DNA of 63,777 bases, counting the filler, from Circinaria calcarea (lineage: Eukaryota), in the NCBI GenBank assembly GCA_051942165.1. It is 13 parts of 13 records of this genome, joined end to end, with 100 filler letters (N's around TTAATTAATTAA, not from the genome) between each part and the next. Parts side by side here need not be neighbours in the genome. Positions count along the whole stretch, not along the records: positions 39,354 to 44,163 come from JAVECS010002167.1; 12 more parts are not named here. One strand, written 5' to 3'. Below are positions 1 through 63,777 of this stretch, in pieces. A model generated the notes under the pieces. It made no database searches. It had not been told where the DNA came from and saw only the letters and a list, made by a program, of their open reading frames with translations. Each line of letters opens with the position of its first letter. Position 1 is the first letter of the stretch. Both the position numbers and the translations under genes were made by a program.

Positions 1-1040
1 AGGGAGAAAGGGCCGGGGGAAGGCAAAGGGATGGGGAAAGAGACCTGGAGAAGATGTCTCCGAGAAAGGCGTTGTCATTAGCAATCACAGGGGGTTTGAA
101 TGTCGTCTGAGCTTGTGCGTAGTGCTTGAAGGCTGTTGGCCCGCTGGACTCGGTGGCAGACATCTTTTGCACTTGGATGGAGTTGCTCTGGCTTCTTTGC
201 TGATCAGGTGCTCATCGTTAGCAGACAGTCTCGAAGACAGGGATGGATAGGTAGAGTGAGGAGATGGGGATAGAGGGGAAGGTATCTGCATACAATGCCT
301 ATGTAATCTTCCCTGATGAGTTCTGGCAGATGGAACTGGAGATATGAAAAGGCCGATCAAATCGAACGAGTTTGTGACGGTGCGAGGAGGTTGACAGAAT
401 ATATAGGGAGGGGCAGGACGTGAGTTGGTTCTCGCATGTCAAGAGAGCCCCACCGGTGCCCCTCGATTAGTGCTGTTTCAATTAGTTGCCGTTGATGAAG
501 GTCGGTTAAGTATATGGATTCGTTGTCTCCAACGAGCGTAGCGCCACTGAAGAGCATGGATTGCTCATTGAAAACCGAAGGTTTATATGTAGGCGTCCGA
601 AGGGGTTCAAGATATTCATATAATTGGGCATAACTCTTTCCCTCTAGACCCGGAGAAGAATACCGCCATGCCGTTTTCTTGTCGTGGGAAAAGATGTCTC
701 GGTCGGGTTAGAGGCTAATCTTACCGTAGTCTGTAAAGGGTTAAGACGATAATAATCACTTGTATGGACCCCTCGAGGGCTTTCATAGGTACTGCACGTG
801 TTTTTAATCTTTAATTTCGCGCCGCAGGATTAGATTAACGCAGGCATTATGGATAATTGAAAAGATTAGCTCTAAGAACTATATTGGGATTGCAAATTCC
901 CGAAAAGCGTACAGTTTTCGGAGAATGTTATACAGGCGCGGAACAACCATACTCCAAGCCCATAGAATACACTGCCATCAAGTAACCGGGCCTAGCCTTA
1001 CATAGCTCCATTATTATTTTACAACTGAGCTATATTGTAT

Positions 1041-1290
1041 TAATGAACCTCTTGTGGCCAATATGTGAGCATAGATTCTACGCCAACAAGATACGCCTAC
1101 CACCCAGACTTTACGACATCTGGCTTAGTATCGGTGCCGGGGCTGCCGTGTATAATAAACTTCTAACAAAAAACACCTACACCTCCTAATTAGTGAACCT
1201 TTTCTGGCCAATACGGAGGGGCGGATTCTGACCTTTACGCTATTAGGCCTAAGGTATCGGTGTCGGGCTCCCGTATATATGATAAACCCC
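1041..1290. repeat. Degenerate ~150-bp direct duplication
   Basis: tgaacct..tggccaata..gattct..ctttacg..gtatcggtg(c/t)cggg..ccgt.tata..ataaac occurs twice, at ~1044-1160 and ~1194-1287. Confidence 0.55.
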
Positions 1291-1475
1291 TTATAAACAT
1301 TAGCTAAACCCCCCGACTACCACAATATCTCACAGCAAAGTCCAGATCTTCGAGTGTCAAAGACTTGCAACCCTCCATAACCTTCTCATCTCGCTTGACC
1401 ACCTCATCTCACCCGACAGCCTGGTCTCTCTTGACCAGACCATTTCTTATAAGTGATCAGCATTTGCTCAATACC

Positions 1476-1790
1476 ATGGTTGTATTGAATGTGGAGGTTC
1501 GAGTACTCTCAGAGGAGATAGCCCAGTTTTATGAGAGCAATGGGCTATTCTCTCCTATCATTGGCAATAAAAGGAAAATATTAACCTCAACCATATCGCC
1601 TCCGTCTCCCCATGTATCATCGGCAGAATCCTCTTTAGCAAATAACCCAACCTTTGAAGCCACTTCTCTCTCTGAGGAAATCCCTCAGATTGAGATACCC
1701 GTCAGTCTCCAGAGCATGGAGACTTTTATGTTTTTAGGTTTCACGAAAACCAAGTCGGAGGAACTAGGATGAGGATAAGAATGGGGGACT
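1476..1790 (+). pseudogene. Possible degraded hypothetical fungal protein
   Basis: Protein-like frame MVVLNVEVRVL...IPVSLQSMETFMFLGFTKTKSEELG ends in clustered stops. No family assigned. Confidence 0.25.
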
Positions 1791-4004
1791 GTAGGGGCAG
1801 AAATAAGAAGGAGGAGGGTGTCAGAAACTCCGAGCGGAGACGAGAGTTAAAAGGGCCGGGAGGGGTTTTGGGGTTCACTGCCCAGTTCTACGCTGGACTT
1901 TGACGGGAGTGCAAGTATCATGCAAATTCTGATGGAATTGCCATTTTGCTACCTATTGCTCAAAGGTGGGCTTTAAGGCTTCTACACCTTAGCTCGCTAG
2001 CTCACCTGCTCCTTCTTTCGCATGACAGGGATATAAGCTGCAGTTGTGACCAAGGGTAAACACTACTATTGCTTTTGGATACAAGATCTTTCCTTAAGAA
2101 GGAAATACCCGAGATGAACCAAAGAGGGAAAGGAGGAGGGTTTTCTTTTGTAGATGATACGCTTGAGAGAATATGGGAATCCGAAATTCTCCACCGCTTC
2201 AAAAAAAATTTCTAGTACATATCGACATGGGAAGGAAGGAAGGGGGGGCGGGTGAAATAAAACGCATATCAAAATCGAAGTTTAATCTTCCACGCGTACT
2301 CTTTCATACCCGTATGGTATCCAGGTAATCCCCTGAGAGATTCTCCCCGTATGGTAGGTACTGCGGCCCATCGCCATCACCATCGCCATTTTTGCTCGCG
2401 AACACGTCCCTCATTTCCGGAGGAGAAGAAAATCGTCACGGTTCTCCTTTCCCCACCCATGCGGCTTTTGCTTTTGCTTTCTCCTATCTTCGCCTTGCCG
2501 GTAAGCCATGATCCGATAAACGACCTTTAGTTACCCCCGCTTTCCCCCCCGAGCACTCAGATATACTTTCTACATTACGCTTCTGACACGTTCGATAGAC
2601 TTTAGTTGCCCTTTTTGCTAGTTCACGGAGGCTAAATCTTCATACCCTTCCACCCTCCCCTGAAGACTCAGCGTCGTCCATGCCACCAAGGTGAAAATGA
2701 AGAGTGTCGCAAACCACTTATTCCGTGGGATATGGTAGATTCTGTTCCCCATTATATATCCCGAGGAGAAGACGGGCTCGAAGGGGTGAAACATATGCCG
2801 GCGGCCAGGAAGGCGCGAGTCCACTTCCAACGGGGGCCAAGGAATAAAAATCAAAAATTAAAGGAATAATCGCGGGGCTGCGAGCAAGATTTTCAATAAC
2901 TGATGGGGGACAAGGGGGACTGTATTTCTCTTATCTTCTGATTTCGAAACTGATTTTATCTAATTTTCTCCACGGGGTTGGAGCCAGTAAGCTTTCGGTT
3001 TCTCTAACTAAAAAAGCAAGATGGTAAGCGAAGTGAGGACGAACGTCTCGCGAGATTTGTAATAATCAGGAAACCGGGAATTTGATTAAAGTACGTACCT
3101 AGTCAGCTTATAACAAACATGTAAATATGGACACGGGAGGGTGTTGAGTACTCTTTTCAGGAGGAAAAGGAAAAGCATTTAACGCACGGCGTTCCCGAGA
3201 GAGTGTTGGGGATGGAGAGACTTGGCCGATTTAGATACTGGAGATTATTCGGGAAACTAAAAAAGAAGGAGAATTAGGCTAATACAGTCTTAAAAGGGGT
3301 TAACTTAATATAACAGCTCGTACCTGCTTTTATATTCTTTCCTCCGGCACTCGGCGCCTGATTTCTTTTCCCTCATTCTTAATTCTCCGACCAAAGGAAA
3401 GTACAGGCCGGGCCAGACCCCAGAGCAAACCCGCCACATTTTTTGCTTTTTTGCTTTTTTCTTTTTTTCTTTTTTTCTTTCTTCCTTTCTCTTTTCCCCA
3501 CAAAACTTTCAAATCCCGAGAATAAAAACAACAATGGTCCGCCCCCCCCCAAATCCTCTTAATTCGTATTGCAATTATCCATCCCAACCACCCCTTCATG
3601 TATCCACCACTTTCCCTCGGTCCAGCATCCCAGCAATCAAAACTCCTAATCCCCTTCCCCTTCCCCCCCCCCCTCTTCCATCCGCGCTAGAGCTAGAGCT
3701 AACCTACCTCACTTACCTCCACTCAACCTCCCATCTCCCTACCTCCTGAAACCCAAAATCTCAAACCACTTCCCCTCTCCCTCCCCTCCCCCTGCCCCGG
3801 GCGATGCGTTCACCGAATCATCTCCTACTCTCTGGCCTTGTTTTGTACCTTGTACTCCCACCCAGCCTCCAGCCTCCACACTCGTCCTCCACACTCAACC
3901 TCATACCCCCTACGCCTCTCATCAAACCCCTCAACTATTTTCACCCGGCCCGGCGCGCGGGGACAGGAGTAAGTACCCTACCTTAAACATCCGATTTGAT
4001 TTAT

Positions 4005-4487
4005 CGGAAATATGCAATTTCATACCCCACCCCCAAATTTCAGGGGGTACCCCGAACAGCATATTACTGTTCGAAGGGTAATTAGCCTAAGAACCCGGCC
4101 GGAATAACAGGCTATTATAGTAAGTTCACTGTCGCGGTTTTCAGTGGGTCGCTGTCGCTGTCGCACTGGGTCGCAATGCCAGTATATCGCAATGCCAGTA
4201 TATCGCAATGCTACTATCGCAATACCACTAACGGCAGTGACCTCGGCGACAGTAACCTCTACAACAATAGGTCTTTGCGATAATACAACAGTGAGTCTTT
4301 ACGACAGTGACCTCTGCGACAGTAAGTCTTTGCGACAGTGACTACTTGCGACAGTGGGTCGGCAGTGATAGCGACCTTTAGCCGTGACCTTAATAATAGC
4401 CACCTTCCACTAACAGAAGGTCAATAACTAAAAATGTGGGGGTGGGGTATGAAATTGCAACTAGGGGTATGAAATTGCATATTTCCG
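4005..4487. mobile_element. Non-autonomous DNA transposon (MITE, Mutator-like by TSD length), 483 bp
   Basis: Perfect 24-bp TIR CGGAAATATGCAATTTCATACCCC (4005-4028 / 4464-4487). Exact 9-bp flanking direct repeat TTGATTTAT (3996-4004 / 4488-4496). Internal GCGACAGTG and TCGCAATGCCAGTATA sub-repeats; no transposase. Confidence 0.9.
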
Positions 4488-4827
4488 TTGATTTATCCGT
4501 ATAGTTAATAATTTCCCCTTCCTTGACCTCGTCCTCGTCCTCGTCCTCCGCCTCCTCGTCCTCCTCCTACCCAACGAGAGCCAAATAGATCCTCAGCCCT
4601 GTTTACTCTGTTTACCCTCTTCCCCCTTTTTTCATTTTTTTCTTTTCCCCCTTTTTCATTTATCCTAAGGGGGGAGGGAAGTGGGGCAGCAGGGCAGCAA
4701 GATAATCAAAAAAACATCTCCTCTCCTTGCTACCGCTACCGCTAGCGCTAACAGCTACCGCTACCGCTCTAGCTACCTTGGATACCTAGACCGGGGGCCC
4801 ATTGTGCGGATTGAGTTGGGTTTGGGG

Positions 4828-4927
4828 NNNNNNNNNNNNNNNNNNNNNNNNNNNNNNNNNNNNNNNNNNNNTTAATTAATTAANNNNNNNNNNNNNNNNN
4901 NNNNNNNNNNNNNNNNNNNNNNNNNNN
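4828..4927. other. Artificial contig linker N44-TTAATTAATTAA-N44. Same linker at 9754-9853, 14676-14775, 19595-19694, 24512-24611, 29428-29527, 34343-34442, 39254-39353, 44164-44263, 49070-49169, 53973-54072, 58876-58975
   Basis: Identical 100-nt block with stops in all frames recurs every ~4.9 kb. Segment lengths fall from 4827 to 4802. Genes are cut off at the linkers. Confidence 0.99.
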
Positions 4928-4938
4928 GTTGTAATAAG

Positions 4939-5589
4939 ATATCATTCTCAGTCGCCGGAGGCCTTGTTCACGCATATTCCAGGTCTGAGAGTAGTGATGC
5001 CTCGGTCACCTGCACAAGCAAAGGGGCTCCTCTTGGCTGCCATAGCATGCAATGACCCAGTAATATTCATGGAACCCAAGACCCTCTATCGCGCTGCTGT
5101 AGAGCAAGTTCCGACTGAAGCTTACGAAATTCCACTCTCGAAAGCTGAGATTCTCAAAGAAGGTAAAGATCTGACCGTCATCTCTTACGGTCATCCGTTG
5201 TACACCTGCTCGGCGGCAATTCAGGCTGCGGAGAAGGACTTTGATATCAATGTCGAATTGATAGATCTGCGGACGCTGTACCCTTGGGATAGGTCCGCTG
5301 TCTTGGCTAGTGTACAAAAGACAGGCAGAGCGATTGTAGTACATGAAAGCATGGTGAATGCAGGAGTCGGAGCGGAGGTGGCCGCTACCATACAAGAAGG
5401 TGCATTTCTGAAACTAGAGGCTCCTGTACAAAGAGTGGCGGGATGGAGTACACACATGGGGCTTGTGTACGAAAGGTTCAATATCCCAGATGTAACAAGT
5501 AAGTCGCCCAACACCCCTCCTTATATTCACTGATACTGATTGTGCTTGAAGGAGTCTATGACGCTATTAAATGTACAGTAGAATTCTGA
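4939..5589 (+). CDS. BCKDHB: Branched-chain 2-oxoacid dehydrogenase E1 beta subunit, 3' part (5' cut by contig edge)
   Basis: YHSQSPEALFTHIPGLRVVMPRSP, FMEPKTLYR, ELIDLRTLYPWD, LEAPVQRVAGW. Intron 5499-5551 (gtaagt..gaag); last exon RVYDAIKCTVEF*. Confidence 0.93.
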
Positions 5590-6881
5590 CCTTAGCATCC
5601 CACCGTCTCATACTGCGCCTACGTCACGCCTGTCTCAGGCATTTTCATGTTCCTTAATGCCTTCACCACCTAATTAATGGGTCTTCTTCGAACTCTAAGT
5701 TGTCTGTTTTCCTGGCATGTCCAGCAAGCATAGTACGGCGACGGGACTCGGTAACAAAGTGCGTAGGAAGTTTGAAGCAAATGTTGGTCTTTCGAGCCCA
5801 ATTTCTACTTTTTATAGGCTGCTCATCAACTAACCATTCCGAGAAGTCAATAGTATGATCGGTCAGAGTTGGAAACATGATATTTAAGGCTTGAAAAAGT
5901 AGACGTCATGTCCATCAAAACTGCTAATATTCCTAAGACGAATACGAGCAAAGCAAAACATTATTGAATGGATATAGTTCCGCCGGAACTCCGTTCCAAT
6001 TCAACCAACCCAGTCATACAGCTGACACATAGAATTGTAACCATTCTCACCGTACAAGATCCGAAGATCCATTTTCTATATTTATTTAAAAGTGGAAAGA
6101 ACGGCAGGATACAAGCCGCGTCCAAGTGGTACCTGTAGATTAGGAAGAGTGACGGAGTCGAATATCATACGATCAGCTTTGAGAAGTTGCGGAAGATCCG
6201 CTGACGGAGATCACGGGGGAGAGAGTTATGTAGTGAAGGGGAAACGTACGCGCTGAGAGACCTGCTGAACGTTTTAGCTACTCTTCCAGCAGGCCAATAT
6301 AGAATCATACAATCTCTGTTGCTCCATATCACCATAACCAGCTAAACTAGCCACTTTATCCACAAGCAAGATCCAAGTTGTTCTAGCACTAGTTGCTAGC
6401 TAGAAATTGCACACATTGGAGTAGGAAATCATTCGTAGGGGTATATATGATGCTGAGTTCATGCCGTTTTCAGCAATGTAGCATATCCAAGATTGTTGTT
6501 GATTGTGTTAGTGTGGATTGAAGGCTCCACAATAGCAGAAGCTTGCACACTTCGACGAGAAGCGAGGCCTAATTGTAGTGGTGGTGATCTTGTAGCTGAT
6601 CAATAAGAAGCGTGGAACAAAGGGGCCCAGCTATCCGAATGAGGGAAAAAAAATATGATCAACACGTCCAAAAAATTGGGTGGCTGGTAATGTTGAATAA
6701 TAGGTGTGTTGAGCTCCCACAATGACAAAATCGACTAGCCCCAAGAACCTCCTATAAAACCGACCATTGCTCTTCCTACCTTCTTCCTAAACTCCATACT
6801 CTCTCACTATCTTCTTCGATTTTCAACACGTCCCTCTACTTCAAACCAAACATCAATCAGCAAACCCAAGCAATAATAACA

Positions 6882-8935
6882 ATGTCTTGGTACGCACAAC
6901 AGTCTGGCGGAGTGGAAGTCTCAAAGTTCGAGGAGATTGCGGCGGTAAGTCAACACCCAATGGAAACATGAGCAAGACTGACATCGTGGATTAGAATATC
7001 AAACTGTACTCTGTTTGGATGGTCTTCATTTTCATGGCATTGACAATCGTGCGCCTCTGGGCACGAGAATTACCAGAATGGCTTGGGACCTGGGGAGATC
7101 TGGCCTCTAGCATGCTAGACACCGTCTCTGCAGCCTATATGAGAGACCAGGTCAAACTGGCCCTCGAGGAAGGAGAACAAAAGCTTGAAGATCAAGCTAG
7201 GCGATTGGCAGAAGAGCACATGGTAAATCCTGGCGTCTGGACACTTCCAGTATGTTGTACTAACACCATGTAGATGGAAATAGCGCGGCTCAATGCGCTG
7301 CATAAGAGCCAGATGCGAGAGAAGGGAGAGATGAGCCTTATGATCCAAGGCCATCTACGCCAAGCCCACCAAGATGAGCGCGACGATCTGATCACGCAGC
7401 TCAGCGAGTTACGTGTAAGAGCATCTGATCTGGGCCTTTTAAGGCTCCAATCCACAATGTGGTAACTGACAAGAGTATAGTGGAAGCAACGGGTGGATTG
7501 GTGCCCCCGATGCAGGATGCCAGCCCAGAAGCTGAAAACGGAAAATACGCGACGCGGGAAGCTCGAGGAGGCGCTCGAAGGCCCACCAAAACAACAAGGA
7601 GTGACCCCTGACGCCGTCCAACTGGGTCCACCTAAACAACAGCCCCTGAAATGCGCAAATTGTGAAAAGTACAAGGTCAAGATTGCTGACCTCCAACAGC
7701 AGAATAAGGGGATGGTGAAGGTGGTTGAAGCTGATGCTTCGGAGAGGGTAAAGAAAGCATCGGAATCCCATCTTAGGGAACTTCAAATTCAATACAAGAT
7801 GGAGCTAAGTTGCTCCAAAAAGAAGCTGATTGCAGAGGCGGACAAACAGACCAAAGCAGCAGTACGGAAAGCAAAGAAACTGTGTACTGTACGTCGACAA
7901 TGCAAAGGCAGGTTGACTCGGAGATCAGAGGACAGCATAGCAACGAGTGTCTACCAGAACCAGGCCACTGCACCTCTTCCATTTCACGCCCCTCCGCCGC
8001 TTCCATCTCACGCCCCTCCGCCACTGACGCATTCTACTATCTCGAACACCGTAACTTGGGCACCAGCATCATCGACTCAAGGCTTAGGTATGATGCCAAC
8101 GGGTGCTCCACCGGCTCAGATGGACGCGATTTCGAATCCCACACCACAGCCTAGAGCTCCTTTGTTAGCCAGCATGGGCCCATCACCGATACCTATCAAC
8201 TCCGCACCAGTGCGCAACCTCGCTCCCTCTATTGCCTCTAATCCGACTCCTTTGCAGGGAAGGAGCCGTCTACCCGGCCTTCTTGGCCATGCAATCATGT
8301 CTTCGGACCATCAACCTTCTGTAAGGGCAGCGCCTAGCCTACCTTCACCCGCGTTCGGAACTGCCAATGCCCCCTCCCAAGGTAACAACAATGGTGGACT
8401 TGGGCAGGGCTCGACGTCATCTGCTACCATACAGAATCTATCAGCTTCCCAACCTCAGCCGGCAGTAAATAAGCCGTCAACCTCAGGAGGCACACCACGA
8501 AAGCCCACTATCAAACTCCTAGTACGGAAGCCGATACCGTCGGGGACGGGCTCCATGACACAAGGAAATCCATTTTTCGACTGTCAGACAACATCTGCAG
8601 CATTGAAAAGGTTGGAGGAATGGCTTGGCAAGGGTGGTAATCGTGCGAATATGATAATCCGCTGGATGGATAATCCTATGAGCATTACCCAGAATGAGTA
8701 TGACAGGCTGCTACAGGACTGCAAACACATTAGGGAATATCTGGACTCGCAATCGACGACGGTACAAAAAGAGCTACTGAATCTCACCGCGCTTTACACA
8801 TTTGCAACATACTATGTGTACAACTTGTACAACCTCCCTCGAGGATTTCGCGAAACTCTCCCTCATCTCGACAAGCACGTTTTGAAACGAGGAGTTCATG
8901 AGCTGCGCCAGTGGGGCAGGCTGAGTGGGCGCTAA
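6882..8935 (+). CDS. Hypothetical multi-exon protein: N-terminal hydrophobic segment, coiled coil, Pro/Ser-rich middle, helical C-terminus
   Basis: TATAAAA upstream, ACAATG start. Three in-frame GT-AG introns (~6945-6994, ~7223-7273, ~7415-7480) link ORFs 7019, 7274 and 7493 (480 aa). No recognised family. Confidence 0.6.
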
Positions 8936-9596
8936 CAGCTCGCGCGCGTCTCTTTACCGAGGGGATTTGGATCATCGACATCCGAAACGCTACTCCACGC
9001 TTCACCATGTCCATTCGATGAAGATGGGGTGCAAACATCTGCAGCATAAAGAAATGTCAAGGACGTCAATTCTCTCACAGTTGCCAATTTGTATCGTTTC
9101 TTGTCGCTCGTTCTCGAGAAAGTCGCTCGTTTTGTCAGTGACACACCAATATCAAATCCCTTGCTGCGCAAGTACTCTTTTACTGGAAAGGCTCAATGCG
9201 CAGATATTCCATTCACTACTTCGCATCCTCGCAAAATGGTCTATTGTCCCAGAGACACAATGGGCAATGAAAAATAGCATCATGAACGATTGTCCGCATC
9301 ACGCAACCCCAAATCGCATACGTACCTAATTGCGTTGGGGAACTCGAACTACCGTCATTACAAACAACACGACACTACCAGAAGTTACTTCGATACATAC
9401 AAGCCTTACGCTCGTTGGAATGCCCACCCAATGATCTTCGACGAAAAACATAAGTACGGAAATTGTAAGGCGGCTAGACCAGCCAATACGTTCACGGAAG
9501 ACTTTCACTTATCCCAATAATTATTCTCCTCAACCTTCTTTCCAGCGATACAGCTCACCGTCCTCCAAGCCTATAAAGGTACCTCAAGATTCGGCC

Positions 9597-9753
9597 ATGA
9601 TGGGCTGCTGGGCGCATCGAGAAAAGCCTGAAAATGTGTCAGCGGAGCAGAAGTGGGACTACATTGTGAGTGTCGTCTCATCCTACCCCGAAGAAGCCTT
9701 ACTCACTACTGTGCTAGAACTTGTCGGACTTCAGCTCTACCTCATGCGTCACC
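9597..9753 (+). CDS. Kch1/Prm6-family low-affinity potassium transporter, 5' fragment
   Basis: MMGCWAHREKPENVSAEQKWDYI | intron gtgagt..ctag | NLSDFSSTSC resembles the EQKWDYINLxDF N-terminus of Pezizomycotina Kch proteins. Confidence 0.65.
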
Positions 9754-10414
9754 NNNNNNNNNNNNNNNNNNNNNNNNNNNNNNNNNNNNNNNNNNNNTTA
9801 ATTAATTAANNNNNNNNNNNNNNNNNNNNNNNNNNNNNNNNNNNNNNNNNNNNCCTCCCCCAAATTTCCCCAATCTTCCCCTCTCACCCCCTCAAGTATC
9901 AGAACTATAGTGACGAAACTTCCCATCTCCATCTCGCTCGAGCTAAGAGTTTATAAAACAGAAAAATTCCATGATAATAATTTAACAACGGTAATTTTCC
10001 GGGGTTTCCGGGATTTCCGGGGTGAGGTTTAGAAAGATAGGAAGGATCAGATAGGATCGGATTGGTAGGTTGGGATTGGTTGGGAATAGATTTATGGGAG
10101 GGGGAAGGAGAAGGGGAAAAGAGGGGCAGTATCGAATTCAGATCTCAGACGTCACGGGTATCAAACGAGGTAGGTAGGTGGGATATTTGTATAGAACGGA
10201 GCTATATCAATCCATTACTAGATTTCTGGGTTTGGTTGGCAGGTTAGACGAGTAAGACATTGGTAGCAAAGGGAGGGAGATCGCTTGATTAGATCAATGT
10301 ACAAGGGGTCCAGAAAACTTTAGTGATACAGGAATAGATGTCTGAATTATTTCTCCAAGGGAGAAAATGGATCCCTTGCTCACCGGCTCTTTCAGACAAA
10401 TGAGCTCCATAAGC

Positions 10415-12057
10415 TTACCTCTCCTTCAGCGTAATCCGACACGGAAACCCATCCACCGGTTTTGCGCTCCCTTGCAACGTCTGATACGCCCTCTCCCCAT
10501 ACGCCGTCCGCGGCCCCTTCTTCGGATGCAACCGATCCCACGTTTCGAAATCCGCTCGCACATCAAAGGTTCTCACGCTCATCGCCATAATCAATTTGAT
10601 CTCCAACGTGGCCAGTTCCTGCCCGATGCAATTCCGGGGGCCGAACTCAAAGGGACGGTAAGCACCTTTGATAGGGTACAGTGGGTCGCCTTCGAGAACG
10701 AGCCAGCGCTCCGGTATAAAGGTGTCTGGATGGGGCCAATAGCGAGGGTCCCGACCCATAGCGTGATGAATGGACCAGACCATGAACCCTTCGGTGGGGT
10801 ATTGTTGGCCGTTGACGTTGATAGAGAAACCTTTTTCACCACCTCGGACGCTTGATGCGGGAGGGAATAGACGGAGGACTTCTTTGATGACGCCGACAGT
10901 GTAGGGGATCTTACTGAGGAGATGGGGGTCGGCCGAAACGAGCGATGCTGTTTTGGTTGGATCGGGACCAAAGACTTCGTCATGCTCGGCGCAGACTTTG
11001 GCATGTGCTTCGGGATGGGTGGAGAGCATATGGTAACAGTAGCAAATAGTGCTACTTGAAGTGTCATGACCCGCGAAGAGGAAGATTTTCATTTGGCTCA
11101 TGGCGTATTCTTTGAACGTAGGGTCGAGACCGCGATTGATGGACTTTCCGTGGCTCTGCTCTGCATTGAAGGTGTCTAGAGCCAAGTCAATGATAGGTTT
11201 GCTGCGCTTGGCTTTGGTTGCTTGTTTGGCTCCCTGATGTATTACAAAGCGTTCCTCTAATACCCGAGAAAGATAACGATCCATGCGGCGAGCATAATAC
11301 CGGTGCATTAACGTCCCTTGACCAGGCACATCAGTAATCTTAGCTGAATATTAACCCACCACAGCCAACTCACAGGACAAGTTTCCCAATGATATCCACA
11401 GTAAGCTTTGTAGTCACTTCTTCCAACTGGAACGTATCCCCTTTGGTGGCGTGTTCGCGAAGGATGTCACAGTACGTCAAAGTGTCTTCGACGATCCTGG
11501 GAACCAGAGTCATCAGATGGCCTACGTTGAAACCAGGGTTGAAGATTCCTCTCCAGTACTTCCAGTCTTGGCCCTCCATAGTGAGCAAGTTCTTGGGCCC
11601 AACCAGTGGATGTATGTATTGGCCTACCGATTCACATTTTGGCAAGGGATGTTCTTGTGTCATTTGATAACAAGCATCCGGGGATCCAACAATCAGCATC
11701 TGCCGTTGAACCGGCCACAGATCAAGGTAGTATACTGGAGGAAGATCAGGATTCGCCCGTCTCAAAGCATCCGGAAACCAATGACCGTGAATGTCAGGCG
11801 GGAGCTTGGACAAGGCGTTGCCGAGAGCAAGGATGTGGCCGGTGAAAGGGCTCCATGGAAGCATTGGCTATTCCAGGTAAGCATTATCAATCAAATAGGT
11901 GCTACGAAACCTTTACTAGCTCCTGCTTCCGTAGAGATCGAAATATACCGCGCTTCCTGTAGAACTTCCTTAGAAAGTTTGCAACGAAACCTCCCAACAA
12001 GATGAGAAATGCAAAGAGAGTTGGTCGAGCCCCGAGTAGGGACGTATCTACGGCCAT
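10415..12057 (-). CDS. Cytochrome P450 monooxygenase, 3 exons; exon 2/3 junction appears out of frame (possible pseudogene)
   Basis: N-terminal anchor MAVDTSLLGARPTLFAFLILLGG, I-helix FAGHDTSS, K-helix EVLR, PERW, heme motif FEFGPRNCIG. Confidence 0.92.
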
Positions 12058-12860
12058 GATGGCGGGTGATAATAGTACTGAATGGAATGGAGGCTTGCGC
12101 TCCTAATAGACAGTGTCTCAATGACAACGCGTATCTTTATCCGTAAATGAAGAATACAGTTGTTGAATGCTTTGATTGGGGGGGAAGCATGATACTCGAA
12201 AGACTGGAGCCAATGGAGTTTGATAACAAAACAAAGAGATGAGCGCTGCACTTTATCGAAGGTGCAGTTGGTTACTTGGATCTAAAGGCCGAACCCCAAG
12301 CCACTAGTGAGCGGCGTAGTCTGTCAGTACGGCCGGTTGCTTTTGTTGGTCGAACATCCTGAATACAGAAGTGAAACCAGAGACTTCAACCTAAAAGCGC
12401 CAGAGGATCAAGTGGCTTGTACTATGGTCGCTCGGCGCTAAAATCATTAAAATCCTTGCTCAAGCTATCATAACTACACTGAATTTTTTAAAGATATTCT
12501 CCTTTCTATTCTTCTTACTACAGTACTAGTATTCTACCGCTGGTATCATGAATTCACCACTGTTACATATCAGATATAACCGACGAAGCCCTTTCCAGAG
12601 TCTAAAATGGGCACTAATCTACTATGGTAGTAGTGTCGAGCTAACGCCAATTTCCCTTGCGACCACAGTACTTGTACCTCGGAGATACTGCTGATGGTTA
12701 CTTAAAGCCGATTGGTCAGATCTTTTTACTCCGCCGTTGAACCTCGGCATCTCGACCAACTGAACTCTGCTTAAGGATATAGAATAACTCCTACATGCTC
12801 ACTCTACCATATACAATTCATTGACCTCTCTTACCAACCCTACCGGCCCTCTTCGCATTC

Positions 12861-13851
12861 ATGGCCTCCGAGGCAGCCGCCCAAGTCCAACTCCACGACT
12901 TCCAAAACATCTTCTCCCTCGACGGAAAGGTCGCCGTCGTCACCGGTGGTTCTAGAGGTTTAGGACTCCACGTAGCATCCGGGTATTCCCCCCATTTTAT
13001 CCTCTCCATATATAAAATAGTATCAATCACTAAACCCCCCTCGTCTCTTCTCCAGCCTCATCCAAGCCGGATGCGCCAAAGTCTACATCACCTCCCGCAA
13101 AGCCAAAGCCTGCGCCGAAGCCTGCGAAGCCCTCAACGCCCTACCATCCAAGTACCCCCACCCGCGCGCCATCTCCGTCCCCGCCGATAGCGCCAAATTC
13201 TCCGAGATAGAAAAGCTCGTCGCCGAAGTGTCGAAGACAACCGACCATGTCGATATTCTCTTCGCCAATGCCGGAGCAACATGGGGCGAGGCATTCGATA
13301 CGCATCCCGACAGTGCCTTTGCAAAAGTCATGGATCTAAACGTTAAAAGCGTCTTCAACACCTGCAGACTGTATTCTCTCCCCTCCAACCCCCCTCCTAA
13401 CCCCCTCACTAAACCTGGCTCCCTTCCCATTAGCTTCGCACCCCTCCTACAAGCCACCGCAACCCTCTCCTCCCCCTCCCGCATCATAATCACCGCCTCC
13501 ATCGCCGGTATCGGCGTCGGGAGCCTAGGCGCCAACGCCACATTTGGCTACTCCGCTTCCAAAGCCGCGGCCATCCATCTGGCGCGCAACCTCGCTGTCG
13601 AGCTGGGCCCCCGCCACATCCTCACCAACTCCATCGCCCCCGGCTTCTTCCCCAGCAAGATGGCGAGCGGGCTGATGGAGCTGCAGGGCGGGGAGAAGAA
13701 GATGGCGGAACTGGTCCCGGATAAAAGGTTGGGTCTGCCCGAGGATGTGGCGGGGACGGTGGTCTTTCTGGCGAGTCGGGCGGCGGGACATATCAATGGG
13801 GCGTGTATTACGATTGATGGGGGAGCCGTTTGGGGGCGGAGTCGGTTATAA
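12861..13851 (+). CDS. Short-chain dehydrogenase/reductase (3-oxoacyl-ACP reductase-like)
   Basis: TGGSRGLG Rossmann motif, ANAG, catalytic YSASK, IAPGFF, IDGG. Introns 12983-13055 and ~13371-13433. Confidence 0.93.
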
Positions 13852-13935
13852 AGGGGGAGAACTGTTTTCGGAGGAATCTTCTGTTCTGGTTGGTTATTAC
13901 CCTTATAAAATAGGACATTTATTTTACACATGTTA

Positions 13936-14155
13936 CTGTGGTCGCAGGCATAACAGATGTTAGCGCGGTTGTCTTGCAATAATCACAAAAGGCCCAAACA
14001 GATAGTTCGATTCCATACAGAAAGATAGAATATACACCGGAAGATCCCCTCCACATTAAACCTCCTTTTTCTTCTAAGAGTCCATATAGCTTTTTGCTGA
14101 ATATACCGGAGTTGGTCGAAACCCGCGCTAACATCTGTTATGCCTGCGACCACAG
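13936..14155. mobile_element. MITE with TA target duplication (Tc1/mariner-type), 220 bp
   Basis: Perfect 33-bp TIR CTGTGGTCGCAGGCATAACAGATGTTAGCGCGG (13936-13968 / 14123-14155) with TA on both sides. Confidence 0.85.
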
Positions 14156-14433
14156 TAAATCTAAGTGTGCATGATACTTTTTTACAACTATTACTCTAAG
14201 AAGTTATGTGTCCGTCTTCGCTACTCGCTAGTCGCCAACTTCCCCTATTTTATACAACCCATACTAACCGCTAAAATACTTAGACTCTGTAAACCCTAAG
14301 GATACAACCTACCCTCTAGTCGCTCTTTTAATCTCCCAGCGGTATGGTGAACCTTTACAAAGTTTTTCATGTTGACCCTGTACAAACCCTCACCTTCACC
14401 CCTTTCCCCCATTTTCATCTCCAAACCAATCCG

Positions 14434-14675
14434 CTAACCCCTCGTCCGTCCAGTCGGGGCACTGCAATCCCTCCTTAACCCGCCCAAATCCACCATCGCC
14501 TTCCGCGGCGTCGACTGCCCGGCCGCGATACTCCTGGCCCTGCCCCTGCGCTGCCGGATTTGCTCGAGAGCCTTCTCGCGATCCACCGCCGGGGCGGCAT
14601 CGAAGAAGGGGGTGCTGGGTAATGGGGCGGGGCTGAAGGCTTCGGCGAGAGGGATTGTGGTGGTGGTGCTGATGA
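14434..14675 (-). CDS. 3' end of a conserved fungal hypothetical protein
   Basis: Open frame from the contig edge: ..TTTIPLAEAFSP..DREKALEQIRQRRGRARSIAAGQSTPRKAM..RRDCSAP..*. Confidence 0.6.
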
Positions 14676-14775
14676 NNNNNNNNNNNNNNNNNNNNNNNNN
14701 NNNNNNNNNNNNNNNNNNNTTAATTAATTAANNNNNNNNNNNNNNNNNNNNNNNNNNNNNNNNNNNNNNNNNNNN

Positions 14776-15011
14776 CTGGTGCTGGCTTTAGCTCTGCGAT
14801 CGCCGTCTCGGTGAGGGTAATGACTTCTTCAAGCTCCAACTTGAGATTCAGCAGCTCAGCATTCTCTGGGTCTGCTTGAAGACCTGATTGCACTGTTTCC
14901 AACTAGGACATGGAAAAGTCAGCTTTCGGTGGCGAGGGAGAGGATCTGGTCGCTGACCTGCAATCTGTACTCCTTTACCTCTGCTTCCAGCGCGGCAACT
15001 TCACTGCTCAT
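14776..15011 (-). CDS. SPF30: SPF30/SMNDC1-like Tudor-domain splicing factor, 5' fragment
   Basis: MSSEVAALEAEVKEYRLQ | intron | LETVQSGLQADPENAELLNLKLELEEVITLT is the typical SPF30 N-terminus. Confidence 0.8.
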
Positions 15012-15746
15012 GTTCAAATGTGCCTTTTCAATGTGAGACGGAAGAATGAATTGTGATGAATTGTAATTACTTGAGCTGCTTGCCTAAACCTCGCGATTGT
15101 AGATGTATGTGCACTGATGGTAATACCTTAGCGTTGGCCAATCCTTGTAGCGCCAGGGCACGTGTTTTGCCAAGACACATATCAGCCCTACCGTGTGGTC
15201 TTTTGCTCGTTTCGTTTCTCTTACCAATACAACATATTCTACAGGTGATCTGATGGAACACTCGTCAATTTCGTTGCCATCGACTTGTAGGGAACATGGT
15301 TGAGGTAAGCTGCGTTACTGTATCTAGCCAATAATGTGACAGTGAATATGGAGTAGGCTAGTTGGAACTATAAGTGAAGCTTCTGCTTGCCTGTAAGGTA
15401 AAGCTCTGCTGGCTCTGTGAGTCGGTAAGATAATTGCCGCTTCCCGATGAAATCCATAGCAGTTCCTTCTCCCAAATTCCAGTTGTGGGTAAACGACGAG
15501 AGTTTTATCGATTGAATGACCACATTTGAGATATCGAAGGCATTGACAGTCTTGGAAGTCCGTTTTTCTTCTATTGCTTCCATGCAGGGATATCTGTTTC
15601 CGTTTCCGTTGTGTTTGACTTTTCTGGGTTTTAAAAGACAAAGGGGATACCGCACTTAGCAATAGGCAATGATACCTCCGGTTATGTCCTTCGTCCTTTG
15701 TTCCTCACCGGATTGATACAGGGGCAAGCAGTAAATATGGCTTTCC

Positions 15747-16910
15747 ATGCATCTCTTCCTCCACTTGTTGCGCCGATCGATCCTCTCAGGTCTCCAAACA
15801 TCGTTAACCATGTCGGGCGGAAAATTTCCTGGAAATTACACTTTGAGGGAGCTGACAGAAAATGGCTTTATCACCAGTCTCAATACTCGAAATCCACGGG
15901 CCAATCTCTCCGCAAATCCCCACCAGCTTTTCACAAAGTGGGTTCGCTTCCCACACTCAGATTACCAGGCTATGAGGATGGTCATCCACCTTGCGTCAGC
16001 CCTTTTCATGAGCCCCGCAAGTATAAGTTTCATACACGCTATTATGTATGGGCAACGCAAACGAACGAATTTCTCCGGTGATTCAAAGGTCTACTTAGAG
16101 GAGCTTTACAAAGCTGTACCTCTGAACGAAACGGTCCGTGAAGAGGTGGAGCTGGGATTGGCTGATCTGATGGATGCGATCCATTGGGAAGCATACGACC
16201 CCACTGGTCCAGAATATGCTGAAGGAGAGCATTCCGGTGCTCTTACGGTTAAGCTTGACGATAAAAAGGTATCATTTAGAGGAGGGTTACCAGTAACGCT
16301 GTTTGGGTTCGCCTCGAAGATTCTAGTCAACGCAGAGATAATTGAAACTCTCAGAAAGCTGGTGGAAATCCAGGACCCAAGCCCCGCAGATCTGAATCGG
16401 ATACTTCGACTTCAGTTCAATTTAGCCGTCTCAATGGTACACGGAATGTGTCACGCCATCAACAACGCAACGCATAAGACAGCCGAACCATTCTACAGAG
16501 GCCAGTCTATCAATGAATTGGGTCGGGCATGGGAGAACCATGTTTTTGGTGGTCATGTCGAGCCATATAACGGAGTGCTAGATGGGAATGCCCCTCTTTG
16601 TGTCTGTAAGTGGCCCCCCCAAATTGGAATGGCAAATCCCTCGAGCGGACTTTACATGCGGAGACGTCCCAAAGGTTCTTCGACCTATTACTACGTTTCC
16701 ATGGACTTCATCGCCAACACACAACTGCAACGGAAATGGGATCAAGTCAGGAGTGACGGCTTGGAGGATAACACGAATCTCCTTCATATACCGAAGCAGG
16801 TAGGGTATCGGGAATATAACCAAGGTCAGGTTGACGCCCAATGGGACAAGTCTCAGTCAAGCGAAGGGAACTACGAAGCAGATGCGGACGATCGGGTGCT
16901 TCGATACTAG
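15747..16910 (+). CDS. Hypothetical protein with a degenerate zincin-like motif (HGMCH...EP...ELGRAWE)
   Basis: 387-aa ORF containing LAVSMVHGMCHAI...EPFYRGQSINELGRAWENHVFGG. True start uncertain. Confidence 0.7.
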   Translation: MHLFLHLLRRSILSGLQTSLTMSGGKFPGNYTLRELTENGFITSLNTRNPRANLSANPHQLFTKWVRFPHSDYQAMRMVIHLASALFMSPASISFIHAIMYGQRKRTNFSGDSKVYLEELYKAVPLNETVREEVELGLADLMDAIHWEAYDPTGPEYAEGEHSGALTVKLDDKKVSFRGGLPVTLFGFASKILVNAEIIETLRKLVEIQDPSPADLNRILRLQFNLAVSMVHGMCHAINNATHKTAEPFYRGQSINELGRAWENHVFGGHVEPYNGVLDGNAPLCVCKWPPQIGMANPSSGLYMRRRPKGSSTYYYVSMDFIANTQLQRKWDQVRSDGLEDNTNLLHIPKQVGYREYNQGQVDAQWDKSQSSEGNYEADADDRVLRY

Positions 16911-18125
16911 GTGTCACGGGAAGGTGCCGTGTCTGGATAGGAGAGGGAAGCGTCTAAAGGGGGTAGGATGGGCTTATCAAAGGGGTTCTTCCGAAGACAA
17001 ATCCCGGCGAATCAAATAGTCCCCCAGACCAATGCATCAGATCTCGGGAGTAGGCGCAGCAGCTCGGACAAGTCGGTAGTTAATATCAATTGACCGTATG
17101 TTTGGGCATGAACCTCAAGGGAAATGGGAGAATTACAATGGTTATGGACCTGAAGACTCCAGAGTCGGACCATGGCCGCTACCCCTCATTCCGTCGATTC
17201 TCTCCGCTGTTGATTGTTCGGTCGTCCCTGTCACCATCCTGACCGGCCAGCGTCCATGGCCCTCTGCGCGATCGGAATGCGAGATGTCGAATGTTATCAC
17301 AGGTAGTTGAATGGGTACGGGTAACCCGACGGAGGCAAGACATGCCGCTGCTTTCGGGAGACGGCTTGCTTTCTAATCCGGAGGATCAGCCCCTTGACTC
17401 CACTAAGCTCCAATGGCCCAAGGCACCAACACGATGACTGTCCCCACCCCCTGAAAAGCTCGGCGCTTCAGCCGCCTGTAGACTTGGAGACGCCTGGGTC
17501 TTCTGGAAGGATGTGCTGCGTTACCAGGTAGTCAGGAGCTCATGACCCATTGTCCCGTACCTGATTCCTCTGCTGGCACCCACATGCATACTGCAGCTGG
17601 TGGTGTGAGTCAGTGTGCTGCATGCCGCAATATCCCCCCATTGTTGCGAAGAGGGTTGACGTTGACGTGGTCTCTTCATCCTTCACGGTACAGAGTAGTG
17701 GCAAAGACGTGCTCGCCCGTCAACGGCTTTGCTTTGCTTTTCCCACCCCTCGAGGCTTAGTGCCCCGCGCTACAAATCCCGAAGGCCGAAGGCTTAAGCC
17801 CCTAGTCGCAAAGTTCGCAACGCCCCAATTCAACTTCCAACCGTCAGCATCCACGCACCATCCATCATCATCATCATCGTCGTCGTCAAGCTCGTCCATT
17901 CTCCCGGCCGCATTCGCAGTCCCTTGCCGTTGTTGGGCCTGGAACTGATCGTCAGGGCCCTTATCATCACCGCTCCTTTTCATGCGGGGTTAATCGGCCT
18001 TAAGTCAAGTCAACCGGGAAGCATACCTGTCCTCCCACCAGCCGCATCTCGGCCGTTACTTCGAATAGGCTTAGCATACGTTTGGCTATCGGGTCTTCGA
18101 TTAAAGTTACACTTTATCGAATCAG

Positions 18126-19594
18126 ATGGCAACGACGGCAATCCAGGACTCCACAATCGATTCTACCCTCGATGCGGACCTTTACCTAACACCTACTGAA
18201 CAAGAACTTCTCCTCACAGCTCTAACTTCCAACACCCCCGCTACGGAGAACTCCAACAGATCCCATCCTTCGGCTGCCATGGGGCCGATACGATCTGGCA
18301 CAACTCGCTCCAGTAGCAATCCCAATCAGCATCAGGCTGCGAGAATGAATTCAAGCAAGACGATTGATGTATATGCATCACCGATACAACAAACTCCAGG
18401 ATCCGCATCGCTTGGGAGTCTGGGCTTTGACCAGAGTCCATTCCTCGACTACGACTTGGACGACGGGAACTTCGACTGGGATACCAATGAGCAAATGATC
18501 GGAAGCTTGCCAGGAACGTCATTGAACGATGACGATGAGGACAACGACCTACATGAGAAGAGAAAGAATCCGGATGACGATCAAGAGGATATGGAGGGAG
18601 GTGGTAAAAGACGAGAGAGCGATGACAAGTCTTCGAAGAAGCCAGGCCGAAAGCCGCTGACGTCTGAACCGACTTCGGTGAGCTGCCAATCCGACCGTGT
18701 CGTAGATACTTTAGCTAATACCTTCTGATCTATAGAAGCGCAAGGCTCAGAATCGGGCTGCTCAACGTGCCTTCCGTGAACGCAAAGAAAGGCATCTCAA
18801 AGAGCTTGAGACCAAGGTCGAAGATCTAGAAAAGGCTTCGAACTCTGCGAATCACGAGAATGGACTTTTACGGGCGCAAGTTGATCGGCTTCAGAGTGAG
18901 TTGAAGGAATACCGTAAGAGACTCTCCTTGAACGGAAACGGCATCAGTCGATCCCCTCCCCTTCAATCCTTATCATCGAGGTCCAACTGGGACATCAGCA
19001 ACAACTTCCAATTCGAATTCCCAAAATTCAACGGCTCATTTGGTGTTGGGGCTACTGTAAAACCCAATCTACCAAGACAGATCTCCAGCGGCCTTTCAGC
19101 CAATAATTCACCTAGCAGCAACAAGGAAAACGCAGCAACATCCAAAAGCCCCGAGACTTTTCCGAGTCCAAGCGGATCCATGAATCACACCAATTCCCTT
19201 CACTTCAATAACAGTATTGATGAGTTCGCTAGCCTCTTCAGTCCATCAGTCCTCGAAGGTGTAGGCAGAAATAACTCGACAGACTATATGTCGTACAAGA
19301 ATAGTAACAATGTTAATTCAAGGAGTAACACTCGTATTTACAGAGCGAACACCACTGGTGCTGTTTCAGATAGCACTACCGCATCGCCGTCTGCTTCATC
19401 TTTTTCACAACGTGGACCGAATTCGTCTTGCGCAACCTCACCCGAGCCAAGTGCTACTTCTCCCGGTGTGCGGAAGGAAAGTGAAGGGATGACTGGTATG
19501 GCACAAAATGACGGTACTCGTCGCGGGTCTGAAGGTGAGAAAGCCTTTTGCGAACTGCTCAGTACGGCTTGCGGGACCAAAGACAATCCAGTTC
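18126..19594 (+). CDS. YAP1: AP-1-like bZIP oxidative-stress transcription factor (Yap1/NapA), 3' cut by contig edge
   Basis: KKPGRKPLTSEPTS | intron 18678-18734 | KRKAQNRAAQRAFRERKERHLKELETKV; FQFEFPKF; FCELLSTACGTKDNP. Confidence 0.95.
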
Positions 19595-21029
19595 NNNNNN
19601 NNNNNNNNNNNNNNNNNNNNNNNNNNNNNNNNNNNNNNTTAATTAATTAANNNNNNNNNNNNNNNNNNNNNNNNNNNNNNNNNNNNNNNNNNNNTCTCAC
19701 GTCCTCTCTTGCCAGTAGCGCTTCCTGAGCTGTCTTCTGGTGCGGACACCAACCGTATCCGAGCCGAGCTGGATGCAAGCAACGGAAGAATCCAAATTAT
19801 TTGACGTGAGCTTTTGCACAGGGGCTCGAGACACCCTCACAGTACGGTTGAGTGGCATCTATATATGAGCATGGTTTTAATCCTTTAAGCTATTTCAAAA
19901 AGAGCTTTATTTGATTATCATAATGTCTTCAATTCCGTCAAACTAAGAAATTATAGACTGATTGGATGATTTTAGGCGCGAGCTCGCCAGCCCGCCCTCG
20001 AGACAGGCCGTATTCAAATGTTTCTAGCTTAACTCAATATTAAATCTGCCACTAGCAGCTCAAAGCTAGCTCTTACTGGCGCCTGTTTCTTCATTGTTCA
20101 AGTTTTATAAATGCCTTGGGCTTATTCAAACCCTTTGTAAAGCACCATCGGTTTCTTTGAAACTACTGATTTAATAAGACTGCATCTATGACCCTTTACT
20201 TTTCCTAACCGATTTACCTTAAATCTTTCTACTAAGTTAAGTCGGCCACTCACATAGATCAACTTATCGCTCACAATGCCGTGGACTTTCTTGCGGGAGC
20301 GAACAATCTACGCACACAGGATGCTTATATAAAGCCTACGGACTTTCAGAGGAGAGCCTTTCTACTCTACTTTACATTGAGTAGAATTATAGCCGTGAGG
20401 CATGCCAAATGGGCGGCCATAAAGTCGAGTAGCCGTGCCGGCCCTGCTCCACATGGAGATACAAATCCGGGGCTCAGTCTATGGACCCCGTATATTTGTT
20501 AAGATCATACATGGATGCAGATCGTCTAGCATAGCCGACGCTTTTCTACATGGCCAGATAACCTGTAGTTCCCAAAGCCGCCGCTGTTATTTTTATTGGA
20601 AATATGGCCACGGGCAAGCAGCAAGTTCATTACAAAATCTCGGAACGGCAGGACGCCACCGAGGAATACTAGCTGCAGAGGCAGAACGGAGATGTGGAGC
20701 GGTTAAGCCGCCCACTTCATCTACTACCCAGTTACGTCCTCACCTCCGAGTCTTACAAAACTATGCTCCAGCCTCTTCTCCAACTGTCTCTCAGCAGCTC
20801 GAATCGGCGGTTGGACCGCCGATTTCACTGATTACCCCTCTACCTCCTCACCTCCGAGTGATGGAGCACCTACCCCCTCACCATCCTACCATCCTGTCAA
20901 CCACGTCATCTTCCATTACGTCTCTCCCAACTTATCCAGCATGACTGGATTAGTCCAAAGTGGTTGTCGATCTTCCTGCTAAGGCGGTAGTCAAGCTTCC
21001 ACCACCCAAGACGGTCTACCATCGTTTCG

Positions 21030-21630
21030 CAAGATAAAGGCGCTTTGGCGTTTCTAAACAAACAGGGTTGGTTAGAGATTTTTCGATCAAGCGCTGATGA
21101 CAGCCCGGCGAAGCAGAGCACAAAGAAGGTATCTACAGCATTGGGATTAATTCGGATATTCAGCCGCAGGGGATAAGTAAAGCCGAAGCCTTCCAACTTC
21201 CTTTGATGATCCAACTAACACCATGTGAAAAGTACTATTGTACATCCTAACAAACACCGTGACGTGATGATGATCTGAACCCGAGTCGAAGTCGATTGAT
21301 TAATAGCAATAGCATCAAGATTAGTGTGTTGTACAAAACCACCATCATTGTACCTTTCAAGGCACTCAAAGAGGCTTATCCCGAGAACTGGAAACAACTA
21401 GAACACATTATTCCTGAGAAAGATGCATGAATTAACATTTCAGAACTTTGAACAGCAATGCACGCAGCAAGAGAACGGGGATACCTGCGGAATCATGGTA
21501 ATGGCTAATGTGTTCACGATGATTAGGAAAGGCCGTATACCAGCAGAAGGTGCCGACGGAGCTTTGTGGCGCCTAGGCATTGGGCAATCCATTCATGCAT
21601 ATGGTCGCCAGGAAGCCAAAACGACATAAT
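21030..21630 (+). pseudogene. Possible Ulp1-like (C48) cysteine protease remnant
   Basis: QCTQQENGDTCGIMVMAN resembles the QxNxxDCG catalytic Cys motif. KTTIIVPF lies upstream in another frame; the His/Asp segment is not found; frames are broken. Confidence 0.35.
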
Positions 21631-24600
21631 TTTCATTTCCCACAATTTAACATCAATATCTATCAATTCTACTATTGCACCTCGACATCACCGAATTGGC
21701 CTAGCGAAGGACTTGATTCAGGCACGCCGCAGACAAATTCGGCAGTGGAAAATGGATCTGAAGAGGATCATAGAGCTGACAGAGGCTTATAACAAGAGCC
21801 AAGGATCGGGTCTATGAGAAACGGCGATCTTCCCGCAAACCCTTCATATGGAGCTAGGTATGCGATGGAACGATATGCCGGTAGTAACGACAGGGCTGGC
21901 CGGGACGCGTAGAATACTCTATTGCCAAAGTATTACTACTACCTTTACCGAAAGCGATCCTGTTATATCTGCTTCTCGACTGTCGACACATCAAACTACA
22001 AGAATAGGGAGTGGCGTAGGCTCAGAGCAATTTGCCAACGAAGTTGATTACTTTATTAAAACCACAATCATAAAAGGCGGTAGGTATTCATTCGTTGTTG
22101 GAGACAAAGAAGACGGGATTTGGGGGGGGTGAAGTCCCCTTATTTTTTGAGGATGACCGGGATCGGCGTTATTCAACGAAAGAACGGGGTATTGGGAGGT
22201 CAAAGTGGCAATGGCCTTGAAAAATAAAACCCGTTCATAAATAATATCATCATTATTTTAATCTTCCCACTTTTGGTAGTTTCCCGAGGTATACCGTGTA
22301 TAGTGTATATTCCATTATTACCTCTAGGCTGCACGTGACCGAACCACGACACTAAATACAACGTGTGTACGGGAAGCGTGGACAAAAAAACCTTCTTTAG
22401 CCTTTGGTCTTTTTGGGTGCTATATGTAACGTATACCCCAAACCCCATTGTATATTAAACTGGGCGGTCCAGCTTGTACATTTCATTCTTTCATACACAT
22501 CTCGTGGTTATCAGTGCTCAACGGTTTTCCCTTCGTTATAGTGCTCAGTCATTTCATGATTTCGATTCCGCGGCAGGATGAGAGAAGATTCGTGAGCAGT
22601 CCACAGATGCTAGAGTACAGGTGGTACGGAGATGGTTCATAAAGGAGACCCAAGAACTGCTCTCTCGAAACCCGGATCTTTAGTCCTTCTGCGTCGGCTG
22701 GCCCTCGATTACCAACGAGGCCGAAAAGTTAGACCAAGGTACGAAGGGACATATAACCTGGAGAAAATCGCACCACCACGGACTGTCGGAATGGCTAAAT
22801 TCTTGGGATGACACGCTTATTGATCGATATCATATTAATGCCAACATTTCACCCCAAACCCAACGCCCCCTGTTCTCCCCGTGAACCAAGGCCGCCAATA
22901 ATGAAGCCAGTGGTCCTAACTCACCCGTGCGTTCCTGATCGCAATCACTTACGCCTTAGGCTATATGGATTTTCTAGACGACGAGGAAATCGGCAAGCTT
23001 ATTTTAAAAATTCAAAAACAGATATTGCTATGAATTAAACCGGTATTAACACCAGCCATGTTTATTGAAAATAACGCTTTCCGCAGTTTTACTACCGTCA
23101 ATGTGGTATATATCCGCAGCTTATCAGAATATACAAAGCGGTGTCATTAAAAATTAAAAACCTTTAAAATAAATCAGCAGTCGTTACGGATTCGTTACCC
23201 GCTATTTAGGAAGTACGTACTTATAGTATATACGTACACCGCAGCTAATCTCGCTGAACAGGGGATATCTACCCTCGGCTATCAGGCACTAAGCCTCCGG
23301 GGTTAAAAAGGGTAAAGAGGGGCGGGGGAAACGGCTTGTGGCCTGATAAGGCGCTAAATAGGATACACTCTCAGTGCAATACTTTCTACACCGCACCAGC
23401 TGCACTATTGACGGCCTTGCCATATACCTCAAACCCCACACACACCACTTTCCCTCGATATTCCAAACGTTCTCAGAAACACCCGTCTCTCTGGGTCTAT
23501 CCGGGTTTCCCGGTAGCAGCGACATCGACAATTTCGGACCGGACTGGTGGAGATCAACTGTCAGGCAAATCTGAACGCCGACGATGCGACTGTCAAAAAG
23601 GAAGCTCAGAAGAATAAGTCATGTTGTGGTGGCCTTCCGCCAAAGTTGATCCTACCAAACCCGGACGAGGAGCAGGCGATCAAGGATTTGACGAAAGACG
23701 GGAAGGAGAGGGCGTCTTTTGATGTGATAGCTGGTTAATAGGGAACACCTGTAGCCGACGCCGACGGGGTTCCGGGAGGAAACGGAATTGAGGGGTTTAT
23801 TGAGGAAAAGTGTGGAGGGAAGGTTGGTAGGGTTTCTATTCGAAGGTGCGTTGGGGTGTGTGCCGAGGAGCTGGGGTTGTTATCAAAGAATTGGATGGGT
23901 TGGAGTGAAAGAAAGGGCTAGATGGGGCAGCAGAAAATGGGGGGAAGAAAAAGGGAGGGGAAACAAAGGGGGGTTATAAACGAGATTATTCCAGACCTGA
24001 CGTCTATTTGTTGTACATCTCTCTATAATCAAGCTGCCAGCCGTTCCGGTCTCAGACAGCCAGTCGGCATCACGTCCACGGCTTCTAATCTGCACTCTGA
24101 ACCACCCCAAGGCGTTCCCTAAATATCACCTAACCGGGGAAGCTACCAACCTCCGAAAGGCTTCCTCGTCGTAGCGACATCCTCACTCCACCTCCGTATC
24201 AGTTTTGATTGAAAACCCCCCCAAGCCGCTCACCCAGTCTCAGATCCAATTGAAAGCTCCTCGACTTCACTGCACACCTGTCAGCCCCTAAACCCCTTAA
24301 TCTTCCAAATTCTCCAAGAAGAAAAACTCTGGACTTTTAGAGCACGTCCTAGGTCCTTTTAAACCCCCTTACCGCCTCTACAATCTCCCCTCCCTTCTTA
24401 TTCTCATCCTCATCCTCAGCTCCCCCCTGAAACGCTTTACCACCTCTATAATCACCCCCCCCTTTCTTTATCCGCATCTTTAGCTTCCCGTGAACTGCCC
24501 CTAAACTGCCCNNNNNNNNNNNNNNNNNNNNNNNNNNNNNNNNNNNNNNNNNNNNTTAATTAATTAANNNNNNNNNNNNNNNNNNNNNNNNNNNNNNNNN

Positions 24601-24979
24601 NNNNNNNNNNNGGGATGGAGTGGCAAGTCCGCGTGGGGGGTTTTGGGAGGGGGGACAGAAGTTGAATTACTTACGGCGAAGTCTCCGCGGTTGGAGCAGA
24701 ATTGGAAGGGCATGGTGGTGGTTGGTTTGGGGTAGTCAAAGTTTGAGGCTTGGGTGGAAGGGATTAGGTGTTGGGCGGGGAAAACTTGGTAGGAATGTTT
24801 TGCATGTTGTCAGTAAAATAGCTCGATCATGGTCTTGTCTGCATGCGGTGGTTGGTAAAAACTCCATTAATTTGAAAGGTTGTATCAACAAAGGAAAACA
24901 TCCCCACAGAGGCTTAGCTTCCCACTTGTATCTTTATGCTCTATGTCGGATCGACGCATCCGGCTCTAGTACTTGCATT

Positions 24980-25570
24980 TCACTGAGGACCCTTTGTATC
25001 ACCCATTTGCCTTCCCCGAATTATGATAACTTCCCTTGGACTGTATGTAAAACTGTGGATCCTGGTAGCCATTCGAGCAGGACGTACTGGCACCTGTCTT
25101 CTGGTCGATAGGGAGGGGTAGCAACGGCGTATAAGATTCTTGATCGTGGCTCGTAAGCTCTCAATCCACGGAACCACAGTCTCCGTCATGTTGTCCAATA
25201 ACAATGGCCACCAGTGGTCAAGACCTAAAGAATTTGCCACTTTAAGTGCAATACCGTTGACGACCGTCTGAGTGTTGGCAACCAAAGTTTCAGCCGCATG
25301 GCTTTCCCTGCAGAGGGCGGATCGTGTGTTGGCTGTCAGATGCGGGCGAGGCAGTTGATAGAGCACATAGCAAGTGAGTAAACATTGAGGGATCAGCAAG
25401 CTCAGAAGAATCCGATGCCCCTTGCTTAGGGGGAAAAGACAAAGTAGAATGGCAACAAGAAAGACAAAAGAGCATGATGGCACGATGAGCGTGTCGAAGA
25501 TGGTCCTTCCGGGGAGATTGCTTAGAATGTAGTTCAATCGACCCTGGCAGGTAGTGAGCGAGGAAGGCAT
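24980..25570 (-). CDS. Hypothetical membrane protein, probably spliced to upstream exon(s) at 25644-26003
   Basis: 196-aa ORF with two hydrophobic segments and a gtgagt donor at ~25590. No family recognised. Confidence 0.3.
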   Translation of the reverse strand: MPSSLTTCQGRLNYILSNLPGRTIFDTLIVPSCSFVFLVAILLCLFPLSKGHRILLSLLIPQCLLTCYVLYQLPRPHLTANTRSALCRESHAAETLVANTQTVVNGIALKVANSLGLDHWWPLLLDNMTETVVPWIESLRATIKNLIRRCYPSLSTRRQVPVRPARMATRIHSFTYSPREVIIIRGRQMGDTKGPQ

Positions 25571-26083
25571 TCATTCCAGGACGGGGAGACTCACCAAGGC
25601 AACTCCACGATGAAACGAGTACACCAGATGGTTCCAGTACTCTTCACTGTACCAGGGAGCCATTTTCAATTATGATTGGGGGAGGAAACGGATCAGCAGT
25701 GCGTGTAGACTTGAAACCAAATACCTGTGTCCACTCTGTGAGATCTAGTGGTGTCTCTAGTGGATGTTCGAAGTATGACATGAGAATTCTCCGCCAGACG
25801 CCGGGCATCTGAAGATGAGGACGTAAAAAATAGTGCTCCATGCTATCTGCTTTGTTCCCAACTGGACGCATCCGGCTATTAGGCTGGCTGTAGATCTCTC
25901 GTGAGAACGTCCATTCTATAGAAGATTGGGTAGGGATAAAGAAGCAATAATCATACAAAGTCCAAACCACTGTTTGGTTTGATACAAGAGCCAGCATATG
26001 CACCGTTAAATATTACACCCTTTTTTCAAAGGATTCATACGGCTTTTGCTGAGTATGTAAATGTTGGTCAAACAAGCGCTGGT

Positions 26084-26284
26084 CTGGGGTATTAACTGTT
26101 AGCGCGGTCTTCAATCACCCCCTGCTATTATTAATACAGATCATATAAATTCAGGCCAAAAAAAAGGTAGCGATGATAGCCTACTGCTCAAAAGTTACTT
26201 GGTTTCTTCTTATGAATTTGAAGCGTGGTTTAGGCGTGCCCCAGCTGTTGTATAACAAACCGCGCTAACAGTTAATACGCCCAG
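26084..26284. mobile_element. MITE-like element, ~200 bp, related to 13936-14155
   Basis: Perfect 20-bp IR GTATTAACTGTTAGCGCGGT (26089-26108 / 26259-26278) extending to CTGGG/CCCAG ends. TA on the right flank only. Confidence 0.7.
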
Positions 26285-26643
26285 TACATATAAGTTTAAT
26301 TACAGCGACAAGTCCCTTTTGTTATCTTGAATTCAAGGAGAGTATGGAAACGGTTGAGCCCATCACTTCTGGTAATCAAGGATATTGAGCCATGACACGT
26401 ACAGGCACATGAACTATAGACCTTCAACACCCGGCGAACCTCTCTCGGTATGACAAGAAGAGCTCGAAAAGCCTCAGGGCCGGTGCCGGGCTCTAGTATA
26501 TTACTAGCTGACACTTGGAGAGCTTGTGGTAATTCTATGGGCATTCCTCAAAATTTGAATACGAGTGACCGAAGCTGATTCGTAGTGGCCACAGTGTTAC
26601 CGCTACACTTAGAGCTTACAATCCCTCATGTAACCGCTTGTAA

Positions 26644-28134
26644 TTACCTGCCAAACACCTCCCTTTTCACCCGTTCCAGTTCCAACCGTTTCCTCAACTC
26701 CTCGTTCTCCGCCCGGCCTTCTTCCAACCTCTTCCTCGCCCCACTTCGATCTAACAACCTCGCTTCCCTCTCCGCCTTCAGTCTCCTTTCCAGCTCCCGT
26801 AGCCTGTGGATCCATCTCTGTTCGCTGGGTTCTATAGGCTGAGTATGCACCACGGCTTGGGATGTCTCGAGGTTTTCGGCGGCGGCGGAGGAATCATGGC
26901 GTGTGGAGGCTGCCCGTAATCTATGCGTTTCCTCCTTCTCAGACCTTAGCTCAGCTTCCTGCTGCTTTAGCTTCTGGGACAGCTCTCGACCAAGGGGGTT
27001 AGTAGAGCTGCGCTCGAGGTTATCGGCGGTTGAGGAATGATGGCGTGTCAAGGCCGCCCGTAGTCTATGAATTCCCTCCTTCTCAGACCTTAAATCAGCT
27101 TCCGGCTGCTTTAGCTTTTGGGGCAGTTCTCGACCGAAGGGATTAGTGGAGCTGCGCTCGAGGTTATCGGCGGCGCTGGAGGAATAATGGCGTGTGGAGG
27201 CTGCCCGTAGTCTATGCGTTTCCTCCTTCTCAGACCTTAGCTCAGCTTCCTGCTGCTTTAGCTTTTGGGCCAGCTGGTCAACCAAATCCTTCCACCCCTG
27301 TGTTGCCTGCTCGGCTTTCATTTTCAAATCTTGGAAATTGGTACGTGATACCTCAGTCTGTCTCAAGGCCTCATCTCGTTCAATTTGCATAGCCTGAAAA
27401 CCTTGGGTGTTTCGCTCGTGCAAGTCCATCCAATCATTGCACTGCTGCGCCGCTCTGTCAAAGTCCGTCCTCAGCGATTGCTTCTCCTCTTGATGCCGCT
27501 TTACTTCGCGGGAAAGACGCTTGATTTCGTCTCCGTAATCCAGGTTTCTCAGTTTCACCTCGGATATCTGGTCGCGAAGCTCTCCAATCCGTATCTCGTA
27601 TTTCTCACGCTCGTCATCACTCATCTGTGTGTTCCGAGTCATGTCGGTATCTCGAGAGTCGGAGCGACCATGAGCTCTTGATGCTGAACGGTCGTATATG
27701 CTATTCCCTGCTGGGGATCGAGAATCTCCTGCCGTGGATCGAGAACCATGTCGGCGGCGTGTACCCATCTTCAATCATTAGCATCGCCTTACCCCCAGTA
27801 GACTGAGACATACCGCTTCCTCCTCTGACTTGGTGTTTCTTCCACCGGCTGCGTCTTTGGCTGCAAGTTCCTTTTTGAGCTGCAGCATGCCCTCATGCAT
27901 ACACCGTACCCTTATCTTCAAATCAATATTTTCTTTTTCTAGTTTATCCACCCTCTCGAGCTCATGTCTGATGGGTAGGCCCTTCATGCGATCATGAGCA
28001 TTGTCAAACCATTCGTGCCAATCGAACCTGGCTTCTTCGGTCATTTTCTTAGACTCGGCGAGGAGGTCGTGAGCTTCATCATCAGAGCACGTGGAGGACG
28101 TCGACGCCATGCTTATCGTTTTTGAAAAAGACAT
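26644..28134 (-). CDS. Short ApsB/Mto1-like coiled-coil protein (~481 aa) with CM1-like N-terminal and Mto1-type C-terminal motifs
   Basis: Exon 1 has LPIRHELERVDKLEKENIDLKIRV. In-frame 45-nt intron 27769-27813. C-terminus EQRWIHRLRELERRLKAEREARLLDRSGARKRLEE. Confidence 0.8.
26876..27276 (-). repeat. In-frame tandem repeat, ~3 x 141-144 bp
   Basis: QKLKQ(Q/P)EA(E/D)LRSEKE(E/G)xHRLRAAxTRHxSS..NLE occurs three times, with high nucleotide identity. Confidence 0.9.
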
Positions 28135-28902
28135 TGCTACGTAAAGTGGGAAGGTGAGATGGTGGTGTTTGAGAGAATTGGGAAGGAAGGTCGCGACAAT
28201 AAGTTGTTGTTTCGCAGGTAGCCTAAGCCCAATGTGGTAAGCGGGATATTTCACTAAATTTCGTAAGATATGACCCCAACACTGATACCTTAAGCCTGAT
28301 GTGGTAAGGCCCATGACAGAATGTACGCCTTACAAACACGGGGAATGGCCCGTGCACTAGCTTCACGTAGCTCCACTGAAACCCCCTAAGCTGTTCAGCT
28401 TTTCGGCTACCGGTAGCTGGTCAGAGAGCGTGAAAGCATCCTCCAATATATAGTGCAGCAGTCTCTCTGAAATCAATTATCATTTGGGCGTTTACTGCAA
28501 GAGAACCATGCTAATATCTATCATGCCTACGCCTACAGTAGATCCTCCCACCCCTGTACTGGCTGCTCGACTTCTTCAATCGTTCATGCATGTTGGTGAA
28601 GTTCATGTGTAATTCGGCAACTACTCCGTAAGGTAGCTTGTCTAATAGAGCCAGCACCTGCAGTGTCACAGCATGGGGAGACTACTACTATAAGATAGCG
28701 CTACTTTCAGATCACTGTTCTATTGTGCTTTCTTGTAGACTTCATCAGGACGGAGATTTCTGTGGTCCACCAAAGACTTTGAGACTCGAGCAAGAGAAGG
28801 ACCTCGTTGTCAAATCACATAGAGTAGAGACAAGCGCGAGATACTTCCAGTACCATGAGGGTATCATTTCGATCCAAAACAAACATCGCAGATCACACAT
28901 AT

Positions 28903-29424
28903 TCACGTCTTCTTCTCTCCATCTCCCCCAACCTTTCTTTTCTTTGCCTTTGCCTTCTTCCTTTTACTCTTGTCCCGCTTCTTCAGTCCTTGCATTCCAG
29001 ACTTGCAAACCTCAGCATAGCGAATATAGAACCTTTCCAGATCTTCAGGCGCTACCACTGTTGAAATCTTGATTCTATCCTTTCGGTCCTCGCCTGACCT
29101 CCCATCAGTAGCTCTTATCAGTACCGGGAGTGGTGTGGAAGGATGGAGGTCCGCCAGCGAGTCGTTGAGTGCGGCAGTAGTGGATGGAGGTGATGACGTA
29201 GAAATATCGTTGCCATGAGTCACTACACGATAGTTAGCAATGATTAGAAAGGAGCGGTAGACTGCTTACGACGTTTCTGAACAAGGAAGATGGATCCATG
29301 ATTGACCTTTCTCCTTGACTCAAATAGTTCGGAAAGTCTTGCGAAGAACTAAAACGTCAGTAGAATCCAAAGACACCAATCTGTTCTAACAGACCTCATC
29401 TATTCCTAGATGTTGCGCTGCCAT
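28903..29424 (-). CDS. SRP14: Signal recognition particle subunit SRP14
   Basis: MAAQHLGIDE | FFARLSELFE..HGSIFLVQKR | ..VLIRATDG..KISTVV..YAEVCKSGMQGLKKRDKSK; two introns. Confidence 0.92.
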
Positions 29425-29527
29425 TAGNNNNNNNNNNNNNNNNNNNNNNNNNNNNNNNNNNNNNNNNNNNNTTAATTAATTAANNNNNNNNNNNNNNNNN
29501 NNNNNNNNNNNNNNNNNNNNNNNNNNN

Positions 29528-30014
29528 GAGTCCCATAGCTATCATACCAGCAAGCAGCTCTGCGAGACCTCCTAAAATGACAACTTTGGTGCTACCTAGT
29601 GAAGACAGTCCTGCGGTCAGGGCGAACGGGACAGTCAATCCATCTGCAAGTCCTATGGTGGCGTCCGAGATGATTCGGGCTTTCATTCCGTCCCAAGAGG
29701 AGTTGAAACAGAAATACGAAACTAGCCGTCTCCAAAACGGATAACGCTTCCCATAAGAGGAGTGGTCACTGTCAGTCTGCTGGGTTTCAACATCAGAGAC
29801 AGCATGGCTAAGATGCGGAGAACCGGCAACATTATCTATGCTCTGATTAGTTCTTAACCTCACGGGAAGTTGAGCAAGCCGCCTAGAGACTCATTTCCTT
29901 ACCTATCATGACCGCAACCGGGCCTTTGGTTTCATGGACTATTGTTGCTTGCGGTTGATTGGGTTGAGCACGCAGGTTTGGAAACAGTCGATTCTTCAGC
30001 CAAACAACAGACAT
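29528..30014 (-). CDS. CCC1: VIT1/CCC1-family vacuolar iron importer, 5' part (3' cut by contig edge)
   Basis: ARIISDATIGLADGLTVPFALTAGLSSLG..GGLAELLAGMIAMGL. ATG at 30014; one phase-1 intron (gtaagg..catag). Confidence 0.9.
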
Positions 30015-30178
30015 CTTGTTGTGGTTTGTACGATCAAGTAAAACCTGGGTGGTATCTGAATAATCTGTGCCTTGGAAGCCCTTTCGGAAGTTTGATTAGG
30101 TTCGGTAGGATGGTCAAGTCGAAGGTGCGGAATTTAAGGACAAACTCCACTGTGACGGATTTGACGATTTCGGGCCAG

Positions 30179-30198
30179 CCAATCAGATATATGATATT
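30179..30198 (+). promoter_or_regulatory. Candidate CBC:HapX bipartite site (CSAAT-N12-RWT) upstream of CCC1
   Basis: CCAAT cagatatatgat ATT, ~165 bp upstream of the CCC1 ATG. Confidence 0.55.
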
Positions 30199-30971
30199 CA
30201 TAAGCTGCCGGAATCAATCGGGCCGTCCACCGTTATTATCGAATCGCAACGTCTTTGTACACAACACAGAATCTGCCGCCGTTGAATGGACGAGGAAGCA
30301 GACTATATACATGCTCCCTCTTAGATCCTCAACTTACGCACAAAACTTACCAGTACATCAAACCACCAATTTAGGATTACCTAGCTTGTCGAGTTTGGTC
30401 TCTGTAAACCATCTAGACCTCCATTCGCGACATGCGACAACAATGCAAAAGGGATTCAGAAACCTGCAGCTTCTATTGCCTTCCTTGGCCGCGTTGCATG
30501 CTCCAGCTAGCGACTTCTCTACCAGACTCGAGAGCGCGTGTCCAAAAGCTATTGCCGATAAGTGGTGACTGGCTAGAATAGCACTGTGTACTGATTACAT
30601 TTGGATGCCGATCTCTGGAATTGGATATCAACACATTCACGGTCTTTAAAAATTAATGATATACATTCTCGACATCATGGTCCTCCAGGTTTACATGTAC
30701 ACCTTCCACAGCAAATATCAACAGAATGATTAGGGAAACAAACTCCACACTTCCAGATTTACAAAACCCGAGCCATGAACTAGATATCTCACCTGACTTC
30801 GGACAGCCTAGGTAAAACAACGATATTACTGCCGGTCGGCTTAGTCCCACTAATAGTTGAGTAATACTCTCTGCGGATGGACTGTCAAAGTTTCCGACAT
30901 CCCTCCTAGGACGTTAGGGAACAAGCACACAGTATTGCAAGGCGCCAAATCCAGAAGTTTACATCCCAGTC

Positions 30972-31148
30972 TTGCGGGTGACAAGAAAGTTGGCCCGCCA
31001 TAATATGGACCACCGTGACCCGTCGCCTAATTATGATCACTAAATTTGTGAGGACCTTCAAGAATTAGAAGCCTGGACGGCACTATAGCCAGGCACTTGA
31101 CTTAAGCCGAAAAACTTCAGCGTGCCAACTTTTTTGTCAAACGCGAGC
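30972..31148. repeat. ~170-bp module bounded by imperfect inverted repeats; diverged inverted copy at ~32985-33190
   Basis: Ends TGACAAGAAAGTTGGC..GCCAACTTTTTTGTCA. Blocks GGACGGCACTATAGCCAGG and ATGATCACTAAATTTGTGAGGACC match the other copy exactly in reverse complement. Confidence 0.85.
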
Positions 31149-31853
31149 CAGTATACAAGCAGCATATAGCGCATTCACTAACAATCCAAACCTCATCCGC
31201 ACCACAAGGTCACGGAGCTACTTATCAGCCCAGACTACTGAAAAGCAAAGGCAAGATGCCTGCATCGAATTCCTGCCATGTTTGACAGGTCGATGGCTGC
31301 GAAGATTGTATGGCTGAGGAAATAGTGGCAACGAAGGGAGTCTATGTCACAATTAGAGTTTAGGTGAAGATGATGGTCACTGGGTTTGAAATCGCGGAAG
31401 AGTTGAAGATGGAAGAGAGCGGAGAGTGTAAATACAGAGGAGTTCCAATAGAGTCTCGCACTACGGGCAGACGGAGGTTTGGCGCTACTTTCGCCCGCCA
31501 TAGGGGCGAGACTTCATACAAACTCCTTCATCATACGATACACCTATCGAAATAGGCTCCAAGTCCTCCTCCTACAAGAGAAGAGTGTACAGCAGGGTCT
31601 CGAATCTCTGTTCTGATGGGGAACCTTTATAAGGGCCAGCACCCCCACTTCATAGCAAATGTACGCAGCCTAGGTAGCTTGTATATCAAAGCCTCCTTGC
31701 GTGTTTGATTACCCTTTTTCTTCTGGGAAAAGATGGAGAGTTTTGAGCCTGGAACTCCGTTAACTATGACCTCTCCCTTCTCCCCTCTCCCCTCTCCCTC
31801 ATCCTCCTTCCAATACCATCATCCCCTTCCCCCTTCCCTCTTTCCTCAGGAAC

Positions 31854-32132
31854 CTAAGCGCCCCCTTCCCTCTTCGCATACTCGTCCTCCATCCGCTCCT
31901 CGTACAAGCGCCCGGCTTCGTCCTCCTTCTCCCTCCCATCCTCCGTATTCCCTCCTTCCCGCTCTCCTGCTGACCTTGTATCCCCATTCCCTTTCTCTTT
32001 CCCGCTCACGCTCGCGCTCGCGCTCGCGCTTTCGTGTTCGAGACCGCGCTCATCGCTTTTTGCGTTCGCGTTCGCGTTCGCGTTCGAGGGAGAGGAGGAG
32101 AGCGTGTTTGAAGTTGTGGGCATGGTGGGCAT
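31854..32132 (-). CDS. Small disordered protein with the conserved fungal C-terminal motif LYEERMEDEYAKREGGA
   Basis: 92-aa ORF with ATG. I recall this C-terminal motif from unannotated Pezizomycotina small proteins. The body is expanded by NA/SA hexanucleotide microsatellites. Confidence 0.75.
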   Translation of the reverse strand: MPTMPTTSNTLSSSPSNANANANAKSDERGLEHESASASASVSGKEKGNGDTRSAGEREGGNTEDGREKEDEAGRLYEERMEDEYAKREGGA

Positions 32133-32439
32133 TTGCTTTGATTGATTTTGGGGATTTGGCTTTGGCTTTGGGGGTTTGGGGTCGCGGAGTCGTTGTTGGG
32201 TTGGGGGTTATTTTGGTGGGGTTGGTTCGCAAGAAGTTTCGAATTATCGGGGTACTGCGTCGAATTAATAAAATAAACCCCCCCCCCGGTACGAATTCTG
32301 TAGAACTATGGTATCGCTAGCTCTTTTTTTTTCGAAAAAAAAAGTTCTTCTTGTGTCTTCTCTGGGGGGTTCCGGCCGGGTGAAGGAAGGAAGATCCGGA
32401 TGAGTGTGGTGGGTGGGGTTTCCTTTTCGGTATGGTGGT

Positions 32440-34200
32440 GCAAACTTCGACGCAAGATCAAGATCCACAAAGAATCGAAACTTTCGTTTCGACAAACACG
32501 TAACTGGACATGAGATCAGATCTTGGGATACCATACCTAATATCTAGAGGTTGCCCCTTGCCCTTTGCCCTCGCCTTCCCCCCTCCTCCAAGTTTTCGAT
32601 CCCCTTGCTTGCCCTGGTCCTTGGAAAAAGAATGCAGGTACTTCGTAGTACTTCTGCTTTTTTTTTAGAGAAAAAAACACAAGTACAAAGTAGATTTGGT
32701 TGTGAAACTCCCAAACGGCACGCGCTTGACAGCGAAATAGAAACGTTTGTTTAAGCGCCGAGTTTCTGGCCACTGGGTTTGTGATGACCACTTTTTCCTA
32801 GCCGCCGGGTGATCGCTTATGGTAAGGGTAGATAGGGACAGGGACAGGGACAGGGGCAGGGACGCAAACTGATGGCTGTGCCGTACCTATTTCTAGTTTC
32901 TGCATCGACCTGAGTACTACGTAGTATGTCAATGCGGGGAAAGGGCGCTAAAGCTAGACTTCCATATTTTATACCCCGGGGCTTCGGCTCGCGGGTGATC
33001 AAGAAAAAGAGTTGGCACGGCTGAAAATAATTTCGGCCCCCAAAGTGACACAAGTCCCCCCCTGGCTATAGTGCCGTCCTAGCCTCGAACTTTTTGAAAG
33101 GGGGTCCTCACAAATTTAGTGATCATGGTTATAGGCGAGAGATCCACAGTTTGGATCTATATTATGGGGCGTGCCAACTTTTCTTTGTTCAAGTGCTAAG
33201 CAAGGGGTGTAGAGGCGAGAAAGAGTGGCAAAGTCAATGGTGACTGTTGTCGGAATTGGTCACGTGGGAGGCACCGTGAGTGCTTATATTAATATGCACT
33301 ACGGAGTAGTCTATTTGTATATAGGGATTTCGCCTAGTAGTAATCAACTTCAGCTTGGAATAACTACATTGTCGACTTTTGAGTGGCGAAGCCTAGATAT
33401 TTAAGGGGGGGAAAATTGGGTCGCTTGCGGCCTTTTGGGGAGGGGAGGAGGAAGGGGAGCGTAGATCCGAGTAAGGGGTTTTTTTGGTGGGTGAATTCGA
33501 GAACCGATTGAAAAAAAAGATATCGACTTCGACTTCCGACTGGACACGTAGAAAGAAAAAGATCTACGGATACCTGGGGTAGCTAGCCCCCTGCCCTTTC
33601 GGAAATGCACATACGTTTTTACTAGTAGAAAAAACCAAAAGATATTCGCTGAAACCCGCATTAACTAGTGTACCTCAACGGCGCTTGACAGGGGAAAGAA
33701 CCTTTTAATTCGTGCGGTAAGCGATTCACCTGCGCTAGAAGTGTGGTTGGTCATCACAAACCCAGTGGCTAGAAATCCACTGGAGTTAGGCGATTAAAAT
33801 ACGGGCCAGGGTGGGGGGGGCATGTATTTTCGGGAGTTGCCATTTTTTTTCCTTTCTGTCAAACGCAAACGTCACACACGCCAACAATGTACTCCGTACC
33901 TATTTCTAGTTCTTCATCTACGTCATTGTTGCGGGGAAAAGGCGAGAAGGGGGGCGAAACCAAAAACTGATTAGCCACACGAAAAGCAGCGCCATTAGGG
34001 ATTCCAACCTAAGATTAATCTCAGTGATGATGACCCCCTTCGTACATTTATTTGTACTTGTGCGCAAGCGCTTTCATCCGGGGGGAAACAGGAGAGGGGG
34101 TTGCGGAGTTAGATGGTTGGGATTGTGTGGACTGTCGAATTTTTTGGGTGGCGAAGCCTAGATAGAATGTTAGGGGGAGAAAGGTCGCTTGCGGGGTTGG
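32440..34200. repeat. Diverged non-coding tandem duplication (units ~0.75-1 kb) with an internal inverted segment
   Basis: Collinear blocks: GCGCTTGACAG (32722/33681), CCGTACCTATTTCTAGTT (32881/33894), GCGGGGAAA (32934/33931), GTGGCGAAGCCTAGATA (33383/34148). Segment 32752-32819 is inverted at ~33718-33788. Confidence 0.8.
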
Positions 34201-35125
34201 GGGAGAGTCTAGATTTTGGATGCAAGAGTTCTAGATTCGTCTCTTGTAGATTTTGAGCAAGTTGTAATCATACACGTGTATCTGGGGGTGGATGCAAAGT
34301 GGGGGTTTTGCGTGTGGAGAGGGGGTGCGTCCCGTATCGGAGNNNNNNNNNNNNNNNNNNNNNNNNNNNNNNNNNNNNNNNNNNNNTTAATTAATTAANN
34401 NNNNNNNNNNNNNNNNNNNNNNNNNNNNNNNNNNNNNNNNNNCAAGGAAAAGGGGGGTGGGGTGGGTAGGTTATGTTACGATTTAGTCTTATACCATTCG
34501 ATACAGGGCGGGTTTTATCCATATATTTTTATATTCGACGCCGTATAAGACCGACGTGAGATTAGGCTTTGAATTCTGGACAATTATTCCCAGTTTCAAG
34601 GTTAGGAGATGATTATAATCTATCGTGCGCGACTCCTGAGACGGATTACCTTTACACTGGGTTTAGAATGTCATAGATTGAATGTCAAGAGTCCGTATAC
34701 AAGTACAGAATACACTCCTACCATCGTGTTCTATAGAATTGTGTTACACCACAGTATATTATAGTTGCCGTCAAACTATGGGGATCAAGAAATGCACTTG
34801 CATTTGAGGACTGGAAGAAGCACTAGTTGTTCTAGATATCTCCTGTAGTTTATGCCCAACCAAGGTCTATCGATCTAGTAAGTGAGGGATGTATAAGTCT
34901 GATAACGCCGACAACAGTCCAGGTTATCTCGAAAGAACTTATATCCAAATGCGTTATGTCCGTCAAATTTATCAGATATTCGAATCTCTCACTGCATGAA
35001 GAGTCCCCTCTGTCCTCCGACGATGCGACGCACAGCAGCAACTTTATCATGCCCAAGGCTTTCGGTCCGTGAACTTATGAGTCTATCCTTCGAAAGAACA
35101 TTTAGTTAGGTTCTCCATAAACACA

Positions 35126-36362
35126 TCACTCGGCAAATCCCATAAATAGCCCAGGGACCAATCGCACTTTGCTAGGCTTGGGAAGCATCATAACTGAAAA
35201 TCCACATACCATAGCCCTCCATTCCCCGCTACCAAGGTTCGTCTGGCTAGGTCCGCTGTCTCGGAATCCTACCCTTGCGAACCAGTTTACGAGTTTAGGA
35301 GGAGCAATTAGCACAGCCCCATCTGCGAGTCCGGCGGATTCCATGCGTTGAAGGTAGGACTTTATGATCGTGCGGCCGAGGAGACGGTTTTGATGCGTGG
35401 GGAGGACGGCAAGGGAATGGATTGCTAATGTATGGCCATTGGGTACGTGGCCGCGTGCTGGGATGTTGTCCTTGGGTGGGACGGGCGGAGCGTCTTTGGC
35501 AGGAACTAGAGGTTTCGTATCAGATGGAGGAGAAGAGCCGGAGATGGAGGTAGAAGCGTCTTGACGACCAGTATGGTTAGGGTGGGAGCGGAAACTGGAA
35601 GGAATGTCCATGTTGACATCTGTGATGGTAGGCGAGTCCGATTGGGTAGCAATTACGTGGGCGAGAAGTATTGCACGGTGCGAGGGCGTGGATGAGTCTG
35701 GTACTTGGGCGGCTTTGTGGGAAGGCTCAGTCTCGGCGGATGGGGATATCTTTGTGGAGGAGAATAGTCCGAGGCAGAGTTCTGGACAGGTCGTGAGAAG
35801 ATATTCAAGCTGTGGGGCCGAAGTTCCAGTTAGCCAAAGGATTCTGCGAGGCAAGATTGTATGAGATAGCAATATGGGGGAGACGCAAGAAAACGTATTC
35901 AAGGGATAAGGAGAAGCATCTGTGAACGACGGTTTCTTTCTGAAACTGCCTGTCAGCATGGGGGTGGGTGTCAAATACAAAATACACTGTGAGAGAAAAG
36001 ACAGTTTTGATAGTGCATACAATTTACGCAAGAGCATTTGTGTTTGGATTTCGCTGCTGTGAATTTATTTGCAGAGGAAGGAGTATATTTACCGTCTCTC
36101 TCGAATACCTCTTCTGCTCTGGAAAAGCCGCATTCTCCAAGGCTACACAGCTTTCAAGGTCCTGCACTGATAGGGTCTGGACATAGGGGTGGAGATTGCC
36201 CTTCTTGGAGTCGGCGGTATTCCTCATCCTGTTCGATGGTTGGGGATCTCTGTAGTCTTCGCTGTAAATGGCAAACCCATTTATATGGTTTCCCTGTCCG
36301 TTTGGCGAGCTCGGGCCAGGCGTTTGTGCCTCAGGGCTTTGTGTAAGAGTCAATTCGGCCAT
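35126..36362 (-). CDS. GNAT-family acetyltransferase (Paa1/arylalkylamine N-acetyltransferase-like); last exon uncertain
   Basis: LHPYVQTLSVQDLESCVALENAAFP | intron 35810-36092 | LTTCPELCLGLF, LLAHVIAT, LAIHSLAVLPTHQNRLLG. Confidence 0.85.
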
Positions 36363-37170
36363 TTCTTTGATGATTGAATTCAGTCTGGAGATGTTGTTTT
36401 CCTTTATGCATGTGCGCGATTAAGATTCTGACTGGGGAAGAGACAACCCGATGAGAGTTTGGACGGGGGAATCCTGTATTTGGAGGCGGACGCATTGTGG
36501 CGCTCGATGATGCTTGGTGGGCGATCTTCATTCTGACTGCTGGCAATGCACACGCGGGAAACTGGTCATCGTGTGAGTAGAGGCAAAGGCTATCTACTGG
36601 TATAGTTGTAAATATTTGGACACCGCGATGGACCCAAAGTACTCAAAGTGCCTATGGCCTTGTCCTCTCCCCGAACAGTGACGTCATCCGGCATCTCCCA
36701 AACTGTGGTATTGGGTCTCGGCTTAAGGTACTCCGTATGCAATGCAGCAAAGTAATGCACGTCTGACTTGAACCACCATCATCTTCCCCGCCTAATCTCA
36801 TGAGATGGTCCCCTCCCCGAACAATCCACTGGTTCCATCTTATAGGCCAAGCTGTTAGTTGAATCTCCACCGCCTTATGGGGTATGCTTCCAGTGCCTTC
36901 TGGCTCCTGGCGGAAGCGCATTGTGTGCCTTACGTATCAACTTTCACGTCGGGATGTTTTCTCACTCGGGCAAAAATAATAGCAAACCCTACTAAATAGA
37001 TCTGGTCATGACGATTGAAGCCGCTCTCTTCTCCGTCTACTTTATATTCCCATTTCCAAGGTGTGGCGAGACTAAGCCTGTAAATTCCAGTTGACATCAA
37101 AGTCACCTCAACATCGGCCGATTATATTATCTCACAATTCGCGGACGGGACCGTCAGATCAGTGTCCATC

Positions 37171-38559
37171 ATGTAAGTATCGACGTTTACACTCGTGTCC
37201 TACATCCATGCTAACGAAGCTTAGGCGTCTCACTGTTCAAGTATCCGATGACTTTTTGAACCTCGACGTCGGGCCTGATATGACGATAGCAGATCTCAAA
37301 GCAGTTCTGGAGGCCGACACGAATACGCCACCCGCTTCCCAGATGCTCCACTTCAATGGCGTGCCTATATCCAACAACTCGCAGACGTTGGGCAGTCTGG
37401 GAGTGAGTGATGGAGAGATGATGACTATGACGACCATGCCGATACCGCAAGCTTCTACTTCACAACAGAGAAGGGTGGGACGTCAGAGTGCTCAAAATCC
37501 CGGCAACGACTCAGAAATACTACGATTACAAGGGTTGGGAGATCCAGCCACGTTGGAGCGTTGGCGACAGCGGGCACCGGAACTAGCGAATGCAGTCAAC
37601 GATCCTCGTGTATTCCGGGAAGAGTACATGAAAGTACTTAGACGGCAGGATCAGGCGGAAAGGGAGAAACAAGAGGCCATAGCGGCACTGAATAACGACC
37701 CTTTTGACGTGGAAGCGCAGAAGAAGATTGAGGAGATAATCAGAGAAGAAAACGTCCAGGCCAACTTTGATTATGCAAGGGACCATAATCCAGAAGGTAA
37801 GACTACGAGAGGTGCAACTAGGGCCCGAAACTTGTGCTTACAAGCATCCTAGTGTTTGGCAGAGTTCATATGCTGTACATTGACGTCGAAGTAAATGGCC
37901 ACAAGGTAAAAGCCTTTGTTGACTCCGGCGCCCAAACAACAATCATGTCGCCGTCCTGCGCCGAAAACTGCGGTATTATGCGCCTGGTTGATAAACGGTT
38001 CTCCGGCATCGCTCGAGGTGTTGGAACCGCAAACATTATTGGTCGAGTGCATTCCGCTCAAATAAAAATCGGCGGTAACTTCCTACCCTGTAGCTTCACA
38101 GTCATGGAGGGAAAAGATGTGGATCTTTTGTTAGGTCTGGACATGCTAAAAAGGCATCAAGCCTGCATAGATCTCAAAAAGGGAAACCTAATCATCCGAG
38201 ACGAAGAGATTCCCTTTCTGGATGAGGCAAACAGCCCCAAATCCGACGAAAACGTTCCTCTCGAAACTACCGTACAAGGTCCAGGTGGAACTCGAGTAAG
38301 TGGGATTTCTGGCGAGGTCTTGCCCGCAGATGCTGTGGGCTCTACTGGAGCGCAGGAAACTCAGACAACGGAGCAAGGGAGTGCAACACCGTCTGCATCA
38401 GCCCAGCCTGCTGCTCAACAGCAATCGGCCGCGCGGTTCCCTGTGGCGGATATCGAGCAATTGATGAGCTTTGGCGCTTCGAGGGAAGAAGCCATTAATG
38501 CACTGGACATAGCCGGAGGCAATGTGGAGGTGGCTGCTGGGATGCTAATGTATGATTGA
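37171..38559 (+). CDS. DDI1: DNA damage-inducible protein Ddi1 (UBL, retroviral-type aspartyl protease, UBA)
   Basis: N-terminal [18 protein letters not shown], catalytic [13 protein letters not shown]-terminal UBA. Introns 37173-37224 (splits the ATG) and ~37797-37851. Confidence 0.96.
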
Positions 38560-41349
38560 GTCATAGCTTGCCATAGGGTCGGTCTGGAATAGCGCTGTTG
38601 CATTGGGATAATTGTGTGATTGAGGTGACCAACTCATGGAACTTTGTTCATCGCATGGCTTGGAGCAGCTTGAGTTGGCGAGCCTTTTGTGGCATAGGTA
38701 GTGTACAGAATACGCATGCTGGCAGAATAGCTGCCTTGGGTATCAATTCATTCAAGCCTTGCCATCCTGTCTTGTCCTCTCCGCACCCATTCCCTGCTCT
38801 CTGTTCCTTGTAGACCACCCCTCCACCACCCCGGCGACCAAACATATCCCCTTTTTCTTACATGACTTTTAAACCTACCCAGCAAACCCCCACTCCCACT
38901 CCCAAGTCCAAATAGATCAGGAAAAATCCTTCAACGCGTATTAGGTTGATGAAATGAATCTCTAGTCTCTAGTAACCGGAATCGAATTAATAATAGCTAG
39001 AACTGAAACTTACCCATCCTCCTCCCCTTCCCCTTCCCCTTTCCCTTCCTCCCCAGTCTCACGACACCTTCTCGTCCTTTTTCGTCATTCGCCTTCGTCA
39101 TCCCCTTGGCTTTTGCTCATTCTAGACCTAGACCTAGCCCTGTTGGATGCAGAAGATGAAATGTTCCCTAAGTTCTGGCTTTTTTTTTCACTTTTTCACC
39201 TTTTGGGGACGCTTGGTGGCTTTTGGCTTGGGTGGCGGGGAGGGGGGATGGAGNNNNNNNNNNNNNNNNNNNNNNNNNNNNNNNNNNNNNNNNNNNNTTA
39301 ATTAATTAANNNNNNNNNNNNNNNNNNNNNNNNNNNNNNNNNNNNNNNNNNNNCTGCCGATGGCGGCGGTGGTGGAGGAGTTGCTCCGCGAGGCTGCGTA
39401 TCTGGATGGCTGGTTGCATGTGGGGATCATGATGATCGGGTGATTTTTTGACAAAGGGAAGTGGGTGTGAGGCGAGTTGTATTTTTCATAAGAATTTCCC
39501 CGAAACGCATCCAGGGTTTTCTCGGTGCTACCTAATTTTTTGCATGGAAAAGTGCCGTGTTAACTCATGATACGGTTTGACCCTACTGATCTCCCGTCGT
39601 GCAAATGTACGGGGAAAACCCCACGTGCGGATCGAAACCCTATCAATTTTCGCTTACGACCTTTCTTCCCCGGTTCTCTCCTGCAGAGTCTGCTTGGCAA
39701 TAGCTCCCTACAATACGAAAACAGCCGTCGACATTCGTGATTGCTCGTCCCCGTTGCGCGTTGTCCTCATCTGTCGACTACCGCCACCAGAGTATCCGTC
39801 AAAATACGGAAAAAACCCCTTCCTTCAGCGTGAATACCCCGTAGCTGTATGAACGAACCTCGAGAAGCCGGTAACTGAAACTTTCCAAATTTCCCTTTCT
39901 TTTCCCCAATTACCCTGATCCCCGTAGTAAACCCATCTCTGAACCCGTCATAAATGCGAGCATGACGGGACATTTCGCATTCTGCAACTTCCGTGAGAAG
40001 TAATGTTTTGTTTCCAGCGCGGCTGGTGAGCGAAGGAAATTTCCCTTGCCTGGCCCCAGCCGCTGCGAGGATCAGGGGTGCTAAGCATCGACACCCACAT
40101 CATCCTTTATCCCGTCACCCAACTTGTGCAAACCTCTCACCGTCGACATGCCTTCACATTCTGGCGTCTTTCGCGGGATGAATATTTCCTTGGGTTCTCA
40201 TTTTGGTTGCAAAAGGTCCGGTCACTTGGTGCCTTGGCCATTCATTCCCTTGGCCCGTTTTTGATGATTGTGCTCCTGGTCCGTTGGATCCTTGGATGAC
40301 GCCTCCATTTCTTTGTGCTCTTACTTCTTCTTCTACTTCTTCTCCTTGTGATGATGATGATGCATGCTGTGAGTGTAAAGGGCGAGTGAGGAGAAATCGC
40401 TGAACGCTTCATCGGTCATCGACTTTGTGATACGCTCACACGCACCTGGACACAGGCCTCTCATCTCATGCGTCGACAGAGGAGCTCTCTTCCCACTCAC
40501 TCATTGCAGACGCTTCCGGATTGCATCACGGCTCGGTCCCCCGACAATCTCTGCAACCCGCTGGCCTTCCTTCCTGGACGATCAGGACATCGAGGGAGGG
40601 TTAGTTTGAACTGATGGCAAACAACTATATCACTATGAAGATGAATGGGTGCAGGGTTAGTAGATGCGTATTTGAGGTGAGTGCCGATAGCTGTAGGGAC
40701 TGACTGGTTCTGACTATGCGTCGAGGGAGATGGGCATAGCTTCGGGTCACTGTTGAGGAGGGAGAGATGGGATAGAGAGATAAAGAAGGGAGAAGAGGGA
40801 GAGAGAGGCTGTTATAGCTGGAGTTGCCAGAAGGACACCTACCGATTGCCGTAGAACCCTTTTCTTCATCTCCCGCTCGCTGCAACGTTGAAAGGGCATC
40901 CTTATCTAGAAGCTCTTCCTTGCGTTCGAATACCAACCTCCTTTCCCTTCTTACCTTCATCGAAAGCCTTCCTAACCTCGAACTTCTTCAACGCACACAT
41001 TCGATGGGCGGAAACTTCCGTTACAACCGATACCATGTGGAGTACGAGCTGTTTCGAAAGGTCCTAGGGATGAAGAAGTCCAAGAGCGAAGGGAACGATC
41101 ACGCAATGCGAGTTCAGGTCACCACCGGCCGGAGCACGCAGCACGAAGCAAAAAACCCACAATTCGGTAAGAGGTTGGAGCAAAGCGAAGCCTGAGCAAA
41201 GAGAAGCGCTAAAAGCTTTCCGGTCATATACTCACATGTGTCCTGGGATGACATGGAAAAGAGAGTGAGATACATACAACCCGACCCGTCCTGCTCTTGA
41301 CGCAACGGCTCCAGAGACGATCATTTCCGCACTTCCCTCGAGCTCCCTT

Positions 41350-41424
41350 TCCCCACACCCCCTTACGGAGGACTTACGACACCACGGTCCTCCCCACATC
41401 CCCCCTACGGAGGACTTACGACAC
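41350..41424. repeat. Two-copy direct repeat, ~41-bp period
   Basis: TCCCCACA(T)CCCC(C/T)TACGGAGGACTTACGACACC occurs twice. Confidence 0.85.
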
Positions 41425-42150
41425 CTCGACCCGTTGGCCCCCCAAACCCTCGGATGGTATTGGTTCAAACCTAGCACCCTTTCCCACACTCAACACGGCG
41501 GCGTCACTATACCAGTGACCCCGGTATACAAGATTGCCATCGAGGCCAAGCTTGCCAAGACCCTCCACCTTCCTTATAAGTGCCTCTCCGAGCACAAAGA
41601 CGAGTCATACCACCGACGCCCAGTCCGGGGCCGATCCCCCTCCTCCAGTGAGCTGTTAGTGGCGTCACGCCCTGAGTAAGCCTGCTCCCGTCCACGCAAT
41701 GCTTGCGGTCGCATGGCAGCGTCCCAAGGCAGTGTATGTTCCATGAACTTCGGAAGCTGCTCCCACTTCGGTCAAGTGGTGTTTGAAAAAGAAAAAGTTG
41801 TTGCCGATGTGTAGAACGGCGGGAAAGCCACGCGAATTCGTGGGGCCGGATTGATGTTGTTGCTGTCACTCGGTCCTGCAAAAACATTAGGTCAATAGGT
41901 GTAACCTTGGAATGGCTAGGAAAGGGTTGGAAATACCGCAAGGACATCCTGCCAACGGGAATGAAACGTGGCTCCGACCAGCCTCTCTTGTGTCAACTGG
42001 CAACTGGTTCGGGAATCGACCTTGCAGCCGTTTTTTGTGACGGCGTTCTAAACTCATATATATCCTTCTTCCTGGAGATGCCGCGTTCTGTGGTTTCCAT
42101 CGAAAATCTCGAAACTTCCCCTCCGTATCCCAGCGTCCCCCTCCGAGATG

Positions 42151-43559
42151 GGCGGTTTTTGGCTTTTCCGCATGCCCTTTGTGGATGCGACCTGCGTATC
42201 CGCCACGCCATAACCTGGGGCAGCTTGCTGAGGAAAAGACTCTGCCGTTTGGGGTGAAGGGCGTGGATTCTGACCAAAGAGGCCATTCGCAAGAGCAAGT
42301 GTCGATCGCTGGGTTGGCACGGTTAGATGTCTGACCGAAGAGGCCATTTGCAAGAGCAAGAATGCGCGGTTTTTGGCTTTTCCGCATGCCCTTTGTGGAT
42401 GCACTCTGCGCATCCGCCACGCCATAACCTGGGGGAGCTTGTTGAGGAAAAGACTCTACCACCGGTTGTTGAGTAAGCCGTGGGCGGTTTTTGGCTTTTC
42501 CGCATGCCCTTTGTGATTGCACTCTGCGCTCTGCCAGGCCATAACCTGGCGGAGCTTGCTGAGGGAAAGACTCTGCCACCGATTGGTTGAGTAAGCCGTT
42601 TGGGGTGCAGGGCGTGGATGGCGTGAATTCTGACCAAAGAGGCCATTCGCAAGAGCAAGTGCCGATCGCTGGGTTGGCATAGCCGTTTGCCATCTCGACT
42701 TGTTCTGTTGACTCTGCCAACTTGTTCTTTTGATATTGATTGTCGAATAGTGACCAGAATCTTGAGAGCCTGACCGGAATTCCCGGTACAGCATTCCCCC
42801 TCCTGAAATGGGCGGTTTTTGGCTTTTCCGCATGCCCTTTTTGCGTCTGCAATCCCCTAGCTCGTCGTCTAGGCCCAGAGACGACAGGCGATTTGCATCG
42901 AGTTGCACAGCACCAACGTATCCATACCGAAGCCAAGCTCGGCCACGATCTGTGTGCGAACACGGCATCGGTTCTCATATATACATATATCCCGCGGGCC
43001 GCAGGACAAATTGCTCCGTGGTCCCTTTGAAGGTCGCTCTCAACTCTCTAGACCGCGTTCTTGAAAGCACCAGACATTTCATCTTTAGTCGCCTCCTTGC
43101 GTTGAAAGGTCCGACTAAGGAGCGAGAGATTTGGACTCAGTCCAAGGTAGTTCTCACACCGGGCCTTTCCTCAGGTGATGTGCCGAATAGACTTTGGCAC
43201 CTCTTGATACGGCGGTTTTTGGCTTTTCCGCATGCCCTTTTCTCTCTTTCTCTCTATTCTCCAGGTCTGGACTTGGACGAAGACGAATTGTTGAAATGGC
43301 GGTTTTTGGCTTTTCCGCATGCCCTTCTCCCTTCTTCTCTTTATTCTCCTGCTCGGGACAAGAACGACGAGGATTTCCCAGCAACCTCTAGACCTCTGAG
43401 ACGGAGCATGTGTCCCAAAGCCGGGACATTCTGGAGCTGGAACGGCGGTTTTTGACTTTTCCGCGTGCCCTTCCTTTCCCTTGTTGTTGGCTCCTGGCCT
43501 AGACGAGTTCGACGAGCGAACCTTTGAAATGGCGGTTTTTGGCTTTTCCGCATGCCCTT
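42151..43559. repeat. Interspersed array of 8 copies of the 29-bp motif GGCGGTTTTTGGCTTTTCCGCATGCCCTT, nested in longer diverged units
   Basis: Copies start at 42151, 42365, 42483, 42811, 43211, 43298, 43444 (2 mismatches) and 43531. Periods are 214, 118, 328, 400, 87, 146 and 87 bp. Confidence 0.95.
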
Positions 43560-44548
43560 TGCCCAAGATCAGGTACCCAACTCACAAACGATGGGCGCCA
43601 GGGAAGCATGTACCCGAGAGCTTCTTCGTAACCGAAGCAACAGTTCTTGCCTGCGAAGAGCTGGCCCATCGTGGGTGCTGAGAGCTGTCTCCTCCAATCG
43701 ACACGCTTTTGTCAGCGAACGGTATCGGATCTCAGCGCCGAAAGGTAGGGCCGACCTCTTCTTCAGCCACAGTAGTGGTGGTGAGGTGGAGAAGAAAGCT
43801 CAATTCGCTCAAGAACAGGTATCGATTGCCGATCCCACACAAAAATCCTGCTGTCGTGGTCAAATCTTTGAAGACAAAGTGATTCCTTTTACATGTACCA
43901 AGAATGGAAAATACAGTATCGGGGATGATTCTGAAATCCGCAGTCATGGTGAATGGGTCTAGACAATCGTCACCCGAGACAAACTCGAACCAGTCGTGAA
44001 GGTGGGAACAAAGTTCGGGGGTCACTTCGAACCAATTATGTCCTTGGATATCAATCCCGTCATCTTCTCACAACCTTCGGGCCGTTTGTATGGCTTGGCC
44101 GGAGCTGGGGGCATTCTCTACTGCTGTCAGCATCTCCGATGGGCTAGGAGGGAAGCCAAGTTTNNNNNNNNNNNNNNNNNNNNNNNNNNNNNNNNNNNNN
44201 NNNNNNNTTAATTAATTAANNNNNNNNNNNNNNNNNNNNNNNNNNNNNNNNNNNNNNNNNNNNCGAACAAGTATCTCAAATCACAAATTTCCGCCAAATC
44301 TCCAAGACTAGCCCTTCGTCAAACTCGTTACAGTCGTGCAAGCCATAGCAAGCAGTCGCTGCGGTATGAAACATATGATAAGCAGATGGTATGATGTGAA
44401 ATGGCGCTGGGGGTTTGAAGAAAGGGTAATGTGATGTCGGATTTAAATACATTAGAGTATGTATAAAGTCGTAAGGGCATGTAAAATTATCGTGCGGGAA
44501 GTATTTTCGTATGTAATAAACAGCAAGTAGATCATAGTGTAGCGCGGC

Positions 44549-46734
44549 TCAACTCCGCATTCGTGTCGCGACAACTGCTAGAGTAATCTGCCAATCTTAT
44601 TAGCGTTGGATTGGGGTGAAGACAGGAGGTAAGACACTCACTATAGCGGCAATGATGAGTATTCCCACAACAGCCATTATATGATTGATCTTTCGCCACC
44701 ATCTAGCATTCTCGTATCGAGCCTGATCGATCGGGCCCACGGCTTTCTCGAGATCATGCGCTATATCGGGTGAGGTAGGGGTGACTGGTGGGGTAAGAAC
44801 TGGTGCTGGGGGCAAAGGAATCAAAGAAGCAAGAATCCACGCTAGAGAATTGTCAGTTTTACAGATATGTCAACGGGGCCTGCTAGCATGTACCTGGAGG
44901 AAATAAGAAGCCAAGGGCGAAGAGCCAGATTTGGGCATTTCGCCTGCTTAATGCCTTGCCTTCCGCTTCCTCGTCCAAACTGGGAGCTCTGAATATGGTC
45001 CTTCTGTTTGCTGCAGTTCTCCGATCATGCCAGAGATGTGGCGACCAGACTTGGCTTGTCTTTCTCCTTGGTGAACCCTTGACCTCAACAGTCTGGTCCG
45101 CTACAGGATCTGCAGGGGTGATGGCCATTGAATTGCGGTTCTGTTGCCGGACGTCTATTTCATGAGGGCGAGAACGGGACTTGAAGACACGTAGCGAGAT
45201 TTTGGAAGATGAGTGAGATCGTTGAGTTTGGGGGCGGCTGTCTTTGGGTCCATCGGAGGTGCCCGGGGCAGAAAGAAAAGCATTTCGAGCTTCATGGGCA
45301 TAATAAGTTCTGCATTGAAGTCAGCATCTAGAACTTGCTTTATTGCCGGCATGGTGTGACGGACCTCGCCCACGCTGGGATACTGTCTCTTAGAAAGCTG
45401 CCCTTTGAACCCATACCGGTTGTGACTGTACTTCCTCTTCGGGAGCCTGGCGGACGAATGTTAAGGAGTGCCGAATTGCCAGATGCCATGTTTGATATTG
45501 TATCACCCCTTTCGCCGACTACACGAATCGTCGATCCAGTGGCGTCTCTTGAACGAATAAAAGCCGGTTGTGGAGGCAGAGGAAGGTCGTCCGAGGTCGA
45601 ATATTGATCCACGAGCATCGATGAGGTATTACTCGGCGCTTCTGATCCCGCAAGACCACTGCTTCTATCCGCCGTTCCCTCCGACTGCACCATCGACAGA
45701 TGGGGAGTCCATTTTTCAGGTACATTACGCTCATTCATTCCAACCGGTCGTCTTGGTATCGTTAACGACTTTGCCCACGACCCTGATGCTGCAGGGGCAC
45801 GAAAAACGGGATACTGAACAACAGAATTTCTCTGGGCTGGTGGTCCGGAGGTCCCCTCCGCAAAATCTTGATGATGATCAGGTGTGGGGAAGCTAGGTGA
45901 GTTTGGTGACAGGGGTGAAACTGATGAGTCCGCTGAAGTTGAAGAAACCGGTGAAATATATATTGGAGAGTCGTGATTAATGTCCGAAGTAGGCTTGACT
46001 GGCGTTGAAGGAGATCCTGCGAAATTCAAAGAGATAGGCCGGAGCGATGGTGGGAAAACGGAATACGATCCGCGAGGTGGTGGACCCCGAACATCTGATT
46101 TAACGACAGTACCAGTGGATCCAGCTGTTGAAAGCGAACTGTCTGAGGATTTCGAGGGGATGGGGTGAGAACTCAAAGCATCGATGAGATTAGGGTAATG
46201 GGTGGACGAGAGGAAGGTCTCATCCTCGCTATGCCTGCTACCAGACACACTTGGTAGCTGTGTAATCTCGTCCGAGGCTTTCTCTCTACCTCCATCGGCA
46301 CCTTGACCTATCATACTCTGTTTGCCAACGGCGGCTGGCGCCAAGACTTTCGGCGATTTCTCTGCGAAAGACGGAGGATGTGGGTCGGTATTGGTTCTGG
46401 ATGATTTCGAATCGAATCCATCATGTCTGGAGATTTCAGTATCTTTCCCTTTGGAGGCCTTTATGGGTTGTAATCCTTGCTCTTGAGTTTTGGTTGGGTT
46501 CTGCTCTTCTGAAACGCTAACTTTGTCTTCAAACACAGCCCCCCGACCCCGACGGTTTGGGTAAAGAATCTGAGACGACTCTGTCGGAAAGGGCGTACTC
46601 GCATAGATCTTCGCGTCAGAGTCACCGATAACGCGCAGAGTGGGTGATGAGATCTGGTTCGCGTGGGAGTTCGATCTCTCGTGTAAAGCTCTTCTGGGCG
46701 GGGACCGCCTTAGTGATCTTGTTGGCGATGTCAT
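44549..46734 (-). CDS. Conserved serine-rich protein with C-terminal transmembrane helices
   Basis: 464-aa first exon (RALHERSNS..IPAWAR). Spliced exons give QIWLFALGFLFPP, WILASLIPLP and RYENARWWRKINHIMAVVG; three GT-AG introns. Confidence 0.8.
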
Positions 46735-47525
46735 TCTAACGTCCAGTGAGAATTCATTTCTAGTTCGGCGTTGTTATTGTCGAGTCAGGCAATAGAATAA
46801 GTTATCGATAAATAGAAAAAAGGGAATAAGGGATTGTGAATTGGTGATGAAGGCGTCTTGGTAAGTATATCTCAAATTATAAGATTGTCGAAGGAGTGAC
46901 TATAATATTGCGAGAAGAAAAAGCTGCTGATACTGAATATCTAATGAGTGTGATGAATAGATTATAATAGTAGAGAAGAGAGAGGGAGAGGGGGAGGTGG
47001 TTGCTGGAGTCGTGATAATTTTAATTTCGAAATGGCGGTATGCTTCAGGGGTGTGAGTTCGGCCACTTAGCTCTCAGTGACGAAGCTGTTTTAGCTGCAT
47101 GCCCAGCGCACGTTGCTGTACCGTGGGATTTCTCGAGTGAAACTAAATACCCGTGAAACGAGTAATCCTTCGCACAATTTGAGGAAGAGCAGCAACGCAT
47201 CATGATGGGAAACAATGGTGGTGAGTGCTATATAATCCTCACTGATGGCATCTGGTCAGTCGATGAAACGCGAAAAAACACGGTAGCGCGAGATTGCGAC
47301 AATCTAATCGATCAGTTGTGGGTGGATGATTAAAATAGATTGACTTTGAGCCTAATCTAATCATAACCGAGGGCACTAACGGAGCAATAAGCACCGACCA
47401 ATGACGTCCGTTAGCTGCACTCCGCATACCAATTCTCCGGTTTCAAGATTGTATCAACAACTGCACATGGATGGTTTGGTAAATATTCTGTGAGGGATTG
47501 GCTCTCGCAATAGATATATCCCACA

Positions 47526-48804
47526 ATGGCACCTCTTGGATTCTTGAAGCATCTCAAGGGCTACTACAGTAAAACCGAAGGTATGCCATCAACTCTGACG
47601 GCCGAAGAACTTACGAAACATCGACCCCAGGCGCGTAGTACACTGACAGAAGCCGCTGTCTACTTGTTTCTGCAAACTAAACTAATCACCACACAATACA
47701 GATTTACCTGTACTCTCGACAAGGTCCGCAGCTGGGTTATCTGTAAGTGCACCCAGAAACCTGGTCGAAGCAGGTATACACGTTGCGCGCTGACTGACAC
47801 GCCCTCAGATAATCTTCACCCTCCTCTATGTCCTCCCCTTTTACCTTTCCCCGATCACTCGCCCATCACCAACACTCTCACGTGATGCTCCATCTGTCAT
47901 TCGTGCGCGCATCCGCTTCGTCACCATCGCCTGCGCCATCAGCACCCTCGTCACCATCCGCACCATCTCCATCTATGCCCGTGTACCGCTTACAGAGATC
48001 TTCCGCCTCCTCGGCTGGTACCCCATCTCCATCTTCGATATAGCGAGATGTCTTCTCTTAACCGCTCTTCTCTTTCTGGGACCCCTTTTCGAAAAAGGAA
48101 TCGTCGAGGGCGGCTGGAGAGAGTGGATTCGTGGCCGGGCTCTCTATAACAGCCTTAGCAACTGGATTGGCTGGCGGAACTACATAGCCGTAAGTCAAGC
48201 TCCTCCTCCTCCTCCTCCTCTTCGGTATTGCGATTCCTCTCAAGCATGTCAATCTCAGCTAATAACTACCAAGGGCCCAATAACCGAAGAACACATATTC
48301 CGCTCCCTCCTCATCCCCCTCCACCTTCTCACCTCCCTCACCCCCACTCACATCCTCTTCCTGACCCCTCTTTACTTTGGCATCGCGCACATCCACCACT
48401 TCTACGAATTCCATCTCACCCACCCACGCACCCCTCTCCTTCCGGCGCTGCTGCGCTCCCTGTTCCAATTCACCTACACAACGCTCTTCGGCTGGTACGC
48501 CAGTTTCCTCTTCTTGCGTACCCGGTCTCTATGGGCCGTGGTGCTCGTGCATGCATTTTGCAACTGGTGCGGCTTACCCAGGGTCTGGGGAAAGGTGGAG
48601 GCGGGTGAGATGATTGGACCGATCGGGAGGGGAAAGGGAAGTGGAAGGGCGAATGAGGCGACGGTGCAGGTTGCGGATGGGAGGTTGGGGATTGGGTGGA
48701 CGGTAGCGTATTATGTGCTACTCGTCGCGGGAGCAGTCGCCTTTCGGCTGGGGTTGTGGGTACTAACGGATTCGGCGAGGAAGCTGGCTAGTTTGGGAGT
48801 TTGA
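47526..48804 (+). CDS. RCE1: CAAX prenyl protease Rce1
   Basis: GPITEEHIFRS, PLYFGIAHIHHFYEF, QFTYTTLFGWYA, VLVHAFCNWCGLP; several introns. Confidence 0.92.
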
Positions 48805-49169
48805 TGGAAACACGGAATCCTTGGTGAGAATTTCTTTTGGGAATATGATAATGAACTTCATAAGCAGTTCTGAAATGGATCATAACTGGAAGACCCGTTG
48901 GTCTGGTTGAGCGAACTCGGCTCTGTAACATTGCAACATTCATTCACACATTGCATAATTCGGGAAAAGCGTCCTGTCATACCCGTCCAGGGAGACGCCA
49001 CGCTCATATCCAGCAAAACCCACACCTCGCAATAATAGATGCAACAATCCGAGACGCCTCCTTTTACCCNNNNNNNNNNNNNNNNNNNNNNNNNNNNNNN
49101 NNNNNNNNNNNNNTTAATTAATTAANNNNNNNNNNNNNNNNNNNNNNNNNNNNNNNNNNNNNNNNNNNN

Positions 49170-51323
49170 GCTCAGTTGAAGATGACCAGATAATCAAGGC
49201 GAAAGATCCAATTATTGACGTGAAAGCAGCAAGAAGGGCAGCAAAATTCCTTGAGGATCTTGAACTTGACAGTTCTAGATCGGAGCAGAAATCGGCGGGG
49301 AACTCTCGAAATTACGAACGTAGCCGATCGCGGCGGGATCAGCAATACACTGACGAATATGAAGACGAAGAGGACATGGCTTTAGCACGAGCCGAACGAA
49401 AGAAGCAACGAAAACGAGATAGAGCTGCACGGAAGGCGACTGCACCACCAACGCCTATTATTCTGCCAGAGTTTATCAGTATAGGGAATCTTGCTAGTGC
49501 TCTTCGGGTGAAAATCGACGAATTTGTAGAGAGGATGGTGTCTTTGGGTTTCGAGGAGACCAACAGCGATTATGTTCTTGATGCAGAGACAGCTGGTCTC
49601 ATTGCTACCGAATTTAATTACGACCCTATCATAGATCGAGGAGAAGCTGAAGATCTGGTAGCCCGACCTCCCGCGGAAGACAAGTCACTTTTACCACCGC
49701 GGCCACCTGTTGTTACGATTATGGGCCATGTGGATCATGGCAAGACCACACTTCTCGATTGGTTACGGAAATCTTCAGTGGCTGCATCTGAGCATGGTGG
49801 TATTACCCAGCACATAGGGGCTTTCACCGTCCCTATGCCCTCTGGGAAGATTATCACTTTCCTGGATACGCCTGGTCATGCTGCCTTTCTCAGTATGCGT
49901 CAGCGGGGTGCCAACGTCACCGATATTGTTATTCTCGTGGTTGCTGCTGATGATAGCGTAAAGCCTCAGACCGTTGAGGCCATCAAGCATGCCCAAACCG
50001 CCAAAGTGCCCATGATTGTTGCTATCAACAAGATTGACAAGGAAGGGTCCAACGTTGAGCGTGTAAAACAGGATCTGGCTCGCCATGGTGTGGATGTGGA
50101 AGACTTTGGTGGCGATACCCAGGTGGTCTGCGTCAGTGGCAAAACCGGTCAGGGCATGGACGAGCTCGAAGATGCTGCTGTTGCTCTCGCTGACATAATT
50201 GATATGCGCGCGGAGACGGACGGGCCAGCCGAAGGGTGGATTTTGGAAGCTACCACCAAGAAGGCAGGGCGTGTAGCAACTGTCCTTGTTCGACGTGGCA
50301 CCATATATCCCGGCAGCGTCATCGTGGCTGGCTCGACGTGGTCCAAAATTCGCAGCTTGAAGAATGAAGCAGGAGCACAAATCGACTCTGCTGGTCCTGG
50401 TACCCCTGTGGAAATTGACGGCTGGCGAGAACAGCCCGAGGCAGGTGATGAAGTGCTGGAGGCACCTGATGAGCAAAAGGCTAAGGATGTGGTAAATATT
50501 CGATTGGAACGTGCCGAGACAACCCAAATGGCGGTCGATATGGTTGCTGTCAATGAAACTCGCCGGATGGAACAGGAGAAGCGCGAACGTGAAGAACATG
50601 TCGCTGATAGTCAAGACGTAGAGAACGTGGACCCCCCGACCGGAATCAAGGAAGTCTTCTTCATAATCAAAGGCGATGTCAGTGGGTCTGTCGAGGCAGT
50701 ACTCAACAGCGTTTCGGCCCTAGGCAACGAAGAAGTACGGGCGCACATACTGCGGTTTGGTGTAGGCCCAGTTAGCGAGTTTGACGTCGAGCATGCTGCT
50801 GTTGCAAAGGGGCACATCATATCTTTCAATACCCCGGTTGACCCTAATATAACTCGCATGGCTGAAGCTGCGGGAGTTTCTATCTTGGACCAGAATATCA
50901 TCTACCGGCTTGTTGACGATGTCAAGGCAAAACTCTCCGAGCAGCTGGCTCCCTCGATTACCTCGCGTGTGCTCGGCGAAGCTGAAATTGCTCAGGTTTT
51001 TGACATTAATATCAAAGGCCGGGTCACCGTGCCGATTGCTGGGTGCAAAGTCCGTAACGGCGTCGTGACCAGGAACGGGAAGGTTAGGGTGCTTAGGGAG
51101 AGGGTGATGATCTACGATGGTTTGTCTTTCCAGCTCTCTACACATGTGAATGTACTGAATCAAAGTGCTAGGTTCGCTCTCATCGTTCAAGAACCAGAAG
51201 AAGGATGTCACGGAGATGCGCAAGGGGGGTGAGTGTGGTCTCGGGTTCGAGGGCTTTACGGATTTCAAGGTCGGGGATCAGGTGCAATGCTACGAGGAGA
51301 AGGTGGAGAAGCGATCATTGTAA
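49170..51323 (+). CDS. IFM1: Mitochondrial translation initiation factor IF-2 (5' cut by contig edge)
   Basis: RPPVVTIMGHVDHGKTT, GGITQHIGAF, DTPGHAAF, NKID, KGDVSGS. Intron ~51120-51171 before the final exon. Confidence 0.96.
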
Positions 51324-51919
51324 GATGACTGTAAGATATCACTGTACATGTTTGCATTCTGCCCTGGAGGAGGGTCTGTCGGGCATAGCTAGCGTGCGTT
51401 TATGGTGGGTGCAAGAGTGATGGTAGATGTAGATGTAGATGGGTGGTGTGTACACTTTTGAGGAGAGGTGAGGAGATAGTAGACCGTGTCCTTTGTCAAT
51501 CAAGGCATTCTGCTCCGCTGTTCATTTTGCCTCTCTATTCATGGTCTGCATGGATTTATGACTGTAATAGTAAAATAGGGGCCATGCGGTGGCTTTGGAA
51601 TCCACCCTCGTCTACTCGATATATATTCTCTGCATTCCCAGCCTGCCATTTTTCAAAGGGGAGGAGTCCCAAGATCTGAAGTGTTGGAATAATACCAAGA
51701 TACTAGTCGGTTCTCTTTGTTCCGCTACGGAAAGTGAGACCGGTATCTACTCTAACCCCGCCCCATTCACTCACGACTTTACCTACCCGACTCATCCAAA
51801 TACATTTCCGATTCTGCATATTGTTATTTGCTTGGCGGATCAGTCGGTAGCTTCTCTACTCGGTCTGATATTAGGATACACATTCGGTCACGGTATCTGA
51901 GCGTAGAGTGTTCAACTCC

Positions 51920-53609
51920 ATGGCCTACCCAGGTCAGCAGTACGGTGGTAATCACGGTGGATATCCTCAACAACCCTATTACGGCCCCCCCCAAGGTAGT
52001 TTTAACCTAAAGAGTCGATGACCATTGTTGAGCACTACCTAGGGCCCCCTCAAGGATACCCTCCTCCACAGCAATATCCGTGGGTGACACCTTGCCAGAG
52101 TTCGTTTTGCTATCCTGCTGATGAGACTTCCAGCCCTCAAGGCTACCCTCCCTACCCCCCACAAGCACCCCCATCTCCTCAACCCGGCTATGGCTATCCT
52201 CAAGCATCTCCTCCACCGCCCTTGTATGGGGGATACCAGGTTCGTCACCCGTGACGGGATACGGACGAGGCGCTCTGTTAACGCAAGTTAGTCTCCTCCG
52301 CCTCAAGGGCCACCACCAGGAGGCTACGGGTATGGCCCACCTCCACCAAACGGTGGACCGCAATACAATGGGAGACCTGGTAATATAACTGTGACCTTGG
52401 GTTAGGTACAGCCAGCTGAATCATCCTCAAGGTCTGCCCTCGGTCAGTTCCAACGCCTATGTTCACGGCAACCCGAACGCTCCGCCACCACCGCCGCAGA
52501 GCATGCAAAGCTTTGGTAACGGCGCCCCACAAGGCTACAGCTTTCAGTACTCCGCCTGTACCGGGCGGAGGAAGGCGTTACTGATAGGAATCAACTACTT
52601 TGGGCAACGGGGACAGCTGAGAGGTTGCATCAACGATGTCAAGAACATGTCGACATACTTGAATGAAAACTTCGGATACGCACGGGAGGACATGGTCATC
52701 TTGACGGATGACCAACAAAACCCTATGAGTCAGCCTACGAAAGCGAACATACTGCGTGCCATGCACTGGCTGGTGAAGGACGCAAAACCCAATGATTCGC
52801 TATTCTTTCATTACTCTGGTCAGTAGTATATTGGCATACAGGCGCTGCATCTACTGATATAGTGATCTTAGGACACGGTGGCCAGACACCAGATTTGGAT
52901 GGAGATGAAGACGATGGATATGACGAAGTGATCTATCCGGTCGACTTTAGGACTGCCGGACATATTACGGATGACGAAATGCATCGGATTCTGGTCAAGT
53001 CACTGCAACCAGGTGTTCGTCTGACTGCCATTTTCGATTCCTGCCACTCTGGATCGGCCCTCGATCTTCCCTATCTCTACTCCACCCAGGGTGTACTCAA
53101 GGAGCCGAATCTGGCAAAGGAGGCTGGGCAGGGTTTACTCGGTATTGTATCTGCATATGCACGAGGTGATTTGGGAGGTGTCGCATCGACCGCCATGGGC
53201 TTCTTCAAGAAAGCCACGACTGGTGATGCGGCCTACACCAAGGCTCTGCAGACGAAGACTTCGCCGGCTGATGTAATCATGTGGTCTGGCAGCAAGGACA
53301 CACAAACATCGTAAGCTGACGCTCCCAACCATGCATACTATTGCTAATCGCTCCGGTTTGCAGGCAAGATGCACAAATTAACAACGAAGCCACCGGTGCC
53401 ATGTCGTGGGCATTCATCACAGCACTCAAGAAAAATCCGCAGCAAAGCTACGTGCAACTTCTCAACAGCATCCGCGATGAACTTGCCAGCAAGTACACCC
53501 AGAAGCCGCAATTGAGCTGCAGTCATCCTCTGAGTAGGTCGAGTTAATCTTTATATCAACATACCGCTGATGGAATTATCTAGATACGAATCTCTTATAC
53601 GTGATGTAA
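51920..53609 (+). CDS. MCA1: Type I metacaspase
   Basis: Pro/Gln/Tyr-rich prodomain, [18 protein letters not shown], catalytic HYSGHG and DSCHSG; multiple introns. Confidence 0.97.
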
Positions 53610-53972
53610 ATTTAAAAACTCGGGTGCCGAAACGAGCTGGGAAAATCGTAGAAATTGCGGGTATTTTTAAATTTTAAATAAATTTCATAAATAAAATCGT
53701 AAATCTATCACCATTATCCGCAGCATCCTTTAAGGATGCTATATTAATTTAAGGTTCGTGCTACTACTATTTGCACGCGTTAACGATTTTTGAATTAATC
53801 GAGTCGGAATTATTTATATTCGAATAAATAAGAATTGAATTTTTAATTATTTTTTAATATTTTTAATATATTAAATAAATAGGGGTTAATTTTAATAAAT
53901 ATTATAAAAAAATCGAAAAATTATTAATTTTTTATAATAATATTTAATTACGAAAATTATATATTATTAAAA
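53610..53972. repeat. AT-rich, probably RIP-mutated repeat/transposon relic
   Basis: GC drops abruptly. CpA/TpG are scarce while TpA is abundant and CpG is retained. Confidence 0.65.
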
Positions 53973-54072
53973 NNNNNNNNNNNNNNNNNNNNNNNNNNNN
54001 NNNNNNNNNNNNNNNNTTAATTAATTAANNNNNNNNNNNNNNNNNNNNNNNNNNNNNNNNNNNNNNNNNNNN

Positions 54073-54398
54073 TCCCCCAACCTACGCCCCCATCCCGCCA
54101 GACCCTCATCTCCTCTCCGAACTACTGGTCCCTCGAAGCAACCGCTTTCCGCATCTGGCGGCTCCAACTCGCCGCCACACCCAAGCTACTGCCGCCGCAA
54201 CCGGATAGCAAAACGGAGGCGGAAATGGAGGTCCGCGCCGCCAGGATGACGGCCGAGACGGTAGGATGCGAGCTGCCGGCGCGGGAAACGTTGATCGATG
54301 ACAAGGAGTACTGGGAGATTGAGAGGGAGGCTTGGAGGGAGTGGGAGATACGGAATAGGGGGAGTGACACGGGAGGGGGAAAGCCGACAGGAAGCTAG
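54073..54398 (+). CDS. Possible 3' end of a hypothetical protein
   Basis: Open frame from the contig edge with an internal repeat (PSRQTLISSPNYWSLEATAFR / PARETLIDDKEYWEIEREAWR), ending in TAG. Confidence 0.35.
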
Positions 54399-55190
54399 GG
54401 GTTTGGGAAGAATTTGCCCCGCTACGGGAAAGAGAAAAGGATGGCAGTCGAGAAGTACTGGCTATGCCAGTTGACTGTTTTGGCGGTTGGGCGGTTGGAC
54501 GGGGAAGAACACGACTGATGGTGTGGCTTTCAACGGGAGGAACAGTGGCCTTTTTCCCTATCCCATGGGGCAATTGACTTGAGATTAAGAGGAGCGTGCA
54601 CACCCTCTGTTTTTTGGGAGATTGCGGAGAAAGACGTGATTGTACCCTGGGTCACGACTATGAGGATTGCTTACAGTTCCATCACTGTATATTGAGATTC
54701 CCGATGACAGTTTCGTTGGCCCGCTACACTGTTCATCTTGTTCTCTTGGAATATTTGCCATTCTGCCGCTTCAATCAATCAGGATTGCACCCAAGCTGGC
54801 AGTGGATTGCATGCTAACCTAATTTCCTAGATAACAGAAGGGCGGAGTAATTCCCTCTTTCGCAACAAGCCTCTGTTATTACAAGCGAAGTTGGTAAAGG
54901 CGGTTAACCAGATCATGAGGAACGTTAGATCATGAAATTTTGCTTCCCTGTCCGTTCATAGCGTGTATCGAAAGTGCCATGAAGCTGGCGAGAGAAAGGA
55001 ACATTTTTGCGAATACATTAGCTTCCAGTACTGGTACCAAAAGCAGGCTCTGATAAAGATAAAAGCTTATCAGATGTATGGCTAGAGCCCTAATTGATTG
55101 GTTGCCTGAAAGCCATAGGCATAGTTTCCACGGATAGTCAGACCGTTGGATTTCCTCGCTCGGATCCTATCATAAATAAGCTGGAGTCGG

Positions 55191-56516
55191 TCATGGATAT
55201 TCATCATTGAGGCTATAATTGAACTCACCATAATGACTGTCGTTCAGTGCGCCACTCATGACGGGAACGCCGTCAGGATAATACGGGCCACCAGGATGAA
55301 GAGCTTGTGCTGTCTGTAGCTCCATCAGCCAGTCTGAACATCATATTGCGTAACTTGGCAGGTAATGAAATTCGCATGAACGACGCGATGGTGCTTCATC
55401 ATCAGCCAAAATAGTAGTATACTGACATCGACATTAACATCTACCATCTTGTCCCCTTCAACTCGTACTTCCTTATCTCGCAATTGCCGCATCAGTGCGA
55501 GGAAGTTACTTTGCTGAAATTTCTGGCTTCGCTCATCCTTCAGACTATCTAATAATTGCCCCGCTGTCTTGGCAAGCTCATCTGCATCGGCTTCACCTTG
55601 CCTGTCACTTTGCTCAGATGTAGTCTCGCCAGAGTTGTGCCCTAGGTCTGTGGAGTTTTGTAGAAAGGCGTCGAAGTCGAAGTTATCTAAGTCGGGATTA
55701 TTAATATCACCGACAACCAGATCACCATCCCTGGGTTGGAAACTCTGAATATTCTCCTGGATTTCGAGGGTGCGTGCATAGGCCGAAATAGTCTGACCAA
55801 GGTCGGCCGGGCTATCCATCCCCTTTGGCTCGGCATCCATAATTTCCATTCTTGCAGCATCAAATGCTTTCTCAAAAGCTACCTCGTCGAAAGTGTCGTC
55901 AACAGCATTTTCTGGTCGGTTCTGTTGCGCCATGGATGAAGTAGGAGGATTCAGGTTGTAAAACTCCGGTAACTGTGACTGGCGCTGTTGCCAGATCATA
56001 CCACCATACCCCCGAGGCGCATGAGACTGCTGGTGAAAGGAGGCGTTCTGCTGGTGCAGGAACTCTTGGTGCCAGTCACCCGGTATAGTCCTTTGTAAGG
56101 GGGCCGCATGCCTGAATTGAGAGGGCGATATTGGGGAAGATCGAACTTCGTTTAAGTTCAGTTGCTGAAAATCAGATGCCCAGCCCGGTACCTCTTGCTG
56201 TATATGTGGTGGCGATGCAAAATGTGCCGATGTGCCATCGTGAAACGGAGATTGGTGCAGATCGCCCCTAGGGAGAAATCCTGCCTGGAAAGATTCGAAC
56301 TCTGCATCAAGAATGCCTACGTTAGATTCAGCACTTGATCGAAAACCCTATAAGAAGTTTTGTCAGCATCCAAACCCAGCTGTACGTTCCATCAGCACAA
56401 ACCTGAGCAGGTAATTGCCGATTTGCTAGCCGATCCTGTTGTAGAGTCCTGTCAACAGAAGCATGCTTGTGTATGTTTTGCAGGGCATTTGAAGGACCGC
56501 AAAGAGCGTCAGCCAT
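55191..56516 (-). CDS. PEX20: PTS2 co-receptor peroxin Pex20 (3' exon boundaries approximate)
   Basis: MADALCGPSNALQ with the conserved Cys, WxxxF motifs (WASDF, WHQEF), Pex7-binding KFQQSNFLALMRQLRD. No TPR domain, so not Pex5. Confidence 0.85.
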
Positions 56517-56749
56517 GGTGGTGTCTGGATAATACTGGCTGTACGTTACTTAAAGTTTGAAAGAAGAACCTCGGAGATGCTCAATGAGGAGGCGGAGATG
56601 AGATCACAAGTGATTTAATTCCTCACATCAATAAACCCGGGGTTCAACCGAGGCCAGAGTACCCTGCTGCCGATCATCAGCCCTATCAAACAGCTAAGAT
56701 TGTTTACAGATATCCCCGACGTTGGGTCTCTGTACATGATATAGTCACA

Positions 56750-57978
56750 ATGGTCAGTGAACAAGCTCCAAATATAAAGGAATGACCTACTGACAAACCT
56801 CAGGCACAAGTAATATCAAACTCCGGTCACGATGATATGATAGTACGCAACTCCTGATCCACGAACGCAATACTCAAGGGTGCCCCAAGCTCTCTGATGT
56901 AAACTCGAAGCTAATTTGGATTCGCATAGCACGATGCAGTACTCGATTACTATGGGCGACGGCTTGCAACATGTTCCTCTGACAAAACCATCAAGATCTT
57001 CGAAATCGAAGGCGAGACACATAAACTTACAGAAACACTAAGAGGGTACTCTCCCTTTCAACGCTCTCCATATCCCGCAGCTTTTCTAATTCTTCTCCCA
57101 AAGACATGATGGTGCAGTCTGGTGCGTTGCATGGGTACTTTCCCTTCTCCCCTCTCTCTAATCTGCCACTGAACTCAATCCCAGGCCCACCCCAAATTCG
57201 GCACTATTCTAGCCTCCTCCTCCTACGACGGCCACGTTCTAATATGGCGTTCCACCCCTCCCACCCACAAATTCGCCAAAATATTCGACTTCGCCCTACA
57301 CACCGCCTCTGTAAACCTCCTTTCCTGGGCGCCTCACGAATGCGGTTGCGTGCTCGCTTGCGCTTCGTCAGACGGTAGCATCTCCGTGCTCGAATTCAAT
57401 GACAACAACTATACACATGTAATGCTGCACGGAGCGCACGGATTAGGTGTCAATAGCGTATGCTGGGGTCCTGCGGCCAAGGGGGGAAGTCTCGTCAGTG
57501 CGGCACCGGTGGACAAGCCGGGGAGGCGGTTTGTGAGCGGAGGAAGTGACTGTCTCGTCAAGATATGGGAATGGAAGTATGTATCCCCCCTCCCCTTCGG
57601 TCTTTATGACTGGGTTCATGAGTATCCAGTTCCGACCAAAAAACCTACACGACAACGCACACCCTCCCCGGCCACAGCGACTGGGTCCGCGACGTCTCCT
57701 GGTCCCCCAGCATCCTCTCCAAATCCTACATCGCCTCCGCGTCACAGGACAAAACCGTCCGGATCTGGACCTGTGACCCTCCCCCTCGAGACCCTTCCCA
57801 GTCGCAAGGCCCCCAGGAATGGAAATGCAAGACGTTGAATTTCGACGCGGTATTGTGGCGAGTGAGTTGGAGTCTGAGCGGGAATGTATTGGCGGTCAGT
57901 GGCGGGGATAATAAAGTTAGTTTGTGGAAGGAGAACTTGAAGGGGGAGTGGGATTGTGTCAAGTGGATTGAGGAGTAG
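56750..57978 (+). CDS. SEC13: COPII coat / nucleoporin WD40 protein Sec13
   Basis: NSGHDDMI | [58 protein letters not shown]. Divergent from PEX20, 233 bp apart. Confidence 0.96.
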
Positions 57979-59005
57979 GATAATATGAATCGTCACGTCG
58001 CGTATAGAGGTCTTTTATGATACTTACAAAATCCATTTAAGCATATCCACCCTTTTCTATTATCTCAAAATTCTTAATTTCTACTCCTTCCAGCTTTCCC
58101 GAGGTCTCCCAAAGCAATTATAGCCACGCCCCGCCAACCCGCCAGCCTCCCCCAACCAACTCAACCTCCCCTTGGATTCCCCTTCCCTTACCCAATCCTC
58201 AAGGCCTCGAAGCGCCTGGAATGGGCGAGGAAGATAGACTAGCCTAGAACCGTGAGAACATCGCCACAAAATACTATAAGCATCAGAATGAGCTGTGGAA
58301 GAGAGTAACTCCATTTTATTGCCATGGGGCTTCAAGACCAAGCCCAATTTCTTCTAACTAATTGTACTATATACAACGGGCGGGACTTTCGCCCGGCTAA
58401 AATACACTGGAGGTGGTTATCTTTAATGCAAATGAACACCCTGCGTGCACACAATAAGTAAGTCCACAGAGATCAGGGCTATATGTTCCCTGGTGGAGAC
58501 TTGTCCGTTTGCAAGTCTGGTCTTCGTTGCCTTACCGTTAGCATCTATTTCTTCCCTGCCTACTATTGCCATCTCTTCCTTGCCCTACTATTACCACCAT
58601 ACATCTTCCGACATCTTCCGACATCTTCAGGGCAATTTCCCCCTGACTTTTATGTCTTGAGGTTATTTAGACAGAGCAGGCCTGTCGGTGCCTCATTCTA
58701 GAGCCGCGCAAAGTCGGCTACTCCGGAGCATCATCTATTATCATTGGCCAACTTGGTAGACTCAGAACTCCAGGCGGGCCTGTCGGTCGTTGGTTGCCGT
58801 CTCGGGGTGTTGTCTTATCCGCGATAGAGGCCAACACATCATCCATCGACGTTACCAGGCCGGCGTTGACGTAGGNNNNNNNNNNNNNNNNNNNNNNNNN
58901 NNNNNNNNNNNNNNNNNNNTTAATTAATTAANNNNNNNNNNNNNNNNNNNNNNNNNNNNNNNNNNNNNNNNNNNNCCCTAACCCCCCGCCCAATTTCCCC
59001 CTCTC

Positions 59006-59813
59006 TTACCGCATAACCGGCGCCCTCCCCTCCCGATTCCACTTGACGCGACTCCGCACCCATTCGACCGCTTCCTTGACTCCTGTTCCCGTCAACGCGC
59101 TGACGGGCAACACCCGACTGTCCCTGACGTTTCCGCCCTTTTCCCCTTCAAACACCGGTCGCACGAGCCCCTCCTTGATACGCACCGTCTCGACGCAGTC
59201 CTCGCGGTCTTGCTTGTTGGCGAGCACGAGGATGGGGATGCCGGTGGTGGAAGGGGAGGCGAGGACGGATTCGAGCACGAGGCGGCATTCGGCGAGGCGG
59301 CCGGGGTGGTGATGGGAGTGGGAGTTAGCTTTATTTTCGGACGGGGGAGTGGAGGAGGAGGAAGATAGGTTGGTACCAGCGGTCGAGTTGGAGCTGGGGT
59401 GATTCTGTTGCTGGGAAGCGAGGTACGACAGATCGGCGTCGCCGACGTCCGAACTGTCAATCACAAAGATGATCGCGTGGCAGCTACTGTAGTAGCTCTG
59501 CCAGAGTTTTCGCAACGAGTGCTGTCCGCCCACGTCCCAGATCTTCAGGTACATGTCCGGCAACGTGATGGTGGAAACATTTTGGCCAACGGTGGGGACA
59601 GTTTTTGCGGCGGGGAGGGGATGGTCGGGGAGGAAGAGGGATTTGATAGAGGAGAGGAGGGTGGTTTTACCGGCGTTATCGAGGCCGAGAAGGAGGATGG
59701 AGTACTCTGCGCGCAGGATCAGTGGTGAGTTGGGGGTAAGGTTTCCGGGAGGAGAGAAGGGAACCTTCTTTGCTGGTAGCGTAGAGGTAGAGGGATTTTA
59801 CTAGGTGGTACAT
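59006..59813 (-). CDS. ARL3: ARF-related GTPase Arl3/ARFRP1
   Basis: MYHLVKSLYLYATSKE | EYSILLLGLDNAGKTT, PTVGQN, WDVGGQ, NKQD. The non-myristoylated MY start is typical of Arl3/ARFRP1. Confidence 0.92.
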
Positions 59814-60381
59814 GGTTTAATCTAGGGTTGGGCTGGAGCAAGCTTGCGCAATGGCAGCTGCATCTGGGAGCGGAGTGTTGCAACCATGCTCGAAATGTCC
59901 ACAGGACGGCTGGCGATGCTGTGAGAATGAGCAACACATGAGACTGACCTATGAATAGCTACGTATCTTATCTTAGTGTCCGTTAAGTCTTGGCATCAAA
60001 CGACTACGTTCTATATCTTCGTCCTGACTGCGATGCTAACATTCCTTCATCAACTTCCCTAGATATCTAAGGCATTTTCGACCTTACGTTCGTAGAAGGA
60101 GCCGTACCTCAATTAAATATACCTCATCTCTCTATTCACAAATGTTATAATCCAACCAGGAGCAAGTCACTATGGCGCCAATTAAGGAGTTCCGCGAAGC
60201 TTCGACGCGGTCCCAAGGATGGACTTTATCGTCACTATTATATATGCCCTTGAGACTAGTAGAAAAGACTTTTTTCCCGCCGTGAATTTTAATTCTCGAA
60301 ATCATCCTAGCTTATCAGAGCATTCCACTACATCTACCATCACTACTCGATAAATCTTTTGGCACTTTATCACCGCGCAGG

Positions 60382-61424
60382 ATGACTTCTTATTCTTCGA
60401 CGATAGAGCCACGTCACAACGTCTCAAAGGTTAATCTCCCATGTTACCCGACGCTAGACGATATCAACGAAGGCGGCGGGCCTCCAGCTGCAAAGCATTA
60501 TACCAAAGAAACCATTGCAGCACTCCAGTGCATAACCGTACTTTCACAACGTCGAAAGCCAGATGTAAATCTTCAAAACACTCGAATGTGTAAGTACTTG
60601 ATTCATTTAAAGTAACAGCGTGTACAATGCTAATATCTATCTGGCTAGATGTTGGGAATGCATTCGCCTTCTCCTTCAATTACTTATTCACGACTTTCCA
60701 CACCATCTGCGAAAACGATCCCGATTTCAGAATCGAAAGTATTTGGATTTCTGACCGGCTCGACCCTACCATACGACTGTACAAACTGGAAGTCGTTGGA
60801 GTCCAGAAGGCAATCGATGTCGCCGTTCTACGCTGTCGTGACGTTCATTTTTCCCGACTTTCGCTACAAGCGACGAGTCTTCAAACTTTCCGGTCAGTTT
60901 ACACGGTAAACCGTGTTGAATCTAGGATAGTTACAGTACCTTTGGGGCGTGCCTATCCAGGACCGCAGGTGTATATGGGACGATGTGATGCTCCTTCAGC
61001 ACAAGAACGGTCGGGAGGACCCGTCCTCGACACAAAAGGTCAAGTTATAGGAATGCTGAAGGGGACACTGGGAGAAGTGGAGGGGGTTTTCGTCACAACA
61101 GAAGGCCTGTTGTATGCACTGGCTCGAATAGACAACTCGCGGGAATTGTGTCAGTGGGGAATAAAGGCGGCGATATCGGAAGAAAGACTATTGGACGGTG
61201 CAGAACCAAGGGAACGGTATGGAATCGAGAAGGAATCCCGCAAGCGACCTCTACTGGAAGTGATGACGACTGGGAGGGAGAGCCCCAAAACCTCGAAACT
61301 GACTGCCGACAGCGTGGATTCGACAAAGCAGCATGTTAAAAAGTACTCTTGGAAACCAACACCGATAGTGTTGCCAAAACTGATGCTTACCGGATTACTT
61401 GGCTCAAAGCCAAGGGTGGTGTAG
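60382..61424 (+). CDS. Intracellular trypsin-like (HtrA/Trypsin_2-type) peptidase-domain protein
   Basis: Intron 60590-60648 joins the two ORFs in frame. GNAF..LFTTFH, DVAVL and SGGPVLDTKGQVIGM give the His/Asp/Ser order. Confidence 0.7.
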
Positions 61425-61904
61425 GGACTTTGGGTCGTTGAAACGTTTCAACTCTCCCGTTTACGAGAAGATTGTGAACGTGAGTTCGCATGGCCTGGTA
61501 GCTCCATGCCCGAATGAGACCGCTCAAGCGATCCATCAGATATTTCGGGGTAGCTTTTCAAATAAATCAGAGATAAAAGGCAGGGATTATCTCAACCCCG
61601 ATATTTCCATTTAAAATTTAGCTGCGATAGCCGAATGTAGATGACAACGCAAAGAATAAGGGAAGTAAAGATAGAACCAAAGGATCCCAACTGTACTGCT
61701 AAGGTGTACTGGAGACTGCCGTTGCTCGTACATCAGATATCAGGGTTAAATGGGACCGGTATTATTATAAGTTTATCCTTAGGGGCACATTTCGGCGCCT
61801 ATTGATAATGCCTTTTTAAATATATAACTTATTTGAATTTTCTAGCAAATTACTGCCTGGTCCTGAGCCATTGTCTCAACGTGCTCAGCCGATATCTGCA
61901 AAAC

Positions 61905-63777
61905 TCACTGATCTGAGGAGCTTCCCACTGAGCCCGTTGAATAGCGGCAGAAATGGCATCGACAAGCAAAATCCTTTCTTGTACTCCTATAGCATGCCAC
62001 GAATCGATTCCTCGCTTGGGTCTGACTCATGTTTATAATTGTCCGACAAAAGCCGCACCAGAAAATGTTGTACTGGAGATCATAGGGACAGTCGGATCCT
62101 GGGCACGGGATATGTATAATACGAACAGTATTGAGTGTCTTGTGGTTGGCATAAAGGTGCTGATTCATAGCGACTTGAGAGGTGAAAATTTGACCGCATG
62201 TAACTGTCGAGTTCAGAATACTTGGTTTCTCGCATGCCCACAGATCCAGATCATTTTCATGCTCTGTCTCTTCATGTGTCCTCCATGACATGTGACTTGT
62301 AAATCTCTGAATACAACCGGTTCGAGTGCAAAGGTGAACTTTAGGCTGCTGCCATGAACGCATATTTAGTCCAGCCTTCATATGCTCAGCAACGTGAGAA
62401 TATCTCTGATCCCACATCATACCATGTACTTGACAAAATCCGCAGTCCCACAATTGCTCCGTTCCTGGGCAATGAATGGGCCTCTGCCACTTGGATATTA
62501 TGCCGCCGAGAAAGGCATTTCTGGTAATGGCGGTATCATGCCATCTGGAAACATGTTGGATCAGGTGGTCTTTACTGTCATACTTGCGATCCTTAGAAGG
62601 CCTTTCTAAGCAAGAAGAAATCCCATGTTCGTGCGTCAAATGGAATTGATCAGGGTCAGAAACCATGCAGAATAAGCAGTAGGTTTTCCCTGATTCGGTG
62701 ATATGTGCGCCTTCTGGCATACAGACCCATTCGGTCTGTGGTGCATGCTGTGACTCTTCATGCCGTCGCCAGTCGGACTTTTTGGTAAACGCCACCCAGC
62801 ACCACGTGCACTGAAATTTCTGGCTGGAATTTGACTTATGGCCACTTCGGATGACTGTTCGCTGTCGTCGCTTTCCTTTACGCCCTGACCATGAAGCATG
62901 AGAGCAGCCGCTCATGTCAGAGACTGCTGAGCTGGCATTGGATGAGCTGACATCTGACCACATGCCGCCCACCAACCTACTCCGCTTACTCCTTTCCCAT
63001 TGAGGAGTAATGGAAGCTCCTCTTTTGCGATCTGAATCTGTAGAAAGTTGTTCGGATTCTTGAATCTGGGAAAAATTCAAACGCCAATTTGCCGCAGACT
63101 CCTCATCCGTAAATTTCGGGAGGGCATCATAGTTGTTGCTGTTCATAAAGGTATCTAGCTCAGAAATCAGTGATTGGTTACTTGCCTTTTAGCAGACCTT
63201 GACGAACTCTGGACCTTTATGATAGGTCCTTCTAGATACTCGTCAAACCCCGATGATGATACTTGAGACAATGCTACTGGCGATAGCAAAGCATCTAGAT
63301 TTTGATCGGATTTTTGAAATACCGCTGGTTGAGTACCGAGAACCTCGAAAAACTCAGACTCACCACTACCGTGAGCATATTGTGTATTGCCTTCAGTCGT
63401 TGAAGAGAACTCCATGGCTGGGTCATGGAAACTAGGTTGGTGAAGTGTCAACATAGAGGTGTACCGCAAGGATACGGGGAGATGCTCAATCCACTCTTCT
63501 ACATCGTATTCCTTAAACTGCGGATATGGAGTCATTGGAACCTTATAAACAGCCCGGTCTAGCAAGCCTTTCTCAGAGTGGTCGGTGTGAGCTAGAAAGT
63601 CGAGATCGATGGAGCCACTCCATTCCGGATTTTCAGACTTGTCAAATTGTGCACCAACTCCAAGTCTCTCAATGGACGCATTCTCCGGACGTCTGTCGTC
63701 ATTTCTTAATGGAGTTCTACCTCTACCTTCAGAGCTAGATGAGCTTCCGCTTCGTTGAGGCTGGTTGGCAATTGGCG
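61905..63777 (-). CDS. Multi-C2H2 zinc-finger transcription factor (5' cut by contig edge, 3' end uncertain)
   Basis: FQCTWCWVAFTKKSDWRRHEESQH..WVC, KDHLIQHVSRWH, WDCGFC..WDQRYSHVAEH, WCGFC. Upstream exon at 63167-63565+. Confidence 0.8.

Follow-up and report, generated by a model that had tools for sequence, protein, structure and literature searches.

A near-invariant 29-nt element repeated in gene-less DNA assigned to the lichen-forming fungus Circinaria calcarea: a possible cluster of protein-binding sites

The window, by which we mean the whole 63,777-nucleotide stretch of DNA analysed here, consists of 13 contigs of 4,802–4,827 bp concatenated in descending order of length. The joints between them (4828–4927, 9754–9853 and onward) are each made of 44 N, a 12-base linker and another 44 N, and no features can be read across them. 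Several contigs carry recognizable fungal genes, with an Mto1-type domain, a cytochrome P450 and a mitochondrial IF-2. Because the IF-2 frame is 100% identical to an NCBI protein of a Circinaria calcarea metagenome-assembled genome (MAG), with other Lecanoromycetes as the next matches, we take the window to originate from the MAG of a lichen-forming fungus. The IF-2 frame itself (49172–51229, plus strand) begins at the start of its contig; the identical NCBI model, P0003 (1,143 aa), adds a caspase-type domain (PF00656) that is absent from the other IF-2 matches; P0003 may be a fused gene model. The subject of this study is the following contig:

39354–44163, unstranded: array-bearing contig, 4,810 bp, 52.5% G+C, with limits set by the N runs

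This contig is devoid of recognizable genes. None of its 82 stop-to-stop frames of at least 40 aa reaches the Pfam cut-off, the best signal being one low-complexity match of 17.8 bits against a cut-off of 25. The codon-usage log-likelihood totals of its 25 frames of at least 80 aa range from -8.2 to +13.3, all at noise level, whereas the 25 best frames of the other contigs reach 17.1 to 139.5; the training set held 10 of those 25, and the untrained ones still score 37–39. The Rfam 15 covariance models give 0 matches at gathering score in the whole window and 0 at E≤1 on the array contig, and a tRNA gene scan found 0 genes. The description of a gene-less contig given by an earlier, first-pass annotation of this DNA is thus borne out, as is its statement that no cas gene or transposase is visible. 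Its suggestion that the source organism may differ from that of the other contigs fares less well. The tetranucleotide correlation of the array contig with the others is 0.516 (0.501 with the array removed), which lies inside the range of 0.404–0.578 found for the others, and therefore a different source is not indicated. On the best reading of its sequence, the array is non-coding DNA that belongs to the genome of a lichen-forming ascomycete, with the uncertainty that attaches to the assignment of any gene-less 4.8-kb binned contig. In the left half of the contig, 40758–40808 and 40319–40347 are occupied by purine-rich (GA) sequence of low complexity and a TCT microsatellite. A separate 29-nt direct repeat (41358–41386 and 41400–41428, 93% identical, period 42 nt), 700 nt upstream of the array, has no relation to its core.

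A search of both strands of the whole window for the 29-mer core, with up to three mismatches allowed, returns exactly eight matches, all on the plus strand; the same search of 100 dinucleotide-preserving shuffles gives matches in 0/100. The eight copies are:

42151–42179, plus strand: core copy 1, 29/29 identical, with GAGATG directly before it
42365–42393, plus strand: core copy 2, 28/29, with C as base 1
42483–42511, plus strand: core copy 3, 29/29
42811–42839, plus strand: core copy 4, 29/29, with about 22 nt upstream like those of copy 1 and downstream DNA of its own
43211–43239, plus strand: core copy 5, 29/29, opening an 87-nt unit pair (repeat family D3)
43298–43326, plus strand: core copy 6, 29/29, with GAAAT directly before it
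43444–43472, plus strand: core copy 7, 27/29, with both changes outside the CGG and CCG triplets
43531–43559, plus strand: core copy 8, 29/29, with GAAAT directly before it

This agrees in full with the first-pass annotation, which had listed eight same-strand copies at these positions, six of them exact, with a mismatch at the first base in one further copy and two mismatches in another. The match scores are bimodal: eight positions score 27–29/29, none in the window scores 19–26, and 18 further positions score 17–18, in the range of the shuffles (mean 13.9, maximum 20). A gapped scan recovers the same eight copies, and its remaining matches (22–25) lie inside the shuffled range (maximum 28). 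No 12-mer of the motif occurs in the window outside 42100–43600, no inverted, minus-strand copy is present anywhere in the window in either the ungapped or the gapped scan, and the other 12 contigs (about 58 kb) contain 0 copies. The periods between successive copies are 214, 118, 328, 400, 87, 146 and 87 nt, as previously given, leaving gaps of 58 to 371 nt between cores (derived from the periods). Modulo 3 they are 1, 1, 1, 1, 0, 2 and 0, and no helical phasing of the spacing is seen.

The DNA around the copies is a nest of local duplications, of which the main parts are:

42053–42062, plus strand: TATA-like 10-mer, about 90 nt upstream of copy 1, recurring at 42974
about 42137–42700: block A, with copies 1–3, their tails, an interleaved 69-nt module and a 31-nt sub-module
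42180–42246, plus strand: tail of copy 1, with paralogous tails after copy 2 (42394–42460) and copy 3 (42512–42577)
42251–42319, plus strand: module M, 69 nt, with a second copy at 42611–42679 (93%; families D4, D5 and D8)
43197–43564, plus strand: block C, with copies 5–8 in four units of periods 87, 146 and 87

In block A, the tails of copies 1–3 (about 67 nt, repeat family D2) are 92% and 65% identical without gaps, the downstream flanks of these copies are 86–95% identical when gaps are allowed, and the 31-nt sub-module within module M recurs at 42330–42360, bringing its copies in the block to three. Each unit of block C consists of a core, then a pyrimidine-rich tract, then a GACGA-rich stretch, and the downstream flanks of copies 5–7 are 73–80% identical. 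Copies 6 and 8 have upstream DNA in common (30/37), and copies 4 and 8 are each followed by downstream DNA of their own. A GAAATG-like hexamer stands directly upstream of five of the eight copies. Between groups, the flanks can essentially not be aligned. The first-pass annotation had sorted the flanks into unrelated groups, and the grouping holds for copies 1–3 and copies 5–7 and for the separate downstream DNA of copies 4 and 8, but not the complete unrelatedness, because the roughly 22 nt upstream of copy 4 are shared with copy 1 (29/32 aligned positions). Core-bearing modules have been duplicated head to tail, as a 118-nt unit present 2.0 times, as two 87-nt pairs and within the nested families D2–D5. 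Across the array, Tandem Repeats Finder reports only the 118 nt x 2.0 repeat (90% identity) and two 8-nt micro-arrays, so that the array does not have the constant period of a satellite or minisatellite. Tails 1 and 2 also contain an imperfect 19-nt palindrome (42187–42205 and 42401–42419) with a 6–7-bp stem, in which one one-sided change preserves pairing; it has decayed in copy 3. The idea that the tails of copies 1–3 are inverted, degenerate cores was rejected: shuffles score as well in 11/500 cases for tail 1 and 31/500 for tail 2, and in 157 to 493 of 500 for the other six tails, so that none is significant once the eight tests are allowed for.

The core is not kept for the sake of a protein. 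Since the periods break frame, the constraint on it is not protein coding, as the first-pass annotation had argued, and the noise-level codon scores and the lack of any Pfam match on the contig agree with this. One long stop-free frame does cross the array:

41890–43047, minus strand: 386-codon stop-free frame across copies 1–4, codon-usage score 0.022 per codon

Because copies of the core fall in three different frames within it, this stretch is not a gene; it stays open because the repeats contain no stop triplets. A precursor of repeated peptides, or short ORFs starting at the ATG that precedes some copies, can be dismissed on similar grounds, with the core in all three frames and a codon score that is noise.

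We used the 386-codon frame solely as a search probe, and it identified a single relative. A word-seeded search of 5.8 billion clusters with the 386-aa translation yields 0 relatives among 3,183 candidates of 212–676 aa and one match among 281 candidates shorter than 212 residues, namely P0001 (190 aa, ENA, E 6e-13); an exhaustive HMMER search of 1.84 billion representative proteins returns P0001 alone. Since P0001 reads the core in two different frames, it is a spurious ORF over an array, like the frame in the window. Aligned to the window by tblastn, it covers block A with the parts in the same order, and it extends past copy 1 into 81 nt of unique upstream DNA (42068–42150), where 12/27 columns are identical. 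Judged by this alignment, the DNA behind P0001 is a homologous array in another assembly; this second array may be an ortholog, a paralog or another copy of an element.

The comparison with P0001 and that among the copies point in the same direction. In the two in-register alignments, 17/18 core codons are identical, versus 37/87 and 32/79 of the flank columns (41–43%), an excess with binomial P values of 5e-6 and 2e-6. The two out-of-register alignments show no excess (2/13 and 10/27 in the core), which is expected because the frames differ. Other patches are also kept in P0001, such as a stretch of tail 3 (42538–42567, 9/10 identical) and a stretch of the module (42631–42666, 7/10), and the core is the only conserved patch common to all flank groups. 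Within the window, identity measured for core and spacer separately, a comparison proposed in the first-pass annotation, is 27–29/29 for the cores; the spacers are 73–80% identical (copies 5–7) or cannot be aligned across groups. In block C, the cores of copies 5, 6 and 8 are identical and that of copy 7 matches at 27/29 despite flanks of about 76% identity. At that level of identity, by our own arithmetic, a 29-mer is expected to survive unchanged in only a few of every ten thousand pairs. These data support the view that the core is under a constraint of its own and is far better kept than its flanks within the array. The first-pass annotation had allowed for either selection or homogenisation of the core; since both genomes have the same core, selection is a better fit than homogenisation in each of them.

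A neutral origin has nevertheless to be weighed, in which the array is a compound minisatellite shaped by slippage and unequal exchange, with the core kept by short-tract gene conversion or by chance. The nested tandem duplications (118 nt x 2.0 at 90%, two 87-nt pairs) are what such a process would leave, and in copies 1–3 the core (28–29/29) is not clearly better kept than its flanks (86–95%). However, identical cores recur across flank groups that cannot be aligned, no decayed copies of the core appear in the ungapped or gapped scans, and the core is retained in the second assembly beside flanks that are 41–43% identical as pseudo-codons. Moreover, if conversion were limited to the same 29 nt in each copy, selection would be required to explain that limit. 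We consider a neutral minisatellite rather unlikely.

The repeated 29-nt core with differing DNA between its copies had led the first-pass annotation to speak of a CRISPR- or iteron-like architecture and of an unknown mobile element or virus. The former is unsupported, because the spacing is irregular (periods of 87–400 nt, core gaps of 58 to 371 nt), the spacers are paralogous to one another and there is no cas or rep domain. Nor did the latter find support, given that terminal inverted repeats are lacking, the motif is absent from the viral collection and the composition fits the neighbouring fungal contigs. The exact 29-mer has 0 matches in metagenome contigs, 0 in viral contigs and 0 in papers. 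A 20-mer sub-core gives 42 rows in metagenomes and 12 loci in prokaryotes; in viral contigs it gives 0 matches. The 53 loci that contain it were rejected as relatives, since none continues into the 3' part of the core. An array of CRISPR-like repeats or iterons from a virus, a plasmid or a contaminating prokaryote is hardly conceivable on this evidence.

The loci with the 20-mer fall into a bacterial family of terminator-like hairpins, a multi-contig repeat of one Planctomycetota MAG, and singletons. The repeat of the Planctomycetota MAG and its metagenome (L006, L007, L022, L031, L033, L034, L042–L045, L047 and L050, all containing the 20-mer) is longer than 70 nt and recurs almost unchanged on numerous contigs, in many cases at their ends; it probably represents an insertion sequence or some other element present in several copies. 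The hairpin family comes from soil metagenomes (L002, L016–L018, L021, L023, L025, L026, L032, L036, L038 and L039) and consists of a terminator-like hairpin, a T run and a conserved downstream stretch; one contig holds two copies 1,072 nt apart.

A more specific form of the mobile-element idea is that the array is a subterminal block of repeats bound by a transposase or recombinase, in a non-autonomous element extending past the contig. Some DNA transposons have arrays of short direct repeats, set in unrelated DNA, close to their ends, and the present array resembles them; the contig has no host gene, and P0001, instead of being an ortholog, could represent a further copy of the element. Yet the window has no inverted copy of the core, and only three weak inverted pairs were found, none of which brackets the array, although a distant end could lie beyond so short a contig. 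There is also no remnant of a transposase, integrase or reverse transcriptase among the 82 frames, no copy of the core in the approximately 58 kb of the other 12 contigs, and only one relative among 1.84 billion representative proteins. We regard such an element as improbable.

The dyad of the core, which the first-pass annotation had described as hairpin-like, is present in the sequence as GCGG...CCGC, with a 4-bp stem and a 12-nt loop, but its stability is no better than that of shuffles. The fold z-scores of the core are +0.40 (RNA, plus strand), +0.43 (RNA, minus strand) and -0.54 (DNA), and a hairpin function was rejected for this reason; whole units folded as RNA give z -1.9 to +0.7. A scan for bacterial promoters and terminators is uninformative for a fungus.

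These folds also bear on the possibility that the core acts as RNA, with the array transcribed as a long non-coding RNA that docks protein or RNA, or that is cut into small RNAs. All copies lie on one strand, the whole 29 nt are near invariant, which fits base-pairing or a defined RNA–protein contact better than a degenerate DNA site, and a TATA-like 10-mer is found about 90 nt upstream of copy 1. On the other hand, neither the units nor the core fold better than shuffles, there is no Rfam match at E≤1 on the contig, and tandem duplication alone gives a common orientation. The recurrence of the TATA-like 10-mer is within chance expectation by our own arithmetic, and the P0001 alignment stops at 42068, short of it. 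An action at the RNA level is therefore unlikely in our judgement, if still worth keeping in mind. In a particular version of it, lichen-forming fungi would have a lineage-specific repeat RNA whose functional unit is the core, and each core would recruit a protein or be processed at a constant site. This version is compatible with the near invariance of the 29 positions, with the common orientation of all copies and with the absence of a gene, and we hold it to be distinctly doubtful. It would be equally doubtful, by analogy, to see in the locus the equivalent in fungi of non-coding RNA scaffolds built from repeats, or of arrays that generate small RNAs.

In ribosomal DNA intergenic spacers, a conserved protein-binding box is typically repeated in one orientation, with diverged sub-repeats in between, and the architecture seen here resembles this. 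The contig is gene-less and its G+C content slightly above that of its neighbours, which would also suit such a spacer, with the cores as polymerase I terminator, enhancer or fork-barrier sites. But no rRNA match occurs anywhere in the window, so that the spacer would have to exceed 4.8 kb, and this origin is very improbable.

The feature of the core that suggests a binding protein is an inverted pair of triplets, CGG-N12-CCG, which occupies its 5' two thirds and is found in all eight copies (8/8) with the triplet spacing of an AtrR-type site. All three base changes in the window copies fall outside the triplets, and the single change of a core residue in P0001 implies, by our own reading, a change in the spacer; that all four changes miss the six triplet positions has a chance probability of about 0.4 (own arithmetic). 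An exact CGG-N12-CCG is expected in 0.4% of random 29-mers, CGG...CCG at any spacing of 0–20 in 7.8%, and any triplet pair in 20%. Because of the latter two values, which apply when the spacing is left free, the dyad is only a hint. Two further CGG-N12-CCG sites within the array (42320 and 42463) have nothing else in common with the core and are attributed to chance. The form CGG, 12 nt, CCG is typical of a dimeric Zn2Cys6 zinc-cluster factor, and sites of this class normally tolerate variation in the spacer. As all 29 positions of the core are near invariant, spacer included, a single dimer is an insufficient explanation, and this near-total invariance leads us to keep open both a composite site and the rival readings discussed above.

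Based on these sequence comparisons, we tentatively propose that the array is an old, locally duplicated cluster of candidate sites for DNA-binding proteins. One ancestral unit with a cis-element of about 29–35 nt would have been multiplied by several rounds of local tandem duplication, which results in one orientation of all copies and in nested families of flanks. The flanks of the units would then have drifted, some of them past recognition, while purifying selection preserved the core. The selected function would most likely be the docking of one or more sequence-specific DNA-binding proteins; a protein-binding site was among the options named by the first-pass annotation, and it is the one that we favour, with somewhat less than even confidence. 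The class of factor that the triplets suggest is a dimeric Zn2Cys6 zinc-cluster protein on CGG-N12-CCG. The invariant 3' part of the core (CATGCCCTT) and the semi-conserved GAAATG upstream could make this a composite site for more than one factor. The eight copies together may form a homotypic enhancer or upstream-activating cluster whose target gene would lie beyond the contig ends; against an enhancer role stands the lack of any gene on the contig, so that no target is visible. If the proposal is correct, the array would act as duplicated enhancer elements do, by raising promoter output.

To our knowledge, almost nothing is known of the cis-regulatory DNA of lichen-forming fungi. Repeated cis-elements in duplicated regulatory modules are already known, and what is new here is this motif and its host. 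Preserved across old duplications and found in two assemblies, the 29-nt element is a ready probe for a factor that may bind it and for a set of genes that it may control. The array also offers a test of whether copy number tunes expression, as in the promoter duplications of azole-resistant Aspergillus, and, if the core acts as RNA, it would represent a new class of repeat RNA in fungi. Neither a eukaryotic CRISPR-like system nor a new virus can be deduced from the array.

Among known systems, CRISPR arrays and plasmid iterons share with this array direct repeats of similar length, and they differ from it in that here the spacing is irregular, the spacers are mutually related, cas and rep genes are lacking and the host is a eukaryote. 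In the A-repeat of Xist RNA and in the terminator boxes of mammalian rDNA, a core of about 18–26 nt is repeated 8–10 times in one orientation and serves as a docking site. By analogy, the conserved core, single orientation and variable spacers seen here recall both, although these belong to another kingdom and context and the present array shows neither RNA structure nor rRNA linkage. Yeast sites of the Gal4 and Put3 type show degeneracy beyond the triplets, and their spacers are shorter; they are found no more than a few hundred bp from the gene and are not known to be set in duplicated units. The likeness of the array to these upstream activating clusters, again an analogy, would consist in inverted CGG triplets at a fixed spacer, with several copies per region. 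The closest form of the element is that of AtrR, a Zn2Cys6 factor of Aspergillus fumigatus, for which passages of two papers give the consensus CGGN12CCG (PMC10294635, PMC12505884). According to the same passages, TR34 and TR46 each duplicate in tandem an enhancer element that contains AtrR and SrbA sites, and these duplications increase the expression of cyp51A (PMC10294635, PMC12505884). Unlike TR34 and TR46, the present array has eight copies over 1.4 kb, old and diverged flanks and a core invariant over the whole 29 nt; its host is lichen-forming and distant from Aspergillus, and its contig carries no gene. What it shares with the AtrR element and the TR34/TR46 cyp51A promoter, as far as those passages describe them, is a CGG-N12-CCG site in a module of about 30–46 bp, arranged head to tail in non-coding fungal DNA.
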